The notes under the pieces were generated by a model. The model had not been told where the DNA came from, ran no database searches, and worked only from the letters and a program-made list of their open reading frames with translations. Below are positions 1 to 64,000 of a DNA stretch of 64,000 nucleotides, one piece after another (within the stretch, counting starts at the first letter, position 1; each line of letters opens with the position of its first letter). Position numbers and translations under genes: made by a program. Origin of the DNA: a virus; IMG/VR virus record IMGVR_UViG_3300046799_000011, positions 1 through 64,000 of that record. One strand, given 5' to 3'.

Positions 1-2
1 CT

Positions 3-428
3 AGGGGCTGGGAGGTGGGTAAGCCTCTGAAAGTCCGTCTACGGGGCTCTGACGGCTTCCGGCTCATGGAGACCGGATGTGAGATTATCTGGGCTACAGC
101 TTGGGAAGATGAAGCCAATGATTGGATCGGACCGCATATTGGTCTCCCAAAGCTTCCCCATATCGACTGGATAGACAAGAATCACTGGAATATTGAGAAG
201 CTTCACTGGAAAACAAAGAGAATTGTCCAATGGATGGCAGAAAATAGACCAGGAATACCCTTTATCTGGATTGATGACGAAGTTACCCGGAGAGATAGGG
301 ACTGGATAGAAGAATTTTGTCCAGAAGGTAGTGGAATTCTTCTTATTTCTCCTAAATACGGCCTTGAAGAGGGTCATTTCGAAAGAATAGAGGAGTGGAA
401 AGCCGAATGCCAGCCAATAATTGGATAG
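3..428 (+). CDS. HAD-family (Swiss-Army-knife RNA-repair-like, HAD_SAK) protein, 5'-truncated by window
   Basis: WATAWEDEAN...IGLP and FIWIDDE motifs; frame open to window edge. Confidence 0.7.
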   Translation, partial: RGWEVGKPLKVRLRGSDGFRLMETGCEIIWATAWEDEANDWIGPHIGLPKLPHIDWIDKNHWNIEKLHWKTKRIVQWMAENRPGIPFIWIDDEVTRRDRDWIEEFCPEGSGILLISPKYGLEEGHFERIEEWKAECQPIIG

Positions 429-568
429 ATCATGTAAATCTGGGTAATGGAAGATATCGCATGTACAACATAAAGTACAAATTGTATTATCTATTCGATA
501 AACATGACCACGTATTAGGTACAAGAAAGACTGTTGAAGAGCTAATCCAATTCAATAAGGAGGTTTAG
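407..568 (+). CDS. small hypothetical protein (53 aa)
   Basis: Hand-translated MPANNWIDHV...; tiles between neighbours. Confidence 0.5.
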   Translation: MPANNWIDHVNLGNGRYRMYNIKYKLYYLFDKHDHVLGTRKTVEELIQFNKEV

Positions 569-570
569 TA

Positions 571-741
571 ATGCGTCTTACCGCTAATAATCCAGGAGAA
601 CTTACAAAGGCAATGAAAAGGGTTGCTGTTCCGAAGTACCTATGGAAGCTGGATGCTCAAGCTCTTTACGATCTACTGGATTTGTACGCAATAACTACTA
701 CCTTGAGTGTAGTAACAGAATGGAAGAGGCAGAACCCATAA
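571..741 (+). CDS. small hypothetical protein (56 aa)
   Basis: AAGGAGG RBS; MRLTANNPGEL... Confidence 0.55.
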   Translation: MRLTANNPGELTKAMKRVAVPKYLWKLDAQALYDLLDLYAITTTLSVVTEWKRQNP

Positions 742-1283
742 AGATTTACTATGATACGGAATTCCTTGAAAACGGGGAGACTATCCGATTAATAAGTATA
801 GGAATGATAAGAGAAGACGGTAAGACTCTCTACCGGGTAGTAAAGGACTATAAGCTCCTTCTTGACGCCGCAGAGAACCCGTGGATAAAAAAGAATGTCC
901 TTAGTAGTCTTCCGGTAACCTACGAGAGATTCAGTGGCATTCCTCTATGGGATGAACTCCATGGACATTTTGACCGTAGAATTCTTACTGACCGGAAGAT
1001 TATTGCGGAAGACGTAAAGAGGTTCGTACTTGATACACCGGATCCGGAACTATGGGCTTACTACGCCGCTTATGACCACGTAGCCATCTGTCAGCTATTC
1101 GGCAGGATGCTGGACCTACCTTCTGGATTCCCTATGTACACAAGAGACCTCAAGCAGGAAATCATGAGACTCGGTAATCCAAGAGTCCCAGAACAAGAAT
1201 CCGGGAACCATAATGCATTGGAAGATGCCCGATGGAACAAGATGACATACGAGTACTTAATGAATCTACAGAAGCGGATATGA
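720..1283 (+). CDS. 3'-5' exoribonuclease, DEDDh Rv2179c/RNase AS-like
   Basis: YYDTEF, LISIG, AAYDHV.ICQLFG.MLDLP.GFP, HNALEDARWN. Confidence 0.85.
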   Translation: MEEAEPIKIYYDTEFLENGETIRLISIGMIREDGKTLYRVVKDYKLLLDAAENPWIKKNVLSSLPVTYERFSGIPLWDELHGHFDRRILTDRKIIAEDVKRFVLDTPDPELWAYYAAYDHVAICQLFGRMLDLPSGFPMYTRDLKQEIMRLGNPRVPEQESGNHNALEDARWNKMTYEYLMNLQKRI

Positions 1284-1680
1284 CATTGGTAAGCCCTATC
1301 AAGCAGCCGGACAGACCCATCCGTAAATGTGAGAACTGCGGTAACAGAACAAGTCTTATCTACTGTCCCAGTACCAGATGCAAGAACAGAAAGACAATAA
1401 TAGTAAAGGATGAAGGACGGATCTAACGATCCTAACCAGAAAGGTAACGAATCTAATGGGTGACATAGAATACCGGAAGCAGTGGAAGTGTACGAAGTGT
1501 AATGCCGTCAGTACAAAGCCCGTATGCCCAAGACCGGGTTGCGATGGGAAGATGAAGTAACCTGTGAAACACTATATGGAATGCGATACCTGTGGAGCCC
1601 TTAGTACCAACATACTAGATCCCAAGTGTCCCAGAAAAGGTTGTACAGGAACAATGAAAAAGAAGAAGACGCGGAGATAG
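1280..1680 (+). CDS. three tandem micro zinc-ribbon ORFs (1280-1426, 1456-1560, 1564-1680)
   Basis: CENC..CPSTRC; CTKC..CPRPGC; CDTC..CPRKGC. Confidence 0.6.
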
Positions 1681-1681
1681 A

Positions 1682-1828
1682 ATGGCAGAACAGGACAAGA
1701 CCCCAGTAACAGAGAACGGCTATAGAATCTCTTTCAACGGAAAGATGTGGCAAGCCGTTAAGGATAGCGTAGTAAGGTTTATGTACAAGGACAAGAACGC
1801 AGTAATAACCTGGGCCAAGAACAACTAG
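1682..1828 (+). CDS. small hypothetical protein (48 aa)
   Basis: GGAG RBS; ends just before terminator. Confidence 0.55.
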   Translation: MAEQDKTPVTENGYRISFNGKMWQAVKDSVVRFMYKDKNAVITWAKNN

Positions 1829-1831
1829 CCT

Positions 1832-1880
1832 AAATAAAAATCCCCTTTCCCTCATAACGAGAGATCGGGGATTTTTATTT
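1832..1880. terminator. bidirectional intrinsic terminator
   Basis: aaataaaaatccc...gggatttttattt between convergent genes. Confidence 0.7.
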
Positions 1881-2071
1881 TAGCCTACATAAATAACAAT
1901 GACATAAACACTCTTACGCTGTCTCTTCACACCAACAGAAACCTTCTTTCCTGCCCTTTTGGCATTCCGCATAATATAGTTCTTTTCTACTGAGTAGTTC
2001 TCAGTAACATATTTCCATGCGGCATCCTCAGTAGTGAATACATGATCCGTGTATACCTCTTGTCTGGCCAT
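1880..2071 (-). CDS. small basic hypothetical protein, probably leaderless mRNA
   Basis: ORF 63 aa; ATG lies 6 nt after a -10 box. Confidence 0.65.
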   Translation of the reverse strand: MARQEVYTDHVFTTEDAAWKYVTENYSVEKNYIMRNAKRAGKKVSVGVKRQRKSVYVIVIYVG

Positions 2072-2077
2072 GGGAAG

Positions 2078-2106
2078 ATACTAACAGATACGTAGTACGT
2101 TGTCAA
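2078..2106 (-). promoter_or_regulatory. sigma70/HrdB-type promoter
   Basis: TTGACA-N17-TAGTAT, then 6 nt to ATG. Confidence 0.7.
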
Positions 2107-2691
2107 CAATGAAATTCAATTTTTAATAGGGCTTTTATAGAAAAAGATACAGTACTTTGAAAATAGCCAAATCATATTCGCAAAACCGGGCCGCCCCTTT
2201 TGTCCACATATGTCGTTAATGGTACCCCCTTCCCCATATGGTTATTATGTCCGTTTCACCCTTATTAGCCTAGGGGATCACCCTTATGCCTATAGGGGAT
2301 GTATGTCATACCTAAGGATGATATGGGAGCTATGTTGGGGATGATATGTATGCCTGGAATGCCATATATTACATAGAGTTATCATATTACTAGGGGAAAA
2401 GGGGATCTAATCCCTATTTTCGTTACTATCCGTTATATTCTGTATGTCCGATATGCCATTTATAGTCTATTTAGGCGATACGGGGGATATATGAGGGTTG
2501 ACATGATAGGAGTGTGGTGCCTGATATAACACTATTTGATCCCGCACAAGAGTTGATCCTCTTACCTAGAGTGATGTACTGATGGAGTGTCATAGTCATG
2601 TATGTCTATGTTCCCTGGTCAAGGGCTATATCTAATGGGCTGTCAGGTATAAGTGATGGAGCGTCATATACTACGTAGGGTTATATTGCTC

Positions 2692-2770
2692 TCTAAGAGC
2701 CTGCCAGGCATGGGGGTGAGTGGTTGGACCTAGAGCATGATCCAAAGCCCTTAGAGAGGCGTACAGAGCT
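2692..2770 (+). repeat. bipartite dispersed element, copy 1 (others 4622-4700, 6512-6587, 16440-16516 minus, 19122-19199)
   Basis: TCTAAGAGCCT(CACAG) and TTAGAGAGGCGTACAGAGCT arms starting 57-59 bp apart. Confidence 0.7.
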
Positions 2771-3006
2771 TTCCTGGCTATACCTATCAGTAGCGTTGAC
2801 AGGCTGTTCTCTCTATGCTTACCAGAGATGATCTTCTTATCCTCCGGAGGCCCAAAATTCCCTAAAAGGGACATAGAGGACGCCATTGTTCAAGCTTGCG
2901 TAAAGACTTGGTCATGGGTAGGGGTCTGGAGTTGCGGAAAGCCCTGGTCAAGAGGAGAGTCCCCCTATCGCACAACGCGTGCGAGTGAAGGCAAGGGAGA
3001 GACACC

Positions 3007-4605
3007 ATGCGAAACGTCAAGCTCAGTAAGGCAATGGTTACCGCGCTCCGCACGGTTGAGACGCACGCTGATGGCCGTATGGCCCTTCCGGCTGGGACGC
3101 GTACGGGAACGGCTGTTGCCCTCATCGAACGCGGTATCTGCCTGCCCCTCAATGGCGATGACTGCCACTTCCTTACTCGCCAGGGTGTCAGTGCATGGGT
3201 CACGGCATCGGGAGATGACGCATGGAATGGCTGCAAGGTGTCTGTGAGCGACGATGAGCACTCGATGGGGGAGTTCACCCCGGACGCTCCCGTTGAGCCT
3301 GTAGGGGATGCTGAGACTGCCTATTGGGCACAGATTGCCGTTGCGGATGCTGCCATGGCGGATCAGCGTGTGGCGGATCTTACGATCATGTCGAATGACT
3401 CCATCATGAGCAATGAGTGCACTTGCTCTCCGGGCGCTCCCTCCCCCGGCAATCACCCGTGCCTGCATTGTGGTGGCGACAACTCATGGTGTGCCAAGCA
3501 CTACCCGGCTCCGCCTGCCATTGACACGCAGGACATTCCCTCTGTGCCCAACATGGTTGACGTTCCCTCTGTGTGCTACTGGGCATGCGAGAACAACGTC
3601 ACGGGCGCATTCTGCGACTACGTCGGGCGTACTGAGGGTGTGTGCGATGAGCATGCCTACAGGGTCACCACACCTATCACTCCGGTTGTTGACCCCTTTG
3701 TTAGTCCCTCGCTTGCTCTCGTGCGTGCCGTTGTGAGTGGTGCTGTGCCTACGGCGTCGGTTATCCAGAATCGCTCTGGGAACTACGGCGTGACGCACTA
3801 TCACTCCCCTGCCTGTGGTGACGTCAAGCGAGAGATGAAGCACTGGGGACAGACTGAGAGTGACGTTATGTTCTTCCCCTTCAAGTCCGTCGCTGAAATC
3901 CTCATTCACGAATTCTCGGACGTTGCGAGTGATGAGAATGAGGTGAATTCGCGGGAGTGGTGGAGTTCAATCTTCCACAACGCGAATGAGGAGAAGTACA
4001 GCGGTATTCGCATCATGCCTTGCCTTTCCATTCCTGCGGGAACGACCAGTGATGGCAGCCCTATCGTCACGGATGGCAAGAACTACCGCGCGGGATTCAA
4101 GCGTCAGATTGTGGAAGATGAGCAGACCTCTTATGAGGTTCCTTCCCACACTCGTTACCCGCACGGCCGTAGTGGTCCGGATGACGTGACTGCCCTCACA
4201 GAGGTATTCGAGTCTGGCACCCGCATTGTCTCTCAGTCGGGTGACGCGGGAACGGTTATTCAGCCGTACATGACTGGCGTACTGGAATCCACGGGTACCC
4301 GCTTTGCTGCGGTAACTCTGGAAATGGACAACGGTGTGCGTCAGTCCGCGCTGATTGGTGACCTTGAAATTGAGGACGCCGGTTTTGTCGAGACCATGGT
4401 GACAAAGGAGTATGACCTTAGCGTCATGGTGGACGATTCCACGGGCGCAATGGTCTCCCTCGGTTGGGTCACTCTCACCATGAATGCCGCACAGGCGAAC
4501 GACACAGACCGCATTGCGGAGGCATACGGGGCCATCCACGGAACGGGCACCCCTCGCCACGGTTGGGCATCCATCATCGTCGTCAATGAGGTCTGTGACC
4601 TCTAG
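3007..4605 (+). CDS. large mosaic early hypothetical protein (532 aa)
   Basis: GGGAGAG RBS; Cys/His clusters; no family recognised. Confidence 0.75.
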   Translation: MRNVKLSKAMVTALRTVETHADGRMALPAGTRTGTAVALIERGICLPLNGDDCHFLTRQGVSAWVTASGDDAWNGCKVSVSDDEHSMGEFTPDAPVEPVGDAETAYWAQIAVADAAMADQRVADLTIMSNDSIMSNECTCSPGAPSPGNHPCLHCGGDNSWCAKHYPAPPAIDTQDIPSVPNMVDVPSVCYWACENNVTGAFCDYVGRTEGVCDEHAYRVTTPITPVVDPFVSPSLALVRAVVSGAVPTASVIQNRSGNYGVTHYHSPACGDVKREMKHWGQTESDVMFFPFKSVAEILIHEFSDVASDENEVNSREWWSSIFHNANEEKYSGIRIMPCLSIPAGTTSDGSPIVTDGKNYRAGFKRQIVEDEQTSYEVPSHTRYPHGRSGPDDVTALTEVFESGTRIVSQSGDAGTVIQPYMTGVLESTGTRFAAVTLEMDNGVRQSALIGDLEIEDAGFVETMVTKEYDLSVMVDDSTGAMVSLGWVTLTMNAAQANDTDRIAEAYGAIHGTGTPRHGWASIIVVNEVCDL

Positions 4606-4711
4606 AATGCACAGAATGGCCCCTAGGACGCTCTAACAGGTTCTAGGGGCCCCGTTGGTCCAACCATCCGAAACGATCTTTCTACAGAGCAACTGAGAGG
4701 TTTTGATCATC

Positions 4712-6481
4712 ATGGCAGTCACGGGTGCACGTCTCAACGGAGCAGTACTTCACGTCATCAAGAACGGGATGAGCCACGACGTAAGCGCGTGTGGCCGTGT
4801 GGTCATTGCGGGCAAGGGTGAGGGCATGCGTATGTGCCGTACCTGTGTCCGTGTGAATGAGGACGCTAGGCGTATCGATGACAAGCGGCGCAAGACCTCT
4901 CGTGATGCCCGTATGGCTGCAAGCATTACGGGTGAGGAAATTCAGACTGAATTCATTTCGTGGGAATTCGATTTGACTGCATTCGAATTGGCAATGACCG
5001 AAGAAAAGATTGCCAAGATCAATGCGCGGTGTGAAAAGCGCGGTATTCCTGGTGGATTGAATGTGGAATCCCATGAGGAAACGCGTAAAGAGACGAATAT
5101 CTTCGGTGTCACAACCGAATGGATTGTATTCGCTACCCGCATTACCGGAATTGCGCCTAAGCTTCCCGACTGGGAATTCGTCGCCACCCTGGATTACGAC
5201 CAGCACGCGGGTTTGATTGTGCGCACGTATCCCGGCGTCAATTCCATTGACCGTAGCGAATTGCGTGAGGGATTCTGCGACCATTGCCAGACTGACCGTT
5301 ACCGCAAGAGCACGTATGTCATGCGGAACACAAAGACTGGCGAACAAGTCCAGGTCGGCTCATCTTGCATAAAGGACTTCACAGGCTGGACAGCACTTCC
5401 CTACACGTTCGACCGCATGGCGAGTGACGTTGAGGAATTCAGTGGTGGATTTGGTGGCGGAGCACGTGACGTAACCACACTGACCGTTCTTGGCATTGCC
5501 TGGGCTTGTGTGACTGAGTACGGCTACGTCAAGTCTCGGGACATGAACTCCACTGTGGGTTATGTGCGTGACGTACTGAATCCCCCTAAGAAGATTTCTT
5601 CCGAAGATCTTGCCGAATTGCGGCGTCTTGCCGTTCATGGTGAATCCATGGAAGGAAAGGCCAAGGAATTGCAGGCATGGATTCTGTCGGATGAATTCAG
5701 CGGTAATTCCGAATACGTCCTCAACCTGAAATCCATTATCGGTGCGAAGATGGTTTCCCCTCGCAATATGGGTATCCTTTGCTCTGCTCCGCAGGCATGG
5801 GCAAAGCACTTGGAAAAGACCTTTATCAATAAGGTCGAGAAATCAGAGAATGTCAGTGCTCATGTCGGCGAAATTGGTGAGCGCTGGGAACTGCTTCTCA
5901 AGGTCGAGTCTGAGCGCTACATTGAGACTGCCTACGGTAGTTCGACGCTTTACCGCATGAGTGACGCTAGCGGTAATGTCTTCAAGTGGTTCGCGTCGAA
6001 TGACATTCTCTCGGACTACATCGGCGAGTATGTCAGCATTGCTGCGGGCATCAAGGCTCACAATGAATGGAAGGGAGTTGACGAGACTAGTTTGACCCGC
6101 TGCAAGGTAATTGGGGATATCGAAATTCCCCGCAAAATCAAGGATGCAACCGTAAAGGCAACCTTTGAGATAAAGGTTTCGGATGCGGTAATCAACATGA
6201 ATGAGGTTTACCTCATGAATGGTGAGTACTTCCGTATTCGGACCACAAAGGGAATTGCCTACGCGGTTCGCCACACTGCGGACGGCTGGACCTACGCACA
6301 GGGATCCATTCGGCAGCTTGAGCGTATGGGCACGGTCCTTACGGCCGATGACGCTGCAAGGTTCGGACATGAGCACAAGCGGTGTGTGTACTGCCACAAG
6401 AATCTGACCGACGCTCGTTCCATGGGTGTTGGCTACGGTTCCGACTGTGCAAGCGCGCATGGTCTTCCTTGGGGTGAGTAG
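4712..6481 (+). CDS. conserved phage protein with CxxC zinc module, OB-fold-like region and C-terminal DUF6011-like zinc finger
   Basis: CDHC...QVGSSCIKDF; HVGEIGER...GNVFKWFAS; CVYCHKNLTDARSMGVGYGSDCA. Confidence 0.7.
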   Translation: MAVTGARLNGAVLHVIKNGMSHDVSACGRVVIAGKGEGMRMCRTCVRVNEDARRIDDKRRKTSRDARMAASITGEEIQTEFISWEFDLTAFELAMTEEKIAKINARCEKRGIPGGLNVESHEETRKETNIFGVTTEWIVFATRITGIAPKLPDWEFVATLDYDQHAGLIVRTYPGVNSIDRSELREGFCDHCQTDRYRKSTYVMRNTKTGEQVQVGSSCIKDFTGWTALPYTFDRMASDVEEFSGGFGGGARDVTTLTVLGIAWACVTEYGYVKSRDMNSTVGYVRDVLNPPKKISSEDLAELRRLAVHGESMEGKAKELQAWILSDEFSGNSEYVLNLKSIIGAKMVSPRNMGILCSAPQAWAKHLEKTFINKVEKSENVSAHVGEIGERWELLLKVESERYIETAYGSSTLYRMSDASGNVFKWFASNDILSDYIGEYVSIAAGIKAHNEWKGVDETSLTRCKVIGDIEIPRKIKDATVKATFEIKVSDAVINMNEVYLMNGEYFRIRTTKGIAYAVRHTADGWTYAQGSIRQLERMGTVLTADDAARFGHEHKRCVYCHKNLTDARSMGVGYGSDCASAHGLPWGE

Positions 6482-6587
6482 CAGTACCTCTAGAACGGCC
6501 CTCACGGCCCCTCTGAGCGTCTTACAGGGTGGCTGTGGGGGAGTTGTCCAACTACATCAAACGATCTTGTTAGAGGGGCGTACAGCG

Positions 6588-6971
6588 ATGCGTATCTATC
6601 GAGTGGCCAAGCCTGTAAGTGAGTCAGGGCATTTCCCTGGTGGTCCTTACGTGTACATCCCTGAGCATGACTGGGGCACCCGCAGGGATCTTAATAAAAT
6701 GATGATGGACCACAGTTCAAACCCAACACACCCCGCACCATGGCATGAAGGTCATGGGGAGATGATGCCCTCAGAGCGTTGTGGTTTCTCCGATGAGCTG
6801 CAATTGCTGGAATGGTTTGACGGATATCTGGATATGCTGGATTTCCGAGGCTTTGAAGTATATGAATACGAGGTTTACGAGGATTGTGTACACGAGTACA
6901 CATATCAAACAATATTCGATGAGCGAGACGCTGAATTTATCCGCAAATACCCGATCAATGTAAAGGTGTGA
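6588..6971 (+). CDS. hypothetical phage protein
   Basis: MRIYRV...GPY...HPAP...CGF...WF...GF. Confidence 0.65.
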   Translation: MRIYRVAKPVSESGHFPGGPYVYIPEHDWGTRRDLNKMMMDHSSNPTHPAPWHEGHGEMMPSERCGFSDELQLLEWFDGYLDMLDFRGFEVYEYEVYEDCVHEYTYQTIFDERDAEFIRKYPINVKV

Positions 6972-6978
6972 ATAAATA

Positions 6979-7386
6979 ATGTCTGAAATTGAGCGCGCTA
7001 TCTCCCTGTCAATACTTTTGGCCGAAATGATTAAGCGAGGGGAAATAACTCGCCTACTCGCAACAAAGATTTACCGTACGGCTTTTGGCACCCAATTGGC
7101 AGAAACGCTATTCATGATTGATAGCGCAATTGGAAATCTGAATGAAGGAGTTTCTCTGAAATGAGGAAATTGTTCTGGGCTATTCGTCGGAAGTGGCATA
7201 GGCCAAAGCTTGACGAGTACGGCTATTGCACTCGATGCGATTAGGAGAATAGAAATGCATTTCTTGCACAAGTGGGGTAACTGGCGTTCAATGTTTCCCT
7301 CCCTCGGTGTCAGTAGTAGTTTTCAGTATCGGGTATGCTCTGTGTGTGGCAGACAGCAGAACCGTAGGGTTACTACTAAGGGTTGA
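6979..7386 (+). CDS. three small ORFs (6979-7164, 7161-7244, 7255-7386); the last two with His/CxxC motifs
   Basis: Each downstream ORF has a GGAG RBS; HKWGNW...CSVCG. Confidence 0.5.
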
Positions 7387-7575
7387 CAGATCCTTCGGAT
7401 CCCTGTACCCTCTCTTTTATATTTAATATATATATATATATATAAGTATAAAAGAGAGAATAACTATATACTAATAAAATAATAGTAGATAGAAGAATAA
7501 AACCTTTATACTAAAAGTTTAGGTTTTATTCTTCTATCTATTTAATAATATTAATCTTCTTATATTAAGGACTAT
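7383..7575 (+). other. promoter followed by extremely AT-rich tract with inverted repeats (candidate origin)
   Basis: TTGACA-N17-TACCCT; (TA)n run; perfect 20-bp IR 7486-7505/7521-7540. Confidence 0.5.
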
Positions 7576-7582
7576 ATTTCAT

Positions 7583-8052
7583 ATGAAATATAGAAGGTGC
7601 TGGTCTGTTAGATTTGCCTTTGGCAAGTGGCACCGTTGCACTTTGAGAAACGATCACGTACTCTACAGTCGTTGGCACATGAGCCGTTCCGGCTCTCTCT
7701 GGCTAGTTGAATGGGAGAAATAGCTATGGTAGACGTTCCTTGGGTGGCTTGTCCTAAGCATATTGTCCACCATGTGGATTCTTGTGATTCTCCTGGAATT
7801 CCGGAATTCACAAAGTTTGGAAAGGTTACTACAATGCCTGGTACAAATAATGGCTCTACGGGGCCTAAGAGGCTGTCTCTCACACCCCCTGGCGTAGTTC
7901 CTCACTACTCCCTTGCTAGGCTCACACGGAGCGAGCTAGAGCTTATAGCGGGCGCTCTGTGGACTGTGGTCCATCGTGATGGTTCATGGGATGCTGAGGA
8001 TGCCTGGAAGGCTGAACAAATCCTAGACCGCATAGACACAGTGCTCCCTTAG
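7583..8052 (+). CDS. two small hypothetical ORFs (7583-7723, 7726-8052)
   Basis: Tandem ORFs with RBS-like sequences, followed by terminator. Confidence 0.5.
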
Positions 8053-8061
8053 TGATCATGA

Positions 8062-8099
8062 GAAAACCCCTGGTCAGAGATGATTCAGGGGTTTTCTTG
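8062..8099 (+). terminator. intrinsic terminator
   Basis: gaaaacccctg...caggggttttctt. Confidence 0.65.
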
Positions 8100-8108
8100 T
8101 GTCTGGGC

Positions 8109-8137
8109 TTGACCTCACTGCGGACGGCATGTAGTGT
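8109..8137 (+). promoter_or_regulatory. early HrdB-type promoter
   Basis: TTGACC-N17-TAGTGT. Confidence 0.7.
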
Positions 8138-8164
8138 TCCTCTTGTCGCCACAACGGGGCACAA

Positions 8165-8307
8165 ACTCAGGTAGTCCACTGGGAAGACAGGTAGAGCCTA
8201 GACAGTCCGAGTCTTACTCGTGCAAGCGAGAAAAGAGGGACCACGGTCGTTAGACTAGTCAAGGCTTGAATCCTAGGTATCCTGTCTACCCTGTAGATTA
8301 CCTGAGT
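8165..8307 (+). ncRNA. structured leader RNA: long closing helix enclosing a multi-way junction
   Basis: 8165-8176 pairs with 8296-8307; AGACAGG/CCTGTCT; inner hairpins including a GCAA tetraloop. Confidence 0.6.
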
Positions 8308-8346
8308 AGGATTTACTATAAAACTCAATAGTGGAAAGGAAATCCA

Positions 8347-11300
8347 ATGAGTATATTTCTCGGAATTGCTATTCCCATAGTCCTTGCGGTAATCACTGTG
8401 GTTATCGTTTGGCTTGTGGATGTCAGCAAGAGAGGTTTGTTCTAATGATGACTGCCCCGCATTTCGCTGCAATGGCGGAGATCTTCAATGCGATGTACCG
8501 TGACAGTTATGCGGTAACTGTGGGTGACGTTGCGATTCCTGGTCTGTGTAAGGCTGGGAAAGAGGCGGATTTCGTTAACTTCCGACTTATGGTGAGTGCT
8601 TCGGCAACTTACTTTGAGGAAGATAATCCCAGATTCAATCGGGATAGGTTTATCCGCGCGGTTTATCGTTAATTGTTTGAGCTTTCTACTCGGAATAACG
8701 TAGAGATTGTGTCTTTATAGTCCGAGTGGATTACTCCATCAATTAAGGAGTATAACCATGGCTGTTAAGCTCAACGAGCGTACCGGTTTCACATGTGGCA
8801 AGCGCTCGAACGGTGAACGCTGTGTTCTGTGGTCTGATGACACGTTCGAGTGGTTCGATGAGGGACAGTTCGCATATCTGTTCACTGTCTGATTGACTGA
8901 GCTTTCCGCACAGAATAACGTAAGGGTTGTGCCTTTATAGTCTGTGCGGATTACTCGATCAATGAGGGAGTAGCAAAGTGACTGTGGAAGAGCTTATTAA
9001 ACTTCTCCAGGCAGTTCCTGAATTCATGCAGAAAACGGAAATAGCTGTATTCACCGATAAAGGTGAGCGCAGCGAATTCGCCAGTAGGCAGCTTTACATA
9101 GAGAATGGCAAGTTGACCATTCCAGTACGTAGAGTCAATTAGCGCTAGGTGTCTTGCATCCTGCATACGCTGTGTGTAGGGTGTTGCTCATCTAGAGCAC
9201 TCGAAACTAGGAGTTACTGTGTTCCTTAGTGCCTTTATCGCCGATGAGAAGCTTACTGTTCACAAGAGCGGCTGCTCTCACGTTGTGCGTAACTGGCGTG
9301 AGTTTGGAGCGCCCATTGTCACCAACGCCCAGTCTCAGATGGGTCTCATGCGTCAGGTCAAGAACCTTGGTATCAGGGTTCAGAGTGTCCGTGTGATGCC
9401 GTGTGCTGGTCTTCCTGAGGGTTTCTGGAGTCACACTCCCTCGGGTCAGCCGTTGCGTCTCCTGGACACCGTTGAGGGCGCTCACAGGGCCACTAAGAGG
9501 GTTGAGCGCATAGCGCGTGCTGAGATGACTCACATCATTGACAACATGTCCCCCATGCTGCGAGAGATGTTCGGTCTGTCACGTCAGAGCTAGGTGTCTT
9601 GCATCATTCAAGACTATGTGCTTGAGTGGTGTTGTTCATCTAGAACAGACAGCAACCACTAGGAGAAAAAGTGTCTACTCCGATTGTCCTTACCGTTGAG
9701 AACGTGACTGCTGCACTGCGAGCGGCCGTTGAGGAAAAGGGTGAGGACTACGTTTACATCAATGCGAACGGGGAAATTGCCGGACAGAGTGACAACACTT
9801 TCGGCACAATGTGCAATTACGTGCACAACTTGGGTGAACCTGCCGAATGCCCTGGCTGCATTGTGGGTAATACCCTGAATCGTCTCGGCGTTTCTCTGAT
9901 TACCCTTTCTGGGTATGAGCGGCGCGGGGCACTATCTCTACTGGAAAGTCTGGCGCGTGCAGAGCTTGTCACCTATGAGGATGACTCGCTGGTGTATATC
10001 CTTGCGCGGGCACAGACCAAGCAGGATAACGGTGGTACTTGGGGTGCGGCTCTTGAGTTTGCCCTGTCTTGGGAATAGCCAAGAGATTAAACTTGGCTAT
10101 TCCTTGTTCGCCTAGAGAGGTAATAGTAATGGCACTGGAAAACTACGGCACCATTTGGGTATGTATTAACTGCCTCCATCATCATGCAAATGGTGAATGC
10201 GGAGACTGCCATTCGGACCACGGTCATGATGAAGAGCCGCTAAACGCAATTGAGTGGCCTTTCAGTGTGGCAATGGGGGGTGGTTGGGAAGAGCACAACG
10301 ACGCATGTATAGTATTCGTCATCAATGATCTTAAGCGCCGTTTTCCTGACAGGAATTGGCCGGAAGTTCCGGGCGATTATGAATGCGACTGTGAGTTTGA
10401 TTCTTTCAGCCGTTCTCCATGTGATGGCTGTAATTCCTGGCTTCATGGTGAACGGCACGCTATGACACTGTTCAAGAACAGCGAGGTATGAAATGCTGTA
10501 TTGTCCCAAAAACTGTAAGTGCTCTCATGACATTGATTGCCCTGAGCACACCGAGGCAGAGCAGCACCATGACGCATCCGACCACGTAGAAGAGCGCTAG
10601 ACAGTTTTACTCATTCATTACCTACTGAGCTTGCGGGTAGTGAGTGGGTATGACAGGCTAGAGCCAGTCAACCAGAACAAGAGGGAGTCACAAGATGCGT
10701 AAGCGTACTGAGCTTGAGATCATGGTCGCGGTTGCCAACCACCCCAAGGTGCAGGCGTACCGTAAGGCAGTCCAGATCATGCATTCCCGTATGACTGCCC
10801 TGTACGGCCCTGACTATGCTGTCGTGCAGGCTCCCAAGGACAATTATGACTACGTGGAGGGTCTGTACATGACTCCCCAGCACCAGAACCTCTTTGCCTC
10901 GCTCATGCGTGGTGCTGCTAAGGTTCGGCGTGACGTTCGTAACTCCCTTCTCGCACACTAAGAGGAATCGCAAAATGAAAATCGTAGTGGAAGATCTGGA
11001 TAAGATCATTCGACTTACGGGCACCGAGGATTCATCCGGTTTGCGTGAGGCTCTTGCTTACGTACTGGTAAGGGTATGGGATAGGGGATATAACGACGGT
11101 TGGACTGACGCAAAAGATGACGTAGAGTCTGTATCCGTCAAATGCCCTTACACACAAAGCCACACACGCGACTGGTGCGGTTATTCGGAATGCAGGGAGT
11201 CGTAGTAATGGATAAATTCCACGTTAAGTGTCATTTCGAGAATTCCGATAAGACTGTGGAGTTCTTCGGATTCAGTTTTGAAGAGCTGCAAAAAGTACTT

Positions 11301-11408
11301 CAGGCCAAGACAAAGCAGACACGCTTTGTCAATAAAGACTCTCGCGGAACATTCGTGATTGTCGATATGGCTAAGGTTACCCACATCGAAGCCGTTCCCT
11401 CATACTAA
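8347..11408 (+). CDS. early operon of small hypothetical genes: 8347-8445, 8445-8672, 8758-8892, 8978-9142, 9219-9593, 9671-10078, 10129-10491, 10695-10961, 10975-11205, 11208-11408
   Basis: Tiled co-oriented ORFs, mostly with GGAG/GAGG RBS. Confidence 0.7.
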
Positions 11409-11422
11409 GGAGAAATAGCATA

Positions 11423-12007
11423 ATGATTACTCTCGCCAAGGAAGATGGACCTGCCGATCTTACCGGGGTTACTCACCTCAGTATCGGTGTCTCATGGGAT
11501 CCTACTTCGGGATCTTCTGGTGGTCTTGCGGGTGTTCTTAAGCGTAAGCTCGGAACTGACCTGGACCTGATCGCCATTCTTTGCCAGGGTGGGGAGCCTG
11601 TGAGGCTTGCTGGGCTGGATTCCCTGGATCCTGTTGGCAACGGCGCTATCGTCCACAGTGGGGACAATCAGACCGGTAACGGTGTTGGTGATGACGAGAC
11701 TGTGACTGTTGACTTCTCTCGTGTTCCGCGCAATATCACGAGCGTTGTCTTTGTTGCTGCTGCCCACAAGAAGGGTAGCGCATTCTCTAAGGCACGAAAC
11801 GTCAGTTTCAAGGTCTATGACGCTACGGGAGGTTCTAGTCAGCAGGTGGCCGATATCTGGCCTTCTCTGATGGCTACAGGCAATGCGAATGGCGTTGCTA
11901 AGGCTGTCCGCAACGGTGATTCCTGGTCCCTTGAGGTTATCAACCACATGGGCAAGACCAAGCAGGGTGACGAAATTTCCCTCTTGCGCTTTGCCAAGGG
12001 TCTGTAG
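11423..12007 (+). CDS. terD: TerD/TerZ-family stress protein
   Basis: GVSWD...DLDL...HSGDNQTGNGVGDDETVTVDF. Confidence 0.85.
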   Translation: MITLAKEDGPADLTGVTHLSIGVSWDPTSGSSGGLAGVLKRKLGTDLDLIAILCQGGEPVRLAGLDSLDPVGNGAIVHSGDNQTGNGVGDDETVTVDFSRVPRNITSVVFVAAAHKKGSAFSKARNVSFKVYDATGGSSQQVADIWPSLMATGNANGVAKAVRNGDSWSLEVINHMGKTKQGDEISLLRFAKGL

Positions 12008-12048
12008 TACCTTCTAGACAACGCAGTACACACAGAAAAGAGCTAGAC

Positions 12049-12506
12049 ATGTTCAAGGTCACTGACTCGCACTACGTCGCCACTGTGGGCGTTCTCAAGG
12101 GCAAGGAGAAGGTAGCGTTTGGTCTTACCATTCCGCTAACTAAGCCTGCTGCTGTGGGATATATCAAGGGTCTTCCTGGTGGGCGTATAAACGGGAACTA
12201 CCGAGTCATCAAGCGTACTACTGCCCGTAAGCTCGGTCTGATCTAAGGTTCTTTACTCATCACTATCCATTTCCATTCCATGGATAGCGGTGGGTATGGA
12301 ATCCTAGAAAGGGATCCGTAATGAAATTGCCACGACTTGAAACAACAAGTAATGCCGCTCTTTCTGATCGTATGAGTTCTGTATTCGAGAATGGGTATGG
12401 AAATGAAGGGCCAGTAGCTAAAGGGTGTTGTCTGCTCCTGGCTATTGCTGTAATCCTCGTAATCCTCAGTCCTGTAATAGCAATTGGTATATGGATTGCG
12501 CTCTAG
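12049..12506 (+). CDS. two small ORFs (12049-12246 basic; 12321-12506 membrane)
   Basis: ORF track; C-terminal hydrophobic helix in the second. Confidence 0.6.
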
Positions 12507-12586
12507 TGAGTTTTAATCATTACTCAGAAATGGGTAGTGGTTATGATTTCCTAGAATGGGAGTCACCATTACAAAGGGAGAAAAAA

Positions 12587-12931
12587 GTGAACGGTAAGAC
12601 TGTTGTTGCAAGTCTTCTCGCAATTGTCCTTACCTATGGAGCTGTAGAGGGTGGTATTGCGGCATTCGACGCTACGCATCCTGAGCGCGATGTCACTGTT
12701 ACCGTTACCGATAAGGTCCGTACTGGGGGTGACAATTCAAAGTACCTGATCTTTACGGATCGCGGTACGTTTGAGAATATTGACAGCATGGTCAAGGGTA
12801 AGTACAACTCTTCCGACCTTTACGGTCAGATCAAGGTCAAGCACACCTATACGTTTCATGTCCGGGGTGTTCGCAGTGAGTTCTGGTCTATGTACCCGAA
12901 CGTTATCACTGCCAAGGAGCTTGACAAGTAA
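12587..12931 (+). CDS. membrane-anchored/secreted phage protein (DUF1523-like)
   Basis: N-terminal TM; VTVTDK...KYLIFTD.GTFENIDS...NSSDLYGQI. Confidence 0.65.
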   Translation: MNGKTVVASLLAIVLTYGAVEGGIAAFDATHPERDVTVTVTDKVRTGGDNSKYLIFTDRGTFENIDSMVKGKYNSSDLYGQIKVKHTYTFHVRGVRSEFWSMYPNVITAKELDK

Positions 12932-13002
12932 TATCTAGTGCGCTTATATCATTCTCATCTATTGGTGAGGGTGGTATTGGAATACTAGCGAAGGGCTCAG
13001 TA

Positions 13003-14242
13003 ATGAAATTCCTTGATGATGTTCCGCGAGAAGAGCGCTGTTATGTGGTATTCCGGGGAACGCCCAGTGTTTATTACATAACTGCGGATAACGGAATTGA
13101 CGCGCTTGATGCGGCCCAAGATTTGGCACGTACAAAGACTGAGAATACGGGAGAGAAGTACACAGTAATGTGTATTCCGCAAGACTGTTTGCAATTCTCT
13201 CTTACTGCCGTAAATCACGGTGTTGTATTCCACGCGACAAACAAGCTGGAAGAGGATAGCGAGTAATGTTCGAAAACTGGTATCTGTGCGTGCTGTGCAA
13301 TGACGTTATCGAAAAGCGTCAAGGTATTTGGTGGGATGAATCAAACAATGCGGTTGGATTTGGATTCCATAAGCATATTCCCACTGATCCCGAGCAGTAT
13401 TACTCCCATAAGTATGGTGGTGATATCCGCACCGAGATTCTTTATACCTGGAATCTCACCAGTAATTATGATGACTCTGTAGGCGAGACAGACACATTCG
13501 GGTATTACTCGGTGCTCTATGATTTCCATGCAATTCTGGAAGTCGATTCCGAGGGATTCGTATTCTCTTACCATTATGATTCCCGCGAGGCTACCATTAA
13601 CGCGTGGAATAACAAGGTAGACGATTACTGGGAATGGTCAAAGGAAAACGGGGAATGCCAGTGCGGTTCTGTTTCCTGTGATTACTATGAGGACAATCAA
13701 GACAGGCTCGATAAGGAGCTGGAATACGAACGTAGGGACCTAGACAGCTAGTCCGTTCTCTCGCGTCAAGCCGCTTGACTTGGCTCGGGAGTGTGCACTA
13801 GAGTCGTACCAACAGCACAACAGAGGGAGCGCGCAACATGATGGAGCGTCCTACCGGCTCATTCCTGGAGAATCGAGAGGCTTATTACGCATGGTGGGCT
13901 GAACTGGCCCGTATCGCTAAGAAGCGTTATCACGCTCTGCCTGAGGACAAGGGTATTCCCGTTCCGTATACGGCTTGCCGTACGCGTTACAAATATGTGA
14001 ACGGCGCTGGTGTCTCCGCTAGCTCACGTGTGGTGTCTCACCGCTACGCGGATGAGGGAGACAAGGGCAAGAGCCTGCGACGCGAGATCAAGCGCGTAGA
14101 ACGTGCTCAGTGGCTCTCTGAGTGGCAGGAAGAGCAAGAGAGTCAGGAAGTGTACGACACTGCCGAATGGTTCGCAGCATGGGCGTTTTGGTGGGAGGAT
14201 GACGCAACGTGCGGTAACCCGTACTGTGAAGTGTGCGAGTAA
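13003..14242 (+). CDS. hypothetical genes 13003-13266, 13266-13751 (acidic), 13838-14242
   Basis: Tiled ORFs. Confidence 0.7.
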
Positions 14243-14261
14243 AAGATCTTGAGCTAGTGGC

Positions 14262-14291
14262 TTGACAGGGTAGATGTTGGTTCGCTAACGT
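14262..14291 (+). promoter_or_regulatory. early HrdB-type promoter
   Basis: TTGACA-N18-TAACGT. Confidence 0.6.
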
Positions 14292-14339
14292 CTTCCTTGT
14301 GAGGTTCCTAACCGAGGGACTGAGGGAAAGAGGGCAGTA

Positions 14340-16364
14340 ATGGAACCGAGTGTAGTGGTTAACACAACGACGTATGACACGTTCACTGTTTCCACCATCG
14401 TTACCCGCTCGCATTTCGAGACTCGCATTTTCAGTGAGGATGGCGAGGCTATTCCTGAGGGCATAAAGACTGCTATCAAGGGTCGCCTTACGTGGACAAG
14501 CCAGGACTATGACAACGTCATAGTTGGCCAGGACCGAGAGTCTGTGGAGTCTTACTCCCACTCTGACGCCGAAGATGTGCATACGGGTATGAGTGTCCTG
14601 GTGACCCACTTCCTCAACACGCACACCCGCACAATCACTTACGTTCCGAACAAGTAGTGAGCTTGCATCGTCTGAGACTCTGTGCTTAGATGGTGCTAGC
14701 TTCCTAACAACGGGAAGCATGTACAGGAGGTAAGCAGAATGGCTGCTCGTAAGAAGACTCAGGTTCCGCCGCTGGACATTGCCAAGCTCGGTGAGATTTT
14801 CGCCAAGCTTGTTGAGTTCGGCGCGACTGAGGATTCCCCTGTCACTGTCGGTGAGATGAACGACGAAATGGCGGAAAACACTTTCGACAACCTGAATATC
14901 CTTGCCGACGCTGAGCTTATCGGTATGGGTGAGGGAACGAACGCGGGTAAGCTCTGGGTTGCCATCCCGGATGTCAGTTCCGAGAATGCTGGGGAATTCT
15001 TCAATGAGGCTTTCGCCAACATGTCGGCTGATGTTCTGATGGCACTTGGTAAGCCTGCGGAGGCACCCAAGAAGCTGACTGCCAAGGAACTGGAGTACAA
15101 GGAGCGTACGGAGTACAACGCGCGGGTTGCTGAGTCGCAGGAAGATGGAGCCCAGCACAGGCACCCCATGCCGGACGCTGTGAAGCCTGCTGAGACTCCC
15201 GTAATTGCTGCGGACGGTACGGCCGTTACGGTTCCCGTTGACCCTGAGAACGACCCTAAGGGACCGCGTAGGGAGCTTGACGCAAGCAAGGGTGAGAAGC
15301 TGATCGGTGAGGACGTGATCAAGGTCAAGGCTACGGCCAAGCCTGAGCGACTTCCTGAGATTGATGGTCTCGATCAGTTCCTTGATGACGAGACTGGTGC
15401 AATGGTCTATGAGTCTCGGATTGAGAAGGTTGGTCTCTGGCTTGATGAGCCCGAGAGTGTTCCTGCCCTTCCCGAGGGAGTCAACCCCAACACGTGGAAT
15501 GCCGCTCACACGGCCGCTACTCAGACCGCGCGGGATTGGTACCTCGCACGTGTGAAGACCCAGCAGGAAGAGCACAAGATCAACGAGGGTGCCCCCGCTC
15601 CGTTCTAGTCGAGTGAGTTAGACTCCGGTAGAAATATCGGAGTCTTTCTCTCCCAACTAGAAAGGCTATGAAAATGGCTAAGGTTATTGCTGGTGTAGTC
15701 GCTACGCTGATTCTCTGCATTCTTGTGGGAATCGTGCTGGTTGCATTCGGTAAGTTCCTGCTAGGTCTGGCATTCGTAGTCGGAATGCTGCTTATCACTG
15801 GTCTGGTAATTGCCGGTATCTTCGGTAAGAAGTTTGCGGAATTCTGGAAGTCGTTCTAATAAGTTAGTGCGCTTTAATCAGACTCCCCTTAATTGGGGAG
15901 TTTGGTTATGGTCTACTAAACAGAAAGAGACACAAATGAACGGTGTTCCTGGTCCAATAGTTGTTCTGTTCATCCTCATATTCTGCGGTTTCGGTATGTG
16001 CATGGGTTTGCTTTTTGGGGGTCAGCTAGGAAAGACAGATCAGTTCTCCAAGGACTGTAAGGCTATGGCGCATGGTGCAGTGGACAAGAGCGCTGATAGT
16101 ATCTGTGTCAAGAATGGCAAGATTCTCTTTCACCAGTAAGGTAGAGAAATGCGTGCAGTTGTCATTACCTATATGTGGTGGGGAATGCCGCGAGTAAAGG
16201 TGTTCTCTCACGAATACAAGAGGTTGACTGATGAAAGACTAGTCAAAAAGGTAAAGGGTTGGGCGCGCTGCAATATCTCTAAGCTTTATACCCCGGAGAA
16301 TTGCTCCATTACGTTTTACAGTGACATTCTCGATGTAACTACAGCGGTAAATATTCCGCTGTAA
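14340..16364 (+). CDS. hypothetical genes 14340-14657, 14739-15608 (acidic, 289 aa), 15668-15859 (membrane), 15936-16139 (membrane), 16149-16364
   Basis: Tiled ORFs with RBS. Confidence 0.7.
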
Positions 16365-16365
16365 A

Positions 16366-16407
16366 TAAGAAAGCCTCCATACCAATTAAGGTATGGAGGC
16401 TTTCTTA
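16366..16407. terminator. bidirectional terminator between the convergent early operons
   Basis: taagaaagcctccatacc-aattaa-ggtatggaggctttctta. Confidence 0.8.
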
Positions 16408-16537
16408 TTATGTACTGACTTGACAGGGACACGTCTAGAAGCTCTGTAAGCCTCTCTAACAAGATCCTTTATCGTCTTGACCTCCTAGGTCACCTTGAGG
16501 CTGTGAGGCTCTTAGAACGTCGTTCTGTACGTTCTAG

Positions 16538-17766
16538 CTACCCTCCTGCCCCCCGGTTGAACTCATGGGTATGGATGGCTATCGCTTGAATCTGCTTGCG
16601 CGCGGTTGCCTTGCTCTGTGGATGCTTGCTAAAGGTCTTGTCAGTCCCTTTATGAGCTGCCTTGTATCCTCCGCGTACTTTACGAATTTCGTAGGGCACC
16701 CTAGACTCCCTCTGTATGAGCCTGTAAGAGGCTGGCAGGAGTAGACTGGTCACTTGCTACCGTCTCACCCTTGAAGGCGCACACACCGAGCGCTAGGACC
16801 GTTGTCAACAGGGTAGTAACAGCCATACTGAGATATGTCTTTCTGTCCCATAAACCTTTTGGTTGTGGGGGGATTTGATTTGTCATTTAATTCTCCTGAA
16901 AATGAAAACAAAAAAGCCAATACCCTTAGTATATTGCTACTAAGGGTATTGGCAGTAATACTATGAAGTTCTAGAAAGAGTCAGGGGAATTGAAAGCCTC
17001 CACAGGCTCATCGTAGGTGATGGTAACGAGAGAATCCTTGTCCAGGATGAGACCCTTCTTCTCTCCACCCATCAGTTCAGCAGTAACAACGTAGTCGCCA
17101 TGGTCTTCCGCAGCATCGCTCAGCGCCCAGAAGGTGCGTCCGAGTGAATCCGTGACCAGGTCACCGGTACGGATGTTCGCGGGAGACTGGTTGTTGTACG
17201 TAGTCATTTTGTGCCTTTCTTATATTACTCACTGACTAATTGCCAGCTTTAGCCACACCCGATATTTCTATCGGATATGACTAGAACTGTCAATTCTTGA
17301 TATCGTCCTTGGCAGTGAAACCCACCGCAACAAGACTCCGAAGATCCCAAGACAGGTACACAACAGCCAGAACTGCCAGTAGCCACCAGTGAAATGGGAT
17401 GGCTACTATCAGTAGAGCCACGTCAATTGCAATTTCCGCGTAAAGAGCCTCACGCGAAGCAACCTTAGACACTTTATAGCCTTTCGTTAGTTATGTGTAC
17501 TGCATGTCATAGCGCAGATTATTAAAGTACGCTTGTCCTGTATTTACCGCAATTCGTAGACTGCTCTCATCCAAAAACATGGAGTAGTCACGTTTATTAG
17601 TAGTACTGGCTTGATGGCTTTGTAGGAACCTCAACCGAAACATTTGGTAAAGCTCGTTGGTTGAATTTATACTGCGCTTAGACTTCATCCTATTCTCTAG
17701 CGCTCTTTGTGAAATTCGCCAGTGAGCAACTAGACTACCCTCGGAGTATATCCATAGAGTATACAT
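16538..17766 (-). CDS. small hypothetical genes 16538-16699, 16701-16886, 16971-17207, 17290-17472, 17491-17766
   Basis: Tiled ORFs with RBS; terminator hairpin at 16910-16953. Confidence 0.6.
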
Positions 17767-17829
17767 GCTAGCCCTTTCCGCTAACCATAGCCACCCCCAC
17801 ATTTCTATGGGAATGACTAAAGCTATCGG

Positions 17830-18363
17830 CTAAGCCGTTGCAGTGAAGACATACATTTCATCTGCATAGTTATTCGTAGCGAAATCCCCTCGGATTTCAT
17901 CGTACGACTCTTCCCAGTCGATGCAAATCCAGGAAGGGACGTTAGCCATTTCCTCTGTACCTTCCGCGTGATCCTTGGCGAATTCCGCACCATCACGGTA
18001 TACGCCGTAATACCCTTCCTTGTAGCCATACCCATTGCGAGTACGGGTAAAGGGGGCAGAAGTCCAGCCGAAAAGCTCACCATAAGAGATGACAGCGCCC
18101 GCATTCTCGGGCTCACTCACAAGAGCCTCAAAGACAGCGGAAAACGTCTCAGCGTCTTTGATCTCAGCAAATACACTGTCCCACTTGGTAAAGATGCGCA
18201 CACCGCTGATAGTCCATCCCGCATTCTCCATACGAGTTACCAGCGACTCAACGATAGCGGAATCGTGCGACTCGTCAAGGTCAAAGGAACGCTTACGGAT
18301 ATTCGCGCCCGTTCCTTCCTGCATAGAGAAAGAAAGAAACTTGAATTCAGCACCGTAACCCAT
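17830..18363 (-). CDS. ardA: ArdA-like antirestriction protein
   Basis: Acidic; C-terminal YYGVY.D..EFA...VPSW..IDWE.....I..DF resembles ArdA domain. Confidence 0.6.
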   Translation of the reverse strand: MGYGAEFKFLSFSMQEGTGANIRKRSFDLDESHDSAIVESLVTRMENAGWTISGVRIFTKWDSVFAEIKDAETFSAVFEALVSEPENAGAVISYGELFGWTSAPFTRTRNGYGYKEGYYGVYRDGAEFAKDHAEGTEEMANVPSWICIDWEESYDEIRGDFATNNYADEMYVFTATA

Positions 18364-18443
18364 AGGATTACCCTTCTATTGCTCCCGAACGGTTTAGGGA
18401 GACATAGAAACTCTCTGATTGCCCAGAGAATCCCTAAATCGCA

Positions 18444-19030
18444 CTAATCCCGGTAAGTCAGATCAAACCATGAGCCTATGGGCCCATCATAGTGCCGGAC
18501 ATTGAATGCCCCCACCTTATCGGCGTAAGGCTTTCCGCCAAACCACTTGATCATAACCTTTGCGCCAAACAGCGCAGAGTAGTTATAGATCAAGTCGAGA
18601 AAGAGTTCTTCAGTAACAGCCTCAAAGCTATCACCCTGGAATATCTCAGGAAAGCCTACAGGCTTACCATTTTCGAATTCCTGCATTACCGCAGTAGGCA
18701 CGATTTCCCCTAGAACTTAGAGAGCGTGTACAGGAGCTGCATCAGCCAGCGGTAAACCACCTTAAGGGCTGTTGCGTCAAACAGCCAATCGGGTTCCCCT
18801 CCGCACAAGTTGATGCCCTCGCCAGTCTGGCCACGACTTATGATCGTGTCAACCAGGTTGTCAGTAACGAACTGACCGTGTGCAGTGAAATCGTAGCGCC
18901 GATCGTAGAACGACACAACATGTGTGTGATGGATGGAGTTACCGTTGTCGTCCTTCCGGTCACTGTACACTACGCGGAACGGGATTCCCTGTGATGTGAT
19001 GACATCCACCACAAACTCTACGTGAGGCAC
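18444..19030 (-). CDS. hypothetical genes 18444-18701 and 18710-19030
   Basis: ORF track; GGGAG RBS before 19030. Confidence 0.65.
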
Positions 19031-19074
19031 TGTCTTACTCCCTTCGTCTCCGCTGTGTTGCGGTGACAAGGAGA

Positions 19075-19102
19075 ACTCTACTCCCATGACGCAGGAAGTC
19101 AA
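19075..19102 (-). promoter_or_regulatory. early promoter of the leftward operon
   Basis: TTGACT-N16-TAGAGT; downstream sequence nearly identical to that of the 8109 promoter. Confidence 0.65.
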
Positions 19103-19359
19103 CTCCGCAGCTCAGAGCGCATCTAAGAGCCTCACAGACTGCCCTAGGTCCCCACGTGCTAGAGTCACCTCTCAAGCGCTCAGACAGGCGCACAGAGCTT
19201 AGGAGGGTCAGTGTTGCCAAGGTGCCCGCACTGCGGTTCAGTGAGGCTAGTCCCAAGTGAGACCAAGCCACCTAAGAAGCACAACGGCTCATGTACTGCG
19301 GAATGCCTAGTCAAGGGGAAGCTTTGCCTTAACTGTCGGATGTTCCGGGCGAACTAGTG

Positions 19360-19388
19360 TTGACAGTCTCCGATTGCTAGGATAGAGT
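19360..19388 (+). promoter_or_regulatory. HrdB-type promoter
   Basis: TTGACA-N17-TAGAGT. Confidence 0.7.
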
Positions 19389-19530
19389 CGGAGACAACAC
19401 ACGGAGCGCTTGCGCTCTAAGGGTCACGTGTCAGACCAGTTGACACCCTACGGATTCAAACCGAACCTGCCATAAAATAATTGTCCTGGAATGTCGGATT
19501 TATACCTTATATTGGGAAATAGAGGAATAA

Positions 19531-19776
19531 ATGTATTCATTGGAAGATATAGCCCGCGCTATCACCATATGGCACGATGCGAGGGACATGGTTACTTTTG
19601 AGCATGTAGCCAGCATGATGTACGACATCGAGCGGGAAGAGTTCATCAATATACTTTCAGATCTCTACCTGATTCGGGAAAAGTTCAAGCCAATCCCTTG
19701 GTACGAGCCTGGACCTACATGGAATAAGGAACGGGAAATGATGTGGGTTTGGGTTGAAGACGAACCTGAAAACTAA
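19531..19776 (+). CDS. hypothetical protein
   Basis: GAGGA RBS; followed by bidirectional terminator 19780-19822. Confidence 0.6.
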   Translation: MYSLEDIARAITIWHDARDMVTFEHVASMMYDIEREEFINILSDLYLIREKFKPIPWYEPGPTWNKEREMMWVWVEDEPEN

Positions 19777-19824
19777 ATAGAAAAGCCCTAACGGATTATT
19801 ACTATTTCCGTTAGGGCTTTTCCG

Positions 19825-20533
19825 TTAATTATCGATTTCGTCTTCTTTAGAAGTCTGGTCGGGATTTTGTGCTAATAACTGATCCCAATCTATGTCTTTA
19901 ACTGAATGCCTGGCCGCATGAAGAGCCTCAAGGAATAGGTGCAGGTATTCAAGTTCTTCCCCGCTGATTACTATGTCAATAGTATGACCAGGCTCATCAA
20001 GAGTTATGCCGATTCTATCCAGATCATAGGCAGAGAGGATAATACCGGAATCAAATTCTGCTACTAGCCCTTCCCCTTTCAGTAAGTCATCAACCATACT
20101 GTCAAATACGTCTAGTCCCTCAGACATAGCCATCTCCAAAACAATTTAGGCAATCCGCATCTTCATATCTATCCATTCCTGTACCAAAACAGGCATTGCA
20201 TTTAATCGGAAAATCTTCAAAGTTATAATTTAACAGAAATTCGGACTCATCCTCAAAGTATTTATCTGTATCAAACTCTTCAATTTCGGTATTCACGTAG
20301 TTACTCTTGTTTCCTTAACTTCTGTAGTTGAGAGTCATGGTATCCATACCAGATCCGAGTCTTAGTGGTGCAGTCATACTGTTCTTCAGCCAGTTATTCA
20401 GGGCAGTCTCAACACTACTACGAGAATAGACCTGCAAAAGCTGAGTAGATATTTTACGAATAGCGTCGGCCTTGTCTGTAACAGTAAGCTGGAGTATATC
20501 TCCCTTTACTGGTGCGACGGTAACCGTTGGCAT
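19825..20533 (-). CDS. small genes 19825-20127 (acidic), 20120-20296 (DnaJ-type zinc finger), 20315-20533
   Basis: CNACFGTG...CLNCFGDG in the hand-translated middle ORF. Confidence 0.6.
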
Positions 20534-20541
20534 TTTTCTCC

Positions 20542-22032
20542 TTAGTAGTCTACATCGAATACGGCTGCTACATCTTCAACTGGTACAGCGGAGGGTAGTT
20601 CTCTGAGCTTACTCATGTCCCCCATCTGCCCGAATATTCTATCGGCAATTCCTACTTGACCCTGCTGCTTGGCAGTAACCGTAAGGGAAAAGCCCTCTTG
20701 TTCCATGTCATGCTTGGTCTTTACGAGCTTATTCCATCTATCGATTTCACTGGACAGAATAGGATCAGCGTGACCGCCTTCCGCATCCTCAGCCATCTTC
20801 ATGAAGAGGATTCGCTGTAATTGCATCTCTACAATACTGTCCATCGCCGCCTGAAGTTGTTCCTTGGTACGCAGGGTGATAGGGATATCATACGCGCAAG
20901 TCGAGTTTTCTTCAAACATAGGACACTTGGTAGCAAGGAAACAGGTATCGCAGACGCGCATGGATTCGCTACGGATCTTAACCGTAGGAATCTCAACCTC
21001 TTCCATTTCCCCTGTGGCCTTATTGCGTCTCTTCTCACTGTTGAAGTCAAAATCAATGAGAGGGATTATCTTTCTTTGACTAGGATCTCTAGGAATTGCA
21101 GTTGGTAGTCTATTCCGAGTAGGTTCTAAGACACTACCAACTGTGTCGTTCTCGTTTTCCGAAAAGTCTTCGTTAGGCGTAAACACCTTTGTAGTTACTC
21201 CTCTAGTAGATTTTGCATTAATTGAGTCTACGAACTGTGACCAGGACCACAGGGAAAGTCTAAGAAGTTCCTTGGGATCATCCGCTATTATCTTTTCTAC
21301 ATCAAAGCCAGCGGCTTCAATGACGAATCTTTCCTTACGTCTGGCCTGTTCCTTCTGTTCCTTGGAATAGCTCTTCAATTGGTTATGTGACCAGACGAAT
21401 GTAGCTCCATACTTCTGGGGTGAAACCCATGAGGTGGAAGACACGGAAGTCCAATTGACTGCCTGCATAATATCCTGCTTAGTCATGGCTAATCCGTGAA
21501 GCTCAATCCCCCTTGATGCCATTCTATTGAGAGTAAGGACAAGGTCTCTTCCGTTGAGATTAGTCTGAGTAATTCCAACCTTTCCGAATCTGTCTGCCAA
21601 GTCATTGAGAGAGTCCATTCCGTTACCACTCGAAGTCCCGGGATGCCAGATCGGTAGGAATTTGTCAAATAGCAGTTCTCTAGGCATTTCTCTGCGTGTC
21701 TCAAGGTATTGAGTACCCAATTGTAGAGCATCAAATTCTGAGTAGAGTTCGATTTCGTTGATATTGTCAGCCACCCACTCATAGTAATGCTTCGCTATTC
21801 CTCTCAATTCATCATTAGTATATTTATTTTCCTTGGCCGAATTCAGTACTTGACAACCGGAATCCACAAATAAAGAATGTCCCTCAGGAAAATACTTTGA
21901 GACTTTCCAGGGATTATTGAAGTTAGTACGTCCACGTAATCCTAAATACGACAAGGAGCTACTTACCGTCCCGGTTTCCTTTATAAGGTTCCTATAGGTT
22001 GGTAAGTGAGCCCCTTGAAAGTAAAGTTTCAA
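20542..22032 (-). CDS. TGT/DpdA-like TIM-barrel protein fused to a Cys4 plus helical domain
   Basis: LFVDSG, EFD, PIWH, HGL, SVSSTSW...YG; C-terminal CDTCFLATKCP..C. Confidence 0.55.
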   Translation of the reverse strand: MKLYFQGAHLPTYRNLIKETGTVSSSLSYLGLRGRTNFNNPWKVSKYFPEGHSLFVDSGCQVLNSAKENKYTNDELRGIAKHYYEWVADNINEIELYSEFDALQLGTQYLETRREMPRELLFDKFLPIWHPGTSSGNGMDSLNDLADRFGKVGITQTNLNGRDLVLTLNRMASRGIELHGLAMTKQDIMQAVNWTSVSSTSWVSPQKYGATFVWSHNQLKSYSKEQKEQARRKERFVIEAAGFDVEKIIADDPKELLRLSLWSWSQFVDSINAKSTRGVTTKVFTPNEDFSENENDTVGSVLEPTRNRLPTAIPRDPSQRKIIPLIDFDFNSEKRRNKATGEMEEVEIPTVKIRSESMRVCDTCFLATKCPMFEENSTCAYDIPITLRTKEQLQAAMDSIVEMQLQRILFMKMAEDAEGGHADPILSSEIDRWNKLVKTKHDMEQEGFSLTVTAKQQGQVGIADRIFGQMGDMSKLRELPSAVPVEDVAAVFDVDY

Positions 22033-22036
22033 TTAA

Positions 22037-23119
22037 TTACTCCGAAAACTTATGTAGCGGTTGATTAGCTGCTGATTCCCAAGCCTTTGCGGTAGAAGCC
22101 AGTCCCTTGTCTCTTCCTCCCGCAGCAGCGGACTTTCTACGTGCCTGAACTGCCTTTGACTTTGTCTGTGCCCACGCTTCCAACTGTGATCCCTTAGTGG
22201 CAATTCCTCCAGACTGCACATTGCGAGAACCTACAGTGAATTCATTGGTTCTGGGCTGATTAGCGGTAAGACTGGGAAGTGTCTGGTTAGAAGAACCTGT
22301 CGGATGCTGATGTGTAGGGAAAGGGCTATTACTCTTAGTGGATACGTCAGAGAACTGAGGCCCTACAACGGGCTTCTGAGGGGCTGGGGAAGCGGGCATG
22401 ACACTTTTCCCTTCAGGTGAGCTGAAAGAGGCTGTAGCAGGCCCTGTAGGGCTTCCTTGGGCCTTCTGTGGAGCAAACTGGTGTGAGAAAGTTGTAGGTG
22501 CGATTTTCTGAGCCTTAATTGGCGTATGTGTAGCCACAGGGCTGGAGAATCCAGGAGTCAATGAAGGAACTTTTGGTGCAGTTGTTGTAGTCATTGGACC
22601 TCCCTTACTTCGCTTATTGGCTTCTTGAATAGCCTGTCCGTGTGCGTAGTTCTTCTGGCTCTGTTGTGTTTTGAATTGTGCTTGCTGGAACTTAAGAGCT
22701 TCACCATGAGCAAAATTACGCTGTTGCTGCATTGTAGTAGCCTGCTTTACTCCGGCTGCCTGTGCTTGCTTTGCCTGAGCGGTAGGCTTCATGGCAAATG
22801 TACGTGGTGGTGCGCCTGCTGCTGGTGCTACTCTACCAGACTTTACGCCTGCTGCTTGCGCCTTAGCTGCCTGGTTGGCTTGCGTCTGCTGAGCCTTCTG
22901 CTTACGGGCGAAGTTAGCCTGTCCTTGCTTGACACCTTGAGCCGCACTCTGAGCAAATCTCTGCTTATTCGCCTGAGTAGTCTTTACATTGGAAATATGC
23001 TGAGCCTTTAGCTTACTGCTTCTTTCTGACAAGTGCTTTTGCGCATGCTCGAATACGTTGGTATTGAATTGGCCACCTAAACTGTTGATGGCTCCTGTGT
23101 CTGGAATATTTGCGGGCAT
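22037..23119 (-). CDS. Gln/Ala/Pro-rich low-complexity protein
   Basis: Internal repeats AQAAGVK and N(F/Y)AHG(E/Q)A. Confidence 0.7.
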   Translation of the reverse strand: MPANIPDTGAINSLGGQFNTNVFEHAQKHLSERSSKLKAQHISNVKTTQANKQRFAQSAAQGVKQGQANFARKQKAQQTQANQAAKAQAAGVKSGRVAPAAGAPPRTFAMKPTAQAKQAQAAGVKQATTMQQQRNFAHGEALKFQQAQFKTQQSQKNYAHGQAIQEANKRSKGGPMTTTTAPKVPSLTPGFSSPVATHTPIKAQKIAPTTFSHQFAPQKAQGSPTGPATASFSSPEGKSVMPASPAPQKPVVGPQFSDVSTKSNSPFPTHQHPTGSSNQTLPSLTANQPRTNEFTVGSRNVQSGGIATKGSQLEAWAQTKSKAVQARRKSAAAGGRDKGLASTAKAWESAANQPLHKFSE

Positions 23120-23140
23120 TTTTTCTCCTTTGAGAAAACC

Positions 23141-23638
23141 TTAGAAGTCTAGAAGTCGGGTATCTGTTGCTCTGGCCTCTTGCTGTCTTACCTTCTCTGC
23201 CAGCAGATTATTCCAAGGAGTTGGTTCGGTAGAGTGTCCAGGACGGAAATCGGGATGAGTATATTGTGGGTGAAGGAATAGCATAGTAGGAATTTGTGCC
23301 TGAAGTAGTCTTGTTGCAGCCTCTGTATCAGATTCATAAACCATAGAAAGAGGGCCTTGCTTTCTTAATCTTCCTATTTGTGCCATTCTACGAATTACGA
23401 TATCTTCGGAATCCATGTCATCCCAATAGATTTCATTAACGTGTTCCGTAAGGGAATTCATAAGCAGCCAGTATTGCACCTTCTCTTTGGCACCACTGTC
23501 AATAATGAGGGATACTCTATGGTCCTTTACTAATGACTTATATATAAGGAGTCCTGGAATAATAACTGATGAGTCATTAGGTTGTCTCAGTATTCCATTG
23601 ACTACTATTGCTACGTGATTACCCCAGGATTCTGCCAT
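23141..23638 (-). CDS. degenerate HAD-fold protein
   Basis: IVVNGILR where DxDG is expected; overall HAD-like layout. Confidence 0.4.
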   Translation of the reverse strand: MAESWGNHVAIVVNGILRQPNDSSVIIPGLLIYKSLVKDHRVSLIIDSGAKEKVQYWLLMNSLTEHVNEIYWDDMDSEDIVIRRMAQIGRLRKQGPLSMVYESDTEAATRLLQAQIPTMLFLHPQYTHPDFRPGHSTEPTPWNNLLAEKVRQQEARATDTRLLDF

Positions 23639-24520
23639 TTAATTCTCCTGATTAATTATCTCATTGAGTGCGTTTACTATTCCGGATTCCTTAGCAGATT
23701 GCCATTGGAAATTATAGAAATCTCCGTAGCCTTCTCCTTGATTAGAAAAGGCATGCTTTCTGCCAAGATGAAGACTGTCGAACAAGGTACGTGCCTCTGC
23801 CTGTACAAGGGCTCTGTGGCGCTTGTTGTTGACCTCCTGAGGGGTTCCCATAGCTATCGTGGAACCTTCTGCCCGTACGCTGTTATAGCGGCTTACAAGG
23901 GCGTGTGCGGCTTCCTTATTGGCATCGGCCTGAGCGTAATAGTCAGACGGGTAAAGGGCATGAGGATCTGAAGGTAAAGAAGGTGGCTTTATCGTCCACT
24001 CATCCTTGGTCAAGTTATACGCCGCATAAGGATGAATATTGGTAATGGAGTTAGGTGTGGCTTCTACATAGTCATTGAGGAAATAAGTTACTTCATATGT
24101 TTGTTCCAGCCACCAACCTTCCTCGGTTTCATAGCCTAAACCAACATGGGAAGTTCTTGGCCACAGGTTCTTGCGTAGGTCTTCAGTGAATACGTCTGCT
24201 ATCTCGTGTCTGTCCATCCATTGGAAATTTGGATTACACGTAACAAATTCCGTATAGTCTATTCCGAGTAGTACATCGAGATCACCGTTTCCACGAGACG
24301 CAGCCCACTGGTAACTGACTCCGCTACCTGCCAGCCAAGCCATACTCCATAACTCAGGGCTATTATATTTACCCCCAAGATAATAGAATAAGCTGTCAAG
24401 GATAGTCTTTCTGACATAAGGTCGGATATGCTCACTGTCTTCAAATAGGTGGGGGTCAAGAGTACTGGAAGGCTTGCTGAAGTAGCTACTGGCCCCAGTT
24501 TCAAGTCTAATATCATTCAT
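23639..24520 (-). CDS. Pol-beta-superfamily nucleotidyltransferase
   Basis: LAGS.VSYQW......DLDVLL signature. Confidence 0.7.
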   Translation of the reverse strand: MNDIRLETGASSYFSKPSSTLDPHLFEDSEHIRPYVRKTILDSLFYYLGGKYNSPELWSMAWLAGSGVSYQWAASRGNGDLDVLLGIDYTEFVTCNPNFQWMDRHEIADVFTEDLRKNLWPRTSHVGLGYETEEGWWLEQTYEVTYFLNDYVEATPNSITNIHPYAAYNLTKDEWTIKPPSLPSDPHALYPSDYYAQADANKEAAHALVSRYNSVRAEGSTIAMGTPQEVNNKRHRALVQAEARTLFDSLHLGRKHAFSNQGEGYGDFYNFQWQSAKESGIVNALNEIINQEN

Positions 24521-24545
24521 ATAAGTATCCTACCGTAGAAACGAA

Positions 24546-24581
24546 GAAAAGGGAATAGAGAGATTACTCTATTCCCTTTTC
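24546..24581 (-). terminator. intrinsic terminator after lysin
   Basis: gaaaagggaatagag...ctctattcccttttc. Confidence 0.7.
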
Positions 24582-24592
24582 AGTATATTAAA

Positions 24593-25474
24593 TTAGTTGG
24601 CTAGCTCTGCACCAAGCTTCTTTACTACCGCAGTAGCAAGAGCCTCTATGTCAATGACTGGTGTAGAAACGGCTGCTACCGCTGCCTGAAGCGCAGTAAC
24701 CTGAGTCTGAATGGCGCGAACCTTCATACCAGTGTCTGCAACGTAAGAACGCAGTTGCCAGAACTCATTTGTCTTGATGTCTCCCGCATCAGATGGAGCA
24801 CCAATAAGGCCATCCATAGTAAGTACGGTCTTGGCGATTAAATTAGCATCTGCCTGTGTTACTGCCACGTCTTCCTCCGAAGTATTCTGTACGAATGATA
24901 GTGTCCATGCTATTAATGCCGCACGGCTGGTGAATAGGCTGTAGTTATGATCAACGCCACCAGCAGTTGAGTACTGATGGAATGTCCACTTGTAATCAAT
25001 TCCAGGGCTTCCCGCAGCCTTACCGGCTGTTGCGATCCATAGGAAGTCACCACAATAGCTATTGGTATCTACGTTGGTCCAATAGTCAGGGGAACAATAC
25101 ATTCCTACAGGATTGTTCGGTAACTTACCCTTCATGTACTTCAGGTAAGCATCCTTATAGGCTCGCTGTACAGCCTTGGAAACATTCTTGTTGTTAGTGT
25201 CGTAGCCTTCCCAGTCCAGTACTACAATCTCACCCTTTTTAGGGGTTACCTTGGAAAGGAAATAGTCCGCTTCGCTCTTAGGACTATTGGCCATATGTGG
25301 ATAATGGTAAAAACCGACAACCAGGTCAGCCTTAGTCGCTGTAGTGTACTGGCTCTTCCATTTTGGACTCTCGTAGGAAAGTCCCTCAGTTACCTTCAAG
25401 AATACATAGTCGATGTCCGCAGTAGAAGGTGTAGCGGATTGATATCCCGACCAGTCCTGTCCGAATAGTCCCAT
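24593..25474 (-). CDS. endolysin, GH25 muramidase
   Basis: GQDWSGYQ, KVTEG, GFYHY, LDWE, FHQY, VDHN. Confidence 0.85.
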   Translation of the reverse strand: MGLFGQDWSGYQSATPSTADIDYVFLKVTEGLSYESPKWKSQYTTATKADLVVGFYHYPHMANSPKSEADYFLSKVTPKKGEIVVLDWEGYDTNNKNVSKAVQRAYKDAYLKYMKGKLPNNPVGMYCSPDYWTNVDTNSYCGDFLWIATAGKAAGSPGIDYKWTFHQYSTAGGVDHNYSLFTSRAALIAWTLSFVQNTSEEDVAVTQADANLIAKTVLTMDGLIGAPSDAGDIKTNEFWQLRSYVADTGMKVRAIQTQVTALQAAVAAVSTPVIDIEALATAVVKKLGAELAN

Positions 25475-25476
25475 AC

Positions 25477-26409
25477 TTATGCTCTTAACTTAGAAGGGTC
25501 AATCAAAGAAGAAATTCTCTGTGCCTCTTGCTGTTGTTGTGCTTGGTACTGCATCATTGCCGCGCGTTGTTCCATCACGATAACGGTAGACATAGCAGTC
25601 TGCTGAATCTGACAGCCCGTACCAACGTTGGCACAGCCACCAACGATATCATCCATTGTCGCAGTTCTCTGCATATCGAGATCCTTGTCAGCAAATTCTG
25701 CGTACGCAGACCATTGACCATCAATACCTTGGACGATAAGGAAGGCAGTGGTTACTTCCTCAGTAGTGTCTTCCTTCTCAGCCAGTAACTCTGCGGCCTT
25801 TTGCTTCTGTAGTTCAGCGAAATCAATTGTCATTCGAATTATGATCCTTTACTTACGTAATTCACTTTTAACGGATTGGTGATAAGGGCAATACTCACAA
25901 ATGAAACTACGCTTGATCTTGGTTTCATCGTAGGTAGGAAGTCCAGCAATCTTACGTTCTCTGGAAGTATTAGGCTTGATTTCCATATGAGGACTCAAAT
26001 AGTCAGCACACTTGGGAGCGGTGTTGGACTTGAATGCGGGACGGTTATGTCTTTGGTAGCATTCCAGAGCATCAGATTTGAATGTATTCTGTACATCGTA
26101 GAAGTCCTGATCAAATCCAGTACGACCACCACTTTCAAGAATCTTCTTAGTGATGTCCTTACGATATTCCGGATCCTTCCAGTGACGTGTAGGCACGAAT
26201 CCCAGCATGCACCACTCCAATACGTGACGATCCTCAAAGGAAGGGTGTCTGCGTAGATGTGTCTCAATGATATGACCAATACGAGGATCATTATCCGCTT
26301 CATCCGGCTTGTAATCCGTAAGTTCTTCGATAACCTGACAAGGATGGCAGACCAGTAAGCCGGTCAGATGCACATTCTTGTCTTTGTGCGGATCAAACGT
26401 GTCTGTCAT
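25477..26409 (-). CDS. hypothetical genes 25477-25833 and 25849-26409 (Cys/His-rich)
   Basis: ORF track. Confidence 0.7.
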
Positions 26410-26458
26410 GTAGTAGTCCTTTTTGTATTTCGTTTCATGGCCATTTTATACTAACACG

Positions 26459-26506
26459 AAAAGCCCCATTCTTCAACTACGTATGGTAGCGAAGAATGGG
26501 GCTTTC
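26459..26506 (-). terminator. terminator of the nlpC-rpf operon
   Basis: aaagccccattcttc...gaagaatggggcttt. Confidence 0.7.
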
Positions 26507-26508
26507 CC

Positions 26509-27659
<1,151 letters not shown>

Positions 27660-27734
27660 GACGATCCAATCGATAGACAATAAGGACAGTTATTACGCCA
27701 CCTGGAATGTCTTGATTTTGTAACAACACCGCAA

Positions 27735-27764
27735 AGCATAGACCCTCAGCCAACGATCTGTCAA
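27735..27764 (-). promoter_or_regulatory. HrdB-type promoter for nlpC-rpf
   Basis: TTGACA-N18-TATGCT overlapping a 9-bp IR. Confidence 0.6.
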
Positions 27765-27796
27765 CTGAGGGTCATGTGGTGCGTGTTGAATCTGTA

Positions 27797-29130
27797 CTAC
27801 CAAGCTTGCCCTAAAATACCAGAATCTTCAAGACTTTCGAACTTATTCTGGTGGAATCTAGGGTTTGCAACATACTTGTTCTGTCCGGGTACTTCAACCA
27901 TTCTAGGCTCTCCGTAACCGTAGTACAAGAGGTTGAGAGACTGTCGGGTTTCGTAGGTAGACATGTCATTCATCATGCCACCTTCGCTGTTGGGGTGCAA
28001 GTCCTTGTACTTACCGTCAGTTGCACCACGTACTAGAGACGCATTCATTGATCTAGATGCATTAATCGCCATATTACTTCGCTTTCTTTGGTCTGCCCGC
28101 TGACTTCTTTACTACTTTAACAGGCTTGGGCGCTCTGTAAGCGGCGGCGGAAGGGGCCTGTACTACCTTAGGATTCTTTGCTGTGCCAACGGTTCTTTTA
28201 TCCGTGGCACGTCTTGGAGCCGCTACGGCTCTCTTTGCTGCCATGATTACTCCATTTATGGAAGGGAAGGGTTCTGCGGGAAGGATGTGCCTTGATAGCC
28301 TGACTCCGTACCACTGAAATCACCGAAGGAGGCTGAGAAGGTATCGTCCACTGACAAGATATCCAGGATTCCGGGAGTAGTTGTTCTATACCCAAACCTA
28401 TTGGGTACTCTTCCTATATTAGGAATAGGCGGACGTAGATTATTGGCATCAGCATAAGCATTGGCTACTAACTTCGCTGATACAAGTTGTTCTGCAAAGG
28501 ACTGAGAAGGGCGTCGGAAGTTATATACGGAGTCGCCTTGGTACTCACGCTTTGAATAATCATAATTCTGATTCTGCTTTTCCACTATATGCTTCTCCCG
28601 CTTCCAGAGGCTGACCAACCAGGTAAGTTTACAGAGCTATGGAACTTTCTGATATTGGGATCGATATTACCTGCTACTTGAGGATCATAGGCAATATTTA
28701 ATTCCTGAGCCAGCTTCTTGGCAGCCTCGTTAGTCATGAACTTACCACCATGAGCAAGTCTTTCAATTGGATTACCCTCAGCGGAATATCTCTTCTTATC
28801 TCCGGCCAGTCTTCTATCCAAAGAAGAATACGGAGTCAAGTCATCAGGCCAGAAATAAGATTCGGCACCAATGATTGATCCTTTATGTACCCCTCGGGTA
28901 TATGAACGGGCATTATTACGTACAGTCTGAAGTAGCTTATCCTGTCTTCTGTCAATAACAGAACCTAGATAGCCATCAGGGTATTGGGCTTCAGGTGTTT
29001 TTCCTGTAGCTGCTGCAATACGGGCATCAAGAATGGAGCGGAAACCAGAGATAGCCATTCCTCCGCCACCACCATATTGGGTCACAGAGCCTTGCTGTCC
29101 TACTGGTGGGTTATAACTCATGTTACTCAT
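27797..29130 (-). CDS. small putative virion/late proteins 27797-28072, 28074-28244 (Lys/Ala-rich), 28256-~28585, 28585-29130
   Basis: Tiled ORFs; MAAKRAVAAPRR...KKSAGRPKKAK hand-translated. Confidence 0.6.
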
Positions 29131-29470
29131 CGATATCTACCTCCAATTTTGCAGCTATCTTCTTAAGTATTTCTTCTGAGCGCAAATCAGCGGCTAAATC
29201 CAATTCCAGTTTCTCTCTATCCTTGTCGGACTGACGATTCTGTGAAAATAGAATAATAGGCGCGGCATAAGATGCCTGAAGTGATAAAAGTAATGTCATG
29301 AATATAAAGGGATATCTATCAAACTCCCAGTTATAGGAAGTAAATATATTCCATAAAAACCATACGACTACAAATAACGACATTCCGCCAATGAATTTAA
29401 TGGATCCGAAGAATGCTGCAAATCTGTCAAAAGCAGTAGTTAATCTGCTGTCGTTGGTCTTCTGATCCAT
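29123..29470 (-). CDS. DUF1003 membrane protein
   Basis: FD.YPFI..TLLLSLQASYAAPIIL.SQNRQ..DR. Confidence 0.85.
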   Translation of the reverse strand: MDQKTNDSRLTTAFDRFAAFFGSIKFIGGMSLFVVVWFLWNIFTSYNWEFDRYPFIFMTLLLSLQASYAAPIILFSQNRQSDKDREKLELDLAADLRSEEILKKIAAKLEVDIDE

Positions 29471-30027
29471 TACATTGCTCTCCCGTACTTAGCCTTAGCT
29501 CTGAACTGATCTGTCCAGGAACTACGGGATGGCATCATAACGACTTTCTTGCAGATCTCAGAGGCTTCAGCGGCGTTCTGAGCGTACAGAGTAGCTGTTG
29601 GGTGGAGTGTTGCCCCCATCTTCTCAAAAGAGGCTCTACGGTTCCCTTTTGTGCCGTCTAGGGCATCTCCCTGCTTGCCTCCTCCACCCTTGGGACGCAT
29701 ACGACCGCGCTCAGGCTTGCCAACGCGGGATAATACTGCTGCGGAAGTTCCCATAGTTGGACGACTCCCTGTGCCAATTTCTTCGGCCATAATTTCTCCT
29801 AATTAAGAACGGTAATAACTCAATGCTCGGTTTTGTGAATAAGTAGTGGAACTCATACCATTAGAACTTCCGCCAATAGGTGAGAGCACAGAAGCGGGTG
29901 AGTAGTTCTTTGGTGCCATCTGCTGAACTGTACGAGTAGAGCCTTGCCCTACCAAGCCGGTAGCACCAGAAGAGAACTCAGCAGTTCTGGATTGCGGAAA
30001 ACTGTTATCCGCTGGTTGTGCGGGCAT
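29470..30027 (-). CDS. hypothetical genes 29470-29790 and 29803-30027
   Basis: ORF track; GGAG RBS. Confidence 0.65.
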
Positions 30028-30044
30028 ATAGACCCTCCCTGTAG

Positions 30045-30341
30045 TTAAGAAACTATTACCTTGAAAGTCATAGCGCTTATCTCTCCATCATCCATTTGTA
30101 CTGTAGTAAATCCAGGTCGGCAGGATAATACACTGCCTCGGGGACCTACATAGGACTGAGCGATAGCCAGGGCTTTCACTGACTGGTTTACAGCAGCCGC
30201 ACCAATGGCGCGAAGAGTAATCTCCTTATTGGCATATACGTTATTTGCTATAGCTGCTGCAAGAGATGCTGCGGAAGAGGATGACTTCACTTTAAGAAGT
30301 ACCTCGTTGTAATTCGTGTCCTTTACCATATTTTTCTCCAA
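30045..30341 (-). CDS. spoVS: SpoVS-family (Alba-like) protein
   Basis: LKV.S.S....LA.AIA...AIGA.AVNQ.VKALAIA...PGF. Confidence 0.85.
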   Translation of the reverse strand: MEKNMVKDTNYNEVLLKVKSSSSAASLAAAIANNVYANKEITLRAIGAAAVNQSVKALAIAQSYVGPRGSVLSCRPGFTTVQMDDGEISAMTFKVIVS

Positions 30342-30376
30342 ATTTTTAATTCATGTCTTCATTCGATTATACAGAC

Positions 30377-30415
30377 AAAAAGACCCTGTCACCATTATAC
30401 GATGACAGGGTCTTT
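30377..30415 (-). terminator. intrinsic terminator
   Basis: aaagaccctgtca...tgacagggtcttt. Confidence 0.7.
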
Positions 30416-30441
30416 CAAGGGAGATAGCAAAGGAGGAGTTG

Positions 30442-30930
30442 CTAAGACGAGTATAACATATGGGCAATGCCATAAGCATCAGCTATGTTATTGTCTGTTA
30501 CCTCGGGATCCCATAGTTGTACGGCGCGCACCATCTCTTCCTTGCTAGCTTTGCCGTTGCCGGTAACATACTTCTTGAGAGCACTCGGTGCAACGTCGGA
30601 TGGGGTACTACTAAATATAAGGTGGGATGAGAGTTTGACGATTCCGCCGAGTTCCCCGAGTTTTTCTCTATTGAGCTTTGCTCCGTAGGCATAGCCTTCC
30701 ATTCCTATATGTGTAGGGACAGTGTAGTGCCGATATAAAGAAAAGAACTTTAGTAAATCATCATAGATCTTTACTAAGCGGGCACCTTCGTCTTTGAATT
30801 TATTCAATGGGTATTTCAATAAGCTTTTTTGGCGACAATAGCCAGTCTCATCTAATACCACAAGCCCGAAGCCACTATAACTTTGGTCAATACCAATGTA
30901 AAGGGCTTCGGGCTCAGGTAGATCACTCAT
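30442..30930 (-). CDS. ruvC: RuvC-like Holliday junction resolvase
   Basis: IGIDQS, MEGY, KKYVTGNGKASKEEM, DNNIADA. Confidence 0.85.
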   Translation of the reverse strand: MSDLPEPEALYIGIDQSYSGFGLVVLDETGYCRQKSLLKYPLNKFKDEGARLVKIYDDLLKFFSLYRHYTVPTHIGMEGYAYGAKLNREKLGELGGIVKLSSHLIFSSTPSDVAPSALKKYVTGNGKASKEEMVRAVQLWDPEVTDNNIADAYGIAHMLYSS

Positions 30931-31461
30931 TTATTTCTCTTTCTTGTTTTTCTTAGTCCAGAAATCTCTACATATCTTTGAGCAATAAGGGAACCATTTA
31001 TGCGTTGATGGTGCCCCACACTGACATTGCATTAATCCTCCGTGCTGTATTCATCCAGGGTAGGCAGGAAGTCAATTACATCACCCTGGATTGTTTGGTA
31101 ACTCCAGTGCTTATCCTTGTCCGAAGTCTTGTATCGAATATCAAAAGACAGATATATTGCACCGCCACAACAAGAACCGCCCTCGGTGTCTGCCATTACC
31201 TCATCGAGTTCGGCAACAATAGCGTCAACCTTATGAATGGCCTTAAGGTACTGGATAAGGGCCGCGTTAATACGTGCTGTAATAGTCATTATATTCCTCC
31301 ATAGAGACAAGCAAGAACATCACCAGCAGAAGCATTATCGTTAGGAAATAGCTTTTCCAACGCGTCATATATTTCTTCCTGGTGCTTACTGAGAATAGTT
31401 TCTATGGAACTAGGTGCAATTCCATAGTTCTGAAGCATTTCCTTAGCGGTGTACTCGAAAC

Positions 31462-31872
31462 TCATCCTCTTACCTCTATAATCCTGTCCTTGAGTCCAGC
31501 GGCTATAGCCATGTCATAAGTCATCTGAGTCCCACGGTTTCCCGCGCCCTCTAGAAAGCAGGCTACCACGTAGTCAGGCTTCAGGTCAATCATCTTCCGA
31601 TTACGTTTTGCAAGTGCCCAACCCATGGGAATTTCAGTCGGATGGGGAATGACTTCCCAGCCTGCCCCTGCTGCCCAGGACGCGCCTATAAGGTCTGTCC
31701 CGCCCGCGAAGCACTCGCCATGGTGGAGAGTAAAGAATTCCTTAGCACCATACTCAGCAATTTCCCACGACTTAACGCCACATGACCATTGAAGAGTTTC
31801 CAAAGCTTCCCAGATAATTGGAGCCTTACCGATAGGCCAATCTCTAGATCCTGTTATTACTACGTTTATCAT
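31462..31872 (-). CDS. SLOG-family (DUF2493/YspA-like) protein
   Basis: VITGSRDW, HHG, GTD, RNRKM, GT. Confidence 0.75.
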   Translation of the reverse strand: MINVVITGSRDWPIGKAPIIWEALETLQWSCGVKSWEIAEYGAKEFFTLHHGECFAGGTDLIGASWAAGAGWEVIPHPTEIPMGWALAKRNRKMIDLKPDYVVACFLEGAGNRGTQMTYDMAIAAGLKDRIIEVRG

Positions 31873-32182
31873 TTTTCTGTACCGCCTTTCGTAGTTTGGC
31901 CATTCCTCCGACTTCGCCAATAGAAATAGCTTCCGCAGGAGTCAGGGTAAGAGTACCCGAAGAACTTTTATCTATCCAGGTAATGAAAACATCCTGATTA
32001 GAATTTATATGGACTGAAAGTCGTTCCACTACTTAGTTTCCTTACAATTATCGCAATACCACTTGCCTTCTCGATTAATGGTGACTCTCTTAAGTCTTCT
32101 TCCACAAGTACCACAGTGGGGTGTAGGCATTTATTCTCCTAAATAAGAAAGGGGCTACCTTTCGATAGCCCCTTTCTAGTGA

Positions 32183-33707
32183 TTACTTCTTCTTACGGTG
32201 GGTACCCTTACCGGCCGCCTTCTTCTCTGCGTCAGTAGCGGGGGTGAAAGACTTCTTCTTTTTCGCCGCCTTCTCGTAGACCGCGTCAATCATATCCGCA
32301 TCTGCCTGAAGTTGTTCCATCTCAGTCTTGGTCTTCAGCGGTTTGACGTTGTTAGCCTTGGCGTGCTTACCCGACTTTGCGTTGTCTGCCATGATTTCCT
32401 CCCCGGTTGTTGTAGGACTAGCTTACACGGCCTGCCAGTCCCACGCAACCTTACCGGCTGCGGTCAGGATCTTGACACGGCGCTGAGTAGGCTTGATCTT
32501 GTTAGGAGTCTTCTTACGCTTCTTAAGCGGCCCATTGTGGGTTCCGCCAGAATAGCGTCCTCGCTGCTTGGGGCAGGAGTACTTGTTCTTGATCCAACTG
32601 ACCGGCTCCATTGACCTCTCCTAATTTTCCTTGAAACCCTTACACTTACAATTCGGACCTTGGCACCACTTTATGTTTTTCTGGTAGCGGCCACCATGTA
32701 AATATCTTGCATGACCGCAACCCGAAGTCTTACATAAGTCCTTGCTTCTGTCCATCAGACCTTCTCAAGCTCCACAGTTGTCCTAATACGGTACATGGGA
32801 CGGACAGTCAGTTCGTAGACTACATAGGTATCAGCGGCATCGTCCTCCGCCATGTCCACAACATCTGTCTTAGCGTTGTCAATATCGGTATACCACTCGT
32901 ACTGAGGGGGAATACTACCATCCTCGGTGGCAATTGTGTAATAAGTCTCAGGAAGTGCCATTACCAAACCTCCGCTACTTCGATGGGTAGCCAGTCGGCT
33001 ACAAGTCCGTGATCTTCACGATAGTCGTCTAGATTATCATACTCGTCTATATCTTCTTTGCACACGGTTTCCATGAATTGGTATTCAAGGGCTTTTACCT
33101 GCTGCTCACCAATTCCGTTAACCATGCGAACGTTATTGCCTTCCTCATCTGAGGAAAGAACAAAAACGGTATCAGGATCAAACTGCTGTAAGGCTTCAAT
33201 AGCTTCTCGTACAGTTATCACAGAGTTCCCCGAATACGTTTCAGCGCAACGTTACAACACTTACACTGGTAGACGTCATTTCCTCGGAATTCCCAAAAAT
33301 GAAAACCAAATCGATGAATAAAGTTACGCATTGTCTCTCCTAAGTAGTTACCACCATAGTTCCACCACGTACTTACCGGTAGGAATCTCACCGATGTTGC
33401 ACAGCCACTGTAGCATGTGGTGAATCTGAGGAAGCTCATATGAATAGGTGTCATCCTCATCCAAATAGAACGGACCCTCACCCATAAGCCATCGAGCGAA
33501 ACTCTGATCTTCGTCGTCCTCAATCACGGCTCCGAGTTCAACCTCAGCTTCCACATAACTTCCATTATGGAAGCCATCATAGCCTGTGTCAAGCGCCCGC
33601 CAGGAAGCGCCAAAACCCTCCAGATGCATATTCACGAACTTATCCAGATTACCGCAGTCCACCAGGCGTGCATCCTCATACTTTAATTGGGGCTTATCCA
33701 TATTCAC
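32183..33707 (-). CDS. small hypothetical genes 32183-32392, 32423-32611 (both basic), 32755-32961, 32961-33221, 33348-33707
   Basis: Tiled ORFs; terminator 32146-32177. Confidence 0.6.
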
Positions 33708-33982
33708 CGTCTCCTCTGATATTCCGCTTTTACTGCTAAATACTGGTCTCTGTACATTTCCCTGTCAGAGCCGGGAAGGCGGGAATGTCTATCAAATAGT
33801 CTCATTCCCGCCTTCAGGTCTTCTAACGTCCACTCGGCCAGATTACCGAGCTTATCACGGCCCCTTGTTGATGTCATTGTAAATGCAGTTCGGGGTATGA
33901 CCTGGAAACTCAGTGCCACAGGCTATGCAATTCATCCCAATGCCATGAAGAATGGCCTGCCAAATCTTACGCATATAAACTC

Positions 33983-34684
33983 CTAGTTAAACGGCTCATC
34001 AGGAAAATCCTGATAGGTTTCTTTAGCAATAACACGAAGCTTAGCCAAAATCTCGGTAGCGAACTCTCTGATCTCAGCATCAGCATGAACACTATAGCGC
34101 TTGTGCAGCATGTCACGCCAGGCTCTGTGATTGCCTGTAACTACTATACGTGTTTCCGTGCTTCCTGGCAAGATGCCTCGGGCAGCTTCACGGGCCTGCT
34201 TACGTGTCTTGCCCTCTCCCTGGAGAACTGTCACCAGATCCGTATACACATCGGTAACTTCTTGCTCCATGGAACCTACTGCCGAAACGCCCCCCTCACG
34301 CAGGGCAGGGTGAATGACGTTTTTGGCATCCTCCATATTAACAAAGCGCTGAGACAACTCACTGTAGCTTAGGTGTCTGTGTCGGATCAACTCGTGCGTC
34401 AGATTACGGCTTACGCCTTCAACATAGAAGGTTGCAGTGCCGTGTTCGAGAACAGAATAGTGCTGCTGCTTCAGGATATTGGCAATATAGCCTTCATCAG
34501 TTGCTGTTTCTGGATTAGGCATATTCCAGGACTGGTAACAAGAACGCCCCGCAAAATGTGCGAGGCGATCTGCGTCATTCCCAAATATGCCCTCTTCGGA
34601 TTCATCGAACTTAATGAATTCAGTATCTGCAATAGATTCAGGCCACGTCTCAATATGAGTTCGGGCCAAGAGGGTTATCTTCAA
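33983..34684 (-). CDS. thyX: flavin-dependent thymidylate synthase
   Basis: HYSVLEH; RHRHLSYSELSQR; AREAAR; HADAEIR. Confidence 0.95.
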   Translation of the reverse strand: MKITLLARTHIETWPESIADTEFIKFDESEEGIFGNDADRLAHFAGRSCYQSWNMPNPETATDEGYIANILKQQHYSVLEHGTATFYVEGVSRNLTHELIRHRHLSYSELSQRFVNMEDAKNVIHPALREGGVSAVGSMEQEVTDVYTDLVTVLQGEGKTRKQAREAARGILPGSTETRIVVTGNHRAWRDMLHKRYSVHADAEIREFATEILAKLRVIAKETYQDFPDEPFN

Positions 34685-34853
34685 TTACTTTACCTTTGTA
34701 TAGTTCTGTGCGAGTTGACTGTAAGTAACGGTAATACCACCAGGATTCAAAGTTACTACCGAATTACCACGGGATACGCTGGCTACTGTGTAAACTTCAT
34801 CCTTGATCTGATTGTGCGTGTACTTCTCGCCCTTTGCAGGCATCGTTACTCCC

Positions 34854-35321
34854 TTATGTAGAATACTTATCCACGCGATTGTCTAAATCTCGTCTTGCTA
34901 TTCTGCGTGATAGTTCTCTGGATACTACCTTGGATGCAGCCTCCAGGTGGGTATACTCCGATTTTGATAATTTCGTTACAGCATATGCTAGCTCAACCGC
35001 GTCTTCCGCGTCAAGGTACTCTTCTTCCTGCTGAACCATAGCCTTTGTAGCTGCTACAGTCTTTTCCTTCTTATGCATGATGCTATAGCGATCAAACGTT
35101 CTCTGTAATAGCCGATCAGCCCTACGCTCCGCAATCTCATTCAGAGCCACTTGGTACCCAGCGTAGCCGGTCCAGTTGGTGAAGTCAACCAGAAGATCCA
35201 TTAGTACCGCGTCAGGTAGGTCGGACAATCCGGGCGGAAGTACTGGTTGGTCTTCTGATGGTTTTTCTCTCAGAGTTGTCGTTGTTAACCAACCGCTCTG
35301 AATTGGACTTATTCTTGCCAT
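34854..35321 (-). CDS. coiled-coil protein, possibly UvsY-like recombination mediator
   Basis: Helical; lies in the recombination cluster; function is inference. Confidence 0.4.
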   Translation of the reverse strand: MARISPIQSGWLTTTTLREKPSEDQPVLPPGLSDLPDAVLMDLLVDFTNWTGYAGYQVALNEIAERRADRLLQRTFDRYSIMHKKEKTVAATKAMVQQEEEYLDAEDAVELAYAVTKLSKSEYTHLEAASKVVSRELSRRIARRDLDNRVDKYST

Positions 35322-36246
35322 ATTGCTCGCAATCTTTACACGTAGTCCCAGTAACACATTCAGGGGGAGCCATATGTCCATCCAAGGCACCCTTTATGAA
35401 ATAACACTTGGTAATAACTTCGTCAGAGTGGTTGGGATCATACTTGACCACAAATTCCTTGACGCCCTGATTGAACTTCGCTTCATAGATAAAGATAATC
35501 TTATCGAATGGCAGACCCATTATGTTACAAAGACGCAAGTACAATTGTCCCTGATTTATATGAGAGGGGAAAGGCTCCTTTATATCCTTCCAAAGCCCCT
35601 GAAGATCAATCTTCTGCCCCTCGGTGTTCTTGGCATAAATATCAGGTGCTTCTATTCTAACCGTACCCGCTCCTACCGACTTTATCTCGATAAGGGCATT
35701 CAAATGAGGAACAGCACCATCCGCGTGGCCCTTGATAAGATACTCATCTGCTGACAAAGGTACTTCGGTATATATGACGGTATTTCTATGCGCTTCCCAG
35801 TCCTCAGGATAAACACCAGAGCGACAAGAGTTTACATTAGGACAACGAACAGGAGAAGTATCTTCCCAAGTAGTGTCACACAGCACGCAATGCCAATTGC
35901 CCCACAGCTTACCCATTTTCTGAAGTCGCTTCTGCCACTTGTCGTGGATGTGGTGACCCTCATCAAAGATGTTGAGTAGCTGGACACCTACACTCTCAGC
36001 GGGCTTGAGAAAGGGGTTAGATGCCTCTCTACAGGCCAAAATCCGGTAGTAGGTAGCCCGGGGACACCAGGAGGATTTGACAGTCTCAGACGGGTGCACA
36101 ATGTCTTGACGACGGGTAGACGGCTTGGCATGTTCCTTCAGCATGTGAGCTTGAATATCTCCCAGGAGAATAGTTCCCTTGGAAGCGTTAGCATAGTTGG
36201 CTAGATTTCCTGAGAGTTTTGGTCCCCAGCCGGATTTGATTGCCAA
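35212..36246 (-). CDS. Cas4-like PD-(D/E)XK exonuclease
   Basis: HPS...CPR, GHADG, EIKS, Q.QLY, C-terminal C..CKDC. Confidence 0.85.
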   Translation of the reverse strand: MAIKSGWGPKLSGNLANYANASKGTILLGDIQAHMLKEHAKPSTRRQDIVHPSETVKSSWCPRATYYRILACREASNPFLKPAESVGVQLLNIFDEGHHIHDKWQKRLQKMGKLWGNWHCVLCDTTWEDTSPVRCPNVNSCRSGVYPEDWEAHRNTVIYTEVPLSADEYLIKGHADGAVPHLNALIEIKSVGAGTVRIEAPDIYAKNTEGQKIDLQGLWKDIKEPFPSHINQGQLYLRLCNIMGLPFDKIIFIYEAKFNQGVKEFVVKYDPNHSDEVITKCYFIKGALDGHMAPPECVTGTTCKDCEQYGKNKSNSERLVNNDNSERKTIRRPTSTSARIVRPT

Positions 36247-36548
36247 GTTCTTCTTTCCTTTCGTAGTTTAGCTCTTTCATCTGGAGCTTTTCCTCCCCAG
36301 ACTCCCCACCGCTCATTATTTACTAAGGCGAATTCTAAACAGCCCGCTAGTAAGGGGCAAGGTCTTCCATCATCTATGCCTAAGCATATTTTCTTGGCCT
36401 CTTCTGTCTCATCCAAGGCTTCAGGATCATCCGATTCTCCATACCACGGATCATAGGCTGCCGTAGCGGGAAACAATACACACTTAGCGGTTTTCTGCGG
36501 ATCATCATGAAACCATTGGGGTGCAACACTACGTAACTTCATTACCAA
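36201..36548 (-). CDS. whiB: WhiB-family Fe-S transcription factor
   Basis: C...AKKIC...CP....CLEFAL...GVWGG....ER. Confidence 0.9.
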   Translation of the reverse strand: MVMKLRSVAPQWFHDDPQKTAKCVLFPATAAYDPWYGESDDPEALDETEEAKKICLGIDDGRPCPLLAGCLEFALVNNERWGVWGGKAPDERAKLRKERRTWQSNPAGDQNSQEI

Positions 36549-36861
36549 TATCGGCTTCTTCCCTTAGAGATAGGTAATCTTCCTTGGAAAGAATTACCCA
36601 TGCATTACCAGTAGATTTGAACTCTACCATGAAAACTGATATTCGTCCATCCACTAGCGCATAGTTATAATTCTTCTCAAGTTCCGCATCTTTAAGAGAA
36701 TAAGATTTAGCTGATGTTATCTTTAATTCAAATAGTTCATTCTCCGTTCTTACATCGCCCTTTCTTACCCAACCATTGCCTGAGCCAGAATTGACAGAAG
36801 CCCCCGCTAGTTGCCTAGCGAGGGCCCTTTCCTGTCTCTGGCTGTCTTTTACGTCAGCCAT
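36529..36861 (-). CDS. small PD-(D/E)XK nuclease (Hjc-like resolvase)
   Basis: QER..A, SGSG...KGDV, ELKIT. Confidence 0.7.
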   Translation of the reverse strand: MADVKDSQRQERALARQLAGASVNSGSGNGWVRKGDVRTENELFELKITSAKSYSLKDAELEKNYNYALVDGRISVFMVEFKSTGNAWVILSKEDYLSLREEADIGNEVT

Positions 36862-37005
36862 TTGTTTCCTTACTTCTTTGCGTCATTCCAGGACTTCGTA
36901 TTGATGTTGTAGATCTGTACCTTACCGCAACCGGAGTTACGGCACTTGGATACATGACCAGATACAACGTAGTTATGTCCTGCTGGATTAGTACAGTCAT
37001 GCCTC

Positions 37006-37290
37006 TCAGGCATCGATCTCCTTCTTAATGTCCTTTGCCTTACTGGTAAAAGCCAGGCGGATAGTGTCACGAATAGCTCCGACACCGAACTTAAGGCCAC
37101 CGAAAGCAGGCCAACCCACAGTCACAAACCCACGGTAAAAACCGCAGACAATAAGACCAAGATCGTGACCATACTTCTTACGGTACGCCTTGAGACTCGG
37201 ACCGTTGTCAAGAATGTCACTCAGCGATGTGAAGAAACCGATCAGGTATACAATACCCGCACCAATTTCGCCCACAAGAATCCAGCTCAT
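37006..37290 (-). CDS. membrane protein
   Basis: Hydrophobic segments. Confidence 0.55.
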   Translation of the reverse strand: MSWILVGEIGAGIVYLIGFFTSLSDILDNGPSLKAYRKKYGHDLGLIVCGFYRGFVTVGWPAFGGLKFGVGAIRDTIRLAFTSKAKDIKKEIDA

Positions 37291-37365
37291 TTACTTATCT
37301 CCTAGTTGAAGTGAGTCTTCTACCCACTTAAGCCAGTACCCATTGATCAGGTACTGGCAGTGGTA

Positions 37366-37782
37366 TTACTTGGATCCGTCCGAAGTGCCTTGGAAGTCAA
37401 CGTCTGGGATGAGAGTAGCCGGACGGAACACCACTCGGTAGTGATATCCGCTGGCCTTAACCGGTGAACCCTGCTCCACTGTGTACGTCACATTGTCAGA
37501 CATTCCAGCATAGAACTTCTTGTACTGACTGGGACCAGTCTTACAGGTAACTGCAAGGTTCTTCGGGTCATCGATATTGATAGAGCAAGCTCCAGTGATA
37601 ACCAGAAGGTACTTATCAGTAATACCGTTGATCACCGTAATCCTACGATTAACTTCAAAGTGATCAGCAGCCTTGGACACGTTACTAGATGCTGTGTCTG
37701 CTTCGCTACTACAAGCAGTAGCACCAATTCCCAAAGCGGTTGCAACAAGAGTAGCAGCCACAAGCTTACACGTGCGGTTCAT
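37366..37782 (-). CDS. conserved phage lipoprotein
   Basis: Lipobox ATAC; AD.FEV.RRI..INGITDKYLL...G.CS. Confidence 0.75.
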   Translation of the reverse strand: MNRTCKLVAATLVATALGIGATACSSEADTASSNVSKAADHFEVNRRITVINGITDKYLLVITGACSINIDDPKNLAVTCKTGPSQYKKFYAGMSDNVTYTVEQGSPVKASGYHYRVVFRPATLIPDVDFQGTSDGSK

Positions 37783-38403
37783 TTACTTAATCTCCCACTT
37801 GTGTATGTCGTCGTTTTCTAGAAGGACTTTGTAACTCGCGTTCAGCTCTCGGAGATACACTACCATGCCCTCTGACTTAAAGCCAGAGACTGCCTTGGAA
37901 CCGTTCTGGTCAAGGTCATCCCGCAGACCAGTAACATCAAGATCGTAGAACTGACCAGCGAACAAGGTAGGAACGATGTAAAGATTAGCAATCTCGGATC
38001 GTGCCTCTGTGTGATGCAATGTCTCATACCAACGAGGGGCATTGAAGAGACTGAAACGCTTCTCCTTGAGCCCATAACCTCGCTGGATACCCAAGCCCCA
38101 CCACTCTCCGTAGTGGTCCCCAGATCCTAGCACACTGACAAGACTGTGCGCATTGTCGTACACCCAACGAGCAAATCCGAAGTTGTCCTTCTCCTTTACG
38201 GGCTGAAGGAGCCGCTTACGGGACTGAGCCCAGATGGTGTACTGATCTCCATCGATAGAGACTGTATCAACCTGGTCGGTACGATCATCATCGATATTGA
38301 ATGGACGAATACGTACACAGGAATTGGAACCGTCAATCTTCTCTGTGACCGTTACCTTTTCCTTGGAAAGGCGTGGAATAGAAGGCCACGACTTGAACTC
38401 CAT
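37783..38403 (-). CDS. RNA ligase (Rnl2-like)
   Basis: TEKIDGSN, GEWWG.GIQ, F.LFN, EGMVV. Confidence 0.85.
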   Translation of the reverse strand: MEFKSWPSIPRLSKEKVTVTEKIDGSNSCVRIRPFNIDDDRTDQVDTVSIDGDQYTIWAQSRKRLLQPVKEKDNFGFARWVYDNAHSLVSVLGSGDHYGEWWGLGIQRGYGLKEKRFSLFNAPRWYETLHHTEARSEIANLYIVPTLFAGQFYDLDVTGLRDDLDQNGSKAVSGFKSEGMVVYLRELNASYKVLLENDDIHKWEIK

Positions 38404-38658
38404 TTGTTATTTCTCCTTTAGTCCTTAGCCGCGCGTATGGCGGTACCGAAAGCTACCATCATCATACCCGCGTCATACATATCCTGGTCTTCCTCATTGG
38501 CAAACTCAGGGTGCTCGTAGTCCACCAGCGCGTCAATCTCCTCATAAGTCAGCTCCGGATTCTCTGCCTCCTTGAGGGTAAACAGCCCAACAAATCGGGC
38601 AAACTCATTCTCGGCCAGCTTAACCGCTTCCGCAAAATCCATTGCTATCTCCTTTGAA

Positions 38659-39042
38659 TTAGATGTACGGCTGAAGTACCGTTGTCAGGTCTACTGTACT
38701 ACCGTAGGTGGAAGGAATCAAGACCCCCTTGGTAATGCGGTTGGCCATGTTGGTTACCTTCTCAATGATGGTATAGGTGAACCCACCAGGATGCAACTCG
38801 TCGTTGTCTGTGCAAGGCAGTGTCAGACTGAAGGTACCAGGCCCGCTACTGTTGGGGGTTCCACCCAAGGAGCCGGGAAGTACAGCTACAAAGGGTGGGA
38901 TGGTAATGAATTGATCATCAGTTGCATCAGATAAAGAAGGAAGAGAGGGAATGAACTGTACTGTTCCGTTCTCCCCTGCTCCACTAATGAAATTGATGTA
39001 CTTCCCTGTCACAATAATAGTTTTTGCACCAGTAATAGTCAT
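38659..39042 (-). CDS. stand-alone domain resembling actinophage tail-protein N-termini
   Basis: VTG.Y...G.V.F.P...G.FS.TL..TD...P.GFTY. Confidence 0.5.
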   Translation of the reverse strand: MTITGAKTIIVTGKYINFISGAGENGTVQFIPSLPSLSDATDDQFITIPPFVAVLPGSLGGTPNSSGPGTFSLTLPCTDNDELHPGGFTYTIIEKVTNMANRITKGVLIPSTYGSTVDLTTVLQPYI

Positions 39043-39055
39043 AGGGTTTCCTTAA

Positions 39056-40087
39056 TTAAGAATTAATGTCTATGACTAGTCTATACAATTCTTCCTGGAG
39101 ATCCATATCTTCACGTACAGCATCCTGTACAGCGGGTACACCATTCCACTTAAGCTCATTGAAATAGAACCAACCACCCTTTTGGGTAATGATTTTATAT
39201 CTACGGGCAAGGATAACCAAGTCCTTGGCAATATCAATTTCTCCCGCACGAAATCCCTTCTGGGAGTCAGCAAAGTAGAAGTCATAAGTACCTACCTGCT
39301 TGGGAGATCCTGCCTTGTTCTTAATGGTCTGAATCTTAATGGTCTGGCCTACGTAGAAGTCACCAGGATAACCTTCAAGCTTCTCCTTGATCCATTCATC
39401 CCGACTTACCTCTACCCGCTGATAGAAGGAGAAGTTCTTAGCCTTTCCTCCTGGGGTAGTTCTGGGGTCACCATGCATTACCCCGATCTTTTCACGGAAT
39501 TGATTAACCATAAAGCCTGTGTAAGGGCGCTCAGCACTAAAAGTACTTCCCATCTTGCGGAAGAACTTACCAAGCACCCTTGCGCCAGGCGCTACTACTA
39601 TGTCATCCATGCCCTTTATGTCTTCCTGATCCGCAATCAATGCAGGATAGGAGTCAACAACAATCAAGTCATAGCAATGAGAATTAGCGGCGTCAAGTAC
39701 AGCTTGAAGTCCAAGCTCCATGTGCTGAGTTTCCAGTACAGTTACTCGGTCATTATCAATACCGATTATCTCTGCCCATTCAACATCATAAGGTTCAGCG
39801 GCAAGCCAGAATACCATGAACTCGGGGTTAATCTTCTGGTTGTAGGCAATCGTATTCAGAATAGAGGTAGTCTTACCACTACTCTCATTACCATAGACCT
39901 CTACCCACCTGTTACCTGACCAGCCACCATTCAATGACAGATCCACTGAGCCGATACCAGACTTCAGTCTGGGAGCAATGAACATATCAGACGCAGTTAT
40001 AAGTTTGGGTATACCTGCCTTCTCCAGTTTCTTATTCTGGGAAGCCAGGAATACGGCTAAGTCATTATTCAATGAGGTACCTTCCAT
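39056..40087 (-). CDS. recA: RecA-like recombinase
   Basis: GNESSGKTT, VVDS, NQFREKIGVMHGDPRTTPGG, KNK. Confidence 0.95.
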   Translation of the reverse strand: MEGTSLNNDLAVFLASQNKKLEKAGIPKLITASDMFIAPRLKSGIGSVDLSLNGGWSGNRWVEVYGNESSGKTTSILNTIAYNQKINPEFMVFWLAAEPYDVEWAEIIGIDNDRVTVLETQHMELGLQAVLDAANSHCYDLIVVDSYPALIADQEDIKGMDDIVVAPGARVLGKFFRKMGSTFSAERPYTGFMVNQFREKIGVMHGDPRTTPGGKAKNFSFYQRVEVSRDEWIKEKLEGYPGDFYVGQTIKIQTIKNKAGSPKQVGTYDFYFADSQKGFRAGEIDIAKDLVILARRYKIITQKGGWFYFNELKWNGVPAVQDAVREDMDLQEELYRLVIDINS

Positions 40088-40114
40088 AAATAACGTAAGG
40101 GCTAGTAGAAGATA

Positions 40115-40143
40115 ACTCTACTAGCCCTTACTGATTGTGTCAA
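40115..40143 (-). promoter_or_regulatory. recA promoter embedded in an inverted repeat
   Basis: TTGACA-N17-TAGAGT; IR gtaagggctagtaga/tctactagcccttac. Confidence 0.65.
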
Positions 40144-40944
40144 GCCTTGTTAGTGCAACTTTTCGCAGGCTAGACGGCTACACCGATGTTCCTCACACCA
40201 CATTGTTTCTCCTAATTAAGCTAGTGGACCAGTGAACTGGTGTCGTGCATGATAAATGTTAGTGCGCTGGAATTTCTGTGACCGCTTACCTTCAGGATTC
40301 CTACGCTGCTCACGATTAGCGGGATCGGATTCGAAAGGCTTCTCAGTCTCAAGAAACTCAGCCACTTCGAAAAGAAACATCGCATTGTCAAGACGAGTAA
40401 ACATCTTCTGCTCCCTGTGTAGGCAATTCATTATAGAATCCTGCTCGTTGTACGGCTCCGCAAGAACAATACCTACGGCAGGCTTCAACGAAACGGTGCT
40501 GGCCATTTACCATACCACTACGAATACCCAGCTTTTCCCAGCGTCCCCAGAGATGTGAATGCCCTGAGGACTTCTTTCTCTTCCGTCTAGTGAGCAAGCC
40601 TACTCCCCTACTCATTCCAGTAGGGGCAGGTCTGCGTGTCTTCGTACTCGGCCAATTCCTTAAGAATCTCTGGAAGATCCCAGTCATTTGTATAGCACCA
40701 ATAATGTTCTGATACGCCACAGGCACAAGAAATGGTAAAGGCTGTTGAAAAGCCATCATCACGAGTGTACTCCGAGTAACAACCACACAACCATTCGAAA
40801 ATAGCAGGCGTAGCGGTCACAGTGGGGCACAGGATGAGATGGTTGTACTTATGGTAGTACTGCATGTCTGTACGGTAATGGTGCTGACTCTTGTACTTAT
40901 CCAGAGCCCATAGTGCCACCAGCTCATCCGCATTCATTTCTCTC

Positions 40945-42870
40945 CTATGCTGCGACTAGGTCAACTACTTCACAACCAGTATCAGAGGAACAAGCCAGTG
41001 TCTGACTACCGATTGTCTGGTCATACTGCTCATACCAACTCAGTTCATCCCACGGGATATCCTTGGGCATTGCAGCTACCATCTCATCGTACTGGTCCTT
41101 TGTCAAGTCCTCGTACGGTGCTTGCTGGTAGACATGATCAGAGTAGGGTAGGAAAGCCACTCCAGATAGTTCATCGAAGTTCTTCCACACCCAAGCCGCT
41201 GTTTCCAGCCACTCATCCTCTTGGATCGTTACTGTAACAGATGGCTTGTGCTCCGTAAAGTACCGCTGATATGTGAGCCACAGATCCAAATGCTTGGTAG
41301 CTGTAAGATCCTTGCGGGTAATAGCGCCCTCAGGGGCCTTAATAGGAAACGAGAATACTACTGCGGAAGCGTTCATTACATCATCTTCATAAGGAACCTT
41401 AGCGTCAATCATCAGACGTGTCAAAGGGTCCTTCTTATCAGCACGAACACGACGTACATAGTATTCAGAGTGCCAAGCATGCATTCCAGAGGCGGCATTT
41501 GTCAACTGCGACGTAGTTCCCTCGGGCTTTACGCATGTTACAGCAGCCGATCTATTAATCCCTAGGTTACGTGACCACAGGTCATTGACCAGTACCGCCA
41601 CCATGCGCAGGGCTCTTAACCAGTTCTCCAGTTCGACAGAACCTTGTGAGCCATTCAATACTGGGTGACCCAATTGCCCCGTCATAGAGACTCCTAGAAG
41701 TCTTTCCTCTTCTGTATTCTTCTGCCAAATGGGGCGAAGGTACTTGAAATCTGTAAAGGTTGACTGAATAGTTCCAAAGATGGTAGCAGCTTCAATCTTC
41801 TTACCCAAAGTTTTCAGGGTATCGTCAGGCCGCACAATGACTGTGGATAGGTTACAGAACTGGTATGGACGTAGGATAATTTCGCTACAAGGATTTGTTC
41901 CGTATTCAATGTCTGCCAGTCTACGCCCATACTTAGCGGCTTGTCTTTGAGAAGCTTCTCTATTAAAGATTCCACGCTCTCCGGATTTTGAATCATAAAT
42001 GTTCTTCCATTCCTGCATGAAGACAGACTGCTCCGGCTTTGAATTATAAACAGCAGAAACATTAGCCAATCCCCGGTAAGGGTGATTAACATACCACTCA
42101 CCGGACTTGGCTGTAGCAAGAGACTCATCTTCCAGGTCAGTCAGGGCAATAAGAGCAGAGCGTCTTACTCCTCCCACCACTACGACAGATGCAATCTTAC
42201 ATACGATGTCAAATACCTCAAGCGTGGTCAGTTTACGCCCTGTTGCGCCCTTGAAAATACCATGGACAAACCAGAAGAGTTCTTCCAGGGGTTCAGGTCC
42301 ACTAGAACGCCCTCCAAACGTCTTCAGACGGCTGCCTGCGGGACGAACAGCACTAGTATCGAAGTGGATGTCACGGCCAGCGTACAAGGCGCTTACAACG
42401 TCTCTCAGAGCTTCTGCCCAACCCTCCTTGGAATCGTTAACATAGATGTCCACAGGTGAGTGCCAATACTCAGAAGGACAAGGCTGAACTACAGGTAGTT
42501 GCTCTACGTATCTACTCTCAACAGAGAAACCTACCCCAGTTCCATTCATAAGAATATAAAGCAGCTCATCGAATGCAACTACATCATCCATAGGGAGATA
42601 GGCACAGTTATATCCTGCGATATTAGAGCGCTCAAGGGCTGGACCCGCAGTCATAAGGGCACGCATTGACCCTAGAGATTCCAGACCTACAAACTTGCTA
42701 CGAAGCATAGGCAGGGTATCAGTCAAATCGTAGTTATAGTTCTTCTGAAGATGACTTGAGAGGAAAGTAAGGTATCGATCCGAACTTTCCTCCCAAGTTT
42801 CTCTGCGTTGTTTGTCGTCGTCCCAGCGGGCATAACGAGATGTTGCAATAAAGGATTGATATGGGCTCAT
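40945..42870 (-). CDS. nrdJ: class II (adenosylcobalamin) ribonucleotide reductase
   Basis: YNC, GTGVGF, GGVRRSALI, TNPCSEI, QFCNL, VKPEGT, C-terminal CxxxxxC. Confidence 0.93.
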   Translation of the reverse strand: MSPYQSFIATSRYARWDDDKQRRETWEESSDRYLTFLSSHLQKNYNYDLTDTLPMLRSKFVGLESLGSMRALMTAGPALERSNIAGYNCAYLPMDDVVAFDELLYILMNGTGVGFSVESRYVEQLPVVQPCPSEYWHSPVDIYVNDSKEGWAEALRDVVSALYAGRDIHFDTSAVRPAGSRLKTFGGRSSGPEPLEELFWFVHGIFKGATGRKLTTLEVFDIVCKIASVVVVGGVRRSALIALTDLEDESLATAKSGEWYVNHPYRGLANVSAVYNSKPEQSVFMQEWKNIYDSKSGERGIFNREASQRQAAKYGRRLADIEYGTNPCSEIILRPYQFCNLSTVIVRPDDTLKTLGKKIEAATIFGTIQSTFTDFKYLRPIWQKNTEEERLLGVSMTGQLGHPVLNGSQGSVELENWLRALRMVAVLVNDLWSRNLGINRSAAVTCVKPEGTTSQLTNAASGMHAWHSEYYVRRVRADKKDPLTRLMIDAKVPYEDDVMNASAVVFSFPIKAPEGAITRKDLTATKHLDLWLTYQRYFTEHKPSVTVTIQEDEWLETAAWVWKNFDELSGVAFLPYSDHVYQQAPYEDLTKDQYDEMVAAMPKDIPWDELSWYEQYDQTIGSQTLACSSDTGCEVVDLVAA

Positions 42871-42910
42871 ATTAATGGTCACGTTATATTACTCCGCTGG
42901 GATGAGTAGC

Positions 42911-43730
42911 TTATATATTTCCGATATGATCTCCGCCACCCGCGTTAAGGGTGACGATAGATCCTTGCATTGTCTGGCTATCACCAGATTGCCTTGCTGG
43001 TGTTGCTTCTCCTGGTTTGGTGGGAAGACTTCTCTCACCATGACCGGATTGAGTAAAGCGTGGATGGTAACCGCATTCTCCGCAGGCAATAGCATAAGAC
43101 CCATGGGACATATACTTGTCACTCCCACAGTCAGGACAACGCCCGCCTTCCTTAAGACGGACGTTGGGCTTATAATCCTGCGGGATACTCTGCTGAGGTA
43201 AAACGGCTTGGGGTATAGTTGGGGCGTTATGCAAACCATATAAATCCCGAGAGGGAACTACTGGTGTTTGTGTTGTCTCCCCATTAAGTTTGTTCTGCCA
43301 AAAACTCATCTGCTTCTCCGTATTTTATTAATCCCTTTTGTAGCATATGGGAAACAACCGCTTCCGCAATAGCTGTCCCTAACTTCACATTGTGAGTTCG
43401 GAATTCTAGTTTCTTTTCGTCAGGCAGTTGTTCCATAGCCGCATCGGAACGAATCAAAGCCAGAGAAGCTGACTCCGCTGCCATATAGCACAGTAAAGAG
43501 AAGTCCATACCAAAAGGCAACATGGAATGCTTACGCGTCCACATCTCTTGCGCTTCCGCTTCAAGGACATCCATACTTGCAGGATTCTGACCATATTTAT
43601 ACGGTTCATCCCGCATCTTATAGGGACCTATCATATCCCACATCATAGAGCGAAACAATTCTGTAGTGAGAGCCTGCCACGGATCAAGCGGTGTGACAGG
43701 ACTCACGTCTTCAAATGGATCCATGGGCAT
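42911..43730 (-). CDS. hypothetical genes 42911-43309 (zinc ribbon) and 43284-43730
   Basis: CPDC...CGEC. Confidence 0.65.
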
Positions 43731-43831
43731 CTATCCTCTTGCTCTCCTGCACCAGTCACAGGTACCCGGAAAGTTATTACCCCTATGGTATCTGTCGTGC
43801 CATGCCTTGCTATTAGGTACTGGCTCTGCCA

Positions 43832-45823
43832 TTACTTCCCCTCACTCCATCGGTCAACAATCTTAGCGTCTGCCTCAAGGGGAACCTTGAGTATCTGAAT
43901 TCCTTCTCCGGCCATAGCTTCTTCCAGCATAGCCTTTGCTTCCTCTGCCCTGTGTTCGGGAGCAAGCAATACCAATTCATCGTGTACAGAAAGTACAAGA
44001 GAAATCTTATCTGCTGGATTATTATGACTAGCGTAGTCCGCCTTCAGTATTTCATGAATACGAACCATCGCCATCTTGATAATTCCTGCTGCTCCGCCCT
44101 GAATAAGGGAATTGAATGCCTGCCTTTCGGCCTTCAGCCTCTTCCACCGCTCAGGACTTGTGAGATCCCACACACGACGTTCAAAGCCTGTAATGGTACG
44201 GAGACTAGGAACCTTACGGGCTCTCGCAGTACTCCATACCGCACGCTTCAACGCACTTACTTCAGGCTGTGAAGTTTCGTACTCTTCAATTCTTTCCTGC
44301 GCATATGCCAAAGACTTATCCATAGTCGCAGCAATCTTCGGGGCCATAGCACCAAAGAGAACACCGAAACCAATAGCCTTGGAGTCCTGGCGCATTTCCT
44401 TGTCTACTTCCTCTACGGGAACCTTGTACATAGAAGAGGCAGTAGCCTTGTGCGCGTCAATACCAGCATGGAATCCATCATACAATACACCACGACCAAG
44501 GTAGTGGGCAAGTACTCGGTACTCAACCTGAGCGTAGTCCGCCACCACCAGTTTGTACCCCTTGGGAGCACGAAACAGACCACGAACCGCAGTACCAAGT
44601 TCGGTACCAGGTCGGGGAATATTCTGGAGATTAGGTTCACGACAGGAGAAACGGGAAGTAACTGTACCATATTGGACTAGGTCAGCATGGATACGACCAT
44701 CGAAAATACGGCAAGGCTTCTTAGAGTCACTGGGATCTCCCAGATAACCTAGTACATAGGTACCGAGAAGCTTGGATACCTCTTGGTATTCCAATAGAAT
44801 CTGGCACAGTTTATTCTCAGGGTAGCTATCCAGTACTTCTTTGTCTGTGGAATAGCAGTAGATATCCAGGGGCTCGTTGTTATTTCTTTTCTTCTTACCA
44901 GTATCGGTAAGACTCCAAGGCTTTAGCCCCTGTCCGCCATCCTTCTTATAGCCATAGAGAATATCCTGTTTCTGTTTTGTACTACGGATATTGAATACCT
45001 TACCCGCAGCCTTGAAGACCCTTCCTTCAATCTCCTCCAGCTTCCTGGTCAGTAGGATTTCCAGGTCACGGATGGCCTGTACGTCCACTGGAGCGCCTTC
45101 CAGGTTCATAGCGAACAGAACCTCAGTCAGCTTGCGTTCGAGCCCCAGATGGTCATCTATGCCCGCTGTGAGCAGTGCCTCTTGCAATCGTCGGTACAGC
45201 AACCACGTGTACTTAGCGTCAAGCAGGGCATAACGAGCTACCTTCTTGAAAGGATGCTTCTCAATGCACTTACCAACACCTTCCTGGTCATAATCCACAC
45301 CGTAATACCATTTGATAAGAGTCTTCAGCTTCTTATCCATGGGACGCTTAGGACCACCAACAACCTGTCCGATATTCTCGTCAAGTGCCCATTGGGTAAC
45401 GATCGTATCGTGTACTGGTCCAGGAGGAATCTCTCCGAAACCAGCCTCAACAGATACGAAATCCATTACTGCGTTATGGGCAACCTTAATAATATTGGAG
45501 AAGAAAAGGGGCCGCAGGATTTCGTAGACAACACTGGGCTTAAGCTGCTCAGGGGGTGCATCATAAATCAACGGGTACTTTACTTTGTTCTTGGTATGTT
45601 CCCTTTGCAGAAGTACATTTCCGTTGGGATGACCCATAGGAATAACAATGCTTCGGCCATAGGTAGCCATGGCAATCCATACCACACGGTTATGGGCAGG
45701 AACACCACGAGTATCAGGAAGAGGACCATTCATGGATTCAATATCGAAACAGAAGGCATCCTGCTTGAGGAAGTATTCTACTTCTGCCCTTAGCTGTTCC
45801 TCTGTAAGGATCAGACCATCCAT
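43832..45823 (-). CDS. polA: family A DNA polymerase with 3'-5' exonuclease
   Basis: DIES, AHN, PNLQNIP, ADYAQVEYR, R..SKAIGFGVLFG, VHDE. Confidence 0.95.
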   Translation of the reverse strand: MDGLILTEEQLRAEVEYFLKQDAFCFDIESMNGPLPDTRGVPAHNRVVWIAMATYGRSIVIPMGHPNGNVLLQREHTKNKVKYPLIYDAPPEQLKPSVVYEILRPLFFSNIIKVAHNAVMDFVSVEAGFGEIPPGPVHDTIVTQWALDENIGQVVGGPKRPMDKKLKTLIKWYYGVDYDQEGVGKCIEKHPFKKVARYALLDAKYTWLLYRRLQEALLTAGIDDHLGLERKLTEVLFAMNLEGAPVDVQAIRDLEILLTRKLEEIEGRVFKAAGKVFNIRSTKQKQDILYGYKKDGGQGLKPWSLTDTGKKKRNNNEPLDIYCYSTDKEVLDSYPENKLCQILLEYQEVSKLLGTYVLGYLGDPSDSKKPCRIFDGRIHADLVQYGTVTSRFSCREPNLQNIPRPGTELGTAVRGLFRAPKGYKLVVADYAQVEYRVLAHYLGRGVLYDGFHAGIDAHKATASSMYKVPVEEVDKEMRQDSKAIGFGVLFGAMAPKIAATMDKSLAYAQERIEEYETSQPEVSALKRAVWSTARARKVPSLRTITGFERRVWDLTSPERWKRLKAERQAFNSLIQGGAAGIIKMAMVRIHEILKADYASHNNPADKISLVLSVHDELVLLAPEHRAEEAKAMLEEAMAGEGIQILKVPLEADAKIVDRWSEGK

Positions 45824-46314
45824 TAAATCACCTCATCCATAATCATAGACTCAAGATAGTAGTAGTCATAGCCATATCGGCCTTCTCTGCGGATCACTAT
45901 CTTAAAACCAAAGTCATCCGTTTCCCACTCGTACTCATCGTAAGACTTCTCCAGCGTACTAAGGTAATCCATACCCTTCTCAGATGTTGAGCACGGAATT
46001 ACGTCATCCACATCTATACGACCGCTACCATCATAGGCATAGTGCCGAAGCATAAAGAATTCCATTTAATCCTCCAACTCGTGTGCCTGAATATAATACT
46101 TCTCGTACGCGTACTGTCCACTCTTACAGAAAGCAACCGGCCAGTTAGTGTACTCATCCCTAGTCAGAACAAAGCCAGAATCCTTAGTAACAAATGAACG
46201 TACTCGTTCAGCCGCTTTGTCGTATGACTTATGGAATGAGCATGAACCTTCCCAGCTATAACCGCAGCCATCATAGTCATAGTTTGTAACTTCATAGATA
46301 ATAGTAGATTCCAT
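45823..46314 (-). CDS. two small acidic, probably paralogous proteins (45823-46065, 46066-46314)
   Basis: Shared YxYDGxG and C-terminal Y..YY. Confidence 0.6.
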
Positions 46315-46332
46315 CTTATCCTCCTAAAGAAA

Positions 46333-46384
46333 GAAGCCCTGTCCTGACAGGTTTTAATCTATCAGGACAGGGCTTCATGGTCAA
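46333..46384 (-). promoter_or_regulatory. terminator hairpin overlapping a promoter
   Basis: 15-bp IR plus U-tract; TTGACC-N17-TAGATT with the -10 in the loop. Confidence 0.7.
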
Positions 46385-46387
46385 GGC

Positions 46388-47146
46388 TTACGGGTTACGG
46401 TCATGCCCCTTGGGGAAGTCCGTGTCCTTCAGATCCCGAGCGACTACCGCAAGCTGCGAGGCAGTCTTGGTGAAGATAGTCTCTGCACCGTAGGAGGTCT
46501 GGGAAAGCTCTTCAAGCTCATCTGCTGTAAGAGGACTGATACCGAAGTCTTCCTCAAGATCCGTACCCTTTACGGGAACAACCTGAATTCCTGTACCAGG
46601 GATGTGAGTAAGAACGAAGTATCGGTTAGGATCATTGACCGCGATAGTCTTACCGCCCTCAATGAGGGGAATACCTGAATCGCGCAGGGTTTCCATTACG
46701 GGCCAACTGAATGTCCAACGACGAACCTCATCAGCCTTGTCATTCATCTCAACAACACTGAGAAGGAAGTTCCAAGCGGACTTGTGCCCCTCATCACACA
46801 GAGGGCAACCATCATCCTGAAGGCAGTAAAGGAAGGGAGGACGGACAGAAGCTACGTAGTGCTGCTTCCACTGTGCCGTAGGCTTGGCCTCAAGAACCTT
46901 TACAAGCTTCTTAGAAGAACCCTTCTTGAAGTCGATGTACGGAGCCTTCACTACCTCACGACGCTCCTCCTGCGGAGCACCCCAACCGTCTCCGATAGCA
47001 GCCGGACGAGAAGCGCGCTTAAAGGGCTGCTCATGGGGCTGGTCAGCATCAGATGCATCAGAGTAGGCCGCAGCCTCAACATCGTGGGGCATGTCCATGT
47101 TGGAAGTATCCGCATCAGTAACGCGGTTACGGTTAATCTTTGCCAT
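46388..47146 (-). CDS. probable ssDNA-binding protein (gp32-like)
   Basis: H...C.....CPLC zinc motif; acidic; upstream of polA. Confidence 0.55.
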   Translation of the reverse strand: MAKINRNRVTDADTSNMDMPHDVEAAAYSDASDADQPHEQPFKRASRPAAIGDGWGAPQEERREVVKAPYIDFKKGSSKKLVKVLEAKPTAQWKQHYVASVRPPFLYCLQDDGCPLCDEGHKSAWNFLLSVVEMNDKADEVRRWTFSWPVMETLRDSGIPLIEGGKTIAVNDPNRYFVLTHIPGTGIQVVPVKGTDLEEDFGISPLTADELEELSQTSYGAETIFTKTASQLAVVARDLKDTDFPKGHDRNP

Positions 47147-47523
47147 TAATATGACTCCTTAGTATATGCACTTACGCATGTGTAGTGGAGAGTTATTTTT
47201 ATTACTCAGGAATTTCAGGAAGGATCCTTGTAATAAGTGATCCCGGATTAGTAGACATAGTACGCGCCCAGATGAGATCACTTTCCTGAAGTTCTGTCAT
47301 CTTATCACACAGGGCTTCACCTACCTTGGCAAGATCCGCATCCATAGAGACACGCACCTTCATACTATGGAACAATGCTTCCTGTTCGTACTTAACTATA
47401 GCGAGTTCCCAACTACGAGAATAAGTAATCTCTATCTCGTCATTAAGAAATACTACATCCATATTAGACTTCACAAAGTCTACGTTTTCAGTAGCTTCTG
47501 AAACAGGCTCAGTGCTCTCGTTT

Positions 47524-48099
47524 TCAATTTGCTTGCGTGCTGCCATATTTTTCTTGCTCCTCCTGAGTTCCGTACCTACTGAGCATCTGACGTGCCCACG
47601 CTACCATGTCTTCTGTGCGCTGTCCAGAGGGTTGGTGCTTAACCCACAGCTCCAAATTCTCTAGCCTATTATCATCACGTATTCCGTTCTTGTGATGTAC
47701 GTTCTCCCCCGCAATGAGCGGCCTACCTAAATGCGCAGACATTACTAGCACGTGCTCTAGTATGTACCCAGATTTAGATGCATTAGGGTGCCCATGATTA
47801 TACGGAAGAAGAATATATCCGTCAGACGTTTTTGACGGCTTAGCCTCTCCTGGGAGGGCTTTAATAATTACTGGGTATTCTGCGTCTCCGTATTTTCTTA
47901 GTCTTTGGTAATGCTTACTACATATGCCTAGACATTTAGTTATATTTTTACAGTCAAGAATTTTACAAACAGTACGTTTAATCCGCTTGTCAGCCAAAGG
48001 GTCTCCGTAATGTAACCATTGTCGATAATGATTCTCACAGAAACCCTTTGACCTATGCTTCTTGTTACAGTTTTCTACTGTACAACTAGATATTTTCAC
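47524..48099 (-). CDS. HNH endonuclease with N-terminal C-C-C-H repeats (probable homing endonuclease)
   Basis: EH.LVM..HLGRPL...[20 protein letters not shown]. Confidence 0.9.
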
Positions 48100-48523
48100 T
48101 TAGAATTCTCCGAAACAGTTCCGCCGCCCTTACTGCGAAGTCTGTATCAGACAATCTTTTTCCCTTGTCTGGCCATAAGACGCCACAGTCACGAGCTATA
48201 GTTACCAGACCCTCAACCATGGCTCTATTATACATTCTTCTGCGGCCACGAATGTCTTCAGATGGCCTAGTGAAAGGGGATCGGGGTAAGATTCCTTCCC
48301 GTTCCCATTTTCTCAGTGTTACTGATGAACGATTACCTAGAGCTTTACCAAGTTGTCCTATAGCGAAGAACTCCACCTCCTTGCCCTTCATTAAGAAAAT
48401 AAAGGGCTTGGCATCCCACTTCTCTATGTCTTTTTCCTGAACCTCTCGTACCTTCTCAAAGATGAGAGGGGTTGTGGATCCCGGAAAGACTTTTGCTAAC
48501 TGCTCTTGCCAAGTATTAGCCAT
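48086..48523 (-). CDS. MerR-like HTH DNA-binding protein
   Basis: IGQLGKALG....[12 protein letters not shown]...RRMY. Confidence 0.75.
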
Positions 48524-48700
48524 CTACATCCCGAATGTCACTAATAGCAGTCTCAGCAAACAGGTGGTCAGAAAGCTCTGTCTCCATAAGAGAATAGAAA
48601 TCCTCCCAGGAATACTCATCCATAGCCGCTGCGTACTGCTCATCCGTTAGTTCCAGAGTAAGTGATGGGGGATTCTCAAAGATAATCTTTACCTTACGCA

Positions 48701-49192
48701 TCAGTACCCACAATCGTATTCAAACTGAACAACACGGGTAGGAGTTACAACTACCTTAGTATCATTACCGAATACTCCACGTAAGGCATCCTCAAATCTA
48801 CCAGCGTCCACGGGAACGTCAATCTCACTCATGATATCTCCGTCAGGATGATCGGAAGACTCAAAGTCATACTCGGAATAGTAGTAGTCCTTGCCCGGAT
48901 ATGCAAGGTCCATGTCAGGCTCATCCTCTTCAAGCCATGCCGCAGCCACAATGGCGTTGGTAGTGATCTTGGGCTCACGTACACCGAACTCACAGGGGTC
49001 TCCGTCATTGAATCCTGGTGTGTACTGCTCCCACATAACCGCCGTAACACCGTACTTCTCAAAAGCTACCTTGAAATACTCATACAAGTTTTCAATAGGC
49101 TCCTGAATAGCACGAGACCAACCACCATAGTTACCCTCAATCTTGATATCCATGAAGGTAGCGTCAGGCTTGCTGTCCTTGGTTAAAAATGT
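48701..49192 (-). CDS. acidic conserved phage protein (start uncertain)
   Basis: W.QYTP.FNDGDPCEF. Confidence 0.65.
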   Translation of the reverse strand, partial: TFLTKDSKPDATFMDIKIEGNYGGWSRAIQEPIENLYEYFKVAFEKYGVTAVMWEQYTPGFNDGDPCEFGVREPKITTNAIVAAAWLEEDEPDMDLAYPGKDYYYSEYDFESSDHPDGDIMSEIDVPVDAGRFEDALRGVFGNDTKVVVTPTRVVQFEYDCGY

Positions 49193-49556
49193 CATTAAAG
49201 CTCCCAGCTTCTTTACGAATCGATCCGGACATCCAACGACTTGTGTCATCGTCATAAGGAATGTGCTTCAAATAGTGTTCAGGATTCGGAAGGAATCCCA
49301 AGTCTTCTACAATATGCCGCTCAGCAATAAGACGAACAGGCACCTGAATTGTCTTCTTATTCTTCTGGATAGTAATAGTAGTACCGAATAGCTCCTCACA
49401 CAGGTAAACACCAAGGGTGTGATGGTACATGGCGCGATGGCGGTAGTCACCGAGGGTCTTCTTAGAACTGTCAATGAAGTTCTCTATAGGAAGATAGTCC
49501 TCGGGAACTCCGCCCCATTTATGTGAGGCGGAGACCGCGTGGTACCAGGAATTCAT
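49164..49556 (-). CDS. DUF6915-like His-rich protein
   Basis: HA.S...KWGG.PEDYLPI..FIDSSK....D.RHRA..HH. Confidence 0.7.
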   Translation of the reverse strand: MNSWYHAVSASHKWGGVPEDYLPIENFIDSSKKTLGDYRHRAMYHHTLGVYLCEELFGTTITIQKNKKTIQVPVRLIAERHIVEDLGFLPNPEHYLKHIPYDDDTSRWMSGSIRKEAGSFNDIFNQGQQA

Positions 49557-50511
49557 TTAACTGAACTCCTTTACCTCTGCCTTATAGTGCTTGTGCTCCT
49601 GCTTGAAGAACTTATAAAGTTCCTCAGTGAAACTCCAGTCAGCCACATAAAGATCAAGAGTCGTAATAAACTCAATAAGTTCTTCGTGGGTGAGCTGACC
49701 GGACAGTTCCTGAGCGATATCATCTGTATCAAGATTAATAAAAGCACCGAATTCCATTAGACTCCCTTAAGTTCCATGTAGTACTTATCCAAATGGGCTT
49801 CACATACTAGGTCTACTTCATCCTCGTAATACCAAGCGCCGGATAGCATCTTCTCACCGTCGCGGGCTACGTCAATACACTTGACGATATAGTAGACTAC
49901 TGAGTCATCAGGATCAATCCATGTGGACATGATCTTGATAGTTACAGCATTACGACTGACTTCAAATTCGTTTGTCAGCAACTGATTGATCTGAAACAAC
50001 AACGGGCACCCACTTAATAGTAGTAACTTCCTTAGGCTCTACCTGAACAGCCTCTACATAGCCACGGGTATCTTCCCAACAGTCCTGACCCTCTTGATTC
50101 TCTGTGGCAGGATCCATGTAGTCAACCGCGTAATGCTTACCATCATCCGCTAGGAATATAAGCTCACGCCAGGTATACCAGCGATGCTTATCCAGTTCCC
50201 GATTGGCGATGGCTTCCCAGGGAAGTTCATACTCCTCTTCCAGCTCTTCAACAGAGAACTTACGAATTACCTTAGCCAAAATTCTCTACCTCTTCCAATA
50301 CTTGGTCAACAATCCTGAATAACTTTACAATATCTCCGCAATAAGGACTGCTAGCAGTTGCGGTAACACTTCGTCTAGTCTTATGAAATCTCCAGACACC
50401 AGCGCTATCAACGCTAGCGAATTCTGGGAAAGCAATACCATGTGCGACCATCTGTTCTCCTCTAATAATCCATAGCCACTCTCCTCGTTAAAGGAGAATG
50501 ACTAAAGACAA

Positions 50512-50859
50512 TTAGCGACGCTTACGAGTAGTAGACTTCCAACCCGGAACCGGCACAGCCTTGCGCGGAGTAGTGGTTGTGGGCTTGTACGTCTTGGGCT
50601 TAACCATAGGCTTCGGGGTGGCAACCTTGATGGTGTGCTGAGTGCCGTGAGGCTTGTACTGGTAGGTATGAGTAACGTAGTACTTGTGGGTAACACGAAC
50701 CGTCTTGGGGTGCGTGTAGTAGTGATAGTGGTGCGCGGTGTCATAGTAACCATACTGAACCACGTAGTCATACTGCGGAGTAGCGGGACTAGACCCACAT
50801 GCAACAGCACCAGCAATAATTGCCGTGGCAATACCCGCAGCAGCAAAAACCTTACGCAA
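50512..50859 (-). CDS. lipoprotein with Tyr/His/Lys/Thr-rich tail
   Basis: Lipobox AVAC; GGAG RBS. Confidence 0.6.
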   Translation of the reverse strand: MRKVFAAAGIATAIIAGAVACGSSPATPQYDYVVQYGYYDTAHHYHYYTHPKTVRVTHKYYVTHTYQYKPHGTQHTIKVATPKPMVKPKTYKPTTTTPRKAVPVPGWKSTTRKRR

Positions 50860-50877
50860 CGTACTCTCCTTTGTTGT

Positions 50878-51847
50878 TTAAACCTTGGTCGGGCTGAATG
50901 CCCAGGTTACATTGACATCCTGTAGACTGTCAAGTTCCTCTTGAGTCAGTTCCTCATTGACGAACAAGTCCCACAGTACATCCTGATCCACGTGTTGTAC
51001 AGTCACCAACAGCCTCTCGCGGTCATACTCAGTCAGATTTTCGTAGGCCCATCTGACTACCCGCTCCTCATTGAGAACCTTACTGGTCTTCTTAACTCTT
51101 TGCAAGCTAGCGTACTGCTGACCACTAACCTCAAGAGGCTCCTCAAACGCTAGCACATGAGAGCCACGTGCGTTAGTCTCTGCTGCGCTCAAGTAGGGAG
51201 ACAGCTCATTCTTAATGTCTTCCTGCTGCTGCTTGAGATCCTTGATCTCTTGATTGAGTAATAGATAACGGCCTACCTTGGCCTTGACTACGGGATTATC
51301 ATTCATATCTCACCTTATTAATAACCATACGGGAGTCAGATGTACGAAGCTGCTTAGTAACATAGGTATTTACCGCTTCAACATCATCAAACGAAAGCTT
51401 AGCGCTCGTTATACCACTAGAAATAAGAACTTCCCAGTAGTGGTCGGGGCGTACACGGAATACAATAAGACCTGCACGCCCGTTATTGAAATATGTTCCA
51501 GAAGCCCAACTATCCTGCCCAGTTGTCTTGAACTGGATATTCCTACTAGCCAGAAGCTGACTCACGGTAACTGTGGCTCGTGTCTGTCGCTGAATACTCA
51601 CAGCACAGCCCTCATCAATAAGTTTTGCAACTCGTGACATAGCTGTATCCTTCGAACCTGTAACGAGATCAGGCTTATCCGCTACATCCAAGACATAAGT
51701 GTGACTGGGCTTTACGCGAAACTCTACGCCAGAATTGTAGGTCAAGGTACTATCAGCATCCTGCCATTCCCCATAGGGATCTACATTCCAGGTAGGTATC
51801 TCTGCTTTCTTCTCTCGGTACTGAATTCCTTCTAGAAAGTTAGTCAT
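50878..51847 (-). CDS. hypothetical genes 50878-51306 (coiled-coil N-terminus) and 51299-51847
   Basis: ORF track. Confidence 0.65.
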
Positions 51848-51897
51848 TTAATTCTCCTCATATACTTACTTATAAGTTTACCTGTAGGGTAAGACAA

Positions 51898-52896
51898 TCA
51901 GCGGTACTGAATCATACTATATGCATTCAGTACCGCTGATTGAATATCACTGTTAGTTACGCCCTCAGTTCCCAGGTCTTTTGCTTCTGGGATATGAGAA
52001 TAGTTAATAAACTTTATTCTTCTACCGCTGCGAAGATATCGCTCCCGCAAGGAACGCATTTTATTCAGACCCACAGTGTCATTGTCCAGGGCAAAGATTA
52101 CTATCTCTGCTCTGTCGAATAGAAGATCTAGTTGTTTGTCAGAAATCTGTACGCCGTAGGAAGATACAGCGCCAGAGATCCCAGCAGTATAAAGGCGTAG
52201 ACAGTCCAACGGACTTTCCAGGACGATTGCTGTTGATCCACGTAGAACCTCAATTCCAAATAGTGTGTCACCCTTGGGAACTCTTCCCGGCTTATTACAA
52301 AACCAGCCTTCTCCCTTTTCCTGGTACCCCCATAGCTCTCCTGTATAAGGAGAACGTATGGGGAGTATCCAGTTATTCTTCTTCGGATCCCATAGGACTC
52401 CGTAGTGACTTACAGCTCCCGCAGAAACTCGTCGTCCGTCCAGTGCCGAGTGCGGTGGAGCATCGAAGAGCGCCAGTCGTGCTTCATTCCACGGCTGTAC
52501 CCAGTCGTCTCCTTGGAGACCACCAGTCCGCCCTTCGGGATCCGCCAGAATTCGTCGTAGTCGAGAGACTCCACCGCGACTACGGACCCATTGTTCTGCA
52601 TCTGATCGATCATATCCTTTAACCTCCTGGACTAGGTAAACGAATGAACCCTTGAAACCACAACTGAAACAACTGTGTTGGCCTGTTTCAGTATTAATAC
52701 TCCACTTATCAGGCCGGTTATTGTACTTTCCCCGCCTTTCAAAGTGGCCTGGACACAGAGCCCAAGCTTCCTCATGAACAATGCGGGCTACTTCGATGCC
52801 CAGTTCCTCAAGACAAGCTAGCACATCCCCCGGAATAGGGGTACCTGTACTAGCCCACCCATTAGAAACCGGAGAACGCTGTCCCGTATTCTTCAT
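51898..52896 (-). CDS. dnaG: DNA primase (CHC2 zinc finger plus TOPRIM)
   Basis: CPGH...CFSC; VLES.LD; ALDND. Confidence 0.85.
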   Translation of the reverse strand: MKNTGQRSPVSNGWASTGTPIPGDVLACLEELGIEVARIVHEEAWALCPGHFERRGKYNNRPDKWSINTETGQHSCFSCGFKGSFVYLVQEVKGYDRSDAEQWVRSRGGVSRLRRILADPEGRTGGLQGDDWVQPWNEARLALFDAPPHSALDGRRVSAGAVSHYGVLWDPKKNNWILPIRSPYTGELWGYQEKGEGWFCNKPGRVPKGDTLFGIEVLRGSTAIVLESPLDCLRLYTAGISGAVSSYGVQISDKQLDLLFDRAEIVIFALDNDTVGLNKMRSLRERYLRSGRRIKFINYSHIPEAKDLGTEGVTNSDIQSAVLNAYSMIQYR

Positions 52897-54133
52897 TCAT
52901 TAGCTCCTGATCAATATCGTCGTCCAGATCGAAGCCTTCCAACTCTACAAACTGTCCTGTATCGTAGTCGAACATTAGCACAATCTCGCATGGAGCACAA
53001 GAACGAGAGAGAAGGATCTTCATCTTCCGCATCTTAGGATCTTCTGTGCGCTCAATACCAATGACGGTATTAGAGTACTGTATGAACGCACGAGAACCCA
53101 TGATGGAGTCGTTGTTCAGAGTCTCACCCTTAGTACGTGCTGGGGTTGACTGTGTCACAGCGACAATACAAATACTACGTCGCATGGCCATGAACTTCAA
53201 GCCGGAGATGATGTTGGTCAGGGCTGCGGGTGATCCCTTGTTCTCACCATTCTCGTCGTCCAGCATATAGGTACCGTCAATAATGACAACATGCGGCTTA
53301 AAGATATCAACCTTCGCACCAATAGCCGTGACTGTCATACAGTCCTCAGAGATCATCATAGGCTCATACTCTTCAGTAGCCTGGATTCCCTCTTGAAGTT
53401 TCTGCCAATTCTCCTGATTAATGTTTCCACTATTCAGGAGGTTGTCATTGAACCCCGCACGATAGGCATCAAGCCTACGCTCCTGCTCTTCAACTGTCTG
53501 TTCGTACGTCAGGTACAGTACTCGGTAACCACTCTCCTGGATAGTCATAGCCATCCGTAGGGCAAGGGTAGACTTACTAGCCTTTGCCAGACCTGTCACT
53601 GTGACAAGCTGACCAGGCTGAAGGCCCTGTGTGGCTCTGTCGATCGTTGGGAAGCCTGTCGGGACACCTACTAGGGTACCGGGGTTGTTCTTGCGTTCTA
53701 GGTACCTTGCAAGCCGTTCTGAGCCGTTCTGAGAGACATCCACGTCACGGCTATTGGGGATTGCAGTGTGCGCCTTGGAAAGAGTGACACCCAGGAAGTT
53801 AATTGCGTCCTCAATACGGTTGTCCTCATACGCATCATTGAACTTATCCAAGTTCTCTGCGAGGACTCCCTTGACATACTGGAGTTCAATTCTCTTCTTA
53901 ATGTCTGCCCAAGGCTCATCTACTGGAACCAGAATTGCGCCAGGACAATCCAGCATAAAGACACGCTTAGTAGGTACAGAACCTATCTCAGAATAATACT
54001 TTCTGATGTACTCAAAAGCCTTGCGATAATCACTGTCATGCAAGAAGTATGAAGGAACATCAGCGACTTCCACCATGTCTTGCTCTTGGATTATCTTTGA
54101 AATAAATAGCTTCTCGACATTGAACGTCGCCAA
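52862..54133 (-). CDS. dnaB: DnaB-like replicative helicase
   Basis: VPTGFPTID..T.GLQPGQL, IIDG, Q, GS...Q. Confidence 0.9.
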   Translation of the reverse strand: MATFNVEKLFISKIIQEQDMVEVADVPSYFLHDSDYRKAFEYIRKYYSEIGSVPTKRVFMLDCPGAILVPVDEPWADIKKRIELQYVKGVLAENLDKFNDAYEDNRIEDAINFLGVTLSKAHTAIPNSRDVDVSQNGSERLARYLERKNNPGTLVGVPTGFPTIDRATQGLQPGQLVTVTGLAKASKSTLALRMAMTIQESGYRVLYLTYEQTVEEQERRLDAYRAGFNDNLLNSGNINQENWQKLQEGIQATEEYEPMMISEDCMTVTAIGAKVDIFKPHVVIIDGTYMLDDENGENKGSPAALTNIISGLKFMAMRRSICIVAVTQSTPARTKGETLNNDSIMGSRAFIQYSNTVIGIERTEDPKMRKMKILLSRSCAPCEIVLMFDYDTGQFVELEGFDLDDDIDQELMNEEYGTAFSGF

Positions 54134-54141
54134 AACCCCTC

Positions 54142-55519
54142 CTAGGTAATAAGGTTGATCAAGTTGAACTGGTCTGAGGAACAGTACCTACCCTTACTAC
54201 CCCAAGTCAAGTAGCGTTTAGGTTCAGGATCCAACACACTGATGATGGCAGGATCGTAGGTCAAGTCTGCTAGTAGTAGCTCTGTGTCGTAGTAGTGTAC
54301 ATCTCCGAATAGTAGGTTACGGCTGTCCAATTTATCTCTGATAGCTGAAACAAAGGCGGGATCTATAAAGGTAATAACGTCTACTCTGAAACGTTGTCTC
54401 CAATATAGATCCCGAATTCCCTGTGAAGTCTTTATATTCAATTGATAATAGTCTGCTGCCTGTTCCCACTTTTTCCTTTTTCGCGCCAACTGCTCTGCGA
54501 GTCGGTCCTTGGTATTAGGCAGTAGACCAATTAAGTTTTCGAATACTACATAGATTCTTGGGAGAGTTTCAGAACTTAACTCACCCTTCCTCATTCAGCA
54601 TCTTCTCAATACGATACTGGGCACGGTCAGCGTAGAACTGAATCCACCGGTCATCCAACTCTCCCATATCCAGGGGGTCAGTTGCTACCTTGTTATCCTC
54701 AGGGGTCCAGTCTCCCGGATCCTCTCCACCGTACGTTACATTAGCCATGCTGAATCTCCTCGTAAGTTCCATTACAACAACCGTCACAGCCATGGATTCC
54801 CATGCCGTGAGCACCTTGCCTTGAAAAGAAGGCTACACTGTCCGGATCACTATGTCCAATCCCATGAGGGCAGAAACGCTCAGCTAATCCGTACTTGAAT
54901 GAATCTCTGCGAATAGCGATAGGCGCATCCTTTAAGGGATGATCAGAAGGATTATGTATGGCACAGAACTCTCCAGCACATACCGCTGCCTTGTGTACGT
55001 TCCATACTTCGGGAGAATCGTCCGTAAATTTATCATACTTCCATGTTTTGTTTTGTCTTAACTTCATATATTCCTACTGGGGATCGGCTTGGACATAAAC
55101 GGTATTACCTCTGGTGCGGTTGACTACCCGATGAGGATTTTTGGTTTCCTTTGCTGCTCTACGTGTACGCTGGGCAGCTCCTAGTTTACCTGCGGTCAGT
55201 TGCATGTCATCATGCCAATTACCATTGACTAATACCTGAAGCCAGTAAACGTCTCCTACTTCATGCTTTGGCATTACGTAAAGTCCAATCCACATCCGGG
55301 GCAGACAAGATTCTGCTCGTAGTTAATCCATACACCAAAGGGCTCATCCGCTCTTGGGCATTCGTCTGGCTCATAGGTACCAATACCTAGATGCCGTTCC
55401 CGGTATTCAATATCGTGGGTAAAATGCCCAAGACCAAAGAAAGACCGATGCTCGGGTGGAAGCTCCTTAAGGGTAAGAACCTTACCGTCAAACTCTACTA
55501 GCTCCTCCGGATTGACCAT
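54142..55519 (-). CDS. hypothetical genes including 54142-54594, 54741-55067, 55074-55271, 55274-55519
   Basis: Tiled ORFs. Confidence 0.6.
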
Positions 55520-55884
55520 GGAATTATTCCCTTCAAGTCTAGTTCAATTGTTAGGTTACAGGCATAAGAGTTACAGAAGAAACCGTTGTAATCAATATCT
55601 ATACGGCGCGTCTTACGATTACAGATAAAACAGGGCATTGGCCAATTAAGCGCAGCAGATTTCAGGTAATCAATATCAAATCCAGAAGGATCTAACCAGG
55701 TGTACCCATGTTCATCAGTCCATGGGTACACCACAGTCTCACTCGTAGTCATCATAGTCTTTCTCCTCCACCTCACAGGCATGGTCATCCATTTCCATGA
55801 ACGTACCATTATCCTGCGGAGCAAAAGCCCATGCCTGATCACACTCACCACAATACCAATGACCATAGAAACTAATCTCATCCA

Positions 55885-56787
55885 TCAGAAGTCTCCCTCG
55901 GCAACCTGTAGTACCTTGATACCCAGCTTGCGCATACGACGGACTACACGGTCACGATCGTCCAACCAGAATTCCACATTGAAGTTGTCCCGAATGTGGG
56001 TGTCAAACAGGAACTGCTTAACATCCGCGTCGTTGTCCTTCAGCATATCAGCCGGACGCATGAACAGGTGGTCGCAAGGAACATTCTTACGAGACAGCCA
56101 GTCCAGAGTCTGAACCCGGTTGTTACTAACATCAGGGCGACCCGACAGAGCAAGCGCAAAGTACCCATCGTAATTGGAGTACTTACTGATGATATCCGCA
56201 ATCTCCATGTGCAATCCATCCGTGTCAAGACGGCTGTAGTCATAAGGACTACGGTGATCATGCCTTGCCACAGTACCATCCAGATCATAGACGATGGCCA
56301 GTGGCTTACTCTGATCTGGAACGTAAAGAGGTGACAGCGTAACATCATTCATGAACTCAGCCGTAAGCCTCCAGGGCTTCTCAAGCTGACGTGCCATATT
56401 CTTGATGACAGTTGAACCAACAGGATTATCCCGCTGGGCATCCCGCTCAATGCATACGTCAACAGGAACATCAGTGAAGTCGGCAATGGAAAAGAGAACA
56501 TCTCCGTCAAAGAGCTTCTTAATCCGGGTAGGGGACTTACTGTTCAAATTGGTATCGTGAACGATAACATCCTTGCCCGCCTTAATCCCACTAACAATAA
56601 CGCCATCCTGAATCTTGGATACTAGATTCTCCTGATCCTTATTCCCGATAGGAAAACATCCGATCATCTTGCGAATGTCATCTCGGGAAACCAAGATGAT
56701 CTGCTCAGGGTCTCGGTTCTGCGTTGCAACTGCCCACGTACTCTTGCCTGATCCCGGGAGTCCCGTTGTCAGAATAATGCTTGGCAT
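55885..56787 (-). CDS. pnk: polynucleotide 5'-kinase/3'-phosphatase (T4 PseT-like)
   Basis: GLPGSGKST, RDDIR; DLDGT, SGR, DDR. Confidence 0.93.
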   Translation of the reverse strand: MPSIILTTGLPGSGKSTWAVATQNRDPEQIILVSRDDIRKMIGCFPIGNKDQENLVSKIQDGVIVSGIKAGKDVIVHDTNLNSKSPTRIKKLFDGDVLFSIADFTDVPVDVCIERDAQRDNPVGSTVIKNMARQLEKPWRLTAEFMNDVTLSPLYVPDQSKPLAIVYDLDGTVARHDHRSPYDYSRLDTDGLHMEIADIISKYSNYDGYFALALSGRPDVSNNRVQTLDWLSRKNVPCDHLFMRPADMLKDNDADVKQFLFDTHIRDNFNVEFWLDDRDRVVRRMRKLGIKVLQVAEGDF

Positions 56788-56993
56788 TACTTCTCCCATT
56801 CATAAAAGTTCTTGGCGTAGATAGTAGCGAATATTACACAGATCCATATGAAACCGTACTGATGTGTGACGATAGCATAGGGAATCCACAGTACTTGGTA
56901 CAAGAACCCAATAGCCCAGCCGATTCGTTTCTTACCAGCTAGGTAAGCACCTAATGCACCTACTGAGGACAGAAACCAACTGGTCAGTTCCAT
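56787..56993 (-). CDS. small PnuC-like membrane protein
   Basis: W.LS.VG..G.YLAG.K..GW....Q.LW..YA....QYG. Confidence 0.55.
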   Translation of the reverse strand: MELTSWFLSSVGALGAYLAGKKRIGWAIGFLYQVLWIPYAIVTHQYGFIWICVIFATIYAKNFYEWEK

Positions 56994-57358
56994 TAGTTAC
57001 CATGTCTTCCGCTATGCCACGGCAGTGCCAGCCGATCATTAATTTTTCGAGGAATAATGTGTAGATGTAGATGAAATACACTCTGTGTAGCTACTCTGCC
57101 TTTAGAGGTAATAAGATTGAAATCCTCTCCTGGTAGCTCCTGCGTAAGTTGTGCTGCCCTAAACATAGTTGAAGCAGAAATAGCAGGTACGTGTGAAAAG
57201 TTTACAGAATGTCTCTTTGGGATAACAATAGTATGCCCAGCAACTACGGGGTCCAGCGGGATGATAGCCAGCGCGTCATCCCATTCTCTAACAATGTCTG
57301 CGGGCTCTATTTTTTCCACAATTTCACAGAATATACAGCCTGCGGTACTCCATCCCAT
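56993..57358 (-). CDS. HIT-family nucleotide hydrolase
   Basis: CIFC, GH..VIPK.H, QSVFHLHLHIIPR. Confidence 0.9.
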   Translation of the reverse strand: MGWSTAGCIFCEIVEKIEPADIVREWDDALAIIPLDPVVAGHTIVIPKRHSVNFSHVPAISASTMFRAAQLTQELPGEDFNLITSKGRVATQSVFHLHLHIIPRKINDRLALPWHSGRHGN

Positions 57359-57923
57359 ATCTCTCCTTAAGATAAATCCAACAAGGCTGAGGGACTTATT
57401 CACTATGCCTTATATTACCCTCAGCCAAGTTAAACCGATCTTACATATTGTCTAGTGCTGAGTAGATCTTTTCCATTGCAGCATCATGACCGCTCTGCCA
57501 ACCGTCATCGTACGTATCCTCGTTACGATTCTCACCGCCATCAGAGTAGGCTGACTCAAAGAACCTGTCAAGGAAGTCATAGAGCGCGTCTTCCAGGTTG
57601 TTGGCATCGTAAGGATTGGAGGGCAGGAGGACACCATGATCCTCAAGAATATTCCGTACCTCTACGCTGGCCTTGTGAGCATCCATTAGACTTCCTTCTC
57701 CTCGTTGTACTTGGTCTCTGTCTTGTGAAGCATAGCGTAGACTGCCTCTTCCAGCAACTCGAACTCTGCGTAGCAGTCCGCCATCTCTTCCCAGGCTTCC
57801 TTGAGTTCATCAGGAAGATCATAGTCATCCACATCCCGAATACCGTACTCCAGTACAGCAGAGATGCCACCTTCCCACTCAATCTTTCCGAGTAGGTCAA
57901 AAATATTACGCGATTCTGTCATA

Positions 57924-58595
57924 TTAATCCTTAGTCTTTCGGGTATCCTGACCCACAATGACTAGTGGATCAAATGCATCGTAACGAAAACTGTCAAAAG
58001 AGTCACCATAAATAAATGGGATCTGGGACTGACTTATGTTAGTAGTGATAATAGTAGGCTTTCCCGCTTCATACCTTACACGGGTGAATTCATGGAGAGA
58101 ACTCTCCGTAAACCCTGTGGAGGTACGGTGCTCCTGACCTACATCATCAAAGACGGTAAGAGTTGCCCTTTCAGCACGGATAAGAAGTTCCTTAGCCCTG
58201 GTCTTAACGTCTGAATCCTCCTTGGCAAAGGTATCTGTAAGCGCCTTCTTCCAATCGGAGAAGCGAACATAGAATACCTTGTAGTTAGGACTACGGTACT
58301 GAACTTCTGTCAGAACAGCGCACGCAAGAGTGGACTTACGGGTACCATTAGGCCCAATGAGCATGAGGCCCCGCCCAATATTACTACGATCCTCAGGAAA
58401 TATGCCCGATTCAGCCCTCTTGTCTGATACGTAATGATCCTCAAAAGTATTTACAAACTGCATAGCCTTTTCTCGGGCCAACATACCTGAAGTATGAGGA
58501 TTACTATACTCGGCCAGCCGGATTCCCCGGAACTTGACGGGAATATTAGACCTGCTCCATCGGCCGCCATAGAATTCGTCAGACATCTTAACCAT
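57924..58595 (-). CDS. dnaC: DnaC/IstB-like AAA+ helicase loader
   Basis: GLMLIGPNGTRKS, FDDVG.E, RY...KPTIITTN. Confidence 0.8.
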   Translation of the reverse strand: MVKMSDEFYGGRWSRSNIPVKFRGIRLAEYSNPHTSGMLAREKAMQFVNTFEDHYVSDKRAESGIFPEDRSNIGRGLMLIGPNGTRKSTLACAVLTEVQYRSPNYKVFYVRFSDWKKALTDTFAKEDSDVKTRAKELLIRAERATLTVFDDVGQEHRTSTGFTESSLHEFTRVRYEAGKPTIITTNISQSQIPFIYGDSFDSFRYDAFDPLVIVGQDTRKTKD

Positions 58596-58860
58596 TTAGT
58601 CTCCTAGTGAATTGACATGCCTGATCTTGAGGGATACCCCAGTAGTATTACCATCCTCATAAAGATGGTAAAGATTCTTACTGATGAACTCCCAAGTAAA
58701 GTTACCAGGCTCCTCAGCGTCATTGTAACCCGCCTTCCAGCGGGAGTAAAAGATGTCCTCATAATCCTGAATGGCACAGAATGCTGCAAACGACTTATCG
58801 TCGTACAGCTCATTACCTTCCCATTCAGGCCACTCGTCCATAATAACTTCGAAAACGTAG

Positions 58861-59187
58861 TCAGAAGTCACGTTCGGCATTCTGCTTTTCCCTTTCAATA
58901 AGGTAATCAATATGGTGCCTAGCCTTTTCTAGATCTTCTATACCGTTCTTGGCTCGGTAGCGCATGACGTACTTAACCACGTTTCCTTCCCAGAAGTCAA
59001 GCTCTCCCCGGGCTATCACTTCCCAAGGTTGAATAGCCATCGTCTTATAATGACTCCCCCCTACTTGCTTCTCAGAAGCCAACAAGGGTACAGATGCGGT
59101 GTAGTTATGAAGACCATGCTTAACGCAGCCTCGGGGCAGTCCCATATGATCAGCTTCAGGGCATTCACATATACATGGGGGTAGCAT
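58861..59187 (-). CDS. DUF3310 (SaV-like) protein
   Basis: QVGGSHYK..IQP, F.EGNVVKY..R...KNG.EDLEKA. Confidence 0.85.
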   Translation of the reverse strand: MLPPCICECPEADHMGLPRGCVKHGLHNYTASVPLLASEKQVGGSHYKTMAIQPWEVIARGELDFWEGNVVKYVMRYRAKNGIEDLEKARHHIDYLIEREKQNAERDF

Positions 59188-60687
59188 TATGCGTTCCCCA
59201 AATCGTATCGGATAGTAGTAAGACCTACATAGGCTTCCCTTATAGCATTATGGAGATTCTGATTCTCTATTTCGAGATCCTTTGTATAGTCTGACTGCTC
59301 CTGTCCTGTGGCCTTTGCCCGTAGATAGTCGTACTCTTCTACGGTTAGAAAGTAGCCTACCTCACCATCAAAACTCATACCAATTGGCTGAGCACTCACT
59401 TGTGATCTCCCTCAAACTCTCGGAATTCATCCCACCAGGTACGTGTGGAAATTCGGGTTTCAAATACATGCTTGTGTGCCGCGTTAGCCGCCTTGCTAAT
59501 AGATGCTTTAGGCGAAAGCTTTATAGGCAAACCTACCTCATCATATGAATCTTGAAGACCCATAGTCTCATGGATAGTTTTATCCAGCCACTTACGTTCC
59601 TTACGGATAGCAACAAAGATATAACCCCAGCCATTACTACGGACACGATAGTAATAACCTTCAGGCAATTCTGGTGCTCCTATACTAAGGAGTTCTGCCA
59701 TAGTCATTAGCTATCCTTAAGGATTCGGGTAAAGGTCTCCATGATATTGCCAAAGGCGGTAGTCAGTTCCTTGATATCGGAACTGAGCTGTGCCAGATCC
59801 GCCTTCTTTACAGAGAGGCTGTCGGTAACAGGGGCGATATTCTCACGAACATAGTCCACAGTCAAACCCAGCATGTCATCTGAAGTTACCGTAACAGTAG
59901 CCGAAAGCTCCCGCTTCTCTTCCTCACGAGCCACGGACTCAGCAACAAGCTTATCCAGTCCAGCAACTACCTCAGACTTAGCCTCAGGAACGTCCTGAGG
60001 GGCCTTCTGAGGCTCTTCCAGAGCCTTGGTGGGTACAGATGCCACCGCCTTCTTTGCGGCCCTCTTACGGGGCGCTGTGGCCTTCTTAGCCGGTACGGGA
60101 GCAACACCTTCAGTCTCTTCCCGATTGGCCTCAAAGACTGCAACAGAGGCTTCACGCTCAGCAATATCCTCAGCAGACTCATAGCCCTCAAAGGCATCGA
60201 TAAGTCCCTCACAGATATTCAGAGTCTGGAGATGCTTGTCATTCTTAGCGTAGCCAATGATCTCGAAATCAGAAAGAACAGAGCTACCCTGCTCATAAGT
60301 ACTCTTCGGGTTATGCGCCATAAGGAATGCTGTCTCATTACCAGTCATCTTCTCAATGACAAGCTGAGCAAGACCATACTCAAGAACAGCAAGCTCAGTC
60401 TTCCGATGGACAAAGCACTCTTCCGGAAGAGCGGAAAGCTCAGGAGTCATCGGAGCCATATCAGACTTGATAACTGTAAGCTTGAATTCCCACTCTGCGG
60501 CAATCTTGATAATGTTACGAATTGCCGGACCCATGTACTTGAAGAGCGGAAGGATAAGATGCACCTCACGCTCTGCATCAGGATCCGGAAAGATCCAATC
60601 ACCAAGGGATTCTTGAAGATGGGACAGGCTTGCATTACCAGAGCCTGCGACCATAATCGTCAGGTCCCTATTGAAATCGCGGGTCAT
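59187..60687 (-). CDS. hypothetical genes 59187-59399, 59396-59707, 59707-60687
   Basis: Tiled ORFs; GGAGG RBS before 60687. Confidence 0.7.
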
Positions 60688-60717
60688 TTATCCTCCTGTA
60701 AGACGTTGATGGGTTGA

Positions 60718-60746
60718 ACTCTACGAGTAGCTATCGGATCTGTCAA
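60718..60746 (-). promoter_or_regulatory. HrdB-type promoter heading the replication operon
   Basis: TTGACA-N17-TAGAGT. Confidence 0.75.
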
Positions 60747-61006
60747 GGGGGTGGAGGAATATTTGATCTCCGCTTGTTGACAGTAGGCTTGGGCGCTGGT
60801 ACATCTCTAGTAGTTACAAGTTGTACCAGCAAGACACCTCCCGCTACGGCAAGAATCTCACGTAGTCCGGTGGGTGTACGCCATGAAAGATACGCGGTAG
60901 CTGGGATGACTGTCAAGTGGATGAACCAGTCAGGTGCCCGGTAGATGTACGGACGTAAAAACTCCCATAACCATAGGGCCATGAGAGCTGAAGTGATAAG
61001 TTGCAT
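60743..61006 (-). CDS. small membrane protein
   Basis: 2-3 hydrophobic segments; AAGGAG RBS. Confidence 0.6.
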   Translation of the reverse strand: MQLITSALMALWLWEFLRPYIYRAPDWFIHLTVIPATAYLSWRTPTGLREILAVAGGVLLVQLVTTRDVPAPKPTVNKRRSNIPPPP

Positions 61007-61062
61007 AGATTCTCCTTGGTAGATTTCAGAGTCTACCAGACCTTGACAGACGAAGTCTCTCC

Positions 61063-61172
61063 TTGACAGGTACCACAGATATATGTATACTTTTCTTTAT
61101 AATCTTTTAGTTATATAAATAAAGAAAAAGAGATACCTAAGTAAATTAAGTATCTCTTTTTCTTTATTTTAA
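61063..61172. other. + strand promoter, AT-rich tract and 20-bp IR (terminator of tail operon and/or origin)
   Basis: TTGACA-N17-TATACT; IR 61117-61136/61150-61169. Confidence 0.55.
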
Positions 61173-63557
61173 TTATGTTATTGGTTGTGCAAATAGAAGA
61201 TTATAATCTTCTCCTACAGGTAGTACTGAAGTTATAGCTTCATTTAAACTAAGGAATTTATTATTGTAATCCTTATAGTAATAAGATCTAGCTAAATTAG
61301 CTGTCCCTCCGGACTCCCACTTGTAATCAGCAGAGGCGTAGCCTCCATCAAAGTAACCATTGTAAGTTTCAGTTTCTTCTACCAGAAGGGAATCAATCCA
61401 GTAAGAGAAAGGAGCATGGGCTAAGTCTTGGAATTGTACAAAGATATTAAAAATATAATCTTGTAGGCCCTCTGGTGGAATAGTATAAGTGAATTGGAAT
61501 CTAGCCCAATTACCATCTATATTTTCAGGATTAGTTATCTTCTGGTCATTGATAGAGTGTCTCGATACTCCTAAGAAATTACCATCATAAAAATCTACAA
61601 ACACGTCTGGACAATTATCACCTTGTAAAAGCCAACCAGAAATAGTATAAGTATGTCCTGGCTTAAGCCCCTGAACTACTGGATACAACCCCGCAGTAAT
61701 TTTTGGTTTATTTGCTACACCAATCTTTGCATTAGAAGCTCCAGTAAACGTACCGCTAGGAGCTACTACATTTACCCGTAAAGAACCTAAAGATTGATAA
61801 CCAACTGTGCTGTCCCAAGCCACTGTTGCCGGAGTTGGTGTTCCCGTAGTACCTGAATTCGACTGGAACCATTGAGCAATTCCGGTATTGAATCCTGAGT
61901 TAACTACATAGTTTACCCTATCAGCTTTTACATTAATCTGTGCAGCTCTTGGGTGCTGGTAGTCTGTTGCTGCCTCTGTGAACTTAAGAGAGGCAGTTGT
62001 GATGGAATTGTTGCTGGTATACACCGTTTCCACTAATGGGGCTGTAACCTCAACTACGGGAACTACAGCCACCCAGGCAGCGTTAGTAGGAACCACAGTT
62101 TGATCCGCGTAAACTACACCGCTCTGCCAAATATTACTTCCAGGATGAGTGTTCTGGTTATTGATCAGAGCCTGTTGGTATGTGGATTCCACAAGGATAT
62201 TATACGAAGCATCATAGAATACAAGACTGGCAAACCAGATGGTATTAGCTCTTGCAGTAGACAGATAGACACTTCCAAAGAATGCCTCAGGATTTCCACT
62301 GTCATAACGTACAGGTACTAACGCTTCAAACTGAGGTAATACAAAGTAACCGAGAGTTGCATCACCTAAGGTGGCAGGACTTGTATTGGAAATTATCTTT
62401 CCTGAGTATTGTCCGTTCAAAGCCAGGTCAGTACTTCGGGTAATAGATGTAACACCCGTACCCGGAGAATACGCACAGCTATCAGTATAGATAGATGCGT
62501 TCAAAGGTAGTCTATTACCCAAACCTGTTGTTGTTTCTACTTGGGCATTAGTAAATAGGGTTGGGTTGGTATCTATAGGACTTAACGTGTTTCTTACATT
62601 TACGTAAGCTGCTGGTTGGAAGTAACTACCATCACGGTAAGGCATAGGAGCTGCAATAGGAGTTGAGTTATTGAACCAGCCGTTGACTGCCAATGTTCCT
62701 GCGAACTCCAGCGGATTGAGGGGTGCCCACGCATTGGTAACCAGAGGATCCACAGTTTGTACCGCTGCTGTGTAAACGAAGTCGGTCAGTCCTCCCTCAG
62801 GTATCCCTAGAGTGACGTTAAACGCCGCTCTGAAGCCCGCTGAGGCGTTAACAGAACCCGATAGGGCATTGGGGTCAGTCAGGGAAATCTGACCGCTTAC
62901 AGAGGCTGTGGCGGTTCCTGTGGAGCTGAGTTCAAGGCTGTCGTACGGATTGTTTACATGAGAAATATAGGCAAAGTTATCCGGATTCTCTAGCCCAGTG
63001 AATCCAGAGAATATGGTTACCGTTACGGAAGAACCATCCCATGTGTATGGGACGCTACCTTGTTGTGTCCACGTAGATCCGTCAGGGGAAGTATCAAAGT
63101 ACAAAGTAACCTTTGCTACGTCTCTAATACGCCAGTAAGCATGTGCCACGGGATCGTACGTAGGCATTTGATTAATAGTGATATTGGAATCATCAGAGAC
63201 ATAGGCATTGAACTGACCATTAGGCCCTTGAGAGATTTCAACATAGTTATGTCTGTCAAATCGTATAAGGAGACCTGTTTGAATTCCGCCATTACCAGCG
63301 GGAGCCGGAACTATCTTCGCAAAGAAGTAACTGTCTTCCAAGTCATACAGTGAGGCACCCATATAACTTGGGGTATCTGTAGCTTCTACATAGACCAATT
63401 CCTGTACAGCATCGAACCCATAGTTACCGCTATTGGTATTCCATTGCGGATTGATGAAGTCGCTGGAGTCTCCAAAACCCCCATCACCAAAGCCGAAGAA
63501 ACCAAAGCCACCGCCCAAAAAGATATCGGTCAGGGTACTTGTTTTTGGATTTGCCAT
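61173..63557 (-). CDS. minor tail/baseplate protein with carbohydrate-binding-like beta domains
   Basis: Beta-rich; YWRIR..LYFDTSPDG.TW; N.GF; YFDG. Confidence 0.7.
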   Translation of the reverse strand: MANPKTSTLTDIFLGGGFGFFGFGDGGFGDSSDFINPQWNTNSGNYGFDAVQELVYVEATDTPSYMGASLYDLEDSYFFAKIVPAPAGNGGIQTGLLIRFDRHNYVEISQGPNGQFNAYVSDDSNITINQMPTYDPVAHAYWRIRDVAKVTLYFDTSPDGSTWTQQGSVPYTWDGSSVTVTIFSGFTGLENPDNFAYISHVNNPYDSLELSSTGTATASVSGQISLTDPNALSGSVNASAGFRAAFNVTLGIPEGGLTDFVYTAAVQTVDPLVTNAWAPLNPLEFAGTLAVNGWFNNSTPIAAPMPYRDGSYFQPAAYVNVRNTLSPIDTNPTLFTNAQVETTTGLGNRLPLNASIYTDSCAYSPGTGVTSITRSTDLALNGQYSGKIISNTSPATLGDATLGYFVLPQFEALVPVRYDSGNPEAFFGSVYLSTARANTIWFASLVFYDASYNILVESTYQQALINNQNTHPGSNIWQSGVVYADQTVVPTNAAWVAVVPVVEVTAPLVETVYTSNNSITTASLKFTEAATDYQHPRAAQINVKADRVNYVVNSGFNTGIAQWFQSNSGTTGTPTPATVAWDSTVGYQSLGSLRVNVVAPSGTFTGASNAKIGVANKPKITAGLYPVVQGLKPGHTYTISGWLLQGDNCPDVFVDFYDGNFLGVSRHSINDQKITNPENIDGNWARFQFTYTIPPEGLQDYIFNIFVQFQDLAHAPFSYWIDSLLVEETETYNGYFDGGYASADYKWESGGTANLARSYYYKDYNNKFLSLNEAITSVLPVGEDYNLLFAQPIT

Positions 63558-64000
63558 TTATAGTGCTCCAGTTGCTGAATACTTCTGAATAATACCAACG
63601 CGGCCTACACTACCAGCACTAGGACCAGTGGCTACAGAATGACAGATACGTGTAAGAGATCCGTCACCATTGCGAGTGTATTTGTATACATCGATATTAG
63701 CATTTACATCTACTAAGATTCTGTCTTCATCTTCTAGCCGAGTCCAGGAAGCCAATGAAGTATCTACACCTCCGTTTACTCTACGTAAGCTGGTTCTTGT
63801 AACGTAGTAGAAGTTCAGACTGTCTTGCCAATCGAATATAACTCCGTGAGTCTTATGCCCCGTGTCTGTATAGTCCGTGGCAAAAGTTACACCTAATCTG
63901 CCGCGTGTATTTCCTACATCCAAAGTCAGATATAAATACGCAGTAGTGCCCGCTGCTACCTGGTCAACCCAAGCCATACCATAACTTGAACGCCATAGAC
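63558..64000 (-). CDS. tail-region protein, C-terminal part (5'-truncated)
   Basis: Frame open to window edge; beta-rich. Confidence 0.6.
   Translation of the reverse strand, partial: LWRSSYGMAWVDQVAAGTTAYLYLTLDVGNTRGRLGVTFATDYTDTGHKTHGVIFDWQDSLNFYYVTRTSLRRVNGGVDTSLASWTRLEDEDRILVDVNANIDVYKYTRNGDGSLTRICHSVATGPSAGSVGRVGIIQKYSATGAL

Follow-up and report, generated by a model that had tools for sequence, protein, structure and literature searches.

Nearly all gaps between the small early genes of an uncultured Streptomyces phage encode one shared two-turn RNA hairpin. Judged from its sequence, the hairpin family is a known type of signal, a predicted RNase III-like site, newly seen in phages of actinobacteria. 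With moderate confidence, we propose that the hairpins are processing sites for an endonuclease, probably host RNase III, which would leave hairpin-capped messages.

A hairpin family in the early region

The covariance model R2, built in this analysis, was searched with filters off over the entire 64,000-nt stretch of phage DNA analysed here (the window), using a cut-off of E < 1e-4. Chance matches of a DNA pattern for the UAGUC subtype served as the negative control for the model. Thirteen matches were obtained, 12 within 9145-18447 and the 13th at 50462, all on the same strand as the flanking genes (Table 1). Early gaps without a canonical copy contain either variants or hairpins of a second class. 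A preliminary description of this DNA had listed sixteen elements as one set. Folds and R2 matches place hairpins at the positions it claimed, and its number is approximately correct, although the elements are mixed, comprising 12 canonical copies, two variants that retain the geometry (14254 and 15605), two class II hairpins and one leader. It did not include the copy at 50462, and the second fold, the embedded promoter-like motifs and the wider occurrence of the family in actinophages are likewise additions of the present analysis. For class II, 25 pairs were followed across the two window copies and the copies in G001 and G002, revealing compensatory change at seven.

Family members were found in 14 phage records, including those of Streptomyces phages BRock, GiJojo and pSt2308, and a 59-kb contig without a cultured relative carries three copies. 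R2 gave no match in three whole Streptomyces genomes, and the family was not found among the top candidates scored in 101 genomes of the genus. No Rfam family matched the window at the gathering score. A search for near-identical phage records returned none, a metagenome scan with a 289-aa neighbour protein returned only the already known contig, and the DNA polymerase showed no close kinship beyond the BRock group. The G+C content of the window copies ranges from 0.35 to 0.59, and the genome overall shows no excess of CTAG. The public runs that contain this phage included none recorded as RNA.

Table 1 Hairpins, promoter-like sites and terminators of the window, with the evidence for each
Feature	Position	Strand	Evidence
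U-tract terminator just before the 8109 promoter-like site	~8056-8098		Fold shows terminator hairpin
Promoter-like site TTGACC, 17 nt, TAGTGT; head of rightward early operon	8109..8140	+	Read from sequence
Long branched leader hairpin; outside the family by model	8165..8307	+	Fold; no R2 match
Class II, 85-nt two-tier hairpin with 3/3 internal loop	8673..8757	+	Covariation
Class II, second copy	8893..8977	+	Fold, covariation
Class I, GCAUC subtype; contains TTGCAT, 17 nt, TAGGGT	9145..9195	+	R2 38.8 bits; sense -26.4 vs antisense -6.0 kcal/mol
Class I, GCAUC subtype; upper block as in T7 R1.1; 5' TAG is stop codon	9590..9643	+	R2 49 bits
Class I, longer upper stem	10597..10661	+	R2 35.6 bits; second fold p = 0.0
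Class I, lower stem divergent	12243..12307	+	R2 28.2 bits
Class I, GAAA loop; 5' TAG is stop codon	12503..12554	+	R2 53.5 bits; sense -21.3 vs antisense -5.5
Class I; X10 strain contig diverges at 12980 in 3' arm	12935..12988	+	R2 52.8 bits
Class I variant; promoter-like TTGACT in apex, 18 nt, TAGAGT overlapping 3' CTAG	13748..13801	+	R2 28.7 bits; promoter scan
Hairpin with CTAG/CTAA ends, GxG mismatch, TTGACA-18 nt-TAACGT; conserved in G001	14254..14311	+	Fold; no R2 match
Class I; same lower-stem sequence at other gene positions in BRock, pSt2308 and G001	14654..14707	+	R2 46.1 bits
Second-fold example: 3' arm pairs with bases directly downstream, CUAA in loop	14698..14718	+	-10.6 kcal/mol, 7 cross pairs, p = 0.0
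Variant with longer spacers; UxU and GAAA loop kept, no U.G/C-G step	15605..15660	+	Fold; R2 10.1 bits
Class I, top-scoring copy	15864..15919	+	R2 60.5 bits; sense -30.6 vs antisense -15.9
Two-way U-tract terminator at meeting point of two early operons	16366..16408	.	Sequence; only weak R2 noise
Canonical intrinsic terminator, 16-pair stem then T run	16916..16953	-	Terminator scan
Class I, CxA in place of UxU; contains one X6 break point (joint 17256)	17239..17294	-	R2 32.8 bits
Class I, GAAA loop; other X6 break point (joint 17776) 1 nt off 3' end	17777..17830	-	R2 44.2 bits
Class I, GCAA loop	18394..18447	-	R2 48 bits
Class I, between two replication-arm genes	50462..50515	-	R2 46.8 bits

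Helix structure and selection on RNA

In class I hairpins, a lower stem of 10 pairs with CUAG/CUAG closing it is separated by a UxU mismatch from an upper stem of 13-16 pairs, and helix length averages 22.3 pairs over 76 copies. Since MAFFT misaligned the inner stems, pairs were counted position by position from the mismatch outward, in 55 copies from seven genomes. Lower pairs 2-4 were U-A in 51/55, A-U in 47/55 and G-C in 49/55 copies, and lower pair 10 was U.G in 47/55 and U-A in 8/55. In the upper stem, pair 4 was U.G in 53/55 and pair 5 C-G in 49/55. The UxU mismatch stood at its fixed place in 32 of the first 33 copies counted. These counts bear out the layout of ends, spacers and mismatch that had been claimed.

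Selection acts on the RNA and not on duplex DNA, as the preliminary description had argued. The covariation check that it proposed alongside a covariance model showed that 88% of cells were paired, against 61% in shuffles, and that 21 of the 22 pairs change on both sides, a result reached by none of 500 shuffles. The sense fold was more stable than the antisense fold in 76/76 copies (means of -29.6 and -18.7 kcal/mol), and G.U accounts for 19% of pairs, about four per helix. The 10-pair lower stem is fixed and the mismatch nearly invariant, yet the apex is variable, which points to recognition of the helix centre and not to stability alone.

Position between genes and a second fold of the 3' arm

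Window copies sit on the coding strand, with a stop codon on one side and the next ribosome-binding site on the other. Of 43 elements from five genomes, 24 have the TAG of their 5' CTAG as the upstream stop codon and the others have it no more than 14 nt from the hairpin 5' end; in 42, the next start lies 7-48 nt past the hairpin 3' end. Together with the strand of the 13 matches, this spacing upholds the view that the elements are intercistronic and flip strand with the genes.

The 3' arm is also able to pair with the next 16 nt, and does so in 59/76 copies. This second fold beat 95% of shuffled flanks in 39 copies. Cognate flanks gave -5.9 kcal/mol as compared with -2.85 kcal/mol for foreign flanks, with 34/76 copies in the best 5%. 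Because the long hairpin outcompetes the second fold while the 5' arm is present, the second fold is sensible only with the 5' arm removed.

The structure, its strand, position and conservation, the second fold and one natural gene swap are observed, whereas cutting, its site and the enzyme responsible are inferred. The elements would be carried in early polycistronic mRNA made by the host polymerase, where a dsRNA-specific endonuclease, with host RNase III (Rnc/AbsB) the likeliest candidate, would bind the helix and cut at or just below the UxU mismatch, probably on the 3' side only if T7 is a guide. The upstream message would then end in the stable upper stem-loop, blocking 3' exonucleases, while the downstream message would begin with the freed 3' arm. 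This arm and the ~16 bases that follow could refold as a small 5' hairpin, slowing 5'-end-dependent decay.

Hairpins that remain uncut could also serve as stabilisers or insulators, blocking exonucleases or the spread of decay and giving each small gene a separate message lifetime. Very stable hairpins (-21 to -31 kcal/mol in the window) stand in nearly every gap, as this alternative would have it, and cleavage is itself only predicted. However, a roadblock needs no fixed 10-pair stem, no invariant UxU and no fixed U.G/C-G step. It also leaves unexplained the covariation of the downstream flank with the 3' arm, since the second fold is impossible with the long hairpin intact. We regard uncut hairpins as unlikely.

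Comparison with known RNase III sites

RNase III substrates typically are quasi-continuous helices of two turns (20-22 pairs or more), full contact by the enzyme spanning ~22 bp, or 11 bp per half-site (PMC1540722). The hairpins fit this substrate geometry in helix length, and their central mismatch may suit it too: in T7-type signals an internal loop or mismatch at the scissile region limits cutting to one strand, an effect that the single UxU non-pair may or may not have. The sequence consensus ascribed to them does not: AGWGNNCWU fits three of 13 5' arms, its partner fits no 3' arm, and 38 matches occur in the window where 41 are expected.

The T7 early RNase III sites (R0.3, R0.5, R1, R1.1 and R1.3) resemble the family in several respects. 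They are intercistronic hairpins of an early operon transcribed by the host polymerase, they have upper and lower stems around an unpaired centre over about two helical turns, copies within one genome are alike, and no U tract follows. In R0.5, R1, R1.1 and R1.3 a U.G/C-G step lies 4-5 pairs above the centre, as in the family, and in R0.3 it is slightly shifted. The upper block of R1.1 is the commonest of the family (UCAUUC/GAGUGG), including the U-A/U.G distal box. In contrast to T7, the host of the family is an actinobacterium and cleavage is predicted only. The centre is a single UxU, where T7 has a multi-base asymmetric loop. The family also has a longer upper stem and CUAG clamps that often contain the upstream stop codon, and its sites number 12-16 per 10 kb, as against five in T7.

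The U.G/C-G step of T7 R1.1 corresponds to the "middle box", where the enzyme makes contact. The U.G of this step is dispensable for E. coli RNase III, substitution slightly raising reactivity, so the invariance of this pair here may reflect another factor. A purine 2-amino group at proximal box 2 inhibits E. coli RNase III (PMC1540722). The family departs from the E. coli proximal-box preferences, this position being G.U, G-C or C-G in 26/55 copies, and distal-box-like pairs occur in 17-20 of the 55, both by E. coli rules that may not be those of the Streptomyces enzyme. Folding of the rpsO-pnp intergenic hairpin, a known Streptomyces RNase III target region, revealed no motif shared with the family. 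The idea that so many hairpins titrate AbsB is pure speculation.

In 1983, Panganiban and Whiteley reportedly described B. subtilis RNase III sites in SP82/SPO1 early mRNA. As portrayed in a passage of PMC4838370, these too are repeated conserved hairpins between the early genes of phages with a Gram-positive host; the host phylum differs, and the likeness to what that passage portrays is one of description. A literature search turned up no report of mRNA processing in phages that infect Streptomyces or other actinobacteria. The family provides a defined RNA motif with a predicted cut site, and phages in culture (BRock, GiJojo and pSt2308) carry it. Confirmation would mean that an actinobacterial RNase III substrate has its first rules of sequence and structure, and would supply compact insulator parts for Streptomyces operon design.

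Termination and promoter-like motifs

No T run follows any copy and the terminator scan flagged none, in agreement with the earlier statement that these are not U-tract terminators. The early operon ends bear ordinary U-tract terminators, so the phage does not need the hairpins for stopping transcription.

Promoter-like motifs are present in part of the family. In the GCAUC subtype, TTGCAT-17 nt-TANNNT occurs in 6/20 copies and TTAGAT at the same 17-nt spacing in 7/20. The motif pair is nearly confined to this spacing (18 nt in 1/20), and at most 13/20 copies have a promoter-like motif, with a weak -35. The pSt2308 copy at 4699 has TTGACA-17-TAGGTT, and the 13748 and 14254 elements contain TTGAC-type sites. 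No such motif was seen in the UAGUC/UAAUC subtype, which accounts for the majority of copies. In GCAUC copies, transcripts from an internal promoter could just as well be the ones that use the second fold.

These motifs would suit terminator-promoter cassettes, in which transcription is halted or attenuated at a U-less hairpin and resumes from an embedded promoter, similar to the PeSLs of T4-type phages. PeSLs are likewise repeated small elements between orphan genes in a plastic early region, with swaps at the elements (PMC2839356, PMC4122927), and the region here, too, is made up of small orphan genes in one block, with cassettes swapped at the hairpins. U-less terminators in the early region of actinophage phiC31 are mentioned by way of citation in PMC3993855. 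However, a PeSL is an effective U-tract terminator beside a strong promoter, whereas the family has no U tract and carries promoter motifs in a subset only, and its helix has conserved wobbles and a mismatch that would weaken a terminator hairpin. A dozen serial terminators without restart would silence the distal genes, genuine U-tract terminators stand at the operon ends, and the mycobacterial polymerase requires a U tract, according to the title of PMC3993855. Cassettes of this kind are, in our judgement, quite unlikely.

Host or phage factor

Gordonia phage Bantam has six hairpin copies on one strand, lying among early genes between stop codon and ribosome site and containing the same central core (U.G, UxU, G.U, C-G, A-U). 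Unlike the family, the Bantam hairpins have a shorter lower stem without CUAG ends, and half of the copies have UxU as their fourth pair. R2 gave no match on Bantam, the likeness being confined to the core. The RNase III gene (PF14622) is absent from the Streptomyces phage studied here. Both the core shared with the unrelated Bantam and the lack of a phage RNase III point to a factor that actinobacterial hosts have in common.

It is very unlikely that the hairpins are bound or cut by an RNA-binding protein or nuclease of the phage itself, for instance a Cas6-like enzyme or a translational regulator among the early proteins. The invariants (UxU, two fixed U.G and the CUAG ends) do exceed the known needs of RNase III, and a novel factor could hide among the 29 of 30 scanned early-region proteins that have no Pfam family. 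Against this, no nuclease or dsRNA-binding family for such a role was seen in the Pfam scans, and a shared host enzyme is a simpler explanation for the same core occurring in Bantam and in 53-62 kb phages. The scan of the 30 proteins gave one confident match, a Rv2179c-like exonuclease, and one below threshold. Occurrence of the exonuclease gene does not follow that of the hairpins.

It is possible, though doubtful, that a punctuation module extends across Streptomyces and Gordonia phages, in which either a cut at the UxU core or a start at an embedded promoter would yield the same small 5' hairpin, and the cores would be joints for the exchange of accessory genes between strains.

Gene swaps at the hairpins

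In a natural strain (run X6), two genes at 17257-17775 are replaced, with one joint inside the 17239-17294 hairpin and the other 1 nt from the 17777-17830 hairpin. A contig from run X10 diverges at 12980, within the hairpin at 12935-12988. Both cases support the suggestion that the elements act as recombination joints bounding gene exchange. Repeated conserved cores stand in nearly every gap and would thus serve passively as short homologies for swaps of accessory genes, and ordinary homologous recombination at these cores explains the X6 swap. If confirmed, this would be a concrete case of repeated regulatory hairpins driving gene-cassette exchange in a phage accessory region.

A primary role in DNA, as folded single-strand recombination sites for cassettes like integron attC, is highly improbable: the gene-hairpin-gene-hairpin array, a structure conserved more than its sequence and the natural cassette replacement with breaks in the elements recall such sites, but the genome has no tyrosine recombinase (PF00589), the ends are CUAG without attC core sites, the elements follow the direction of transcription and occupy precisely the gap from stop codon to ribosome site, and G.U pairs at the frequency seen here are cheap in RNA and costly in DNA. 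Strain variation was also observed within the variant hairpin at 15605, where an A>G change at 15622 in other strains retains the pair as G.U.

Phage, host and early operons

The parent genome is a 111,669-bp IMG/VR phage with a 127-bp terminal repeat, found in soil and root metagenomes, and the window is its left 64 kb. Its DNA polymerase shares 55-56% identity with the enzymes of the Streptomyces phages GiJojo, pSt2308, LuckySocke, Alone3 and BRock, and a TerD-domain gene encodes a protein with 74-80% identity to chromosomal Streptomyces TerD, a likeness that suggests a recent acquisition of the gene from the host and is strong evidence for the host genus. On the basis of these two proteins, the phage host is almost certainly a Streptomyces. 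The hairpin region consists of two convergent operons of small genes. Pfam scanning of 30 early-region proteins left 29 without a family match; TerD, scanned separately, gave a match.

Hairpin census

All gene gaps longer than 25 nt were folded and both strands compared, revealing in nearly every gap a strong coding-strand hairpin, often far stronger than that of the opposite strand. A covariance model (R1) of the main family, termed class I, was built from seven copies, rebuilt from 33 hits as model R2, and run with filters off. At E < 1e-4, R2 detected 13 copies in the window, all in the same orientation as the flanking genes; 12 lie within 9145-18447 and one lies far from the early region. 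BRock and the compared record G002 carry copies in the arm matching that of the distant copy. Sixteen hairpins had been put forward in the preliminary description. Their core family is real, and the set is a mixed one, also containing divergent elements, two class II elements and a branched leader. Class II has a 3/3 internal loop and 25 pairs, 7 of them with a compensatory change; besides the two copies in the window, one was found in G001 and one in G002, two compared records.

Features of the early region and related elements in the window
Feature	Position	Strand	Remarks
Rightward early operon	~8110 to 16408	+	Promoter-like site at ~8110; two-way U-tract terminator 16366-16408
Leftward early operon	~19100 to 16916	-	Terminator 16916-16953
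Branched leader	8165-8307
Class II elements	8673-8757, 8893-8977		Separate 85-nt two-tier hairpin; covary across genomes
Divergent elements	15605, 14254		Geometry kept
GCAUC-subtype copies	9145-9195, 9590-9643, 14654-14707 and relatives		Junction reads TTGCAT
Distant class I copy	50462-50515	-	Canonical; between two replication-arm genes
Hairpin with promoter-like site	19354-19420	+	Strong promoter-like site (TTGACA, 17 nt, TAGAGT) inside a CTAG-starting hairpin, like 14254
Gap without hairpin	12005-12048		CTAGAC direct repeat 30 nt apart; second copy abuts the start codon
TerD-domain gene	11423-12007
Rv2179c-like gene	642-1283		3'-5' exoribonuclease domain (E = 5.6e-11)

Anatomy of the hairpins and selection on RNA

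Pairs were counted outward and inward from the mismatch, which avoids alignment errors from the variable apex. The lower stem has 10 pairs, with position 5 mostly unpaired. Its outer pairs 2-4 are U-A, A-U and G-C in 47-51 of 55 copies, and the element therefore ends in CUAG...CUAG or CUAA; pair 10 is U.G in 47/55. A UxU mismatch sits above it (32/33 of the first copies counted), followed by three variable pairs, a U.G (53/55) and a C-G (49/55). The upper stem covaries freely and reaches pair 13-16, with a small loop on top. The three variable pairs define two subtypes, UAGUC/GGCUA and GCAUC/GGUGY, which differ in sequence and keep the pairing.

Among the 55 copies, 88% of cells were paired, compared with 61% in shuffles, and both-side changes occurred at 21 of 22 pairs; none of 500 shuffles and no slid register approached the observed pairing. 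Sense folds were more stable than antisense folds in 76/76 copies (-29.6 vs -18.7 kcal/mol), with a mean of 22 pairs per copy, 19% of them G.U. Selection acts on the coding-strand RNA, as the preliminary description had proposed. Across five genomes, the upstream stop codon is the TAG of the 5' CUAG in 24 of 43 elements and lies at most 14 nt away in the remainder, while the next start codon, which has a ribosome site rich in purines, follows 7-48 nt 3' of the hairpin in 42/43. None of the copies has a T run after it.

Comparison with the RNase III sites of T7

Three traits suggest that a double-strand-specific nuclease recognises the helix centre: a length of two turns, a lower stem fixed at 10 pairs under a variable apex, and an invariant non-pair at the junction. 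For comparison, the five early RNase III sites of T7 were folded from the T7 record. T7 sites R0.5, R1, R1.1 and R1.3 have a U.G/C-G step four pairs above the internal loop, slightly shifted in R0.3; in the hairpin family, three pairs separate this step from UxU below it. The enzyme contacts these two pairs, known as the 'middle box', in R1.1 (PMC1540722). R1.1 also has, as its upper stem, exactly the six-pair block that is commonest in the family, down to the U-A/U.G distal box; those distal pairs, however, are kept in only 17-20 of 55 copies. If the register of R1.1 is transferred to the family, the predicted cut falls below the mismatch, one to three bases from UxU, and not above it as initially guessed.

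The reading given in the preliminary description is partly supported: the RNA structure, the processing-type design and the recombination-joint role stand up. The RNase III consensus quoted there matches weakly, in 3 of 13 arms, without enrichment. Host RNase III would be a candidate enzyme, and its titration by so many sites a speculative effect. The family does not follow the proximal-box rules of the E. coli enzyme, which can also do without the middle-box wobble. The Streptomyces rpsO-pnp hairpin has no motif in common with the family, and the phage encodes no RNase III gene. The elements would be phage intercistronic processing hairpins, and they form a new RNA family for actinophages.

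A second fold of the 3' arm

The 16 bases that come directly after a copy are able to pair with its lower-stem 3' arm in 59 of 76 cases, producing a small hairpin whose loop contains CUAG or CUAA. This second fold is better than 95% of shuffled flanks in 39/76 copies (about 4 expected). Folding with the copy's own flank gave -5.9 kcal/mol, compared with -2.85 kcal/mol for the flanks of other copies, and 34/76 fell in the best 5%. With the 5' arm in place, the second fold always loses to the long hairpin, whose energy is about -30 kcal/mol. That the second fold is nevertheless under selection implies an RNA with its 5' end inside the element. This newly found feature thus speaks for loss of the 5' arm. 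In the proposed pathway, cutting the hairpin once, on its 3' side, would leave an upstream product ending in the upper stem-loop as a cap, and a downstream product beginning with the small 5' hairpin as a cap.

An alternative, that the elements are terminator-promoter cassettes like the promoter-stem-loops (PeSLs) of T4-type phages, is kept alive by promoter-like motifs embedded in GCAUC-subtype hairpins. Exactly 17 nt after TTGCAT, the 3' arm of 13 of 20 copies carries TANNNT (6/20, mostly TAGGGT, also TAGGTT and TAGAGT) or TTAGAT (7/20). The spacing is almost only 17 nt, with 18 nt in 1/20. Other promoter-like sites of this genome have the form TTGAC(N)-16 or 17-TAG(N)GT, one pSt2308 copy reads TTGACA-17-TAGGTT, and hairpins 13748 and 14254 carry TTGAC-type sites. 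Judging by these motifs, some copies may also act as promoters for transcripts whose start lies in the 3' arm and which would fold into the same 5' hairpin. However, most copies lack such motifs, the helices have conserved weak points, and the operons end in ordinary U-tract terminators, all of which speak against this alternative.

Spread of the family

R2 found 9-11 copies each in BRock and two IMG/VR relatives of 111-112 kb; GiJojo and pSt2308 have 5-8. Further copies were detected in two additional records of 111 kb, three phages that are complete or nearly so (53.6, 59 and 62 kb) and three shorter contigs, for a family total of 14 records. No other R2 hits came from unrelated viral contigs selected with loose patterns (about 1 Mb in total) or from 101 Streptomyces genomes, in which only the top candidates were scored. 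Rfam contains no family matching the hairpins, and we found no paper describing them. Gordonia phage Bantam (KX557272, 84507-90512, minus strand), which is not a close relative of the Streptomyces phages, carries six early intergenic hairpins; they get no R2 score and have the core U.G, UxU, G.U, C-G, A-U in common with the family.

The Rv2179c-like exonuclease gene is present in the compared records G000, G001 and G002 and absent from BRock and Bantam. Its pairing, as a phage 3' exonuclease, with hairpin-capped phage messages would be interesting, but the distribution of the gene does not track the hairpin family.

Gene swapping at the hairpins

Early-region gene order is mosaic, with hairpins separating small genes that are either shared or unique, and which gene adjoins a given lower-stem sequence varies from phage to phage. 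Direct evidence of swapping came from aligning contigs from four metagenome runs to the early region. In one strain of run X6, represented by a single 5.5-kb contig, two genes (17257-17775) are replaced by 346 other bases; one joint lies inside hairpin 17239-17294, and the other is a single base away from hairpin 17777-17830. A contig of run X10 departs at 12980, inside hairpin 12935-12988, to a different ribosome site and gene. These break points directly support the recombination-joint role suggested earlier, and the swap pattern agrees with that of the PeSLs (PMC2839356, PMC4122927). Since the genome has no integrase, ordinary recombination at the repeated cores would be the simplest mechanism. 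Within a gene for a 289-aa protein, 33 bases at 15142-15176 are replaced by 102 others in strains of runs X3, X6 and X9, and the protein thus has a segment that varies in length among strains.

Follow-up and report, generated by a model that had tools for sequence, protein, structure and literature searches.

A long single-copy hairpin in the early-operon leader of an uncultured phage and its possible role in leader processing

The DNA analysed here (the window) comprised the first 64 kb (64,000 nt) of a virus record that is 111,669 bp long and has a direct terminal repeat of 127 bp. Promoters of the form TTGAC-N17-TAG(A/T)GT recurred in the window, and the ribonucleotide reductase of the phage shared 60% identity with its counterparts in Streptomyces phages. 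Relatives of the phage came from metagenomes that, going by their names, we take to be soil samples. Together, the promoter type, the ribonucleotide reductase and the provenance of the relatives suggest an uncultured soil phage, perhaps with an actinobacterial host. The subject of this analysis is an inverted repeat at 8165-8307 (the element), which lies among the following features:

8061-8097, + strand: intrinsic terminator of the upstream gene (7711-8052), with a perfect 12-bp stem and a U-rich tail (z = -5.2)
8109-8137, + strand: sigma-70/HrdB-type promoter (TTGACC-17 nt-TAGTGT), with a predicted transcription start near 8144-8146
8165-8191, + strand: 5' arm of the long lower stem, with pair probabilities of 0.91-1.00 and three 1x1 mismatches (C.A, U.U and A.A)
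8192-8280, + strand: interior, with a GCCUAG/CUAGGU stem, a helix at 8208-8215/8261-8268 and small hairpins at 8217-8230 and 8245-8256
8281-8307, + strand: 3' arm of the long lower stem, with ensemble lower-stem pair probabilities of 0.91-1.00
8315-8332, + strand: small hairpin, 3' of the element
8333-8342, + strand: ribosome-binding site GGAAAGGAAA, preceding the ATG at 8347
8347-8445, + strand: gene for a 32-aa hydrophobic (small membrane) peptide, the first gene after the element
8445-8672, + strand: gene F3, located after the 32-aa peptide gene and followed by further small genes

Related loci were collected through a 592-aa protein encoded 1.7 kb upstream, which gave a comparison set of nine viral loci with 42-67% identity. 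They were mostly from genomes of about 111 kb, and metagenome searching yielded none closer. The upstream 113-aa protein had strain-level variants on a 111,262-bp JGI contig and on several Logan contigs. With its perfect stem and U-rich tail, the terminator at 8061-8097 shields the element from transcription arriving from upstream. This terminator and the promoter were kept together in two relatives (L043 and L044), and the -10 box and first transcribed bases of the promoter were conserved in three (L039, L043 and L044). Across the genome, 17 sites matched TTGAC-N17-19-TA(G/C)NNT, the 8109 promoter among them. The element began about 20 nt after the predicted transcription start, ahead of the first ribosome-binding site of the operon. 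The + strand operon of small genes extended over about 8 kb and ended at a 20-bp inverted repeat (16364-16409). The promoters of the divergent operons (8109-8160; 19102-19050 on the - strand) resembled each other in the first transcribed stretch, TC(N2)C(T)TTGTC(N)CC(N)CAAC, which was also present in L039, L043 and L044.

The original prediction placed a long stem just after the 8109 promoter, and this was borne out: the element is a non-coding, sense-strand structure close to the promoter. The two arms, each of 27 nt, were 85% complementary and were separated by 89 nt. As + strand RNA, 8165-8307 folded with -65.7 kcal/mol against a shuffle mean of -41.3 (z = -6.49), and none of 200 shuffles folded as well. 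Among 3,718 windows of 143 nt sampled over both strands of the whole 111.7-kb genome, a single one did so. The other top-folding windows that we examined were GC-rich stretches, one of them a glycine-rich coding sequence, or contained an 18-bp terminator hairpin. The - strand of the element folded with -59.1 kcal/mol (z = -4.9). The + strand was thus better by 6.6 kcal/mol, which fits several G.U pairs of the sense-strand RNA. Chance does not account for the long stem, which is real. With approximately 33 bp interrupted by three 1x1 mismatches, the sense-strand stem also exceeds the two helical turns expected of an RNase III substrate.

Within this stem, the original prediction drew a CCTAG/CTAGG stem closing three hairpins, a cloverleaf-like cargo that double cleavage would release. 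Helix probabilities were taken from the thermodynamic ensemble of the full leader (8144-8360) and are predictions only. Part of the drawing held: the inner stem GCCUAG/CUAGGU (8196-8201/8273-8278) had an ensemble probability of about 0.8, and the hairpins CUCGU-GCAA-GCGAG (8217-8230, GCAA loop) and GGUC-GUUA-GACU (8245-8256, GUUA loop) had probabilities of about 0.98 and 0.95, respectively. The rest did not: the arms GUCC/GGAC and UCUU/AAGA reached about 0.2 and the hairpin UCAA-GGC-UUGA about 0.02. A competing helix, CGAGUCUU/AAGGCUUG (8208-8215/8261-8268), had a probability of about 0.78. The three-hairpin cloverleaf, with its four-way junction, was suboptimal, lying 2.6 kcal/mol above the minimum. 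Rather than a cloverleaf, the folding model favours a long rod with interruptions and a forked tip. The predicted duplex is irregular and about 33-38 bp long overall, with single mismatches and one small internal loop as its breaks, and would in principle be long enough to serve as a substrate of RNase III. Folded by itself, the 89-nt interior gave z = -2.27 and the innermost 71 nt gave z = -1.03, with 26 of 200 shuffles equally good. Since the interior alone resembles shuffled sequence, the statistical signal comes from the long stem and not from the cargo.

Structural conservation among relatives, on which the original prediction had been made to depend, was not found. In a BLAST comparison of the region with the related loci, 8165-8307 remained unmatched; the matches covered the promoter and terminator (L043 and L044) and the downstream hairpins (L038-L044). 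A single-sequence covariance model of the element (R1) detected no homolog in five complete relatives. It detected none in the remaining related loci either, where it scored one plain CTAG-type hairpin at 19 bits. Against its own genome R1 found only the element, which is therefore single-copy. Searches of GenBank phages with megablast and blastn returned no match. The stem-end pattern had 35 matches in IMG/VR, none of which aligned to the 8001-8700 region by blastn, and the degenerate arm pattern and an interior 27-mer were absent from IMG/VR. The arm pattern was likewise absent from 185,579 GTDB species genomes. A looser two-end pattern gave three matches, all of which were rejected by the covariance model. 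Since the element has no homolog in the five complete relatives or the other related loci, it receives no covariation support and is dispensable for this phage group.

The relatives differed from the phage in what lies between the promoter and the membrane-peptide gene. The features concerned were as follows:

L038:11457-11759, L039:11537-11842, L043:11707-12009 and others: gene F1, conserved in seven relatives
L042:12288-12445 (relative G005): leader after tandem promoters, with a weak multibranch domain (z = -2.9) followed by a 29-bp CTAG hairpin
L038:10755-10790, L040:10724-10760, L041:10720-10756 and L042:12176-12212: tandem early promoters with a shared spacer

Gene F1 (about 100 aa, with a WWHSPG motif) stood directly before the membrane-peptide gene and F3 in all seven relatives examined, and three relatives had additional small genes between the promoter and F1. 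F1 was absent from the genome of this phage (tblastn E > 0.2). The GGAAAGGAAA-type ribosome-binding site preceded F1 in L038-L041 and precedes the membrane-peptide gene here. An origin of the element as a remnant of F1 was considered, and was supported by neither BLAST nor tblastn. Leaders were unstructured in L038-L040 (z = -0.9 to +0.6) and only about 35 nt long in L043 and L044. The CTAG-closed hairpin of L042 (z = -7.9) was as strong as the element, unrelated to it, and occupied the same leader position, after the promoters and just before the first gene. With a structured leader in L042 and unstructured or short leaders in other relatives, strong leader hairpins recur in this phage group but are neither homologous nor essential. 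As a separate observation, the tandem early promoters of four relatives shared a nearly invariant spacer, TTGACA(N)GC(A/T)AGACAGCAAGTGCAAG, which was not seen in the 64-kb window and may be a regulator-binding site.

The absence of F1, which seven relatives have at this position, and the single-copy, orphan state of the element led us to consider that it might be a functionless relic. It would then be an inverted duplication or a MITE-like scar from the loss of genes between the promoter and the membrane-peptide gene, now a decaying palindrome. The arms look like 27-bp terminal inverted repeats with 85% identity, the interior is no more structured than shuffles, and just one of the four differences between the arms, as read from the sequence, preserves pairing. 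Correia/NEMIS-type MITEs are about 100-155 bp long, carry terminal inverted repeats of roughly 26 bp, are co-transcribed and are cut by RNase III. The element resembles them in size, in its 27-bp inverted termini and in its place inside a transcribed leader. In contrast to them, it is single-copy, has no flanking target-site duplication (again as read from the sequence), and has no dispersed copies: the arm pattern recurred neither in the phage nor in the GTDB and IMG/VR collections searched. The energetic preference for the sense strand also argues against a relic. The exact protein sequences of the two flanking genes are on record from 6 and 10 contigs, which may carry the element. On balance, a relic is possible, although we consider it unlikely.

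The proposal that the released RNA acts as a tRNA mimic or decoy was examined against known RNA families. As the original prediction had stated, no family was recognised. At the gathering threshold, Rfam gave no family in the whole window, and a scan of 8100-8360 at E <= 10 gave only two chance-level matches (CRISPR-DR41 and NEAT1_3). Neither riboswitch models nor curated cis-regulatory leader models matched. No tRNA was found by ARAGORN in the window or by cmscan of 8100-8360 at E <= 10, and the element matched neither YrlA (RF02553) nor Y RNA (RF00019) at E <= 10, so that a tRNA mimic found no backing. The same genome provided a positive control, for it carries a Ro60/Y-RNA module:

Genome 103319-104944 (L063:5320-6945), - strand: Ro60/Rsr ortholog of 541 aa, with TROVE and vWA domains
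L063:7002-7470, - strand: four tandem Y-RNA-like units directly upstream of rsr, with the common motifs CGAUGCG, UUACUUC and UUUCUAG

One of these RNAs, L063:7343-7455(-), scored 35.1 bits against YrlA, below the Rfam threshold of 69 bits, and had clean T-like and D-like arms. Phage and bacterial YrlA have been described likewise, with T-like and D-like arms and a location upstream of the Ro60 gene (PMC4201824). The rsr gene lay inside an array of roughly 28 tRNA genes. This array occupied about 99.7-109.7 kb of the genome on the - strand (L062/L063), included an 81-nt match to the tmRNA model (L063:2973-3053), and was flanked by a T4 Rnl1-type RNA ligase gene (L063:589-1626) and a C92 peptidase-like gene.

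The presence of a Ro60 ortholog raised the alternative that the element is a stand-alone stable small RNA acting in trans, excised or terminated at the stem, as a decoy or an extra Ro60/Rsr ligand. The promoter immediately upstream and the very stable, closed terminal stem would suit such an RNA. In bacterial and phage Y RNAs, the ends are paired into a long stem bearing a structured insert (PMC4201824), and the element, with its end-paired stem and branched insert, resembles them in a phage that encodes Rsr. The hexamer GUCCGA (8206-8211) is similar to GGUCCGA, the Ro-contact motif of metazoans given in PMC4201824, but a 6-mer match of this kind is expected by chance at about 3% in 143 nt. 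Compared with YrlA, the element lacks the T-arm and its loop, the D-arm and its loop, a GNCGAA-type motif and any Rfam match, and no U-tract follows its stem. It is also not adjacent to rsr, unlike the phage's own Y-like RNAs, namely the YrlA-like RNA and three tandem units: the distance, counted across the genome ends, is about 16 kb, and the element is on the opposite strand. Of the motifs of these units, CGAUGCG was absent from 8144-8330, and UUACUUC and UUUCUAG were also missing from the element. A TROVE gene was found in four of the five complete relatives, all of which lack the element. Because there is no YrlA match, no shared motif, a distance of about 16 kb and relatives with TROVE only, the Y-RNA reading is kept as a rival of low probability, and a trans-acting small RNA in general seems improbable to us.

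The operon downstream of the element was rich in further hairpins. Those closed by CTAG were intergenic and located at 9145, 9590, 10597, 12503, 12935, 13748 and 15605. Another hairpin family was present in two copies:

8669-8746 and 8889-8966: two-tier intergenic hairpin family (GCUUUC ... GGAUUAC), kept in seven relatives (L038-L044)

Across eight sequences, 17 of the 28 pairs of this family had compensatory changes, G.U pairs included. The segments GCUUUC, ACGUA, UUGNG, UAUAG and GGAUUACU were invariant. Judged by this alignment, the two-copy family is a well-supported conserved RNA element. Its covarying pairs and invariant unpaired motifs indicate that RNA structure is under selection in the operon transcript. 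The lower stem of the element had been said to have the same geometry as these hairpins. This proved to be only a visual resemblance: both have GAUUAC in the 3' strand and a stem built of 4+6 bp. A covariance model of the family (R2) scored both true copies at 94-95 bits and gave only a partial 9.9-bit match to the element (E = 0.69), which places the element outside the family. An apparent paralogy with the hairpins at 10597 and 12242 was discarded, as the words shared by eye were chance-level 9-13-mers in a short-word BLAST of the own genome.

Since the element is promoter-proximal and heads an operon of about 8 kb rich in hairpins, a cis-acting regulator of transcription was also considered, either a put-like antitermination RNA, as had been proposed, or a leader switch responding to a ligand or protein. 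HK022 put consists of two short stem-loops with no long closing stem. Like put, the element is a structured RNA near a promoter, at the start of an early operon, but it has a long closing stem, no strong terminators downstream, and no counterpart in relatives whose operon and hairpins are the same. A terminator scan of 6000-20000 found four + strand sites, all weak (5-7 pairs), and only those at 13206 and 13418 were inside the operon. No riboswitch or leader family was matched, and with a closing stem of about 33 bp that forms at a probability near 1.0, the second conformer that a switch would need is not plausible. The weak terminators, the element-free relatives and the missing conformer make a regulator highly unlikely, and the argument for a put-like antiterminator is weak.

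A role in the DNA itself, as a paired operator or roadblock, a cruciform or a single-strand initiation signal, appeared very unlikely as well. The inverted repeat is symmetric and lies beside a promoter, its - strand also folds well, and its two 27-bp sites, read from the sequence, are spaced 116 bp centre to centre, an integral distance of about 11 helical turns. Yet the genome has no further copy of the arm sequence, the sense strand has the energetic advantage, and the neighbouring hairpins of the transcript show covariation of the RNA type, including G.U pairs.

The hairpin at 8165-8307 is real and strong, and it is an orphan; a cloverleaf cargo, a tRNA mimic and an antiterminator are not supported. 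Judged by its predicted fold and by analogy, it is most likely an ordinary leader-processing hairpin of the kind found in phage leaders and intergenic regions. In T7, the RNase III site R0.3 lies between the early promoters and the first gene, and lambda has such a site in the N leader. Ribosomal RNAs are excised from long flanking stems. Like the T7 R0.3 and lambda N-leader sites, the element is a long imperfect sense-strand hairpin that separates an early, host-type promoter from the first gene, and like T7-type hairpins it is one of an intergenic series in a polycistronic transcript. In contrast to the T7 and lambda sites, it has a longer duplex tipped by a forked domain of 89 nt instead of a small loop, conservation is missing even among its own phage group, and its cleavage is only proposed.

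By this analogy, we tentatively favour a lineage-specific, cis-acting leader hairpin that serves as a site for double-stranded RNA processing or for defining a 5' end. Transcription would begin at the host-type 8109 promoter, with the leader RNA starting about 20 nt upstream of the element. The element would be the first of the intergenic hairpins that punctuate the operon and would act in cis as RNA. Its duplex could be the target of a host RNase III-type endonuclease, the nuclease being an assumption. Cleavage of the stem would then shorten the leader and set the 5' end of the message that follows, and the 90-120 nt of the upper part would come free as a by-product and not as a small RNA with a purpose of its own.

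Several lines speak for this processing role: the long and stable duplex, the better folding of the sense strand, the place of the element in the leader, the selected hairpins nearby, the leader hairpin of L042 and the textbook precedents. The place in the leader counts in its favour because a conserved terminator and promoter precede the element and the first ribosome-binding site follows it. Against it count the lack of homologs, the unstructured or short leaders of the relatives, the failure of R2 to recognise the element, and the phage genome itself, in which no gene for an RNase III or dsRBD protein was found.

If cleavage of the stem does occur, it would add an uncultured soil phage, probably of an actinobacterial host, to the known cases of leader processing of the RNase III type, which would be useful for annotation and unsurprising. 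A more consequential outcome would be a functional stable RNA of ~110-165 nt, freed by double-strand cleavage, in the slot of the conserved early protein gene F1. It might be a decoy against a host RNA-sensing defence or a non-canonical extra Ro60/Rsr ligand. We regard this as quite improbable; a stable RNA that replaces a conserved early protein would matter more, and the sole pointer to it here is where the element lies. Firmer ground in the RNA biology of this genome is offered by the covarying intergenic hairpin family and by the Ro60/Y-RNA/tRNA module.
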